Assembly: GCA_963934475.1 (NCBI GenBank)
Contig: CAWVYV010000001.1
Coordinates: 1-39,343, forward strand
Length of the DNA: 39,343 nucleotides
Source of the DNA: an uncultured Alphaproteobacteria bacterium
GTDB lineage: Bacteria; Pseudomonadota; Alphaproteobacteria; TMED109
Direction of reading: 5' to 3'
A program made the position numbers and the translations under genes. Positions within the stretch are counted from its first letter, which is position 1; every line of letters starts with the position of its first letter. Below are positions 1 to 39,343 of the stretch, piece by piece. The notes under the pieces were generated by a model. The model saw nothing but the letters and a program-made list of their open reading frames with translations. It was not told where the DNA came from and ran no database searches.

Positions 1-55
1 ACTAAAATTCCGCTGGGAGATAATACATAAAAGATGGCCTTGTGGCAAATTAATA

Positions 56-787
56 CTAATTATTATTTATATCTCTCTTTGTTAGCAAAACTTGGTCTTG
101 CTCTAATAAAGAAATAGTATTAGTAATTACTTGTCTATTTATAGATTCTTTTACCATTTGCTGAGCGACTATAGGCTTTTTTGCAAGACCTTTTAGAAAT
201 TTTTTTGCATGCTCAAATGGATCTTTAGCTATTTCTTCACATAAACCCCAATTTAAGGCAGTTTTTGCATCTATTTTTTTACATGCTATTGTAATTATTT
301 TTGCTTTAGCTGGACCAACTAATGATACTAATTTTGGTATTGAGCCCCATGAATAAGTTATTCCTATATCTACCTCTGGGGCAAAAAAATATGCATTTTC
401 TGAACAAAATCTAAAGTCGCATGATAGCGCTAATGAAACACCACCTCCTATACAGTCACCTTCTATTGAAGCCACTGTTATTTGAGGAAGGTTCGTCCAG
501 GCATCACACATTCTTAAGCCTAACCTATTCTTCTGCCGAGCTTTTAATAAATCCAACCCTTCACCAAAAGCATTTTTTTCATTTAAGTCATTTCCAGATG
601 AAAAAACTCCTTTTTCTCCTGATAAAATAATAGCAATTATTTCTGTATTGTCTCTTAATTCTAAAGCTAATTTTTCCAACTCTATTTTAATTGAGTCCGA
701 TAAAGCATTTCTTTTTTTATAATTTTTTATAGTTACTGATAGAATTCTAGGCTCTACAACTTTTATATCTATTAACTTATGACTCAT
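56..787 (-). CDS. enoyl-CoA hydratase/isomerase (crotonase family)
   Basis: 243-aa ORF with crotonase signatures GEKGVFSSGNDL and GDCIGGGVSLALSCDFRF. The ATG at 785-787 overlaps the stop of the upstream small ORF by 11 nt, so it is in the same operon as 1039..1764. Confidence 0.85.
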   Translation of the reverse strand: MSHKLIDIKVVEPRILSVTIKNYKKRNALSDSIKIELEKLALELRDNTEIIAIILSGEKGVFSSGNDLNEKNAFGEGLDLLKARQKNRLGLRMCDAWTNLPQITVASIEGDCIGGGVSLALSCDFRFCSENAYFFAPEVDIGITYSWGSIPKLVSLVGPAKAKIITIACKKIDAKTALNWGLCEEIAKDPFEHAKKFLKGLAKKPIVAQQMVKESINRQVITNTISLLEQDQVLLTKRDINNN

Positions 788-1034
788 CTTTAATATCTTT
801 TATAGAGACTTTACCCTTAGCTTCAGGAAACACCCATAATCCGATAATCATAAGTATCTGTATTAAAAATATTATAGGGACATTTAAATACTTACTAATA
901 AATAAAGATCTAGATAATAAATAGTAATCATAAAGAACATACTTTCTAGATAAATCTGGATTATCGTATAGAATTACCGAGATACCTATAATTAATATCA
1001 ACAGAGTTAGTAAAATTTTATATTTTGTTGGCAT
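777..1034 (-). CDS. small two-TM membrane protein, unknown function
   Basis: The track ORF is 777..1058. I prefer the internal ATG at 1032-1034 (MPTKYKILLTLLILIIG...) because it is preceded by AAGGTAGG and clears the upstream TAG stop at 1039-1041. Two hydrophobic helices. No family recognised. Confidence 0.4.
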   Translation of the reverse strand: MPTKYKILLTLLILIIGISVILYDNPDLSRKYVLYDYYLLSRSLFISKYLNVPIIFLIQILMIIGLWVFPEAKGKVSIKDIKDES

Positions 1035-1038
1035 ATAC

Positions 1039-1764
1039 CTACCTTTTATATTTTTCATTATAGCCGTTAAAAAGATGTCCTAATAATCCTCTTTTTAAAT
1101 CTGATGTTTGAAACAACCAATCGGCTATAGGCAAAGTTAAATTCATATTAATCTTTGTCATAACTCCTTGATCATGATGGGCAGCATGATGTCGGCGAAG
1201 AGTATTTACGAATGGTAAATTACGTAATATAAAATTATCACCTACATGGCAACAAAAATGCATAGATTCATATATTAGATACATAGAAGTTGTTGTAACT
1301 ATAAATAGCCAACCAACATTAGTTGAAAAGCACCAAGATAAAATTATAAAACCTGGTATAGACATAAAGGTGAACACAACTAATGCATAAGGAGGAAAAA
1401 ATGTTACCCTCCAATCATGCGCTCCTGCAAAACGCATTTCATCCTTACTAAAAAATTGATGATGCTGTTGCGTGTGTCGAGAATAAATTGCTCTAGCTCC
1501 TGGAAAATTTTGAGGAATATGCATTACGTATTTATGCAAAGCCCATTCAAAAAAATTACAAATAAGAAAAGTAATAGGAATAATAATAAGTTCCCATGCT
1601 ATTAATGTATTTATATGACTAATGTAATAAAATAATAATAAACCACCTATTAAGTAAATAATAGCTACATGCAAAGATCCATTATACCATCCATCAATTT
1701 GATCTCTATAAGCTTTTCTAAATTTAATTAGTCTTTTATCTGGTTTAATATCTTCTAATTCCAT
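1039..1764 (-). CDS. fatty acid hydroxylase / sterol desaturase superfamily membrane di-iron enzyme
   Basis: 241-aa ORF with several TM helices and three histidine boxes: HKYVMH, HTQQHH and HHAAHH. Confidence 0.8.
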   Translation of the reverse strand: MELEDIKPDKRLIKFRKAYRDQIDGWYNGSLHVAIIYLIGGLLLFYYISHINTLIAWELIIIPITFLICNFFEWALHKYVMHIPQNFPGARAIYSRHTQQHHQFFSKDEMRFAGAHDWRVTFFPPYALVVFTFMSIPGFIILSWCFSTNVGWLFIVTTTSMYLIYESMHFCCHVGDNFILRNLPFVNTLRRHHAAHHDQGVMTKINMNLTLPIADWLFQTSDLKRGLLGHLFNGYNEKYKR

Positions 1765-1914
1765 TAATGCCTCCCAACATCATCATATTTAATTATACAT
1801 GTTTAGAACGATAATAATATATATGATTAAAATAAAATACATAACTGATTTGATAAAAAACAATATTATCAAAAACATATTAATTATTAAATAAAATAGC
1901 TTATAATTTCAAAT

Positions 1915-2682
1915 TTAAAAAAAATGACAATCAACCTTACCCAACTCATAAAAATCTATTACTATATGGTCTCCTCCGAGCACCTCAATAGGTTTAATAC
2001 AAGTACCTGTTAAAACTGTCTGTCCTGAATATAGCGTTATGTTATATTTATTTAATTCATTAATTAACCAAGTTAATGCTTTAATTGGATCTTCTAAAAC
2101 ATTACTTCCAATTCCATGACCTATAAGGTGATTATTTTTATAACATCCAACTTTAAATGTTTTTAAATTTATATGTTTCCACGACTTAGTAGGTTCTTTT
2201 CCTAACAAATATTCTCCAGCACATGCATTATCTGCAATTAGCAAATTTTTTCCTATTTTATTAAAATTTAAAAATCTTGAATCAGGAATTTCAATTGCCG
2301 GACATATATGTTCTATATACTCTAAAACTTCTTCATATAAATATGGTGTATTTTTTTTTTGCATATCTTTATTCAATTTAAAAGAAAACTCAGCCTCTAC
2401 AACTTTCATTTGATTGTTTTTTAATGAAATCCTATCTCCTGATCTATGTAAACGTTCTTTAATTAGTCTTCCTGCGATTGGCCCATCTACTCCTATATGC
2501 TTTTGTCCTTCAATACTAGTAGCAGCTATCTTCCAACCAAATAAGTTATGCTTACTATATGTCTTATAATCAGCTTGTAATTTATAAGCTTCTATTGTGC
2601 TTTCTGGGATACGTATGTTTTTTAAATTCTTATGAATTAATTTTTTATCCCAAGCCTTTATATAATTATTTTCTTTTAACAT
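1915..2682 (-). CDS. FAH-family hydratase (2-keto-4-pentenoate hydratase / MhpD-like)
   Basis: 255-aa ORF. The segment GWKIAATSIEGQKHIGVDGPIAGRL and the overall length match the MhpD/HpcG hydratase-decarboxylase family as I remember it. Confidence 0.65.
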   Translation of the reverse strand: MLKENNYIKAWDKKLIHKNLKNIRIPESTIEAYKLQADYKTYSKHNLFGWKIAATSIEGQKHIGVDGPIAGRLIKERLHRSGDRISLKNNQMKVVEAEFSFKLNKDMQKKNTPYLYEEVLEYIEHICPAIEIPDSRFLNFNKIGKNLLIADNACAGEYLLGKEPTKSWKHINLKTFKVGCYKNNHLIGHGIGSNVLEDPIKALTWLINELNKYNITLYSGQTVLTGTCIKPIEVLGGDHIVIDFYELGKVDCHFF

Positions 2683-2823
2683 ATTTATGTTCTCAATTTT
2701 TGAAATGACAAGACACTAAAAAATATTACTATAAGTTACTTAATATAGTATATTTTACCTATACATGTATAAAAAATTATTTATTATGTTTTTATAAATT
2801 TAAATAAACTTAAAGGGAACGAA

Positions 2824-2976
2824 ATGAAATTTTTAGTAATTGTATTTAGCTTAATGTTTTTTAATGCTTGCTCTACTTATGACAGGATAAAAGAAAATGC
2901 TAGTGATGCTTATGATTGGTCAAAAGAAAAAGCTAAGGATACAGTTGAAGGTGTAAAAGAAGTTATATCAGAATAA
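2824..2976 (+). CDS. small (50 aa) putative lipoprotein
   Basis: Not in the ORF track; translated by hand as MKFLVIVFSLMFFNACSTYDRIKENASDAYDWSKEKAKDTVEGVKEVISE. It has a signal peptide ending in a lipobox-like FNAC and a charged helical tail. It ends 17 nt before the next gene, with AAGGA in between. Confidence 0.45.
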   Translation: MKFLVIVFSLMFFNACSTYDRIKENASDAYDWSKEKAKDTVEGVKEVISE

Positions 2977-2993
2977 AAAAATAAGGAAAAAAT

Positions 2994-3890
2994 ATGACTA
3001 GCCATGCAACTGGTGATGGAAACATACCAACAAGGGATGCAAACAAAAAAGGACTAAAAAGAATCATGACTGTAGGAGGTGTTTATGGAACACGTAACTA
3101 TACAGTTAAGGATCTTAGAGACCAAAAAGGTAATAACATATTAACTGAAACTGTTCCATTTTCTGTTGAAGAAGCTGCTGCTGCTGAAGAGGCAGGGATA
3201 GATACTATGAAAGTTAGATTTGATCCCAAAAACCCTGATTTAGCTATAGCAATTAGAAAAGCGGCACCTAATACATTTATGGCATTTTCTTGTCCACTAA
3301 TAGCTGCTGCTACTAAAGATGAAGCTGTTAGGCTTGGATATCAGGCAATGGAAATTGGAGCAGATGCCGTAATGACACAGTGGAGCCCTAGTTTTATTGA
3401 GGCTGCTACTGAAGCCGGAATACCTGTACAAGCGCATGCGGGTTTAGTTCCCAGAAGAAGTACATGGACAGGTGGATTAAAGGCTGTTGGAAAATCATTA
3501 GAAGAAGCAGTTTGGATTTATAATCAGATAAAAATATTTGAAAATGCTGGTGCTTATGCTGTAGAGGTTGAAGTTATACCTGAAGATCTTTTAATAGAAA
3601 TAAGTAAAAGAACAACTCTTTTAACATCTTCTATAGGTGCAGGCAAAGGTGGAGATATACAATTTTTATTTGCAGATGATATACTAGGCAATAATGGACC
3701 TCCATATGTTAGGCACTCTAAACAATATCGCAATTTATATAAAATGAAACAAGACATGCAAAAGGAAAGAGTATCTGGTTTTAAAGAATTTATCCATGAT
3801 GTCAAAAATGGACAATTTCCAAAAGAAGAACATGTGATTTCCACACCTAATGGATTAATAGAGGGCTTCTTAAAAACAATAAAAAACTGA
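2994..3890 (+). CDS. PanB-like (ketopantoate hydroxymethyltransferase fold, ICL/PEPM superfamily) protein, divergent
   Basis: 298-aa ORF. The C-terminal two thirds align by eye with PanB: AHAGLVPRR vs GHLGLTPQS, VEVEVIPE vs LECVP, SSIGAGKGGDIQFLF vs IGIGAG..DGQILV, FPKEEH vs YPGEEH. The GDSLGM region is missing (see findings). Confidence 0.6.
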   Translation: MTSHATGDGNIPTRDANKKGLKRIMTVGGVYGTRNYTVKDLRDQKGNNILTETVPFSVEEAAAAEEAGIDTMKVRFDPKNPDLAIAIRKAAPNTFMAFSCPLIAAATKDEAVRLGYQAMEIGADAVMTQWSPSFIEAATEAGIPVQAHAGLVPRRSTWTGGLKAVGKSLEEAVWIYNQIKIFENAGAYAVEVEVIPEDLLIEISKRTTLLTSSIGAGKGGDIQFLFADDILGNNGPPYVRHSKQYRNLYKMKQDMQKERVSGFKEFIHDVKNGQFPKEEHVISTPNGLIEGFLKTIKN

Positions 3891-3898
3891 TATAATAA

Positions 3899-4714
3899 AT
3901 GCCAAAAATTTTAAATAAAAAACAAATAAACTTTTTTAAAAAAAATGGGTATCTATTTCCTATTAAGGTAATGGAAGAAAAAGAAGCTTCATTATATAGA
4001 GCTGAATTAGAAGACTATGAAAAATCCCAAGGTTTAACTTTATCCGGTATTGATAAACATAAATCTCATTTATTATTTAGTTGGGTTAATAAAATTGTTC
4101 ATAATAATAATATTTTAGATTCTGTTGAAGATATATTAGGACCAAATATATTATGTTGGAGTTCTAGTTTTTTTATAAAAGAAGTAAATGAAAATTCATT
4201 TGTTTCCTGGCATCAAGATTCTCAATATTGGGGGCTTGAACCAGATGATGTAGTAACAGCCTGGGTTGCTATTTCTGATGCTTCTCTAGAAACAGGGCCC
4301 ATGGAAGTGGTTCCCAAAAGTCACAAATGGGGTAATTTAGAACACAAAGATACTTTCAATGAAAAAAATTTGTTAACTCGTGGCCAGGAGTTAAATATAA
4401 AAATTTCGGAATATAATACTATTCCTATGCCATTAAAACCAGGAGAAGTTTCATTACATCATGTTAAATTAGCTCACTCATCTAATATAAACAAAACTAA
4501 TGACAGAAGAATTGGTATTGCAATTAGATACATAACACCTCAAGTGAAACAAACAAAGGCTGACAAAGTAAAAGATACGGCTTTATTAGTTAGAGGAGAA
4601 GATAAGTTTATGAACTTTAGTCATGAATCTTTACCAGACTTTAATGTAAACCAAGAAACTATTCTTAACCATAAAATTACTTCAGTTAACCATCATAAAA
4701 TCTTAATGAAGTAA
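3899..4714 (+). CDS. phytanoyl-CoA dioxygenase (PhyH) family Fe(II)/2-oxoglutarate oxygenase
   Basis: 271-aa ORF with the HxD motif in SWHQDSQYW, a distal His in LHHVKLAHSS and Arg in RRIGIAIRY. It starts 8 nt after the PanB-like gene. Confidence 0.8.
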   Translation: MPKILNKKQINFFKKNGYLFPIKVMEEKEASLYRAELEDYEKSQGLTLSGIDKHKSHLLFSWVNKIVHNNNILDSVEDILGPNILCWSSSFFIKEVNENSFVSWHQDSQYWGLEPDDVVTAWVAISDASLETGPMEVVPKSHKWGNLEHKDTFNEKNLLTRGQELNIKISEYNTIPMPLKPGEVSLHHVKLAHSSNINKTNDRRIGIAIRYITPQVKQTKADKVKDTALLVRGEDKFMNFSHESLPDFNVNQETILNHKITSVNHHKILMK

Positions 4715-4717
4715 ACC

Positions 4718-5905
4718 TTAACTAGATTTTATATGAACATCTTTTCGTTTATATACATCTTTTTGTAAAGCTAAACCTAAACCATTTCCTTCTGGTACTG
4801 TAATATGACCATTTTTAATTGGAGGAAGACTAGTAACTAAATCTGCATACCATCCATAATAAAAGGCTCTAACTATTTCTTGAATATGGCAATTAGAATT
4901 TGCTAAAGCTAGATGAGTACTTGCTGTTAATGTAACAGGGCCAGTACAATCATGAAATGCAATAGGAATATGCCAAGCTTCAACCATAGAAGAGACTTTA
5001 TTAGCTTCAGATAAACCTCCTCCCCAAGCAATATCCATTATTATTTGAGACAGAGAATTAAGTTCTAATAAAGATCTATAGTCAGCTCTTCCTCCTCTAG
5101 TCTCTCCTGCAGCAATTGGTGCTAGAGTGCTATTACATACATCACCTAAAGTTGATAAATGATCCATGAAAACAGGGTCTTCAATCCATAATGGGTTATA
5201 GTTTTCTAGCTCTCTGCAGATATGAATAGCCTGAGGTTTATTCCACATAGAATGCAACTCAGCCATTATATCCATTTTATCTCCTAGAGCATTTCTAATT
5301 TTATTAAATGGCTCTAGTGACTTTTTCATATCTTCTGGAGATATATATTGACCTTGCGACTTCTCAGCAGCAAAATCAAAAGGCCATATTTTCATAGCAG
5401 TAACACCTGAATCTAAAAGAGAATATGCTAAATCTACTGGGTTTTTTAAAAACCCTTCTAAATCTTCATAGCTTCCATTATTATCTAATCCAAAATTTTT
5501 AGTTCCTTGTATTGGATGCTTTCTAATATAATGAGAACCAGCACATGTGTTATATACTCTAATGTTTTCTCTAACTTTTCCTCCTAGTAGGCCATGTATG
5601 GGTTGTGCTGTTGCTTGGCCCCAAATATCCCATAATGCAATATCTATAGCTGATGCCCCTCTTCTTTCTGCAGAAGCTCCTACAAAACCAGTATACCCAA
5701 TAAGATTTTTTTGATGCTTTTCTATATGTAAAGGATTTTTTCCAATTAAGTATGGAGCTATAATCTCATGTATATGTGCCTCTGCAGAAGCGGGGCCATA
5801 AAATGTTTCACCTAATCCTATTAAGCCCTCATCAGTCTTAACTTCTATAAGTAATAAGTTTGGGAACTCTTCTATTCTTAATGTATCAATTCCAGAAACT
5901 TTCAT
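4718..5905 (-). CDS. enolase superfamily (mandelate racemase / muconate lactonizing / acid-sugar dehydratase) enzyme
   Basis: 395-aa ORF. The N-terminal capping domain (GLIGLGETF, SAIDIALWDIWGQATAQPIHGLLGG) and the barrel (LWIEDP, AAGE) are typical of MR/MLE dehydratases. Confidence 0.85.
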   Translation of the reverse strand: MKVSGIDTLRIEEFPNLLLIEVKTDEGLIGLGETFYGPASAEAHIHEIIAPYLIGKNPLHIEKHQKNLIGYTGFVGASAERRGASAIDIALWDIWGQATAQPIHGLLGGKVRENIRVYNTCAGSHYIRKHPIQGTKNFGLDNNGSYEDLEGFLKNPVDLAYSLLDSGVTAMKIWPFDFAAEKSQGQYISPEDMKKSLEPFNKIRNALGDKMDIMAELHSMWNKPQAIHICRELENYNPLWIEDPVFMDHLSTLGDVCNSTLAPIAAGETRGGRADYRSLLELNSLSQIIMDIAWGGGLSEANKVSSMVEAWHIPIAFHDCTGPVTLTASTHLALANSNCHIQEIVRAFYYGWYADLVTSLPPIKNGHITVPEGNGLGLALQKDVYKRKDVHIKSS

Positions 5906-5984
5906 AATATCTTCCTTATATAAAGTAATTAAAGTAATTTAGTATAAATATAGTAATTTTAAAAATTATAACTGGAATATATAT

Positions 5985-6437
5985 ATGTTGGATATTAATG
6001 GAATCGCTCATATTGCTTTATCTGTAAAAAATATATCTAAATCAAAAAGCTTTTATAAAGAATTAATGCCATTTTTAGGATTAAAATTAGTACATGAAAG
6101 TAAAAAATCAATTTATCATGTTGGAGCTAGAACAGGTATTTTAATTCAAGAAGTAGATAAGAATATTGCTTCCTCAGATTTTAGTCAAAATAATATAGGT
6201 CTTCATCATTTTTGTTTTAGAGCCAGAAGCAAAGAAAGTATTGATTTAATAAAAGATAAGCTTCTTGAAATAAATGCTAAAATAATACGAGGCCCATTAG
6301 ATGGAGCATGGGCCCCAGGATATTACTATATTTTATTTGAGGATCCAGATGGAATAAGAATTGAAGTTAATTATGTTCCAGGCACAGGAGTCTTAGACAA
6401 AAATAAAAAATTCAACCCTAATAAAGATTATTTATAG
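5985..6437 (+). CDS. VOC / glyoxalase-bleomycin resistance-dioxygenase family protein
   Basis: 150-aa ORF with INGIAHIALSVKNISKSKSFY, GLHHFCFRA and FEDPDGIRIEV, the usual paired beta-alpha-beta-beta-beta signature. Confidence 0.8.
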   Translation: MLDINGIAHIALSVKNISKSKSFYKELMPFLGLKLVHESKKSIYHVGARTGILIQEVDKNIASSDFSQNNIGLHHFCFRARSKESIDLIKDKLLEINAKIIRGPLDGAWAPGYYYILFEDPDGIRIEVNYVPGTGVLDKNKKFNPNKDYL

Positions 6438-6443
6438 TAAGTA

Positions 6444-7232
6444 ATGATTTTATCTAAAAGAAATATCAAATCTTATATGCTTAATGGCTATGTCACTCCT
6501 TCTTTGAGACTAACGTCAGAAAATTTAATTTTATTACAAGATAATATTGATATTATTATAAATGAAAATCTAAATATAAGGCCGGAGCAATTAGTTTGCC
6601 CACATATTAAAGGTGGTTCTATGGGAGAATTAAATAATAAAAATTATAAGTACTTTTTAAAATTAGCTCATACTAAAGAAATTATTGAAATGATATCACA
6701 AATATTAGGAAAAAATATAATATTGTGGGGAGGGCAAATTTTTTGTAAACCTGCATTTCATGGTATGCAAGTTCCGATGCACCAAGATTCTCATTATTGG
6801 CCAATTGTTCCTATGTCAACTTGTTCTGTTTGGATAGCCGCAGATAAAGCCACTAAAAAAAATGGATGCCTTGCTGTCATTCCAGGATCTCATAAAAATA
6901 AGATTTATAAACATGAAATTAATGATAAAAATACAACTTTAAATTCAGGAATAAATCAAAAAATATTAGAAGATAAAAATAAGGATTATATTACTTTGAA
7001 ACCTGGTCAAATGTCACTGCATGATGCTAATCTAGTTCATGGATCAGAGAAAAACAATTCTAAAAATAGAAGAGCAGGCATTGTTTTCCGTTACATGTCA
7101 TCTGATAGTACTTTTAATAGAAAAGCAAAAGATCACAATCAAAATGATGGCCATAAAGTTAACTATTCGTCAAGACCTATATGGCTAATAAAAGGAAGCA
7201 TGGGAAATAATAGTAAAGTTAAAAATATTTAA
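6444..7232 (+). CDS. phytanoyl-CoA dioxygenase (PhyH) family Fe(II)/2-oxoglutarate oxygenase, second paralogue
   Basis: 262-aa ORF with MHQDSHYW (HxD), LVHGSEKN and RRAGIVFRY. It starts 6 nt after the VOC gene. Confidence 0.8.
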   Translation: MILSKRNIKSYMLNGYVTPSLRLTSENLILLQDNIDIIINENLNIRPEQLVCPHIKGGSMGELNNKNYKYFLKLAHTKEIIEMISQILGKNIILWGGQIFCKPAFHGMQVPMHQDSHYWPIVPMSTCSVWIAADKATKKNGCLAVIPGSHKNKIYKHEINDKNTTLNSGINQKILEDKNKDYITLKPGQMSLHDANLVHGSEKNNSKNRRAGIVFRYMSSDSTFNRKAKDHNQNDGHKVNYSSRPIWLIKGSMGNNSKVKNI

Positions 7233-7244
7233 TACAAATTAGAT

Positions 7245-7904
7245 TTATTTACCCAAATTTTTTATAATATTATGTACATTTTTTTCAAAAGCATGCCCTT
7301 TTTTTATAAATATAATATCAATTTGTATTAATATTCCTTCTACCCTGTGCATTTCAATTATGTCATAAACTTGGTAACCTATCTTATTCATATATTTAAT
7401 ATGTTCAAAAAAATTAGGCACACCAACATTATACTCACCCATGAATGGTATCTCTAAAATAATTACAGGAGTATTTAATACAGTGTTTTTTCCGCCTTTT
7501 AAGATTGGTATTTCTGCACCTTGACAATCTATTTTAATAAGATCAAAAGATTTTTTACCTTGAAAAGTAATATCTAAAGTGGTTGTATTTCTCTCAATTT
7601 TTTCGCAATCATCAAAAAAAGAAGTATTTTCTTTATATATAGAATCTCCTGTATTTCTCATTTCATTCCATATAACTTTTCGTTCTGATTCATCAAGAAG
7701 AAGATTTATACAATTCATATTAGAATTATTATTTATCTTATCAAGCTCACTATAATCAATAGCTTCTATTAAAGTATAATTAGCTAATGGAAAAACTTTC
7801 TTTTTTACTAAAAGTGACCATTTCCCCTTATTAGCTCCTATATCAAGTATATTTTTTGGAATAAACCCGAATGATTTTAATTTCTTAAGTGAATTTATTA
7901 ACAT
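7245..7904 (-). CDS. FkbM-family SAM-dependent methyltransferase
   Basis: 219-aa ORF with the SAM-binding motif ILDIGANKGKWS and a downstream IKIDCQGAE motif typical of Methyltransf_21/FkbM. Confidence 0.7.
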   Translation of the reverse strand: MLINSLKKLKSFGFIPKNILDIGANKGKWSLLVKKKVFPLANYTLIEAIDYSELDKINNNSNMNCINLLLDESERKVIWNEMRNTGDSIYKENTSFFDDCEKIERNTTTLDITFQGKKSFDLIKIDCQGAEIPILKGGKNTVLNTPVIILEIPFMGEYNVGVPNFFEHIKYMNKIGYQVYDIIEMHRVEGILIQIDIIFIKKGHAFEKNVHNIIKNLGK

Positions 7905-8074
7905 TTTCTATCTTTATTTTATTAAATTATTTTATACAAATAGGAAAACTACAATGCTAATCATATACTTCTTGATAATCTAAACAATAAAAACATTCAT
8001 TAATATCACTTTATTGTATTACTTTGAAAATAATACTCACACTATATGCAAAATTGTGATTAATTATTTTTGAA

Positions 8075-9703
8075 CTATAAATTAAATTTATAATCTTTAA
8101 ATTGTTCTCTTAATTGTAACTTCTGAATTTTTCCTGTTGCCGTATGTGGTAATGAATCTACAAAGACAACATCATTAGGCATCCACCAAGATGCAATTTT
8201 ATCCTTTAAAAAACTCAAAATTTCATCTTTAGTTACTTCTAAATTTTCATTTTTTACAATTATTAATAATGGCCTTTCATCCCATTTTGGATGAAAAACA
8301 CCAATAACTCCTGCTTCCATTACTGACGGATGTCCTACAGCAAAGTTTTCAATTTCTATAGAACTTATCCATTCTCCTCCAGATTTAATTACATCTTTTG
8401 TTCTATCTGTAATTTGCATGAAACCATCAGCATCTATCGTAGCAACATCTCCTGTTAAAAACCAATCATCTTCCACATGCGTTTCACTATTTTCTATATT
8501 TAAATAACCTGAACATATCCAAGGGCCTCTAACCCATAAATTACCAAAATCTTTTCCATTATTAGGTAGTAATATTCCACTTTCATCTGTGATTTTTATT
8601 TCAATTCCATATACTGGTCTACCTTGTTTTACAGCTATATCTAGTCTTTCTGTAAAACTTTGCCCCTTATGTTTTGGAAGAGGTCTATTAATAGTCCCTA
8701 TAGGTGAAGTTTCTGTCATTCCCCAGCAATGTAATACTTCTACTCCATATTTTTCATAAAACTTTTCCATCATAAATCTAGGACAGGCTGACCCACCTAC
8801 TACACAACTCTTCAAAGAATCTAACTTCTTTCCTGTCTGTTCTAAATATTCAAATAACATTAACCATATAGTGGGAACGGCAGCAGTAAAAGATACTGAC
8901 TCGCTTTCTATAAGAAATTGAACACTTTTACCATCAAGGTTTCTACCAGGCAAAACTAATTTAGCACCTACCATGGTAGTTACATATGGAATAGCCCAGG
9001 CATTTGCATGAAACATAGGGGCAATTGGCATTATTGTATCTCGTGCTGACAAATTCATTGCATCTGGAGCAGCTGCTGCAAAAGCATGAATTACTGTAGA
9101 TCTATGAGAATATAAAACTCCTTTTGGATTACCTGTAGTTCCCGAAGTATAGCATAACGAAGAAGCTGTTTTTTCGTCAAACATTGGCCATTCAAAATTA
9201 CCCTCCTCTCCATCTAATAAGTCCTCATAACAAATTAAGTTACTTAACTTTGAAGATGATGGCATTTGATTCTTATCACATAAAACTATTATTTTTTCTA
9301 GAATATCAACTTTATCTAATAAGTTTTCAATTAGTGGGATAAAATCAATATCAATAAATAAAAATTTATCTTTTGCATCATTGATTATAAATATTAATTG
9401 TTCAGGAAATAACCTAGGATTAATTGTATGACATATAGTACCTATTCCTGATACTCCAAAATATAACTCATAGTGTCTAAGGTTACTCCATGCCATTGTA
9501 GCAATAGTATCACCTTTTTTTGCACCTAATTTTATTAAGGCTTGGGCTAATTTTTTAGCTCTAATATTTACTTTTTGATAATTTGATCTAGTAATTATAC
9601 CGTCAGAGTCACTGCTAATAATTTCTGTATTACCATGATACCTTGCTGCATGATCTAGTAATGAAGAGATTAATAAAGGTCTTTCTGACATTAATCCATT
9701 CAT
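8075..9703 (-). CDS. medium-chain acyl-CoA synthetase (AMP-forming), DmdB-like (3-methylmercaptopropionate-CoA ligase family)
   Basis: 542-aa ORF with the AMP-binding motif [11 protein letters not shown]. The N-terminus [17 protein letters not shown] resembles the DmdB/medium-chain ligase clade as I remember it. Substrate cannot be assigned from sequence. Confidence 0.85.
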
Positions 9704-9805
9704 AAAATTATTCCTATTCTAAATTAAACTATAATTATTTTTAATTTCACTACTCTTTTAATTATGATACTGTTGTACACAAATCAATCATAAGCAAGGT
9801 ATTAT

Positions 9806-11086
9806 ATGGGAATAAAAATTGCAATAATTGGTTCTGGACCTGCAGCTTTTTATACTGCTCAATCGCTTCTAAAAGAAGATATTGAATATGAAATAGATAT
9901 AATTGAAAAATTATTCAGCCCCTATGGGCTCGTAAGATATGGTGTTTCCCCTGATCATCAAAGTACTAAAAATGTAAGCAGGGTATTTGAAAGAACTTTA
10001 AATAATACTAATGTAGAGTTTTTTGGAGGAATAGAAATTAATAACTCTCCATCAATTGAAGATATATTAGCTCTTTATGATACCGTTGTTATAGCTACTG
10101 GTATGGCAAAAGATAGAGACCTTAATATAAATAATACAAATATTTCTGGCTATTTTGGAGCCACACAATTTGTAAATTGGTATAATGGTCATCCTGAATA
10201 TAAAAATTTATCTCCAGACTTAAGTGGTGATACTGCAATAATTATTGGTAATGGTAATGTAGCTATTGACTGTGCGAGGTTATTAGTTAGCTCTGCTAAG
10301 GAATTAGAAGATACTGATATAACAGATTATGCCAAGATAGCTTTACTAAACTCTGGTATAAAAAAAGTTTATATAATAGGAAGGCGAGGCCCTCTAGATG
10401 CTAAATTTACAACTGTAGAAATACGGGAAATGAGTGAATTACTTGATTGTGATCAAGTGCTATCTAAAGGAACACTTCAAAGTATAAGTAAAACTATATT
10501 AGAAGATGAAATTAGTAAGCAATATAGAATACTAACTTCTTTCCCAGAAGAAAAACCAAGAAATTCAAACAAGACAAAAACAGTAGAATTTAAATTTTAT
10601 TTGAGCCCTATCAACATACTTGGGACTGATAGAATATCAGATGTGGAATTTAAGGATAACCTTAATGAAAATAATACAACCATTTCAATAAAAGCAAACC
10701 TACTCATCAGTGCTATTGGTTATGAAGGAGAAGAAATCGAAGGAGTACCTACCGATTCTACAGGCAAGATAATTAATAATGATAATATAATTAAAGATAG
10801 ATTATATGCTGTAGGATGGGCATCTAGAGGACCGACTGGTGTTATAGGAACTAATAAGCAAGATGGAGCTAAAGTAGCAAAACTTATTACAAATAATATT
10901 AAATCTCGAAATAGTCCTGGAAGAAATGGGCTAAAACTTTTATTAAGTAGATTAAATAAAAGATATATTTCAAAGGAGCAATGGTTCTTAATAAACGAAG
11001 AAGAGATAAATAGAGCTAGTAACACATCACCTAGATTTAAATTCACATCTTTTACAGATGTTTTTAATTTTTTAGATAATATATAA
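9806..11086 (+). CDS. adrenodoxin-reductase / FprA-type NADPH:ferredoxin oxidoreductase
   Basis: 426-aa ORF with FAD motif IAIIGSGPAAFYTA, NADP motif IIGNGNVAIDCARLL and C-terminal GWASRGPTGVIGTNKQDG, typical of AdR/FprA. Confidence 0.8.
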   Translation: MGIKIAIIGSGPAAFYTAQSLLKEDIEYEIDIIEKLFSPYGLVRYGVSPDHQSTKNVSRVFERTLNNTNVEFFGGIEINNSPSIEDILALYDTVVIATGMAKDRDLNINNTNISGYFGATQFVNWYNGHPEYKNLSPDLSGDTAIIIGNGNVAIDCARLLVSSAKELEDTDITDYAKIALLNSGIKKVYIIGRRGPLDAKFTTVEIREMSELLDCDQVLSKGTLQSISKTILEDEISKQYRILTSFPEEKPRNSNKTKTVEFKFYLSPINILGTDRISDVEFKDNLNENNTTISIKANLLISAIGYEGEEIEGVPTDSTGKIINNDNIIKDRLYAVGWASRGPTGVIGTNKQDGAKVAKLITNNIKSRNSPGRNGLKLLLSRLNKRYISKEQWFLINEEEINRASNTSPRFKFTSFTDVFNFLDNI

Positions 11087-11104
11087 AATCATTTAAGGAG
11101 CACT

Positions 11105-12262
11105 ATGTCATTAGACCAAGAGTCTTTCACAATATTTTTAGATACAATTCAAAAATTTGTAGATAACAAGCTTATACCCAGAGAAGAAGAGGTTTCAAAA
11201 ACTAATAATATACCCATTGATATTATTAATGAAATGAAAGAATTAGGCTTATTTGGTATTTCTATACCTCAAGAATATGGAGGATCAAATCTTTCTATGG
11301 AGGAAGAAGTTAGATTAACATTTGAATTAGGTAGAGCTGCTCCTGCATTTCGATCTATAGCTGGCACTAATATAGGTATAGGTTCACAAGCTATAGTAAT
11401 GTCAGGAACTGAAGAACAAAAACTAAAATATTTACCACAATTTGCTACAGGAGCATTAATAGGGTCTTTTGCCTTGACTGAACCTGATGCTGGATCAGAT
11501 GCTATGTCAATAAAAACTACAGCCAAAAAAATTGGTAATAAATATATAATCAATGGAACAAAAAGGTATATTACAAATGCTCCTATTGCGGGAGTTTTTT
11601 CTGTAATGGCAAGGACTAAACCTGAAAAAAAATCATCTTCTATTTCCTGCTTTTTAATAGATGCTCATACTCCAGGTCTATCTATTGGAAAACCAGATAT
11701 CAAAATGGGGCAAAGAGGTGCCTTAACTGCTGATGTAATATTTGATGATTGTGAAGTATCAGAAGATACTTTACTAGGAGGACAAGAAGGTATTGGATTC
11801 ACCACAGCCATGAAAGTACTTGATAAAGGCAGGCTTCATATTTCAGGTATATGCGTTGGTTTGTCGGAAAGACTATTATCCGAATCTTTAAAATTTTCTA
11901 CCAGTAGAAAACAATTTGGTGAAGATATATCTAACTTTCAATTAATACAGGCTATGATTGCAGATAGTCAAACTGAAATTTTAGCAGCAAAAAACCTTAT
12001 CCTAAATACTGCCATAATGAGAGATAAAGGTATTAATATTACCTTAGATTCCTCATGTGCAAAATTATTTGCATCAGAAGCTTTAGGCAAGATTGCTGAT
12101 AGAGCAGTTCAAATACATGGTGGGGCTGGTTATATGGCTGAATACCCTGTAGAAAGATTATATAGAGACGCAAGATTATTTCGTATTTATGAAGGTACAA
12201 GTCAAATACAACAATTAATTATAGCTAGAGAAACCATAAAACGATTTAAAAATAGTAATTAA
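11105..12262 (+). CDS. acyl-CoA dehydrogenase (short/medium-chain type)
   Basis: 385-aa ORF with FALTEPDAGSDA, QIHGGAGY and the C-terminal catalytic region YEGTSQIQQLIIAR. It starts 18 nt after the FprA-like gene. Confidence 0.9.
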   Translation: MSLDQESFTIFLDTIQKFVDNKLIPREEEVSKTNNIPIDIINEMKELGLFGISIPQEYGGSNLSMEEEVRLTFELGRAAPAFRSIAGTNIGIGSQAIVMSGTEEQKLKYLPQFATGALIGSFALTEPDAGSDAMSIKTTAKKIGNKYIINGTKRYITNAPIAGVFSVMARTKPEKKSSSISCFLIDAHTPGLSIGKPDIKMGQRGALTADVIFDDCEVSEDTLLGGQEGIGFTTAMKVLDKGRLHISGICVGLSERLLSESLKFSTSRKQFGEDISNFQLIQAMIADSQTEILAAKNLILNTAIMRDKGINITLDSSCAKLFASEALGKIADRAVQIHGGAGYMAEYPVERLYRDARLFRIYEGTSQIQQLIIARETIKRFKNSN

Positions 12263-12684
12263 CTCTCCAATAGCTCTATTTTACTTATAATACTTTTAGA
12301 TAAAGGAGCTGATTTATGAGTTTTTTGGTTTGTATTTACCCATACAACCTCACCAGATACTAGCATATTATCTTCTTTATTAGGATGAACTTCTATATAA
12401 AAAGTTAAACTAGAAGTACCTATTTTTCTAACTTTCAAGCAAACATCAATAATTTGATCAAAGTGTATAGGTGATTTATATTCAACTAAAGTTTTTACAG
12501 TATGGAAATCTTCATTTCTTTCTTTAACTTCCTTAACATAATCATACTCAATATGCCTCAAGTATTCTGTCATAGCTGTATCAAAATATGTTAAATAATG
12601 AGCATTAAAAACAATTCCTTGCGCATCCACCTCCGAATACCTTACTCTAAAAGAATAAGAAAAATTAAATATATTTCTACTCAT
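12259..12684 (-). CDS. acyl-CoA thioesterase, 4HBT/YbgC hotdog family
   Basis: 141-aa ORF. RVRYSEVDAQGIVFNAHYLTYFDTA is the YbgC/4HBT N-terminal catalytic Asp motif. Its stop shares the palindrome TTAA (12259-12262) with the ACAD stop on the other strand. Confidence 0.8.
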   Translation of the reverse strand: MSRNIFNFSYSFRVRYSEVDAQGIVFNAHYLTYFDTAMTEYLRHIEYDYVKEVKERNEDFHTVKTLVEYKSPIHFDQIIDVCLKVRKIGTSSLTFYIEVHPNKEDNMLVSGEVVWVNTNQKTHKSAPLSKSIISKIELLES

Positions 12685-12696
12685 TATTTTAAAAAC

Positions 12697-13971
12697 CTAA
12701 AATTGGGATGAATTATAAGACATATCAATAGCTGAAGAAACAACATCTAACATAGCATTTTTATTAACTTCGTCTAACATAGCTTCTGATACATATATTT
12801 CTGCTAATTTTAAGGTATTTTTTATTCTAACTATTCTTGCATTTAATGGGTCTATACCATTTAATGTTTTAATAGCTAGCCTTACAGCCTTATCTCCATC
12901 TGCCATAGGTATTGGGATTTTACCCCCTTCTAATTTAGAACTAGCTACAACATTTGCATAAGTTGTGGGGAAATCAATTTTATCAAATAGCTTTTTAGTA
13001 ATTACATCAGCAGCCGCGAAACCAGTAGCATTTCCTTTTGTTTTATCGGTTAAATCTAATAGAACAATTTTAGAGACATTTGGTTTTTCAAAACCTGGTT
13101 CATTTTTATTACCAGTAATATTGGGATCGCACCCTCCTCCACTAATTTCTTTACCAATTTCATCTATTATTAAAACATCTATTTGATCAAAACATATTTT
13201 TCCCATAAGTTTTTTTGCCATAGTTTGTAAATTAGCTTCTTTATCAAATAGCTGGTCAGCTGGAATAGCTTCTACAATAGCGGTGTGATCATAAGCATCT
13301 TCAACTAAACCTACACCAAATAAAAAGTTAATTTTTTCTAATAAGTGTTTTGCAGCATTTGGAAGTTTTGTCCCAAATATACTCATAGGATATGCACCAT
13401 GAAGCTCACTGGCTCCATTAATTTTCCCCATGCCTATTGTCATCATTTTGACTATTCCACTTTCAATAGCACCACGAAAGTTTGTGTGAGGTTTAACTCT
13501 ATTAATTAAAATAACTCCATCTGCTTCATAAGCAAATTTATCCATATGAACTTTTGTTCCATCATCTAATACAACTGGAACTACAGTTTCCATAGTAGCT
13601 CTAACTTCAGCTCCTACTTTTTCTTCAGTTACTCCGTAACCTGCTAACAGAGCCCTTTGGTTTTCAATTGTACCGCCACCGTGGCTACCCATGGCAGGAA
13701 ATATAAATGGTTTTGCACCTAATTCTTTTAAACAAGAGACTATAGATTTTACTGCGACATCTATATTTGCAACTCCTCTACTACCTACTCCAATAGCTAT
13801 AGAAGCACCCACTTTAATAGTATTTTTTATTTCTGGTTTATTAATTTCATTTTTAACCGCTAAAGCTACATCATTAATTTTATGATCTTCAAAGTTTTGT
13901 TTTACTTTAACCATCTTAGGTATCGCAAAATCAAGCCCACCTGGTATATTAATTTGTAGATTATCAAACAT
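12697..13971 (-). CDS. LarA-like (DUF2088, nickel-pincer lactate racemase family) protein
   Basis: 424-aa ORF, the same length as LarA. By eye FPAMGSHGGGTIENQRALLAGYG aligns with LarA VATGFHRPSTHEELVNKYG, and EADGVILINRVKPHTNFRGAIESGIVK aligns with EADLLISEGFIESHFFAGFSGGRK. The two His and the Lys are therefore retained. Distant; needs an HMM check. Confidence 0.55.
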   Translation of the reverse strand: MFDNLQINIPGGLDFAIPKMVKVKQNFEDHKINDVALAVKNEINKPEIKNTIKVGASIAIGVGSRGVANIDVAVKSIVSCLKELGAKPFIFPAMGSHGGGTIENQRALLAGYGVTEEKVGAEVRATMETVVPVVLDDGTKVHMDKFAYEADGVILINRVKPHTNFRGAIESGIVKMMTIGMGKINGASELHGAYPMSIFGTKLPNAAKHLLEKINFLFGVGLVEDAYDHTAIVEAIPADQLFDKEANLQTMAKKLMGKICFDQIDVLIIDEIGKEISGGGCDPNITGNKNEPGFEKPNVSKIVLLDLTDKTKGNATGFAAADVITKKLFDKIDFPTTYANVVASSKLEGGKIPIPMADGDKAVRLAIKTLNGIDPLNARIVRIKNTLKLAEIYVSEAMLDEVNKNAMLDVVSSAIDMSYNSSQF

Positions 13972-14088
13972 GCTATTAATCCCTATTAAATAATATTAAT
14001 AAAACGTAATACATAATATCATATATTTATAAAATATAAATATATTCTTGCATATAATATATAAAAGAATAATCATAATCTGTACTTA

Positions 14089-14955
14089 ATGAGTAATAAA
14101 AATGGCTTAAAAAATATGAAAAATATAATCGAATTAGAAACAGGTACAAGACAGCTGCTCTCTCATATACATGGTAATATAGGTATCATAACACTAAATA
14201 GACCAGAATCTAAAAATGCCTTATCAGATGAATTAACTCCCGCTTTAAGAGTACAAATAGCTAACCTAAATATAGATAAAAGAGTAAATAGTCTAATTAT
14301 AACTGGTGCTGGTGATGCTTTTTGTGCAGGCGGTGATATAAAATCTATGAATTCATCAAACAATAAAGAAGGAGGTTGGAGTAAATACCAATCTGATGAG
14401 GAATCTATAAAGAGTTTACAAGAGAAGCAAATGACGTTGACATATTCTCTATATAATTTTTCAAAGCCTACAATAGCAGCTCTTCCAGGAGCAGCTGCGG
14501 GCGCAGGGTTATCTATAGCTCTCGCCTGTGATTTTAGATTTGTAAATGAAAATGCTTTTGCAGTTGCAGGTTATGGAAAAATAGCTCTAACAGGAGACTA
14601 TGGTATGTCTTGGTTACTTCCTAGATTAGTAGGCGTATCTAAAGCTAAAGATATAATGTTTAGTAATAAAAAAATATTAGCAAAAGAAGGACTTAGTATT
14701 TGTTTATTTGATAATATTATTAAAGGAGACAGTTTATTAAAATCTACTTTAGAATATGCCAATTTGATAAGTTCATTTTCACCTTTTGCTTTAAAAGCAA
14801 TGAAAAAAAATATTAATAATTGTTATGAATTAAACTTAGAAGAAGCATTATATCAAGAGGCTATAGAATTAATTAAAGCAACTAAATCTAGTGATCATAA
14901 AGAAGGCATTAAAGCGTTTATTGAAAAAAGAAAGCCTAACTTTATAGGTAACTAA
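14089..14955 (+). CDS. enoyl-CoA hydratase/isomerase (crotonase family)
   Basis: 288-aa ORF with ITLNRPESKNAL, GAGDAFCAGGDIK, AAGAGLSIALACDFRF and C-terminal EGIKAFIEKRKP. The start could instead be the ATG at codon 10. Confidence 0.85.
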   Translation: MSNKNGLKNMKNIIELETGTRQLLSHIHGNIGIITLNRPESKNALSDELTPALRVQIANLNIDKRVNSLIITGAGDAFCAGGDIKSMNSSNNKEGGWSKYQSDEESIKSLQEKQMTLTYSLYNFSKPTIAALPGAAAGAGLSIALACDFRFVNENAFAVAGYGKIALTGDYGMSWLLPRLVGVSKAKDIMFSNKKILAKEGLSICLFDNIIKGDSLLKSTLEYANLISSFSPFALKAMKKNINNCYELNLEEALYQEAIELIKATKSSDHKEGIKAFIEKRKPNFIGN

Positions 14956-14976
14956 TATGAAATACAGGAAACTAAT

Positions 14977-16056
14977 ATGAAATGGTATGAAAACAAACTC
15001 TCAAATGCTTTAAATATTAAATACCCTATTATACAAGCTCCTATGGCTAGTGCAGCAAGTGTAGAACTTGCATCAGAGGTTTCTAATGCGGGAGGGTTAG
15101 GTTCACTTGGTTTAAGTTATCATAAATTTAAAAATATTTTACCTGATTATAAAAAAATACTGAGCAAGACTAATCATACCGTTAATTTAAATTTTTTCAC
15201 ACATAAAGAACCTGTAAATAATGATATAATAAATAAAAACTTTAAAGATAATATATCAAAATATTACAAAGAACATGCTATTGATGAAATTCCAGATATT
15301 ATAAACACATGCGAAACTTTTAATAGCCAGCAACTTAATTTATTACTCCAAATGAATCCAAAGGTTGTAAGTTTTCATTTTGGATTACCTAAAGATAATT
15401 TTATTAAAGAAATAAAAAAACAAAATATATATATAATAAGTTCTGCTACAACCGTTGAAGAAGCAATAATACTAGAAAACTCTGGGGCCGATGCAATAAT
15501 TGCTCAAGGTTTTGAAGCAGGTGGACATAGAGGTACTTTTCATTCTACCTACAAAGAAGGGGAAATTGGCTTGTTTTCATTATTACCTCAAATTGTTAAT
15601 AATGTTAATGTACCTGTTATAGCTGCAGGGGGTATAGCTGATGGCAGAGGTATAGCTGCTGCTCTAATGTTAGGAGCACAAGGAGTTCAATTAGGCACTG
15701 CATTTTTAAAATGTCCAGAAGCTTCTGTGCATCCACTTTGGAAAAAAGCATTAGAGAATTCAGGATCAAGAGAAACTAGAATTACAAGTGCATTTACTGG
15801 TAGACCTGCAAGAGGTATAGTTAACCATTTAATAAAAGAAATGGAAGGTAAAGGATATATACTTCCTGATTTCCCAAAAGTAGGGTCTATTATAAAGCCA
15901 TTAGCTAATTCAGTTGCTCAAAAGGGTGATGAAAGTTTTTTATCTCTTTGGGCTGGCCAATCCGCACCTATGTCAAAAAGTTTACCTGCAAAAGATTTAG
16001 TACAAGAGCTAACAAAAGAGGTGTCTAGTATTTTTGATGATATTAAAAACAACTAA
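14977..16056 (+). CDS. nitronate monooxygenase / FMN-dependent NMO (FabK-like) family oxidoreductase
   Basis: 359-aa ORF with YPIIQAPMASAAS, AQGFEAGGHRG and IAAGGIADGRG motifs. Confidence 0.85.
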   Translation: MKWYENKLSNALNIKYPIIQAPMASAASVELASEVSNAGGLGSLGLSYHKFKNILPDYKKILSKTNHTVNLNFFTHKEPVNNDIINKNFKDNISKYYKEHAIDEIPDIINTCETFNSQQLNLLLQMNPKVVSFHFGLPKDNFIKEIKKQNIYIISSATTVEEAIILENSGADAIIAQGFEAGGHRGTFHSTYKEGEIGLFSLLPQIVNNVNVPVIAAGGIADGRGIAAALMLGAQGVQLGTAFLKCPEASVHPLWKKALENSGSRETRITSAFTGRPARGIVNHLIKEMEGKGYILPDFPKVGSIIKPLANSVAQKGDESFLSLWAGQSAPMSKSLPAKDLVQELTKEVSSIFDDIKNN

Positions 16057-16057
16057 A

Positions 16058-16432
16058 TCAAGATCTCATTAATATTTGAGCCATTTTTTCCTTTAATAAT
16101 AAAACACCTTTTAATGGCCTCACCATTACTTTAAAAGAAGTTATTTTATTATTATTCCATTTAATGATATCTACACCATTTATATAAATATTATTTAATT
16201 CACATTCAAACTCACAAATTGCATATTTATTATTATGTATTTCATTTATATATTTAAAGGAAACATTAAAGAGAACTTCTGATGCAGCCATTAAATATTT
16301 TTTTGAAATATTAAAGCCTATTTGTGGTGAATGTACTACAGGAGAATAAAAAATAATATTTTCTGATAATAAATTATCTAAAATTTTTGGATCTTTTGTT
16401 TTAACGAAATTGTGCCAATTTTTAATTACCAT
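16058..16432 (-). CDS. NTF2-like / SnoaL-like small protein
   Basis: 124-aa ORF. The length and the N-terminal helix (WHNFVKTKDPKILDNLLSENIIFYSP) resemble the NTF2/SnoaL fold. Weak assignment. Confidence 0.45.
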   Translation of the reverse strand: MVIKNWHNFVKTKDPKILDNLLSENIIFYSPVVHSPQIGFNISKKYLMAASEVLFNVSFKYINEIHNNKYAICEFECELNNIYINGVDIIKWNNNKITSFKVMVRPLKGVLLLKEKMAQILMRS

Positions 16433-16534
16433 AATAAATCCATAATTTTATAATAAATGCACTTTATACTAATAATACTATTATTCTATTTAATTTAACT
16501 TGACGTAACATTGTTAATATAAGAAATATTATTT

Positions 16535-18127
16535 ATGAATGACTTAATAAAAAATATAGATAAAAGAAGAACTTTTGCTATTATTGCTCATCCAGATGCA
16601 GGGAAAACTACATTAACAGAAAAATTATTACTTTTTGGAGGTGCTATCCAACTCGCTGGCGCTGTAAAAGCTCGAGGAAACCAGAGAAGAGCTACCTCTG
16701 ACTGGATGAAAGTTGAAAGAGAACGAGGAATTTCTGTATCATCTTCAGTTATGACATTTGAATATAAAGATAAAATATTTAACTTGTTAGATACACCAGG
16801 GCATCAAGATTTTTCCGAAGATACTTATAGGGTTTTAACAGCAGTAGATTCCGCCGTAATGGTATTAGATGGAGCTCAGGGAATAGAAACCCAAACTAAA
16901 AAATTATTTGAAGTTTGCAGATTAAGAGATATGCCAATAACCACCTTTATAAATAAAATGGATAGAGAATCTAAAGATCCATTTGATTTGATTGATGAGA
17001 TAGAGCAAACTTTACAAATAGATGTTTGTCCTGTCAGTTGGCCAATAGGAATGGGCAGTCGCTTCTTAGGATGTTACGACCTAATTAAAGATCAATTAAT
17101 TTTAATTAACAAAACAGACAAAAATAAAAAACCAGAAATAATAGATACCTTAAAAGGAATAAATGATAGCGCTTTAGAAGAAAAATTACCTAAAGAAGCA
17201 TTAAAAGAACTAAGAGAACAAGTAGAAATGGTTAAAGGCTTATGCAAACCTTTTAATAAAGAATCATACCTTGCAGGAAATTTAACACCTATATATTTTG
17301 GAAGTGCAGTAAATACTTTTGGAGTACAGGAACTATTAAATGGCCTTACAGAAATAACTCCAAAACCTAGAAAGCAACCTTCTTTAGAAAGATATATAGA
17401 CCCTGAAGAAAACAAAGTATCTGGTTTTATTTTTAAAATTCAAGCAAATATGGACCCAAAACATAGGGACAGAATTGCTTTTATGCGTTTATGTTCAGGT
17501 CATTTTAAGAGGGGTATGAAATTAAAACAATTAAGAACAGAAAAAAGTATAACACTACATAATGCTATATTATTTTTAGCACAAGATAGAGAATTAGCAG
17601 AAGAAGCCTTTGCAGGAGATATAATTGGTATACCAAATCATGGCAATCTGCATATTGGAGATTCTTTAACTGAAGGAGAAATTTTAACATTTACAGGCCT
17701 TCCGAGTTTTGCACCAGAGTTTCTTCAGAAAGTTAGACCTGAGGATCCAATGTTAACAAAACATCTCTCAAAAGCATTATTACAACTTGCAGAAGAAGGT
17801 GCCGTATCTATTTTTAAAAGACACTTTGGGGGTGAATGGATAGTTGGAGTAATCGGCCAATTACAATTTGAAGTATTAGCAGATAGAATACGAACAGAGT
17901 ATGAAGTGCCCGTAATATTTGAAAATAGCAGCCTTATTACTGCAAGATGGCTAGAATGTAAAAACTCAAATACTTTAAATAATTTTTTAAAAAAACATAT
18001 AGATGCAACATGTGATGATCACAAAGGAAATCCAGTATTCTTAGCAAGAAATAATTGGCATTTAGACCATACGATAGACGAGTGGCCAGACATCAAGTTT
18101 GTAAAAGTTAAAGAAAATAGTAATTAA
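16535..18127 (+). CDS. prfC: peptide chain release factor 3
   Basis: 530-aa ORF with GTPase motifs AIIAHPDAGKTT, DTPGHQDF and NKMD, and the RF3-type N-terminus RRTFAIIAHPDAGKTTLTEKLLLFGGAIQLAG. Confidence 0.95.
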   Translation: MNDLIKNIDKRRTFAIIAHPDAGKTTLTEKLLLFGGAIQLAGAVKARGNQRRATSDWMKVERERGISVSSSVMTFEYKDKIFNLLDTPGHQDFSEDTYRVLTAVDSAVMVLDGAQGIETQTKKLFEVCRLRDMPITTFINKMDRESKDPFDLIDEIEQTLQIDVCPVSWPIGMGSRFLGCYDLIKDQLILINKTDKNKKPEIIDTLKGINDSALEEKLPKEALKELREQVEMVKGLCKPFNKESYLAGNLTPIYFGSAVNTFGVQELLNGLTEITPKPRKQPSLERYIDPEENKVSGFIFKIQANMDPKHRDRIAFMRLCSGHFKRGMKLKQLRTEKSITLHNAILFLAQDRELAEEAFAGDIIGIPNHGNLHIGDSLTEGEILTFTGLPSFAPEFLQKVRPEDPMLTKHLSKALLQLAEEGAVSIFKRHFGGEWIVGVIGQLQFEVLADRIRTEYEVPVIFENSSLITARWLECKNSNTLNNFLKKHIDATCDDHKGNPVFLARNNWHLDHTIDEWPDIKFVKVKENSN

Positions 18128-19348
18128 TTATCTTTTGATATTAGCCCTAATATTAGGCAAACCAAATTCTTGAAAACAAATTTCTGCTAATTGATTAATA
18201 CCTTCTTTAATAGTCTGCTCTGAAGGATTTGCAAAACATAATCTTATTTTATGATCTCCATCTCCTGGGTTACTAACCCATTCTGAGCCAGGGTTTAATG
18301 CAATACCTTTTTTTAAAGCTGCTTCATATAATTTATTTGTATCTATACTATCTGGAAAAGTTATCCAAATAAATATTCCACCCATTGGAACATCAAATTC
18401 AGCAATAGAACCAAATTCAAGCTCTAATGATTTAACCATAATATCACACTTTCTTTTTAATTCTTTTACTAAAGATAAAGTGTGGTTTTTATAATTATTT
18501 ATGCAAAAATCCGCTAAAATCATTTGCTCAATTGCACCAGAGCCACCATCATTTTTAAAACCTAATATTTTACTTATAACTTTCCAGCTAGCCACAATAT
18601 ATCCTACTCTTAATGCAGGAGCTAATGATTTGGAGAACGACCCACAATAAATAACTCTTTCATCTTTACACAAAGAATAGATAGATTTAGGCCTTTCTCT
18701 ATCCCAAGTTAAATCTGCATAACAGTCATCTTCTATAATAAGAAATTTATATTTTTCAGCAATTTCAAGTATTTTTTTTCTTCTATTTTCAGGCATAATA
18801 GTTGCTGTAGGGTTTTGTACAGTTGGTATGGTATATAAAAATTTTGGAATAATATTTTTTGATTTAAGTTTATCTAAAGTAGAAACTAAATTGTCTAAGC
18901 ATATACCATCTTTATCCAGCTTAATTCCAATATGGTTAACTCCTAAACTTTTTATTCTAGAAATTGCTCCACCATAAGTCGCTTCTTCAACTAGGACAGT
19001 ATCACCTGAATTTAACAATAATTTATTTATCAGATCAAGAGCCTGTAGTGAGCCTGAAGTTAGCAAAATATTATCTATAGAAATATTTATTCCTGTATAG
19101 TTCCCTAAATAAGAAACCAAAAACTCTCTTAATAATAAATTTCCTTGAGGACCACTATTATGTCCGTATAAAGCAAGGTTTTTACCTTCTGCTTTAATAA
19201 CTTTTTCTGCTGATTTTGCTAATTCAGCTATAGGTATACTTTCTTCTGAATTATGACCACCTACAAAATTATATTTAGGAAAACCTTTATAAATAGATAC
19301 AGAACTAGGCAAGACTTCAGAAAAAAAGTTTTCAACCTTAAAGCTCAT
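18128..19348 (-). CDS. PLP-dependent aminotransferase, class I/II fold
   Basis: 406-aa ORF with the PLP-lysine motif SFSKSLAPALRVGY, and IIEDDCY upstream. Its ATG overlaps the pncA stop (TAATG at 19346-19350). Confidence 0.85.
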   Translation of the reverse strand: MSFKVENFFSEVLPSSVSIYKGFPKYNFVGGHNSEESIPIAELAKSAEKVIKAEGKNLALYGHNSGPQGNLLLREFLVSYLGNYTGINISIDNILLTSGSLQALDLINKLLLNSGDTVLVEEATYGGAISRIKSLGVNHIGIKLDKDGICLDNLVSTLDKLKSKNIIPKFLYTIPTVQNPTATIMPENRRKKILEIAEKYKFLIIEDDCYADLTWDRERPKSIYSLCKDERVIYCGSFSKSLAPALRVGYIVASWKVISKILGFKNDGGSGAIEQMILADFCINNYKNHTLSLVKELKRKCDIMVKSLELEFGSIAEFDVPMGGIFIWITFPDSIDTNKLYEAALKKGIALNPGSEWVSNPGDGDHKIRLCFANPSEQTIKEGINQLAEICFQEFGLPNIRANIKR

Positions 19349-20073
19349 TATACATTTATTCTATTAATTTTATGCTTATTAAAAGCTTTAAATGTAGAAT
19401 CAATAGAACCTGGTAAGTCCACAGGCTTTGTTGCATTCATAATTACAAAAGTCTCAAAGCCAGCAATTGTTGAATCTATAGCGCTAAAAGCCACACAAAA
19501 ATCTAAAGCTAAACCACAAACAAATACACGTTTTATTCCCATTGATTTCATATTGCCTTCAAGCCCTGTAGGAGTAACCCTATCATTTTCCCAAAAAGCA
19601 GAATATGAATCAATTTCTCTTCTAAAACCTTTGCGTATGATAGTATTTGCTTTTAAAGTATTTAAATCTTTATGAAACTCTGCCCCATTAGTTCCTTGGA
19701 CACAATGAGAAGGCCAAATAGTTTGGTTTCCATAAGGCATTTTTATCGATGAAAAAACTTCTTTATCTTTATATTCTGTAACAAAAGAACTATGGTTTTT
19801 TGGGTGCCAATCTTGTGTCAGAACAACATTTTTAAATTTTTCTTGAATGGAGTTAATATTTTTAATAATCTTATTGCCTTCTTTTACAGCTAAGCTCCCA
19901 CCTGGGCAAAAATCATTCTGCACATCAATTATTAATAATATATCTGTTTCCATACCCATATTTAATGGTGCAAGATTTTCAGAAGCAGAAACTGTTGAAA
20001 TCATACTTCCTGTATATGAAAACATAGAAGTGGCTAATGTCGTTTTTATAAAATTTCTTCTATTTAAAGGCAT
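19348..20073 (-). CDS. pncA: nicotinamidase / pyrazinamidase (isochorismatase family) with twin-arginine signal peptide
   Basis: 241-aa ORF with PncA motifs LLIIDVQNDFCPGGSLAV, QDWHPKNHSSF and the catalytic Cys in VCGLALDFCV. The N-terminus MPLNRRNFIKTTLATSMFSYTGSMISTVSASE is a textbook Tat signal. Confidence 0.8.
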   Translation of the reverse strand: MPLNRRNFIKTTLATSMFSYTGSMISTVSASENLAPLNMGMETDILLIIDVQNDFCPGGSLAVKEGNKIIKNINSIQEKFKNVVLTQDWHPKNHSSFVTEYKDKEVFSSIKMPYGNQTIWPSHCVQGTNGAEFHKDLNTLKANTIIRKGFRREIDSYSAFWENDRVTPTGLEGNMKSMGIKRVFVCGLALDFCVAFSAIDSTIAGFETFVIMNATKPVDLPGSIDSTFKAFNKHKINRINV

Positions 20074-20198
20074 ATAAATTTTCCATTTATTAAAAAACTG
20101 AAATTCAGTGTAGCATATTAGAAGTTAATATAATATATTTTAAATAATTTTTATCAAATAAAATATACAAATTTTGTAATACAATAGTTAGAAATAAT

Positions 20199-21341
20199 AT
20201 GAAAAAAATAATGCTCCTTGGATCTGGTGAACTTGGGAAAGAAGTTATTATAAGTGCTCAAAGGCTTGGGTGTGAAGTAATAGCTGTAGATAGATATATT
20301 AATGCGCCAGGTATGCAAGTAGCTGATAAGCATGAAGTTATTAATATGTTAGATGAAGAAGAATTAAAGAGGTGTATAAATAAATATAATCCAGATATAA
20401 TAGTTCCAGAAATTGAAGCAATTAGAACTGAAGTTCTTTTAGATGTAGAAAAACAGGGCATAACCGTAATTCCTACAGCTAGAGCGGCTAACCTTACAAT
20501 GAACAGAGATAGAATAAGAGATTTAGCTAAATCTATAGGTCTACCTACTGCGAAATTTCAATATGCAGAGACTATAGAAGAATTTACTAAAGCAATCGAT
20601 AAAATTGGATTACCTTGCGTAGTTAAACCTGTTATGAGCAGTTCTGGAAAAGGACAAAGTACAATTAAATCTTCAGATGAAATTAATCAAGCTTGGAATA
20701 ATGCCATTTCTGGAGCAAGGGGTGATAGAGTAAGAATTATTATTGAAGAATTTATAAGTTTTGACTATGAAATAACTTTACTAACTGTAAAACAAAAAAA
20801 TGGTCCTACTGTATTTTGTCCTCCTATAGGTCATTACCAAGAACGAGGAGATTATCAATATAGTTGGCAACCTCAAGAAATGAAAAAAGAAGAAATTATT
20901 CAAGCACAGAAAATTGCTAAAAAAATTACTGATGAATTAGGTGGCATGGGTATATTTGGAGTTGAATTTTTTATAAAAGATAATAATGTAATTTTTAGTG
21001 AACTTAGCCCAAGACCACATGATACGGGCATGGTTACTATGAAAACTCAAAGATTAAGTGAGTTTGACTTACATGTTAGAGCATTTTTAGAACTACCTAT
21101 CACTCAAGAAATGATAGATAATAATTTTTCTTCAGGTGCTAGCCATGTAATTCTTGCGGATTCAGAAGGTGAAGTGGATTCATATAAAGGAGTTATTGAC
21201 GCATTATCTAACCCTAATATAGATATACGTATCTTTGGAAAATCAACAACAAAAAAACACAGAAGAATGGCTGTAGTCTTAGCTCCCTCGTTAAAAGAAG
21301 CAAAAGAAGCTGCTAATAAAATTAAAGTGATTATTAAATAA
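20199..21341 (+). CDS. purT: formate-dependent phosphoribosylglycinamide formyltransferase (GAR transformylase 2)
   Basis: 380-aa ORF, collinear with E. coli PurT as remembered: [52 protein letters not shown]. Confidence 0.9.
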
Positions 21342-21346
21342 TAAAG

Positions 21347-23149
21347 CTAAACTTCTTTAAGCAACCTATCCTCTAATTGTACTCTCTGTGCTTCTAACTC
21401 TTTTGGAAGAAAACTCTCAAACCTATCAAAATGTTCTTTAACCTCTTTTATTTCTTTTAAGCCCTCAGAACTAGGTACTTCAATTAAAGAATTAAATTTT
21501 TCTGAATCAAAGTCTAAGCCTGTCCAAGTAATATCTTCATAATTAGGAACTAATCCAAAACTATTATTTTTAGCACTTACTTCACCTTTAACTCTATCAA
21601 CAATCCATTTTATTATTCGCATATTCTCACCAAACCCAGGCCACATAAAATTGCCATTACTATCTTTTCTAAACCAATTCACTCTAAATATTTTTGGTGC
21701 TTTTTGACTATATTTTTGTCCTAAACCAATCCAATGTTTCCAATGCTCTGCCATATTATATCCACAGAATGGAAGCATAGCAAAAGGGTCTCTTCTTATA
21801 GAAGCCTGATTAATAGCTGCAGCAGTGGCCTCAGATCCCATAGTTGCAGCCATAAAAATACCATGATTCCAGTCATATGATTCATAAACTAATGGAAAAG
21901 TTTTTGACAACCTACCACCAAATACAAAAGCCTCAATTGGAACACCTTCTGGTTTTTCCCAATTTTTATCTAAAGACGGGCATTGTGCAGATGGTACGGT
22001 AAAACGAGCATTAGGATGCGCTGCTTTAATTTTACTATTAGGAGTCCAATCATTTCCTTGCCAATCTATTACATGGCTTGGAACATCTCCATCCATACCT
22101 TCCCACCATACATCTCCATCATCTGTCAATGCAACATTAGTAAAAATACAGTTAGACTTTAGCATTTCCATTGCATTAGGGTTAGTCTTATATGATGTTC
22201 CAGGAGCCACTCCAAAAAAACCTGCTTCAGGATTAATAGCTCTAAAAGTACCATCAGCTGAAGGCTTTATCCACGCAATGTCATCACCTACTGTTTTAAC
22301 TTTCCAACCTTCAAAACATTCAGGTGGCATCATCATTGCTAAATTTGTTTTTCCACAAGCGCTTGGAAAAGCTGCTCCAATATAAGTGGTCTCTCCTTTA
22401 GGATTCTCTAAACCTAAGATTAGCATATGTTCTGCTAACCAACCTTCTTCATTTGCCATTTTAGACGCAATTCTAAGTGCGAAACATTTCTTTCCTAAAA
22501 GAGCATTACCTCCATATCCTGAACCGTAAGACCAAATTGACCTTTCTTCAGGAAAATGGACTATATATTTATCCTCAGGGTTAGGTGCACATGGCCAACT
22601 AATATCTTTTTGATTGGAGTCAAGTGGCATTCCTACAGAATGCATGCATTTTATGAAATTACCTTTATCTCCTAATACATCTAAAGCTTCCTTACCCATT
22701 CTTGTCATAATTCTCTGATTAACAACTACATAAGGACTATCTGAAATTTGGATACCAATATGAGAAATAGGTGAATTTAAAGGGCCCATTGAAAAGGGAA
22801 TAATATACATTGTTCTGCCTGACATACAGCCAGCAAACAGGCCATCTAATTTAGATTTCATAGAACTAATATCAGACCAATTATTTGTAGGGCCAACATC
22901 ATCTTTTGAAGACGTGCATATAAATGTTCTATCTTCAACTCTTGCAACATCACTAGGGTGAGAACGAGCTAGAAAACAATTCTTTCTTTTATTATTATTT
23001 AATCTAATAAAGGTTCCAGCATCAACCATTTCATCACAAAGACTATCATACTCTTCTTGAGAGCCATCACACCAATAGACATTTTTTGGTGTACATAAAT
23101 CTTTAATTTCAGCAACCCATTTATTTAAAGCTTGGTTATTACTGGTCAT
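21347..23149 (-). CDS. pckG: phosphoenolpyruvate carboxykinase (GTP)
   Basis: 600-aa ORF with [13 protein letters not shown] (kinase-1a), [18 protein letters not shown] and WMRFG-like regions typical of GTP-PEPCK. Confidence 0.95.
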
Positions 23150-23344
23150 GTGAAATCCTTAATTATATATAAAAATAAGGTTCATTAGAAACATGAATCT
23201 GAAAGGAAATCAACACAAAAAATTACAAATTTATTACATTAAAATTAAATATTAATTTAATCATAATATTTTTTATTAAAACCCAATATAAATGAATAAT
23301 AATAAGAATTAATTACTAAATGTATTTATTAAAAATTTAAAATC

Positions 23345-23470
23345 TTAATCTTCGTTTTTAGATTCTATACTATTTTTTTTCTTATTCTTAATTCTCTTAT
23401 AGATAGTCAAAGCACCTCCAACTAGCACCAAAGAAACTAACGTTTTTCCTATCATTCTTGTAATAAACAT
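23345..23470 (-). CDS. 41-aa single-TM peptide (hypothetical)
   Basis: Not in the track; translated by hand as MFITRMIGKTLVSLVLVGGALTIYKRIKNKKKNSIESKNED. The ATG is preceded by AGGTGAAAA. One hydrophobic helix and a basic tail. Confidence 0.35.
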   Translation of the reverse strand: MFITRMIGKTLVSLVLVGGALTIYKRIKNKKKNSIESKNED

Positions 23471-23562
23471 TTTTCACCTAATATTAAAATTAAATAACAA
23501 TTATATATAGTTTAAAACATATAAATAATAATTAGAAGTTCTATTAAAAATAAGGCTATTAA

Positions 23563-24558
23563 CTAATCAAAATTATTACCATTAGGAGTAACAATTATTT
23601 TACCACTTCTTCCATAAGTTGCTGCATGTGCAACGGCATCTTTTATATCTTCAAGTGCATAAGTCTTTTCAACCGGCACATGAATAACCTTACTTTCCAT
23701 TAAATTTGCTAAATATTTATACATATCACTTATTTCTTTCTTATCCATTCTTTGAAGCCAGGGCATTAGCCAAAACCCCGTTAGTATCAAACGCTTAAAT
23801 ACTGTTTGATTCGATGATATTTCAATATTCTTTCCTGATAAAAGTCCATAGTTTAAAATTGTAGCTTCATCATCCAAACAGTCTCCAATCCTCAAGACTT
23901 GATCACCACCTACTGCATCTATAGCCAATTTAACATTACCATTATTAGTTAAACTTTTTACAGATTTAGACAATTCACTATTATCTAAAAGAACAATATC
24001 TGCTCCAATGTTTTTTAGTGCTTTATCTAATCCTTCCCTTCTAACAATATTTATTGTTTTTAAGCCTAAATTTTTAGCAATACTAATCACGCAGTTTCCA
24101 ACGCCTGAATTAGCTGCATCCTGTATTACCCAATCACCTTTCTGCAATTGAACATATTTTTTAAGCATTAAAAAAGCAGTTGCTGGATTAACTTTCATCA
24201 TAGACAGCTGAAGAATATCTACATTTTTAGGTAACAGTACTAAATTACTTTCTAAAACTAATTTTTGCTGCACCCAATTTTCTCTATCAAGAGGAAGAAC
24301 AATATCACCTACCTTGAAGCCTTGCACATTTTTACCTATTTTATTAACTTTGCCTACAGACTCCGCACCTAATTTTGAAGGCAATTCATATTTTACGCCG
24401 TATTTACCCTCTAATATTAAAACATCAGCTGGATTAATAGGAAATGCTAATATATCAACCAACACCTCATTTTCTTTAGGGTCTCCTAAATCAGGCGCTT
24501 CAACGCATTCAATAACCTGTTCTGGTTGGCCAACAGATGCAAATTGTGCAATTTTCAT
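23563..24558 (-). CDS. MDR-superfamily NAD(P)H-dependent enoyl reductase / quinone oxidoreductase (ETR/MECR-like)
   Basis: The track ORF runs to 24612. I prefer the ATG at 24556-24558 (MKIAQFASVGQPEQ...), which is preceded by AAGGAAATAAT. Motifs include INPADVLILEGKYG and the nucleotide-binding AANSGVGNCVISIAK. Confidence 0.85.
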   Translation of the reverse strand: MKIAQFASVGQPEQVIECVEAPDLGDPKENEVLVDILAFPINPADVLILEGKYGVKYELPSKLGAESVGKVNKIGKNVQGFKVGDIVLPLDRENWVQQKLVLESNLVLLPKNVDILQLSMMKVNPATAFLMLKKYVQLQKGDWVIQDAANSGVGNCVISIAKNLGLKTINIVRREGLDKALKNIGADIVLLDNSELSKSVKSLTNNGNVKLAIDAVGGDQVLRIGDCLDDEATILNYGLLSGKNIEISSNQTVFKRLILTGFWLMPWLQRMDKKEISDMYKYLANLMESKVIHVPVEKTYALEDIKDAVAHAATYGRSGKIIVTPNGNNFD

Positions 24559-24648
24559 ATTATTTCCTTTTTTATATTTAGTATAGTAGATACAAATAAA
24601 TAAGAATATCATTCTTAAATTAAAATTAAAATAAATAAAGAGATTTAT

Positions 24649-25308
24649 ATGAGTTTATTTCTTAAAATATTAAACAATAATTTATATAAAGCTATAGAAC
24701 TTATTCTACTTAGCTCCATTCTTCCCTATGTAGTATTAGTATTAAAACTATATAATTTTGTCTTGCCTGTATTATGGATAGTTAGCATTTATTGTCTTTT
24801 AGTTTATTATATCGATAAGCAAAATATTAGATTTAAATTAAAAAGTATTTTTAATCTAAATCTTCAGGTTTTATTAAATATAATAATAAGATGGATAATT
24901 TTAAGCTTTATATTATTCTTAATTACCTATTATTTTTTTAATGATAAGCTATTTATTATTCAAAAAAATAACCCAGAAATTTTATGGAAGATAATGATAT
25001 TGTATCCAATTTTTTCTGCCCTTCCTCAAGAATTTATATTTTGTAAATTTTTCTTTTATAGATATAAAAGTTTTTTTAAAAGCAAAACAACATTAGTTAT
25101 AGCAAGCACTTTATGTTTTGCTATTGCTCACATTCTATTCTTAAATCTTATAGCACCTATATTAAGCTTAATAGGTGGATTCTTATTTGCTAACTCTTAT
25201 AGAAAACATAAATCTTTATTACTAGTTTCTATTGAACATGGCTTATATGGCAATACACTATTTTTTGTTGGCTTAGGATGGTATTTTTGGGGAGGAAGTC
25301 TTGCGTAA
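24649..25308 (+). CDS. CPBP family (CAAX protease / Abi) intramembrane glutamic endopeptidase
   Basis: 219-aa polytopic ORF with CPBP motifs in order: PQEFIFCKFFFYR (degenerate EExxxR), FAIAH and EHGLYGN (HxxxN). Confidence 0.7.
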   Translation: MSLFLKILNNNLYKAIELILLSSILPYVVLVLKLYNFVLPVLWIVSIYCLLVYYIDKQNIRFKLKSIFNLNLQVLLNIIIRWIILSFILFLITYYFFNDKLFIIQKNNPEILWKIMILYPIFSALPQEFIFCKFFFYRYKSFFKSKTTLVIASTLCFAIAHILFLNLIAPILSLIGGFLFANSYRKHKSLLLVSIEHGLYGNTLFFVGLGWYFWGGSLA

Positions 25309-25929
25309 ATTGTTTTTATAAAAAAACATAATCAGCATAAACAATACACAACTATTTAAAATATGCCATACAAAATGCGTTCCATATAAATTAAATTCAC
25401 AGGTATATAGATCTAAAGCTCTGAAGAATATTGATAATGTAAACATTAAGTTTGCTATCAGCAAATATAGTCTGCTTTGTATAGCTTTAAAGAATGTATA
25501 AAAATATATTATATAAAGGTGCAGTAGAATTATAATATAAAAACTAGAATCTCCTAAGAATGGAACATTCTGTTTTAAAATATTACCCAGATAATAATAT
25601 AATATGGGAGCAAAAAGCGAAAAAAGCAAAGAAGTAATTTTTGAATGTTTAAAAATAAAATTATTAATTGAAAACAGATACATTAAAATAAATATTAATA
25701 TAAAAAACATATCCATAGTACCAGTTATTCTATTTGGTACTGAATGAAAAAGAAGACTAGATACACCAATACTAAATATTAAAACTGAAAATATAATAGA
25801 AAATTTTTCTTCTCTAAATTTTTTAAAGATTAAAAATGAAATTATTATAAATGCTAAATTAGTTAAGCTATTTAGAGGTTCTGATAATATTCCATCTGTA
25901 GTTCTTTCACAATAATAATACATACTCAC
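25273..25929 (-). CDS. alkaline ceramidase-fold (CREST superfamily) membrane protein
   Basis: 218-aa 7-TM-like ORF. YCERTTDGILSEPLNSLTNLAF, GVSSLLFHS, TMDMF and THFVWHILNS match the ceramidase family pattern (CE..EP.N..SN; GS..FH; D; HxxxH) as remembered. Confidence 0.6.
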   Translation of the reverse strand: MSMYYYCERTTDGILSEPLNSLTNLAFIIISFLIFKKFREEKFSIIFSVLIFSIGVSSLLFHSVPNRITGTMDMFFILIFILMYLFSINNFIFKHSKITSLLFSLFAPILYYYLGNILKQNVPFLGDSSFYIIILLHLYIIYFYTFFKAIQSRLYLLIANLMFTLSIFFRALDLYTCEFNLYGTHFVWHILNSCVLFMLIMFFYKNNLRKTSSPKIPS

Positions 25930-26014
25930 TCTTTAATGCTGACTAATAACGTTATTACTTGTTAGTAAAAAAGTATACACTACTTATTAATTTTTAAAAT
26001 AGAAATATATTTAT

Positions 26015-27223
26015 GTGAAACCTAAATCAAAAAACTTAGAACAGCAAAATTGGTCTATAATATTCGGAGTGTGGCTAATATATTTTTGCTTTGGTATTAC
26101 TGTTGCATCAGTTGCTCCACTTGTTCCATATATAACTAATGATTTAAATATATCTTATAAACAGATGGGTTTAATATTAGGCGCATGGCAGTTTACTTAT
26201 ATATTTTTTGCTATACCTGCAGGTTATATATTAGATAAATATGGACTTAAGGCATCTATATTTATGGCCGCCATGATTTTTACTTTATCACTAATATCTA
26301 GAGGACTTTCAAATAATTTTTACCATATGTGGTTATCGGTTGCTTTGTTTGGTATAGGAGGCCCTTTGATATCAGTTGGAGCTCCCAAAGTTTCTAAATT
26401 ATGGAAAAATCAAAAATACAGATCTATCTCTATGGGAATTTTAGTAACGGGACCACTTTTTGGAGGAATAATATCTCTATCTTTTATTAATTCTATATTT
26501 ATGCCACTCCTAAATAATGACTGGCAAAAAGTCTATTTACTATATAGCTTTGTACCTTTTATTTCAGGATGTATATGGTTAATAATATTTAATAGATATA
26601 AAATATCTTATAAAAAAAATACTCTTAATTTAAACATTAAAAAAAGTTTTATGCAATTTAAGCTTATCATTAAGAAAAAAAGATTTTTAATAATCTTAAT
26701 TTTAGGAACCATTTCAATGTTTTTAGTACATGGGATTGCTGGTTGGTTACCTAAAATCATCTCCTCTAAAGGAATAAATATAAATTTATCTAGCTTATTT
26801 GCTATTATACCAAGTTTTATTGGAATAATAGCTGCATTAATTATTCCTAGGTTTTCTAATAATAAAACAAGAGTAATGATTCTTACAATATTATTTTTAA
26901 ATGCAATCTTTGCATTATTCTTAATTCAATCCCTAACTGTACCTCTGTTTATTTTAGGTCTTATATTACTAGGCATTTCAACTGGTTCACTTATTTCTTT
27001 ATTACTAAATCATTTATCCGAAACTAAAGATATTTCATATAATAATATAGGTATAGCAAGTGGTTTATTTTTTTCAGTAATAGAAATTGGCGGTGTAATT
27101 GGTCCTTTTACAATAGGACTAATATATGATTACTATACAGACTTTAATATTGCTCTGAGCTTTTATGCATTATTAATAACTTTTATGATTATTCCTTTAT
27201 ACATCTTAAATAAGTTAAAATAA
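26015..27223 (+). CDS. MFS transporter
   Basis: 402-aa ORF with a GTG start in the track, about 12 TM helices, and the loop 2-3 motif LDKYGLK. Substrate unknown. Confidence 0.8.
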   Translation: MKPKSKNLEQQNWSIIFGVWLIYFCFGITVASVAPLVPYITNDLNISYKQMGLILGAWQFTYIFFAIPAGYILDKYGLKASIFMAAMIFTLSLISRGLSNNFYHMWLSVALFGIGGPLISVGAPKVSKLWKNQKYRSISMGILVTGPLFGGIISLSFINSIFMPLLNNDWQKVYLLYSFVPFISGCIWLIIFNRYKISYKKNTLNLNIKKSFMQFKLIIKKKRFLIILILGTISMFLVHGIAGWLPKIISSKGININLSSLFAIIPSFIGIIAALIIPRFSNNKTRVMILTILFLNAIFALFLIQSLTVPLFILGLILLGISTGSLISLLLNHLSETKDISYNNIGIASGLFFSVIEIGGVIGPFTIGLIYDYYTDFNIALSFYALLITFMIIPLYILNKLK

Positions 27224-27225
27224 AA

Positions 27226-28668
27226 TTAACTTGGAGACACATATGCCGATAAACCTTTAACATTTTCGTTATATGTTAATTGATGATTACTTGGTGGAAA
27301 TGCCCTTTGCCTACAATCTATTCTTGGACAACTTCTGCAAGATACTCCAACTGGAACAATATTTTCAGAGGAATTTAATAAAACTCTCTCTCCATAAATC
27401 ATTTCACTAGCATCATTTAAACTGCACCCTAAGCCTATAGAGTAAAAACTTTCTGGTGAATCAAAACCACCACTTCTTTTTTGGAAAGCTCTTGCAATAC
27501 AAAAATATTTTTCACCATTTGGCATTATAGAAACCTGAACTTTTATTCTGTCTGGTGTGGTAAATGCAGAATATATATTTAGTCTTGGGCATGCTCCACT
27601 ATATCTAGAAATTGCTATTCCTGAAGCTGAAAATCTTTTAGAAATATTTCCTGCTATATCTACCCTCATCATATGAAAAGGTATGCCTCTCTTCCCGGGT
27701 TTATTTAAAGTAGTAAGTCTATGACAAACCTGTTCAAAACTTACTTGAAATCTATTTTCCAAAACCTCTATATCATATTTAGTAAATAATACTTGTTCAT
27801 AAAAAGTGTCATAAGGTAAAATTATTGCACCTGCAAAATAATTGGATAAAGCTAATCTACCTAATTTTCTTACTTCTCCTTCTTCAATATTGTTATCATC
27901 TAATATTGTATTAATTTCTTTATCAGCCAGTAAAAGGCCCATTTGTTGAGCCACCAAAAATGTCCTACTTGCTTGCGGAAGCCTGTCACTAATAACAAGT
28001 GTTTTAGCAACAGGGTCGTAATAGCGTATTGTATCATGCTTTATTTCAGGAGGTATTGTAGCAACTCTAATATTATGCATTTCTGAGAGGTATTCTGATA
28101 AAGGTACAAATAAATTTATATTTTTAGGTTTATTTAGATTCTTTATAATATTAAAAGCTACTCCTTCTAAAGCAGGAAAATAGTTAGAATTTTTTTGAAT
28201 TAAATCTGAAATTATTTCAGCAGAAATATTACCAGACATTCCTTCAAAATTAGAGTTGCCTCCCTCTTCATCATTTATTCCACTTAATTTATTCTGATTT
28301 GTCTTGTGAATATCATAAAGACGAACAATAGCTCTGGCTATCTCTGGTTGAGAAGAAACTAAATCTTGTACATCATGATTTTTTAAATAATTATCATCAA
28401 AAACTGAATCACTAAAAACTTCCATTACATCTGATAGTAAATTTGAATCATTTTCTTTACCAATATCTGCAAGTTCTATATTGAACTCTTGTGCTAAAAT
28501 AATAAGTATTTTACCAGTAACATTTCTTCTATTATTCTCTATAAGGTTTAAATAAGGTGTTGAAATACCTAAAATAGAAGCTAGTCTCTTCTGAGTGAGA
28601 CTTCTTTCTCTTCTCATTCTTCTAATAGCAGCACCCAGCCTGATGCCTTTTGCATTTGGACTTTTCAT
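27226..28668 (-). CDS. ScfR/RamB-family transcriptional regulator (XRE HTH + ImmA/IrrE-like domain + DUF2083)
   Basis: The track ORF runs to 28719. I prefer the ATG at 28666-28668 (MKSPNAKGIRLGAAIRRMR...), preceded by AAAGG. It has an HTH (LTQKRLASILGISTPYLNLIENNRR) and a C-terminal Cys cluster (CRSCPRIDCRQRAFPP). It is divergent from aceA. Confidence 0.85.
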   Translation of the reverse strand: MKSPNAKGIRLGAAIRRMRRERSLTQKRLASILGISTPYLNLIENNRRNVTGKILIILAQEFNIELADIGKENDSNLLSDVMEVFSDSVFDDNYLKNHDVQDLVSSQPEIARAIVRLYDIHKTNQNKLSGINDEEGGNSNFEGMSGNISAEIISDLIQKNSNYFPALEGVAFNIIKNLNKPKNINLFVPLSEYLSEMHNIRVATIPPEIKHDTIRYYDPVAKTLVISDRLPQASRTFLVAQQMGLLLADKEINTILDDNNIEEGEVRKLGRLALSNYFAGAIILPYDTFYEQVLFTKYDIEVLENRFQVSFEQVCHRLTTLNKPGKRGIPFHMMRVDIAGNISKRFSASGIAISRYSGACPRLNIYSAFTTPDRIKVQVSIMPNGEKYFCIARAFQKRSGGFDSPESFYSIGLGCSLNDASEMIYGERVLLNSSENIVPVGVSCRSCPRIDCRQRAFPPSNHQLTYNENVKGLSAYVSPS

Positions 28669-28680
28669 GAAAAAACCTTT

Positions 28681-28793
28681 TTTGTAAAAATTAACAATAT
28701 TACATAAGTTTACAGTCATAAGTTAACATATTTACAACTTATAGCAATATTTAAGTAGGTTAATAGGCATTTTAAGAGTAAAAAGTTTACAAA
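28681..28793. promoter_or_regulatory. cluster of four TTTACA(AA) motifs in the regulator-aceA divergent promoter (candidate operator sites)
   Basis: TTTACAAA lies on the minus strand at 28681-28688 and on the plus strand at 28786-28793. TTTACA also occurs at 28709-28714 and 28731-28736. AAAAGTTTACAAA (28781-28793) resembles the corynebacterial RamB box A(A/G)AACTTTGCAAA as remembered. Confidence 0.3.
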
Positions 28794-28828
28794 TTACATA
28801 AAATTAACAATCTAAATAGGAAAAATAA

Positions 28829-30193
28829 ATGGACGATGCAAACTTAGAAGGCTTATCACCAAGCACAAATACTACATACGACCCTCATAGTAATGAAAAT
28901 ATTACTTCTAAAACAAATGATAACCATGAATGGGAAGTACCAGCTTGGGCACATAATCGTTGGGCAAACATTAAAAGAGATTATACCAAAGAAGATGTAA
29001 ATAAACTTCAAGGGTCTGTCAAAATTAAACACACATTAGCTGAAAATGGTGCAAAAAAACTATGGGAATTACTTCATAAAGAAGATTATGTTGCTACTTT
29101 GGGTACATACACAGGCAATATGGCTGTGCAACAAGCTAGAGCAGGATTAAAAGCAATATACCTATCTGGATGGCAAGTTGCAGCTGATGCAAATAGTTCA
29201 GGACAAATGTACCCAGACCAAAGTCTATATCCTGTTAATAGTGTTCCAGATATTGTTAAAAGAATTAATTTTGCTTTTCAAAGAGCTGATCAAGTTCAAC
29301 ATATGGAAAAATGTGACAATCTTGAGACTACTGATATAGATTTTTATCTTCCAATTATTGCTGATGCTGAAGCGGGTTTTGGCGGACCATTAAATTGTTT
29401 TGAATTAATGAAAAATATGATTGAATCTGGAGCTGCTGCAGTTCACTTTGAAGACCAACTAGCGTCTGAAAAAAAATGTGGTCACTTAGGAGGCAAAGTT
29501 TTAGTTCCTACTGCAACATTTGAGAGAACATTAAATTCAGCAAGATTAGCTGCAGATGTTTTGGGTGTTCCAACATTAATAATGGCAAGAACAGATGCTG
29601 AAGCAGCTAGGTTAATTACAAGCGATATTGATGAGAGAGATCAAAAATTTTTAACAGGAGAGAGAACATCTGAAGGTTTCTACAGAATGACAGGAGGTAT
29701 AGAATGCGCAATTGCTAGAGGTATTGCATATGCTCCTTATGCTGATTTAGTTTGGTGTGAAACTGCAACTCCTGATCTATCTGAAGCAAGAAAATTTGCT
29801 GAAGCTTTAAAAAAAGAACACCCTGATCAAATGCTAGCATATAATTGCTCTCCTTCATTTAACTGGAAGAAACATTTAGATGAAGCACAAATGAAGGTCT
29901 TTCAAAAAGAAATCGCTGCTATGGGTTATAGATTTCAATTCATTACATTGGCAGGTTTTCATAACCTAAACTACTCAACATTTAAGCTTGCTGAAGCCTA
30001 TAAAAAAAATGGGATGGCAGCCTATTCTGAATTACAACAAAAAGAATTTGGTGCAGAAAAAGATGGGTATTCTGCTACAAAACACCAAAGAGAAGTTGGA
30101 GTTTCTTATTTTGATGCAGTATCTAATGCAGTCACAAGAGGTAAATCTGCAACTACAGCAATGAGTGGCTCAACAGAAACAGATCAGTTTTAA
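28829..30193 (+). CDS. aceA: isocitrate lyase
   Basis: 454-aa ORF with the ICL signature [13 protein letters not shown], plus [20 protein letters not shown] and the C-terminal GSTETDQF. Collinear with E. coli AceA, with a roughly 20-aa N-terminal extension. Confidence 0.95.
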
Positions 30194-30202
30194 TCTTCCC
30201 CC

Positions 30203-30236
30203 ATTGTTGGAGAAAATATTACTATTCTCTAACAAT
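30203..30236 (+). terminator. stem-loop downstream of aceA (11 bp stem with one G-U)
   Basis: ATTGTTGGAGA (30203-30213) pairs with TCTCTAACAAT (30226-30236). It starts 10 nt after the aceA stop. There is no clear U-tract. Confidence 0.3.
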
Positions 30237-30240
30237 ATAT

Positions 30241-30269
30241 TATAAGGAGTAATTTAATTGCTCCTTATA
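30241..30269 (+). terminator. second stem-loop downstream of aceA (perfect 9 bp stem)
   Basis: TATAAGGAG (30241-30249) pairs with CTCCTTATA (30261-30269), followed by ATTGCTTTT. This is one of the very few intergenic hairpins in the window. Confidence 0.4.
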
Positions 30270-30334
30270 ATTGCTTTTGACGCAGAGCAAATAACTTTAT
30301 ATAACTTCTTATAAGTAAATTAAGGAATAAATAT

Positions 30335-31321
30335 ATGTTTAATTCATTAGTCTTAAATAAAACAGATGATCAAAAAGCTACAGGAAAAGTTGAAGTAATA
30401 ACAGTTTCTGATTTACCTGAAGGTGATGTTTTAATAAATATTGATTACTCAACTATTAATTATAAAGATGCACTAGCAATTACATCCTCATCTCCAATAA
30501 TCAAGAATTACCCTATGGTGCCAGGTATTGATTTTTCTGGAACAGTAGAAGAAACCTCAAATAATAATTTCAAGATTGGCGACAAAGTCATACTTAATGG
30601 TTTTGGAGTTGGAGAAAAATACTGGGGAGGATTATCACAAAAAGCTCGAGTAAATGGTAATTGGCTAGTTAAACTTCCTGAAAAATTTACAACTAAACAA
30701 GCTATGGCTATTGGAACTGCAGGATATACTGCAATGTTATGTGTATTAGCTTTAGAAAAAAATGGCGTAACACCTGAAAAAGGCGAAATATTAGTAACTG
30801 GTGCTACAGGAGGCGTTGGAAGTGTCGCAATATCATTATTAGCAAAACTAGGCTACAACGTAACAGCCTCTTCTGGTAGAGCTATTCATAGCGAATACCT
30901 AAAGTCCTTGGGTGCAAAAACTGTAATAGATAGAAAAGAATTATCTGAAAAAGGGAGACCATTAGGCAAAGAAATATGGGCAGGAGCCATAGATTCCGTT
31001 GGAAGTCATACATTAGCTAATATATGCGCTTCTATAAAATATGGAGGAACTGTTGCTGCATGTGGTTTAGCTCAAGGTTATGATTTACCTACTACTGTAA
31101 TGCCTTTTATCTTAAGAAATGTCACTTTAGCTGGAGTAGATAGTGTGTATTGCCCAATAGAAGAAAGAACAGTGGCATGGGAAAGATTAGCTCAAGACTT
31201 AAACTTGGCTCATCTTGACAGTATGATTACAACAATTGCCCTTTCTGAAGTTGTTAGCACTGCAAACAACATGCTTTCAGGAAAAACTCACGGCAGAATA
31301 CTTGTAGATGTTAATGCATAA
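30335..31321 (+). CDS. acuI: acrylyl-CoA reductase (NADPH), AcuI/YhdH family MDR
   Basis: 328-aa ORF. The N-terminus MFNSLVLNK...VSDLPEGDVLINIDYSTINYKDALAIT...YPMVPGIDFSGTVEE closely follows the YhdH/AcuI pattern, and it has GATGGVGSVAISLLAKLGY. Confidence 0.8.
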   Translation: MFNSLVLNKTDDQKATGKVEVITVSDLPEGDVLINIDYSTINYKDALAITSSSPIIKNYPMVPGIDFSGTVEETSNNNFKIGDKVILNGFGVGEKYWGGLSQKARVNGNWLVKLPEKFTTKQAMAIGTAGYTAMLCVLALEKNGVTPEKGEILVTGATGGVGSVAISLLAKLGYNVTASSGRAIHSEYLKSLGAKTVIDRKELSEKGRPLGKEIWAGAIDSVGSHTLANICASIKYGGTVAACGLAQGYDLPTTVMPFILRNVTLAGVDSVYCPIEERTVAWERLAQDLNLAHLDSMITTIALSEVVSTANNMLSGKTHGRILVDVNA

Positions 31322-31325
31322 ATAT

Positions 31326-32048
31326 TTATTGATTAATAATAAGCTTTTGCTTCCTATTGCCATCTAAATAATCTGCATTTAATACTTTCAACTCTTCATC
31401 TAAGTTTATTACAAGTGGATTACCTGTAGGTATTTCTAATTCATTAATTTTTTCATTAGAAATGTTAAAAAGTTTTTTACACAAGGCTCTTAAAGAATTG
31501 CCATGCGCAGCAATAATTATGTTTTTGCCCTCAATAACCTTTGGTTTAATATTTAAATCAAAATAAGGTATGACTCTATCATAAGTATCTTTTAATGACT
31601 CTGTATTTGGAACAAACTTAGAATCAAGATTATTATAAATCTCATCTGACCTAGGGTTGAATTTATTATCTTTATCTAGTTCTGGTGGAGCAATATCCCA
31701 AGACCTCCTATAGATTTTAATTTGATCTTCCCCTAATTTTTCTTTCATTTCTGATTTGTTTAATCCAGTCAAATTTCCATAATGCCTCTCATTAAATTCC
31801 CATGATTTAATTATATTAATATTTTCTAATGACATATTTTTAAGAATAATTTTTAAAGTATTTTTAGCTCGTTTTAGATAAGATGTATAAGCATGATCAA
31901 TATTAATGTTTTCAGCTATTAATAACTCTCCTGCTTTTTTAGCTTCCAATATACCATTATCAGATAGCTCTACATCGTACCAACCCGTAAAACGATTTTC
32001 AAGATTCCATGTACTCTGTCCATGACGCACTAAAATTAATTTGCTCAT
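31326..32048 (-). CDS. gpmA: 2,3-bisphosphoglycerate-dependent phosphoglycerate mutase
   Basis: 240-aa ORF with LILVRHGQSTWNLENRFTGW, the ERHYG motif and AAHGNSLRAL. Confidence 0.9.
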   Translation of the reverse strand: MSKLILVRHGQSTWNLENRFTGWYDVELSDNGILEAKKAGELLIAENINIDHAYTSYLKRAKNTLKIILKNMSLENINIIKSWEFNERHYGNLTGLNKSEMKEKLGEDQIKIYRRSWDIAPPELDKDNKFNPRSDEIYNNLDSKFVPNTESLKDTYDRVIPYFDLNIKPKVIEGKNIIIAAHGNSLRALCKKLFNISNEKINELEIPTGNPLVINLDEELKVLNADYLDGNRKQKLIINQ

Positions 32049-32141
32049 AAATATTTTCCTATTAAAACCATATTTGGTATTTTTAATAACATGCTTTATA
32101 CTAAAGACAATAGCCTTAAATAAACCAATACTTATGGTTTT

Positions 32142-32936
32142 TTAATGCCCTTTAAAAACAGGCTTTCTTTTTTCTGAAAAAGCTAAACGTCCTTCTTCAT
32201 AATCCTTACTAGAAAAACAAATTGCTTCAAACTCCTTACATTTTTTATACAAATCTTTATCCTCTATATCTGCATCAATAGCTAACTTTGCAGAAGCTAT
32301 TGTTAAAGGAGCATTACCTATAATAGTATTTAATACTTGCATAACACCTTCTTTAAAATCTTTTTCCTTAAAAATTTGTTCTATAATGCCCATTTGGATT
32401 GCTTCAGTTGATGAAAATTGTCTCGCAGTAAAAAAAATATACTTGGCGCGAGATGGACCAATTAGATCTCTCAATTTTTTTATTCCTAAATAATCATAAG
32501 CTAACCCTAATTTAGCTGCAGGAATTGCAAATGTACTTTTTTCAGATGCTATACGAACATCACAAGAAAGTGCTGTTGCTAACCCTCCTCCAATGCAATA
32601 GCCATTAATAATTGCTATTGTAGGTTTAGGAAAATTTTGCAAAATATTAAGAGTTGTTTTTGAAACATTATCATATAGTAAAACAGCTTCTTCTAGTGAT
32701 CTATTGTCATTAAATTCAGATATATCTGCACCAGCTGAAAAAGCTTTTTCACCATTACCTGTCATAACAACACACCTAATGTCTTTATTTTTTTTATATT
32801 CCTCTAATGTGGTTCCAATTTTTTCCCACATAGAAAATGATATTGCATTTAATTTTGAAGGGTTATCTAAAACTATATATCCTACTCTGTTCTCTATATA
32901 GGAATTAATGCTTCCAGCTAGTTTTTTACTACTCAT
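32142..32936 (-). CDS. enoyl-CoA hydratase/isomerase (crotonase family)
   Basis: 264-aa ORF with GNGEKAFSAGADI, NGYCIGGGLATALSCDVRIA and EGRLAFSEKRKP. Its ATG overlaps the CoA-transferase stop (ATGA at 32933-32936). Confidence 0.85.
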   Translation of the reverse strand: MSSKKLAGSINSYIENRVGYIVLDNPSKLNAISFSMWEKIGTTLEEYKKNKDIRCVVMTGNGEKAFSAGADISEFNDNRSLEEAVLLYDNVSKTTLNILQNFPKPTIAIINGYCIGGGLATALSCDVRIASEKSTFAIPAAKLGLAYDYLGIKKLRDLIGPSRAKYIFFTARQFSSTEAIQMGIIEQIFKEKDFKEGVMQVLNTIIGNAPLTIASAKLAIDADIEDKDLYKKCKEFEAICFSSKDYEEGRLAFSEKRKPVFKGH

Positions 32937-34111
32937 ATTATTCTCTCCATTTTAAATTTTTTAATTTTATCTTTACTATAACCAAGCTCATTTAAAATTA
33001 TATCCGTATGCTCGCCTTTATTTGGCGCTGCTGTTTTAATCTTACTAGGTGTTCTACTAAGCTTCATAGCTTGGCCAACTAATTTTATTTTTCCTAATTT
33101 GGGATGCACAACTGTTTGAGCAATTTTTGAATGCATTATCTGAGGGTCATCAAAAACTTCTTTAATATTATTAATCGGGCCACAAGGTATACTTGCTTCA
33201 TTTAACCTTATTATCCATTCCTCCTTAGTATTTTTTGATAAAGCATTATTAATAATATCTGTAAGCTTTTTTCTATTATTAGTGCGGGCTATATCATCCT
33301 CAAAATCTTTATCGTCTAAAGACTTTCGAATATTTAATACATTACATAATCGTCTCCACATAGCCTCACCAGTAGATGCTATATTAATATACCCATCTGC
33401 AGCATTATATGTTCCCATAGGTGTCATGGTAGGGTGATTATTGCCTGTTTGTCCGGCTATTTCATTAGACACTAAATAACGAGACGCTTGAAAATCTAAC
33501 ATAGATACTTGTGACTCAAGCAAAGAAGCGCTAACAAATTGCCCTCTTCCCGACCTTTCACGTTCGTACAAAGCAGTTAAAATTCCTAATGCACAATGTA
33601 AACCTGCACTTAAATCTGCAACTGGAATGCCTACTCTTAAAGGCCCTTGATCTTTAAACCCAGTTACAGACATTAAACCACCCATACCTTGAGCCACCTG
33701 GTCATATCCAGGAAGGTCTGCGTATGGACCACTTTGCCCAAACCCTGAAATACTAGCGTAGATCAAACGGGGGTTTATTTTTTCTAAAACTTCATAATTA
33801 ATACCGAGTCTTTTCTTTACTTTAGGGCGAAAGTTTTCAACCAATATATCCGCCTTAATAATTAGTTTTTTTAATATTTTTATGCCTTCTATACTTTTTA
33901 AATTAAGCGTTATACTTCTTTTATTTCTGTGTAAATTTTGAAAATCTGACCCTTCTCTTCTGCCACCTAGATCTTGGCTACCATCTATACTATCAGGAGG
34001 CTCTATTTTAATTACATCAGCACCCCAATCAGCAAACTGTCTAACTGCAGATGGTCCAGACCTAACTCTAGTTAGGTCTATTAATTTAAGTCCTTGTAAA
34101 GCTTCTTCCAT
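32933..34111 (-). CDS. family III CoA-transferase (CaiB/BaiF/Frc type)
   Basis: 392-aa ORF with LKLIDLTRVRSGPSAVRQFADWGADVIKIEPP, VENFRP and the family-typical Asp in GIPVADL. Confidence 0.9.
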   Translation of the reverse strand: MEEALQGLKLIDLTRVRSGPSAVRQFADWGADVIKIEPPDSIDGSQDLGGRREGSDFQNLHRNKRSITLNLKSIEGIKILKKLIIKADILVENFRPKVKKRLGINYEVLEKINPRLIYASISGFGQSGPYADLPGYDQVAQGMGGLMSVTGFKDQGPLRVGIPVADLSAGLHCALGILTALYERERSGRGQFVSASLLESQVSMLDFQASRYLVSNEIAGQTGNNHPTMTPMGTYNAADGYINIASTGEAMWRRLCNVLNIRKSLDDKDFEDDIARTNNRKKLTDIINNALSKNTKEEWIIRLNEASIPCGPINNIKEVFDDPQIMHSKIAQTVVHPKLGKIKLVGQAMKLSRTPSKIKTAAPNKGEHTDIILNELGYSKDKIKKFKMERII

Positions 34112-34181
34112 AACTATATATATACACTCACATTAAAATAATTTACAACAAACTATATCATTATTTATAAGGCAAATAAAT

Positions 34182-34556
34182 TTGGAACACTTGTTAGAAA
34201 TATGGCTATTTAATGAAAATGCACACCTAAAAGGTATGGCATTTGGCTTAGTCCATTCATCTATTATGCTTTTAGGGTATTACAGTGGTTGGAGTATAAA
34301 TAGATTTTTTAAAATTATTTCTAATGGTTATATAGCAGGCATTATAGGAGCAGCATTATCTCATATTATTGCAGATATTTTAGCATCTTTAATAGACCCT
34401 CATCTTAGATCAGCAGTTTATGGAATTGCTCTTGGCGGAATTATTCCTCTTTTAACAATTCCTATTTTAGAAAGATGGATTATTAAAAGTAAGCACCATA
34501 TTGTAGTTGGTGACCATGAAGATATTGAAAAAGATATCAAATTAAAACATAAGTAA
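34182..34556 (+). CDS. small polytopic membrane protein with His-rich C-terminal tail, unknown function
   Basis: 124-aa ORF with a TTG start in the track; an ATG at 34236 (MAFGLVHSS...) is an alternative. Three hydrophobic helices and the tail KSKHHIVVGDHEDIEKDIKLKHK. No family recognised. Confidence 0.5.
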   Translation: MEHLLEIWLFNENAHLKGMAFGLVHSSIMLLGYYSGWSINRFFKIISNGYIAGIIGAALSHIIADILASLIDPHLRSAVYGIALGGIIPLLTIPILERWIIKSKHHIVVGDHEDIEKDIKLKHK

Positions 34557-34639
34557 ATTTCTTCCTACTCACCACTAAAGAATGTTGCTATTTATTTTTA
34601 TTTAATAGACACTGGTTTTTTAGGTAAATGGACGTCTGA

Positions 34640-35833
34640 ATGAAAATCATAACAAAGATATTTTTTTTTAACTTATTATTAATAATTTTATTACAAAAAA
34701 CATCTAATGCAGAACGCCTTGCAATTTTAAATTGGGAAACTAAGGCACCAGAGTCTCTTGATAGCTTATCTCTTTCTAAAATTAAAGGTAGAGAAGAAGG
34801 TATAGCAATTATCGAACTTGATAAAAACAGTAAAGACTATGGGAAAATCCTATCTAATATTCCAGTAGATCCAAGCTTAGTTCTACACCATATTTTTTAT
34901 AATCAAGACTTAACTAAGGCATATATAACTGCATTAGAAGGAAACAACCTTTATTATATTAACCTTAAAGATAAGGTTTGGAGACTAAGAGAAATACCTG
35001 TGCCTATGTGCAAAGTTCAAGAAAATATAATTTTTTCAAATAATAATAAAAAGTGGTGGTTAACATGCATGGGATCATCAAATATCATAGAAGGTAATGC
35101 AGAAAATGATACGATAGTTAAAGTAATACATATTCCTAATTCTTACCCTCATGGAATAACTTTAAATGAAGATATTGACAGATTACTTGTTGCAAATTGT
35201 GTAGCTCCAGATATGAGCAGTGCAGGCAAAACTATTGAAGTTATTGAAGCATCTACCGGCAAGCATTTGGAAAGTATAATAATATCAAGAGGAACACTAA
35301 ATGCACCAGTAGAAGTTGTATTCATTCCAAAAACAAACCCTCCAATTGCTTATGCTACGACTATGATGGAAAATAGTTTATGGGCATTAAAATGGGATAA
35401 TAATTTAAAATCATTTATAACAAAAGAAGTTTTTGATTTTAGAAAAAATGATAAGTCTCTTATGCCACTTGAAATATATTATAATAACAATACTACTAGG
35501 GCCTACATAACTTCTGCTGATCCAGGTGGTATTCATATTTTTGATATATCTAAAGACAAGATGAATCCTACTTTAATTAAAAGCCTAAAAACAGCAGGAG
35601 GTTCCCACCATGTAGCAATAAGTAAAAATGAAAATTTTGCTTATGTACAAAACGGCTTATTAAATATACCTGGAATCAATGATGGATCTATATCAGTTAT
35701 TGATTTAGATAAACTAGAAGTCATAGATTCTATTGATACATTTAAAAAAGATGGCAAAGTACCTAATTCAATCACATTACTACCCGAATGGTACAATCCT
35801 GCTGGTCACATAAATAATGGCTTATTAGATTAA
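34640..35833 (+). CDS. secreted beta-propeller protein, selenium-binding protein (SBP56) / methanethiol oxidase (MtoX)-like
   Basis: 397-aa ORF with the Sec signal MKIITKIFFFNLLLIILLQKTSNA|ER. Four blocks align by eye with SELENBP1 as remembered (details in findings). Propeller-like repeats throughout. Confidence 0.55.
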   Translation: MKIITKIFFFNLLLIILLQKTSNAERLAILNWETKAPESLDSLSLSKIKGREEGIAIIELDKNSKDYGKILSNIPVDPSLVLHHIFYNQDLTKAYITALEGNNLYYINLKDKVWRLREIPVPMCKVQENIIFSNNNKKWWLTCMGSSNIIEGNAENDTIVKVIHIPNSYPHGITLNEDIDRLLVANCVAPDMSSAGKTIEVIEASTGKHLESIIISRGTLNAPVEVVFIPKTNPPIAYATTMMENSLWALKWDNNLKSFITKEVFDFRKNDKSLMPLEIYYNNNTTRAYITSADPGGIHIFDISKDKMNPTLIKSLKTAGGSHHVAISKNENFAYVQNGLLNIPGINDGSISVIDLDKLEVIDSIDTFKKDGKVPNSITLLPEWYNPAGHINNGLLD

Positions 35834-35838
35834 GATAT

Positions 35839-37278
35839 TTAATGGATAATTGGCTCAGACAATATCCATAAACTAAATACCGTATACAAAATCATAAAAA
35901 TAGATAAGGGGAAATGTGCCTTAATAGCATTTTTTTTATTTACTACTAATGTATAAGCAATTTTTTGCGAAATAATTATTGACGCTATATGTCCAATTAT
36001 GACACTAAATAAAATTACACTCCATCCTATTTTAGCATTGATTATAAATGGGTTTATTTTATAATTTGCTGTATTAAATAAATCCCAACCTAAATTTAAT
36101 GGGTCAGATAACAATGGAAAAGCTAGTTGACCTGCAATTAATAAAAATGAAAAATAATGCGCTACATGGTAAGCAGCGGCTATAGGTATCAATGAAGGTG
36201 CAAAAATTATAATAAGAGACTTTATATTATAATCTTGTTTATAATATTTTAACCCTTTAGCACAACTTACAGAAAATAAAATGAATAAAAGCATAGGCAT
36301 AAAAATAATACCTAATGTATCAAGTATAATGTGAAGGTCACCAAACACAGATACTAGAAATTTAAATATAGGTATTAAAAATGAGATTGATATTATAAAT
36401 AATTTAAAATTATTCCAAAAGTTTGTTTCTAATAATCCATCAAAACTAATACTTGAGACAGCAATAATAATAAATATAGTGGAATATATGTTGCCTTTAC
36501 CCATTAATATTCCTGAAAATGGCATTCTAAGACTAGCTTTATTTAAATTATTAAATGGTTTATATATTCCTATTCTACCTAACATACCAAAATATATAGA
36601 AAAAATTTCGGCATAAGAAAACCAACGAACTCTTCCATATATAAACATACCTAAAAATGTAATTAATGAGTAAGCAACTAAAAATAAAGATAAATTTTTA
36701 GGAACCTCTCTACCGGGGTATACTATTGCGAACCAAAGAAATATAGTTAGCAGAAATACACCTAAAATACTTACTTCTTTTATAGATTTTCTTTTCAGCC
36801 TTTTAGCCCATTTAAATTTATATAAACTTTTTATCAATAAGGTGAATGAATAAAACCAAGGATTAAGTCTAGGCCATATATTACCACTAATTATGGATAA
36901 ATAAGCAAATCCAACCCAGAACCATACCCAAATAAACACATTTAGAATATTATTTAATGGTCCTTGATCTCCATAATAGCCTATATATATAAGTAGTATT
37001 AAAATTAAAGAGCTTAAAATACCTAACCATTTATTATTATAAATATGCCTCTCAGATACTACTTTGCTAGATTTAATACTTTTATTTATAAAATATTTTG
37101 AGAAAACTAAAGTTATAATAATGATAAGAATAGATGCTATAAAATATATATATATAGGAATAGGTAATTCGTACCTTACATTCAGTCCATGAGAAAATGC
37201 GATTGAAGGAAAAAAAACAATAGATATAACTCTAAGTAATATATTACTTAGTAGGTAAAAATGGGATTTTTTTACCAT
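35839..37278 (-). CDS. polytopic (12 or more TM) membrane protein, unknown family
   Basis: 479-aa ORF. The N-terminal signal-like segment ends IAFS|HG, followed by LNVRYELPIP and then TM helices. Intramembrane AAYHVAHYFSF and IIGHIASI. No family recognised by eye. Confidence 0.6.
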   Translation of the reverse strand: MVKKSHFYLLSNILLRVISIVFFPSIAFSHGLNVRYELPIPIYIYFIASILIIIITLVFSKYFINKSIKSSKVVSERHIYNNKWLGILSSLILILLIYIGYYGDQGPLNNILNVFIWVWFWVGFAYLSIISGNIWPRLNPWFYSFTLLIKSLYKFKWAKRLKRKSIKEVSILGVFLLTIFLWFAIVYPGREVPKNLSLFLVAYSLITFLGMFIYGRVRWFSYAEIFSIYFGMLGRIGIYKPFNNLNKASLRMPFSGILMGKGNIYSTIFIIIAVSSISFDGLLETNFWNNFKLFIISISFLIPIFKFLVSVFGDLHIILDTLGIIFMPMLLFILFSVSCAKGLKYYKQDYNIKSLIIIFAPSLIPIAAAYHVAHYFSFLLIAGQLAFPLLSDPLNLGWDLFNTANYKINPFIINAKIGWSVILFSVIIGHIASIIISQKIAYTLVVNKKNAIKAHFPLSIFMILYTVFSLWILSEPIIH

Positions 37279-37573
37279 CAGTTATATTTTTCTTAACTAT
37301 AGTTTTATTTTTGGTACACCCAATTTTAATAAATAGTTCTACCTGCCCTAAACCATCTTCACCTTTGCAAAGACTTACTGGTAAATTTGATTTGGCACCA
37401 ATTAAATCATCATGCAGCACTTTATTACATATTAAATCAGTAACTTTTACCTGAGAGTTCATCTCTGATAAATTAACTATAAAAACTTCTAATGTGTCTG
37501 AAGAATAAGCAGAAGATTGGCATAGTAAAATAAAAATGAACACTAGTTTTAAGTATAGATTTTTCATGTACAA
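37244..37573 (-). CDS. small secreted Cys-containing protein, unknown function
   Basis: 109-aa ORF (the start may be the third codon, MKNLYLKL...). Signal peptide ...LLCQSSAYS|SD, with three Cys in the mature part. Its 3' end overlaps the next gene by 35 nt. Confidence 0.5.
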   Translation of the reverse strand: MYMKNLYLKLVFIFILLCQSSAYSSDTLEVFIVNLSEMNSQVKVTDLICNKVLHDDLIGAKSNLPVSLCKGEDGLGQVELFIKIGCTKNKTIVKKNITDGKKIPFLPTK

Positions 37574-37666
37574 CTTTCTAATATTTAACTGTTATAATAC
37601 TATCATTTATTAAAATACTATACTATCCATTAGTTAATTAATAAATGGTTTAAATAATATAATAAT

Positions 37667-38149
37667 TTATAATTTGGTTGGATTAGGCATATTTTTATAT
37701 ACCTTTTCGGGATCAAAAGATTTTTCATCTTCTATAAATTTTAAAGGTTCTGCAATACCAGACTCTCCTATAGAAACTTCTCTATAAAAACAACTTCTAT
37801 AGCCCACATGACAAGAAGCTTCATTTCCTCCTAAATCAGGGCCTGTCAAAGAGACTTCTATGACTAAACTATCTTGGTCATCATCAATTAGCATTCTATC
37901 TAATTTCTGAACCATTCCAGACGTCTCACCTTTTTTCCATATACTCTCTCTAGACCTTGACCAATAATGTGCATAGCCTGATGATATTGTTAATTTTAAT
38001 GCCTCCTCATTCATATAAGCAAACATTAAAACTTCTTTAGTCTCTGCGTGTATAGTTATACAAGGTATCACACCTTTCTCATCAAACTTTGGTGTAAGGT
38101 CTGTACCTTCTTCAACTTGTTCTATAGAGACTCTTTTTTTAAAACTCAT
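37667..38149 (-). CDS. hisI: phosphoribosyl-AMP cyclohydrolase
   Basis: 160-aa ORF with SRSRESIWKKGETSG and IDDDQDSLVIEV...CHVGYRSCFY, the HisI Zn/Mg site pattern. Confidence 0.85.
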   Translation of the reverse strand: MSFKKRVSIEQVEEGTDLTPKFDEKGVIPCITIHAETKEVLMFAYMNEEALKLTISSGYAHYWSRSRESIWKKGETSGMVQKLDRMLIDDDQDSLVIEVSLTGPDLGGNEASCHVGYRSCFYREVSIGESGIAEPLKFIEDEKSFDPEKVYKNMPNPTKL

Positions 38150-38261
38150 TTATTTACTGTCTAACTATGTTATCGTGTATTAGAAATTAATAATTTAAAA
38201 CTTACATAAAAAAACTATAAATTAAAAGAAATAATCTTTGAAAAGTAAACATACTATATAT

Positions 38262-38301
38262 ATATATGTATAAATATATGTATGTATAATAATATATGTA
38301 T
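38262..38301. repeat. three perfect copies of ATATATGTAT in the hisI-folE divergent promoter
   Basis: The copies lie at 38262-38271, 38274-38283 and 38292-38301 (spacing 12 and 18 bp), within a TA/TG-only tract at 38251-38307, 37-76 nt upstream of the folE ATG. Confidence 0.7.
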
Positions 38302-38337
38302 TATATGAAAGAATTGTTAAAATAAATCGGAGCCGCC

Positions 38338-38937
38338 ATGATTGATGACAAAACTACTAATAAAAAATTTGTACGGCCTACAAGAGAAGAAGCTATGGAA
38401 GCCGTCAAGACAATGCTTGCATGGGCTGGAGATGATCCAACTAGAGAAGGTTTATTAGAAACCCCAAAAAGAGTAGTTAAAGCTTATGAAGAATTTTTTA
38501 GCGGTTACAATATGGACCCAGATGAAATATTAAATAAAACTTTTGAAGAAGTTGCCGGTTATGACGAAATGATAATTATTAAAGATATCCGTTTAGAATC
38601 TCATTGTGAACATCATATGGTTCCAATATTGGGCAAAGCTCACCTAGCTTATATACCCAATAATCGTGTAGTAGGGATAAGCAAATTAGCTAGAATTGTA
38701 GATGTATATGGCAAAAGATTACAAACTCAAGAAACCATGACTGCTCAAATAGCGAATTCTATTCAAAGAGTACTCGACCCTAAAGGTGTAGCTGTAGTAA
38801 TTGATGCAGGACACCAGTGTATGACTACAAGAGGAATCCATAAAACAAATGCAACTACTATTACTAGTCAAATGCTAGGCATTTTTAGAAGTGACTATAG
38901 AACAAGGTCTGAATTCATGAATTTAATAAAAAGTTAA
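38338..38937 (+). CDS. folE: GTP cyclohydrolase I (type 1)
   Basis: 199-aa ORF with [31 protein letters not shown] and RLQTQE. An SD (CGGAGCC) precedes the ATG. Confidence 0.95.
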
Positions 38938-38969
38938 TTTCTTAATTATTTATTAAATTGGGGGAAATT

Positions 38970-39343
38970 ATGGGAATAATATCTATAACACCATCAGTTC
39001 CTATAATTTTAGCATCTGCTTCTAAAATACGAGCGGAGATTTTAAAAAATACAGGCCTGCTTTTTTCTATAAAAAAATCTGATGTAAATGAAGATGAATT
39101 AAAAAAAAAATTACTTAATAAAAGCATACAAGAAGAAGCAAAAATTCTGGCATGTGCAAAAGCCTCTAATATAAGTCAAAAAAATCCTAATGAATATATA
39201 ATTGGTGCAGATCAAATATGCAGCCTTAATGATAAAATATATAGCAAGCCAATAACTATGGATAATGCAATTCAGCAGTTAACTGATCTATCTGGTAAAA
39301 CTCATAAACAAACAAGTGCTATATGCCTGTATTATAAAAATGA
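38970..39343 (+). CDS. maf: Maf-like nucleoside triphosphate pyrophosphatase (5' part; runs off the window)
   Basis: Absent from the track because no stop lies in the window. Hand translation from the ATG at 38970 (preceded by GGGGGAAAT) gives MGIISITPSVPIILASASKIRAEILKNTGL...IIGADQICSLNDKIYSKP...LSGKTHKQTSAICLY. It has the Maf motifs ILAS.S..R, GADQ, KP and LSG+TH. Confidence 0.8.
   Translation, partial: MGIISITPSVPIILASASKIRAEILKNTGLLFSIKKSDVNEDELKKKLLNKSIQEEAKILACAKASNISQKNPNEYIIGADQICSLNDKIYSKPITMDNAIQQLTDLSGKTHKQTSAICLYYKN

Follow-up and report, generated by a model that had tools for sequence, protein, structure and literature searches.

The window, by which we mean the whole 39,343-nucleotide stretch of DNA analysed, derives from a marine SAR11-type bacterium with a streamlined genome. 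It carries a locus that encodes a secreted propeller protein and three small or polytopic membrane and secreted proteins (Table 1). The four ORFs reported in the preliminary description of this DNA are real and their coordinates match; the stops of the convergent propeller and 479-aa genes are indeed 5 nt apart, and the 109-aa ORF shares 35 nt with the start of the 479-aa ORF. For the 3-Cys protein, independent gene calls take an ATG two codons in. All four proteins fall short of every Pfam and NCBIfam cutoff.

Table 1 Features of the propeller locus in the window.
Feature	Coordinates	Strand	Source
Small membrane protein, 124 aa, TTG start	34182..34556	+	ORF list
Secreted propeller, 397 aa	34640..35833	+	ORF list
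Membrane protein, 479 aa	35839..37278	-	ORF list
3-Cys secreted protein, 109 aa (107 aa by independent gene calls)	37244..37573	-	ORF list

The window also contains the DmdB-like and AcuI genes described earlier, 25 kb (808 bits; cutoff 822) and 3 kb (525 bits; cutoff 440) from the locus, respectively. The earlier statement that SCO1/SenC and MauG genes are missing near the propeller holds: the corresponding Pfam families are absent within 10 kb in three copies of the window's locus, and neither is a recurrent neighbour in 80 species loci of the propeller. The neighbouring genes of the window give no pointer to a substrate.

The propeller is exported through a Sec signal and belongs to a family of more than 630 clusters. 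Its AlphaFold (AF2) model (pLDDT 90.7) consists of seven blades of four strands each. The top Foldseek match of this model is the Sulfolobus SBP56 structure 2ECE (E = 2.3e-14; TM 0.73, query), followed by YVTN propellers, lactonases and the copper enzyme thiocyanate dehydrogenase (TcDH), the structures of which match at TM ~0.62. The NCBIfam MtoX profile (NF052453) matches the window propeller with 34.9 bits (E = 5.6e-9; cutoff 650 bits) and all 36 family members tested (36/36), in every case below threshold and at best with E = 2e-12, whereas Pfam SBP56 (PF05694; cutoff 34 bits) gives no match to the window propeller at E<=1. By hhalign, the propeller family aligns with human SELENBP1 over 285 collinear columns (91.7% probability; E = 7.7e-7), and a C-terminal 'E..YP.G' tail is common to the propeller and SBP56/MtoX. 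The SBP56 likeness noticed in the preliminary description is thus beyond chance. Three of the four alignment blocks on which it was based are right, but the second, LMPLEIYYNNN, is one blade off, as hhalign pairs the SELENBP1 segment 'LIPLEIRF' with 'APVEVVFIP' (propeller residues 222–234). The propeller is also shorter than canonical SBP56, as had been estimated (~70 aa), by 75 aa relative to SELENBP1 and by ~40 aa relative to MtoX.

Other propeller families fit less well. Membership of the YncE or YVTN-lactonase families was rejected because both profile scores are under the family cutoffs (PF21783, 13.3 bits against 27.1; NF052280, 17.7 bits against 400). The public name of the protein, 'YncE family protein', is generic. 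The L-NosZ profile (NF052460) scores 20.7 bits (E = 1.2e-4; cutoff 700 bits) and weakly matches 25 of the 36 family members (best E = 1.2e-7). The propeller belongs to an uncharacterised family that is a distant relative of SBP56/MtoX both by sequence profile and by fold. Its conservation (60 invariant columns; 45% identity between phyla) suggests an enzyme rather than a simple binder.

The residues invariant in the propeller family are H83, H84, E128, H171, E225, E278, H323, H324, H390 and the Cys pair C124/C143. In blades 1–6, H83/H84, E128, H171, E225, E278 and H323/H324 each lie where the first strand begins, and H390 is in the C-terminal tail. A further conserved His, H299, which brings the conserved propeller His (H83, H84, H171, H299, H323, H324 and H390) to seven, is on an outer strand. 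Judging from the strand positions and the SELENBP1 alignment, the invariant His/Glu cluster would be located in the central channel. Sites composed of His and Glu also bind Zn, Ni or Fe.

Six residues are essential for the thiol oxidase activity of SELENBP1 (Philipp et al., PMC10362175); the cavity residues H73/H74 and E252 are needed for Cu-dependent activity, and the HXXH motif (H137/H140), D189 and the disease residue H329 are likewise needed for activity (PMC10362175). Bacterial MtoX has four strictly conserved His: H89, H90, H140 and H412 (PMC5739008). In the propeller, the XHHX motif is kept, with the invariant H83/H84 pair of blade 1 aligned to SELENBP1 H73/H74 (MtoX H89/H90), and SELENBP1 E252 pairs with the invariant blade-4 residue E225. 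The HXXH copper motif is lost, with H137 opposite a 14-residue gap and H140 aligned to M123; the H140-type position of MtoX is lost too, and SELENBP1 C141, just after HXXH, is retained as C124. SELENBP1 D189 corresponds to I173, with the invariant H171 two residues earlier, and H329 to the invariant P295, so that only E252 is kept among D189, E252 and H329. Since H73/H74 and E252 are the only activity-essential SELENBP1 residues with counterparts, the earlier view of the protein as a 'minimal' divergent methanethiol oxidase is not supported. We likewise reject the propeller as an MtoX orthologue or 'minimal MtoX', given the score of 35 versus 650 bits, the loss of HXXH, D189 and H329, and the lack of SCO1/MauG genes nearby. 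Invariant E128, H171, E278, H323/H324 and H390 are new relative to SBP56/MtoX; the family's own His/Glu set separates it from these distant relatives, and its predicted metal pocket appears to differ from that of copper methanethiol oxidases.

The 479-aa protein is composed of a signal peptide followed by ~12 TM helices. Its predicted mature N-terminus is H30, in the motif A|HGxxxRY[DE]LPxP located after the hydrophobic leader; residue -1 is small (A, S or G) in 40/40 homologues with a recognisable motif. The His that signal cleavage would expose and the intramembrane His pair, both noted earlier, are conserved. H30 is invariant in a 29-sequence alignment (A2) and 95% conserved among 62 locus homologues; H374 and H430 are invariant in A2, and H371 reaches 87% conservation in the set of 62. 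H371/H374 (TM10) and H430 (TM11) are positioned mid-membrane. Neither the protein nor its Kangiella homologue matched any Pfam family at E<=1, the protein had no NCBIfam match either, and Foldseek found no structural relative in the PDB for the AF2 model (pLDDT 85.3; best E 0.16, TM ~0.1). The protein is widespread, with 7808 representative clusters, and, as modelled, structurally unprecedented. Because its family is much larger than that of the propeller, it is not dedicated to the propeller. Among its homologues, a single representative carries a fused Cu/Zn-SOD domain (Sod_Cu, 6.6e-34), and a different one has a weak fusion match, below cutoff, to YtkA-like.

The closest parallels to this part of the locus are CopC/CopD (YcnJ-type) and HupE/UreJ-type proteins. 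With CopC/CopD it shares the combination of a small periplasmic β-sandwich protein and a polytopic membrane protein, with CopC the His at the predicted mature N-terminus, and with YcnJ the occasional YtkA-like C-terminal domains. HupE/UreJ-type permeases also expose a His at the mature N-terminus, and intramembrane His are a feature of both groups. In contrast to CopC/CopD, the module has no Pfam CopC or CopD match even at E<=1, and it is the membrane protein itself that bears the N-terminal His. The 479-aa protein also has 12 TM helices rather than 8 and an AlphaFold model with no structural relative in the PDB. We regard it as a putative metal (Cu) transporter or insertase, with features that fit metal delivery.

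Of 45 well-flanked species loci, 36 have the 479-aa gene within 3.5 kb of the propeller gene; the layout is divergent in 28 of these, convergent in 6 and co-directional in 2, and the remaining ~20% of loci lack the gene. The distance matrices of the two proteins are correlated (Mantel r 0.80, reached by 0/999 permutations), which could reflect shared species phylogeny. The usual partner of the 479-aa family is a Cys-less cupredoxin-like protein with an invariant HxHGYD...H motif (three His) and weak Cupredoxin_1 matches, the gene for which is present in 29/45 well-flanked propeller loci and absent from the window. Lacking Cys, this protein cannot provide a CuA or type-1 copper site. On an actinobacterial-looking contig that has no propeller with it, the pair is encoded immediately upstream of a UbiA-family gene, and in Janthinobacterium its flanks carry a TonB receptor and a PepSY_TM gene. 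The 3-Cys protein is unrelated to the cupredoxin-like family (hhalign 0.3%). Its conserved residues are C49, C69 and C86, all in the mature part, plus N34, D46 and D56, with C18 inside the signal peptide; homologues adjoining the propeller are 53% (L001) and 42% (L087) identical. The 3-Cys family was found in 16 sources, all in the closest propeller clade, and is thus a conserved propeller partner only in a marine alphaproteobacterial subclade. Apart from the 479-aa, cupredoxin-like and 3-Cys genes, no neighbour recurs in 80 species loci, and the proposed DMSP link is accordingly not conserved.

The upstream 124-aa protein, a small membrane protein with a His-rich C-terminal tail, behaves differently. 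Its family comprises 2111 clusters from Pelagibacterales, SAR116, Methylophilaceae and Legionellales, with 65–72% identity between distant taxa. In Pelagibacterales, the gene follows a FUR-family gene near ZrgA/DUF3299/ABC genes, and in Methylophilaceae it is located between a TonB receptor and MerC, in neither case with a propeller; in MarineAlpha9 (L008), it is 4.5 kb from the propeller. A specific partnership with the propeller was rejected on the grounds of this abundance and of its occurrence elsewhere without a propeller. The protein is probably a neighbour, from an abundant marine family of metal-regulated loci, and not a dedicated part of the module. Thus, of the three partners proposed in the preliminary description, the synteny of the 479-aa gene is broad, that of the 3-Cys gene is limited to the subclade, and the 124-aa protein is not a specific partner.

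We put at roughly one half the probability that the propeller represents a new family of periplasmic metalloenzymes, with its metal-delivery unit in the convergent two-gene unit. The seven-bladed propeller shares ancestry and the blade-1 HH motif with SBP56/MtoX, whereas its central pocket would be a remodelled one, made of three invariant Glu together with five or six invariant His. Such a pocket would probably hold copper, perhaps as more than one ion. The convergent unit would serve as the metal-supply machinery: the 12-TM protein, which probably supplies the propeller with copper or another metal, may move or hand over the metal through its N-terminal His 'arm' and intramembrane His cluster. 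The small periplasmic 3-Cys protein would be the second part of the supply, taking the place of the Cys-less three-His cupredoxin-like protein of most other bacteria. Because no electron-transfer partner is conserved, the most economical guess for the enzymatic activity would be the oxidation of a small sulfur or nitrogen compound with O2; methanethiol is a possible but unsupported substrate.

A metal-acquisition role is distinctly less probable. The propeller would then be a periplasmic metal binder or metallochaperone that passes Zn, Cu or Ni to the 479-aa permease for import, with the small proteins as auxiliary chaperones. The analogue would be AztD, a ~400-aa periplasmic propeller of 8 blades that has three His ligands at its centre, another His ligand at the C-terminus and a conserved disulfide (PMC6689063), features echoed in the length and location of our propeller, its central His, the C124/C143 pair, H390 near the C-terminus and the association with membrane transport. 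The transporter-like 479-aa protein with mid-membrane His, the 124-aa neighbour from a family of Fur/Zur-type and CsoR-type loci, the TonB receptor and PepSY_TM gene flanking the module in Janthinobacterium, and the SCO4226-like nickel-responsive protein in Methylobacter loci are consistent with such a role. However, the propeller has no detectable similarity to AztD chains (PDB profile search, E<=1), has 7 blades rather than 8 in its model, and arranges its ligands and Cys in a different sequence order. Its overall conservation is far stronger than that of AztD, in which only ligands and Gly/Pro are conserved (PMC6689063). No ABC transporter or Zur context is present, and regulators of the Fur, Zur, CueR and CsoR kinds are not recurrent neighbours of the module in the 80 loci. 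Furthermore, the permease is missing from ~20% of propeller loci and mostly occurs without the propeller, and some relatives have NosR-like, SorA-like and MsrA neighbours, which hint at redox chemistry.

Oxidation of methanethiol (or another small thiol or selenol) released in DMSP demethylation, the earlier reading of this locus, appears improbable. Among characterised families, MtoX comes closest by profile and SBP56 by fold, the HH motif is kept along with the counterpart of E252, and the propeller is periplasmic, as is bacterial MtoX, which has an mtoX-SCO1/senC-mauG gene arrangement (PMC5739008). The DmdB-like and AcuI genes of the window, a SorA-like sulfite-oxidase-type enzyme and cytochrome c beside one relative (L016) and MsrA beside another (L031) point the same way. 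Against it stand the sub-cutoff MtoX score and the missing SBP56 match, the loss of three sets of SELENBP1 residues and of the MtoX H140-type position (PMC5739008), the novel membrane and small periplasmic partners in place of a SCO1/SenC-MauG operon, the absence of linked DMSP genes in other taxa, and the fact that the family is common in bacteria of soil and fresh water that have no link to DMSP. Least probable, and by a wide measure unlikely, is a NosZ/L-NosZ-like multicopper periplasmic reductase that would take electrons from the membrane partner or, in some lineages, NosR-like proteins and reduce a small oxidant such as N2O. The CuZ site has seven His ligands, which the seven conserved propeller His recall; the weak L-NosZ matches, the NosR-like FMN/FeS membrane proteins adjoining the propeller in L089/L090, L015 and L016, and a Crp/Fnr-type regulator in L001 also favour it. 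Like TcDH, NosZ and clade III L-NosZ, the propeller is periplasmic and seven-bladed with a predicted His-rich central site, and the concept of a copper propeller with dedicated accessory proteins is common to all. Nevertheless, sequence profiles gave it no significant match to the solved chains of TcDH or NosZ, its His alternate with three invariant Glu, and the L-NosZ score is far from the cutoff. It is a propeller-only protein with no C-terminal CuA cupredoxin domain, and the separate cupredoxin-like protein is Cys-less and not encoded in the window. Neither nosDFYL genes nor a cytochrome recur in the 80 loci, no haem or FeS motif is evident in the 479-aa protein, H299 is on an outer strand, and the hosts are mostly aerobes, the SAR11-type host not being known to denitrify.

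More tentatively, the 12-TM protein and its small partner may represent an undescribed, very widespread system for loading copper or another metal into periplasmic metalloproteins, and the propeller a new class of His/Glu metallo-propeller enzymes, sister to MtoX, thiocyanate dehydrogenase and NosZ, that acts on a small sulfur or nitrogen compound. If so, the loading system would have a membrane fold with no solved relative and a small partner that is cupredoxin-like or, in SAR11-type genomes, of the 3-Cys type, and a new metallo-propeller enzyme would be at work in oxic seawater and soils.

The four ORFs of the module are arranged as the preliminary description had it, exact in coordinates and layout, with 5 nt separating the stop codons of the converging propeller and membrane protein genes in a window of ~30% G+C. 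Scanned against Pfam and NCBIfam, none of the four reached a threshold or could be assigned to a family. The locus is identical in marine metagenome assemblies and in one marine alphaproteobacterial MAG, and the exact propeller sequence occurs in 140 indexed blocks of the assembly collection. A further copy, in locus L004, is otherwise identical but holds ~1.1 kb more between the 3-Cys gene and hisI, where a 92-aa ORF is encoded; the module edge is variable at this point. A promoter and terminator scan of positions 33900–37800 returned fewer promoter-like sites than shuffled sequences, and no convincing Fur or Zur box was seen when the intergenic regions were read by eye. The DmdB-like ligase and AcuI genes to which the preliminary description had drawn attention are present (the ligase scores 808 against an NCBIfam equivalog cutoff of 822, and AcuI lies above its cutoff), but no other lineage has them linked to the module, and the carbon-metabolism neighborhood of the window is unrelated to the module in other taxa.

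Features of the window and of related loci (L numbers)
Feature	Sequence	Coordinates	Strand	Remark
124-aa membrane protein	window	34182-34556	+	ORF
Secreted propeller, 397 aa	window	34640-35833	+	ORF
Membrane protein, 479 aa	window	35839-37278	-	ORF, convergent with propeller
Secreted 3-Cys protein, 109 aa	window	37244-37573	-	ORF, 35-nt overlap with start of 479-aa gene
DmdB-like ligase and AcuI genes	window	8075-9703, 26015-34111 (carbon-metabolism neighborhood as a whole)		
Histidine-phosphatase-family gene	window	31326-32048		between AcuI and module
Enoyl-CoA hydratase and CaiB-type CoA-transferase genes	window			between AcuI and module
Isocitrate lyase with RamB-like regulator, MFS transporter	window			upstream of AcuI
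Extra DNA with 92-aa ORF	L004	12928-14121		corresponds to window 37573-37667
Propeller with neighboring genes	L001	6455-9673		584-kb contig
NosR-like protein beside propeller	L089/L090	5952-8156		
NosR-like proteins, then SorA-like molybdoenzyme and cytochrome c	L016	3071-7137, 7152-8979		
124-aa family members	L091-L093	4001-4372		
124-aa family members	L094/L095	4001-4372		
Cupredoxin-like and membrane pair	L096	5570-8076		no propeller
Cupredoxin-like and membrane pair with flanking genes	L069	2607-6073		Janthinobacterium

The propeller belongs to a taxonomically broad family of at least 630 clusters at 90% identity, whose members bear no public name other than 'YncE family protein' or 'hypothetical'. 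In a search of one genome per species, 328 relatives were identified, among them members of Pelagibacterales, Rhodospirillales, Kangiella, Janthinobacterium, Microvirga, Photobacterium, Methylobacter, Methylomirabilota, Nitrospirota and Rokubacteria, and in the literature on mtoX or SBP56 in SAR11/Pelagibacter we found no account of the family. An AlphaFold model derived from 36 family members (pLDDT 90.7) is built of seven blades with four strands each, and three strands from the N-terminus and one from the C-terminus close it. Its top Foldseek match among solved structures is Sulfolobus tokodaii SBP56 (2ECE; E 2e-14, TM 0.73), followed by YVTN propellers, lactonases and the tricopper thiocyanate dehydrogenase (TM ~0.62). 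A profile search of the PDB with the family gave generic YVTN matches only, with 2ECE at E 0.11. The NCBIfam MtoX model matched all 36 members below threshold (best 2e-12), the clade III L-NosZ model 25 of them and the hydrazine synthase beta model 17. For a direct comparison by hhalign, we used a human SELENBP1 sequence that passed two checks: its score against PF05694 is 752 bits, and each of the 14 residues that PMC10362175 numbers in its Table 1 stands at the stated position. The propeller family aligned with it at 91.7% probability (E 7.7e-7) over 285 collinear columns. Of the four blocks that had been matched to SBP56 by eye, this alignment reproduced 1, 3 and 4, and placed block 2 one blade off.

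The preliminary description had proposed a minimal methanethiol oxidase; its observations were confirmed with small corrections, and the interpretation found partial support. In SELENBP1, H73, H74, H137, H140, D189 and E252 are each needed for copper-dependent thiol oxidase activity, and H329Y is a loss-of-function patient variant (Philipp et al., PMC10362175). In the alignment, H73/H74 correspond to H83/H84 and E252 to E225, all invariant in the propeller family; H137 falls within a 14-residue deletion, H140 is replaced by M123, D189 by I173 and H329 by the invariant P295. Bacterial MtoX strictly conserves H89, H90, H140 and H412 and is encoded in a conserved mtoX-SCO1/senC-mauG operon (Eyice et al., PMC5739008), whereas the propeller family has lost the H140-type position and has no SCO1 or MauG gene nearby. 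Judged by these residues and gene neighbors, the propeller is not an MtoX orthologue. The family has an invariant set of its own, with 60 such columns at 45–85% identity, including H83, H84, C124, E128, C143, H171, E225, E278, H323, H324 and H390, along with many polar and aromatic residues. H83/84, E128, H171, E225, E278 and H323/324 open the first strands of blades 1 to 6 in the model, at the position where propellers line their central channel. From the model, we infer that the central metal pocket has been rebuilt, with His and Glu alternating.

Linkage of the propeller with its partners was assessed by calling ORFs in 80 species-representative propeller loci and searching them with HMMs built from the neighbors; genes within 3.5 kb were counted in the 45 loci whose sequence extends 3.5 kb or more to either side of the propeller. 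A membrane gene of the 479-aa type was found in 36 of these loci, a gene for a ~125-aa cupredoxin-like protein in 29 and the 3-Cys gene in five. Relative to the propeller, the membrane gene lies upstream and divergent in 28 cases, downstream and convergent, as in the window, in six, and is co-directional in two; that the linkage survives rearrangement speaks for a functional tie between the two. Pairwise distances of the propeller and the adjacent membrane protein correlate (Mantel r 0.80, reached by none of 999 permutations), a correlation to which shared phylogeny could contribute. All-against-all clustering of 947 neighboring ORFs revealed no further family in more than seven loci, and therefore no conserved cytochrome, regulator or chaperone of known type. 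A four-gene version in the Tara contig L087 consists of the propeller followed by convergent membrane, cupredoxin-like and 3-Cys genes. The window contains the membrane and 3-Cys genes, and an HMM search of all its ORFs of at least 50 aa across 39 kb found no cupredoxin-like gene. The 3-Cys protein was considered as a divergent cupredoxin-like protein and rejected (hhalign 0.3%).

The remaining context in relatives is heterogeneous and hints at redox chemistry of small sulfur compounds without defining a substrate. NosR-like FMN/FeS membrane proteins adjoin the propeller in L089/L090 and L015, making two or three lineages with L016, where a SorA-like molybdoenzyme and a cytochrome c follow. 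MsrA precedes the propeller in a Methylomirabilales MAG, and a TetR regulator and an SCO4226-like protein do so in Methylobacter. In L001, a Crp/Fnr-type regulator and two paralogous 3-Cys proteins come before the propeller and a His-rich protein after it, with no membrane partner within 8 kb. This 155-aa His-rich protein is a divergent member of the cupredoxin-like family (hhalign 99.8%).

The membrane protein family is far larger than the propeller family: an exhaustive profile search returned 7808 representative clusters with E<=1e-3, of which 2034 have E<=1e-30. Foldseek found no solved relative of its AlphaFold model (pLDDT 85.3; best E 0.16, TM ~0.1). The positive-inside rule applied to the model helices predicts 12 transmembrane segments with both termini outside. 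A hydrophobic leader precedes the motif A|H-G-x-x-x-R-Y-[DE]-L-P-x-P, with predicted cleavage between A and H. H30, which would become the N-terminal residue, does not vary in a 29-sequence alignment and is retained in 95% of 62 locus homologues; position -1 holds A, S or G in all 40 homologues with a recognized motif. Also conserved are Y370, H371 and H374 mid-way in a 40-residue helix, H430 mid-way in the next, and D280 and E284. Some of the top matches (among them P0367, P0388, P0283, P0405 and P0413) are extended at the C-terminus by a further domain, such as Cu/Zn superoxide dismutase (6.6e-34), YtkA-like (a weak match), TPR repeats or a BNR propeller. In many homologues, including P0285, P0287, P0367 and P0388, a loop predicted to be periplasmic contains a Cys-rich insert (CxxCxxxC...CxxCxxC). 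Three homologues (P0285, P0296 and P0287) carry an unannotated C-terminal extension of ~400 aa, cut short in P0287; identification of these extensions as propellers or family-5 solute-binding domains was dropped, as they are not propellers by sequence and have no Pfam match at E 0.1.

The cupredoxin-like partner lacks Cys, matches Cupredoxin_1 weakly, and has an invariant HxHGYD motif plus a third His. It and the membrane protein also occur as a pair without any propeller. On the actinobacterial-looking contig L096, a lipoprotein version of the cupredoxin-like protein accompanies the membrane protein, and directly downstream of both comes a UbiA-family gene that we interpret as haem O synthase-like. 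In Janthinobacterium (L069, and similarly L058, L061 and L067), a TonB-dependent receptor and a PepSY_TM protein flank the pair, which suggests a metal-uptake context in that genus. Overall, the pair resembles a general unit for metal handling, in the simplest case of copper, which would serve a range of periplasmic clients; CopC/CopD is an analogue, not a relative.

The 124-aa protein belongs to an unannotated family of more than 2100 clusters, abundant in marine taxa and 65–72% identical across Pelagibacterales, SAR116, Methylophilaceae and Legionellales. Other Pelagibacterales have its gene directly after a FUR-family gene, with whose stop it overlaps, and ZrgA, DUF3299 and ABC transporter genes are found alongside. 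The Methylophilaceae copy is flanked by genes for a TonB-dependent receptor and MerC, with a CsoR-type repressor close by, and that of MarineAlpha9 is 4.5 kb from the propeller. This His-tailed protein is probably a metal-homeostasis membrane protein in its own right, and its adjacency to the propeller in the window may or may not be meaningful.

The best-supported model, to which we assign a probability of about 0.5, is that the propeller represents a new family of periplasmic metalloenzymes with a dedicated metal-delivery unit. The main competing explanation casts the propeller as the binding protein or chaperone of a metal-acquisition system, comparable to AztD for zinc (PMC6689063). We consider it rather unlikely: sequence conservation of the propeller is much stronger than that of AztD, metal regulators are absent, and the propeller and the permease are partly independent. 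That the propeller is a true methanethiol oxidase, despite missing residues known to be needed, is less probable still, and a NosZ-like reductase, with neither a CuA domain nor accessory genes, is very improbable. The module would be a metal propeller with a maturation partner, and the unexplored family of the membrane partner is its more novel element.

Metal propellers of this superfamily catalyze methanethiol oxidation, thiocyanate oxidation and N2O reduction, reactions that bear on climate and the sulfur cycle. A further propeller family with its own conserved active-site residues, which at least 328 species genomes encode in lineages as far apart as SAR11-type plankton, Nitrospirota and methanotrophs, may represent an unrecognized reaction. 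Because it comprises thousands of clusters with no Pfam model or PDB relative, an N-terminal His and a Cu/Zn superoxide dismutase fusion, the membrane family is a concrete candidate for a so far missing pathway that supplies periplasmic enzymes with metal. Both ideas are testable in the culturable hosts Janthinobacterium, Kangiella, Photobacterium and Microvirga.
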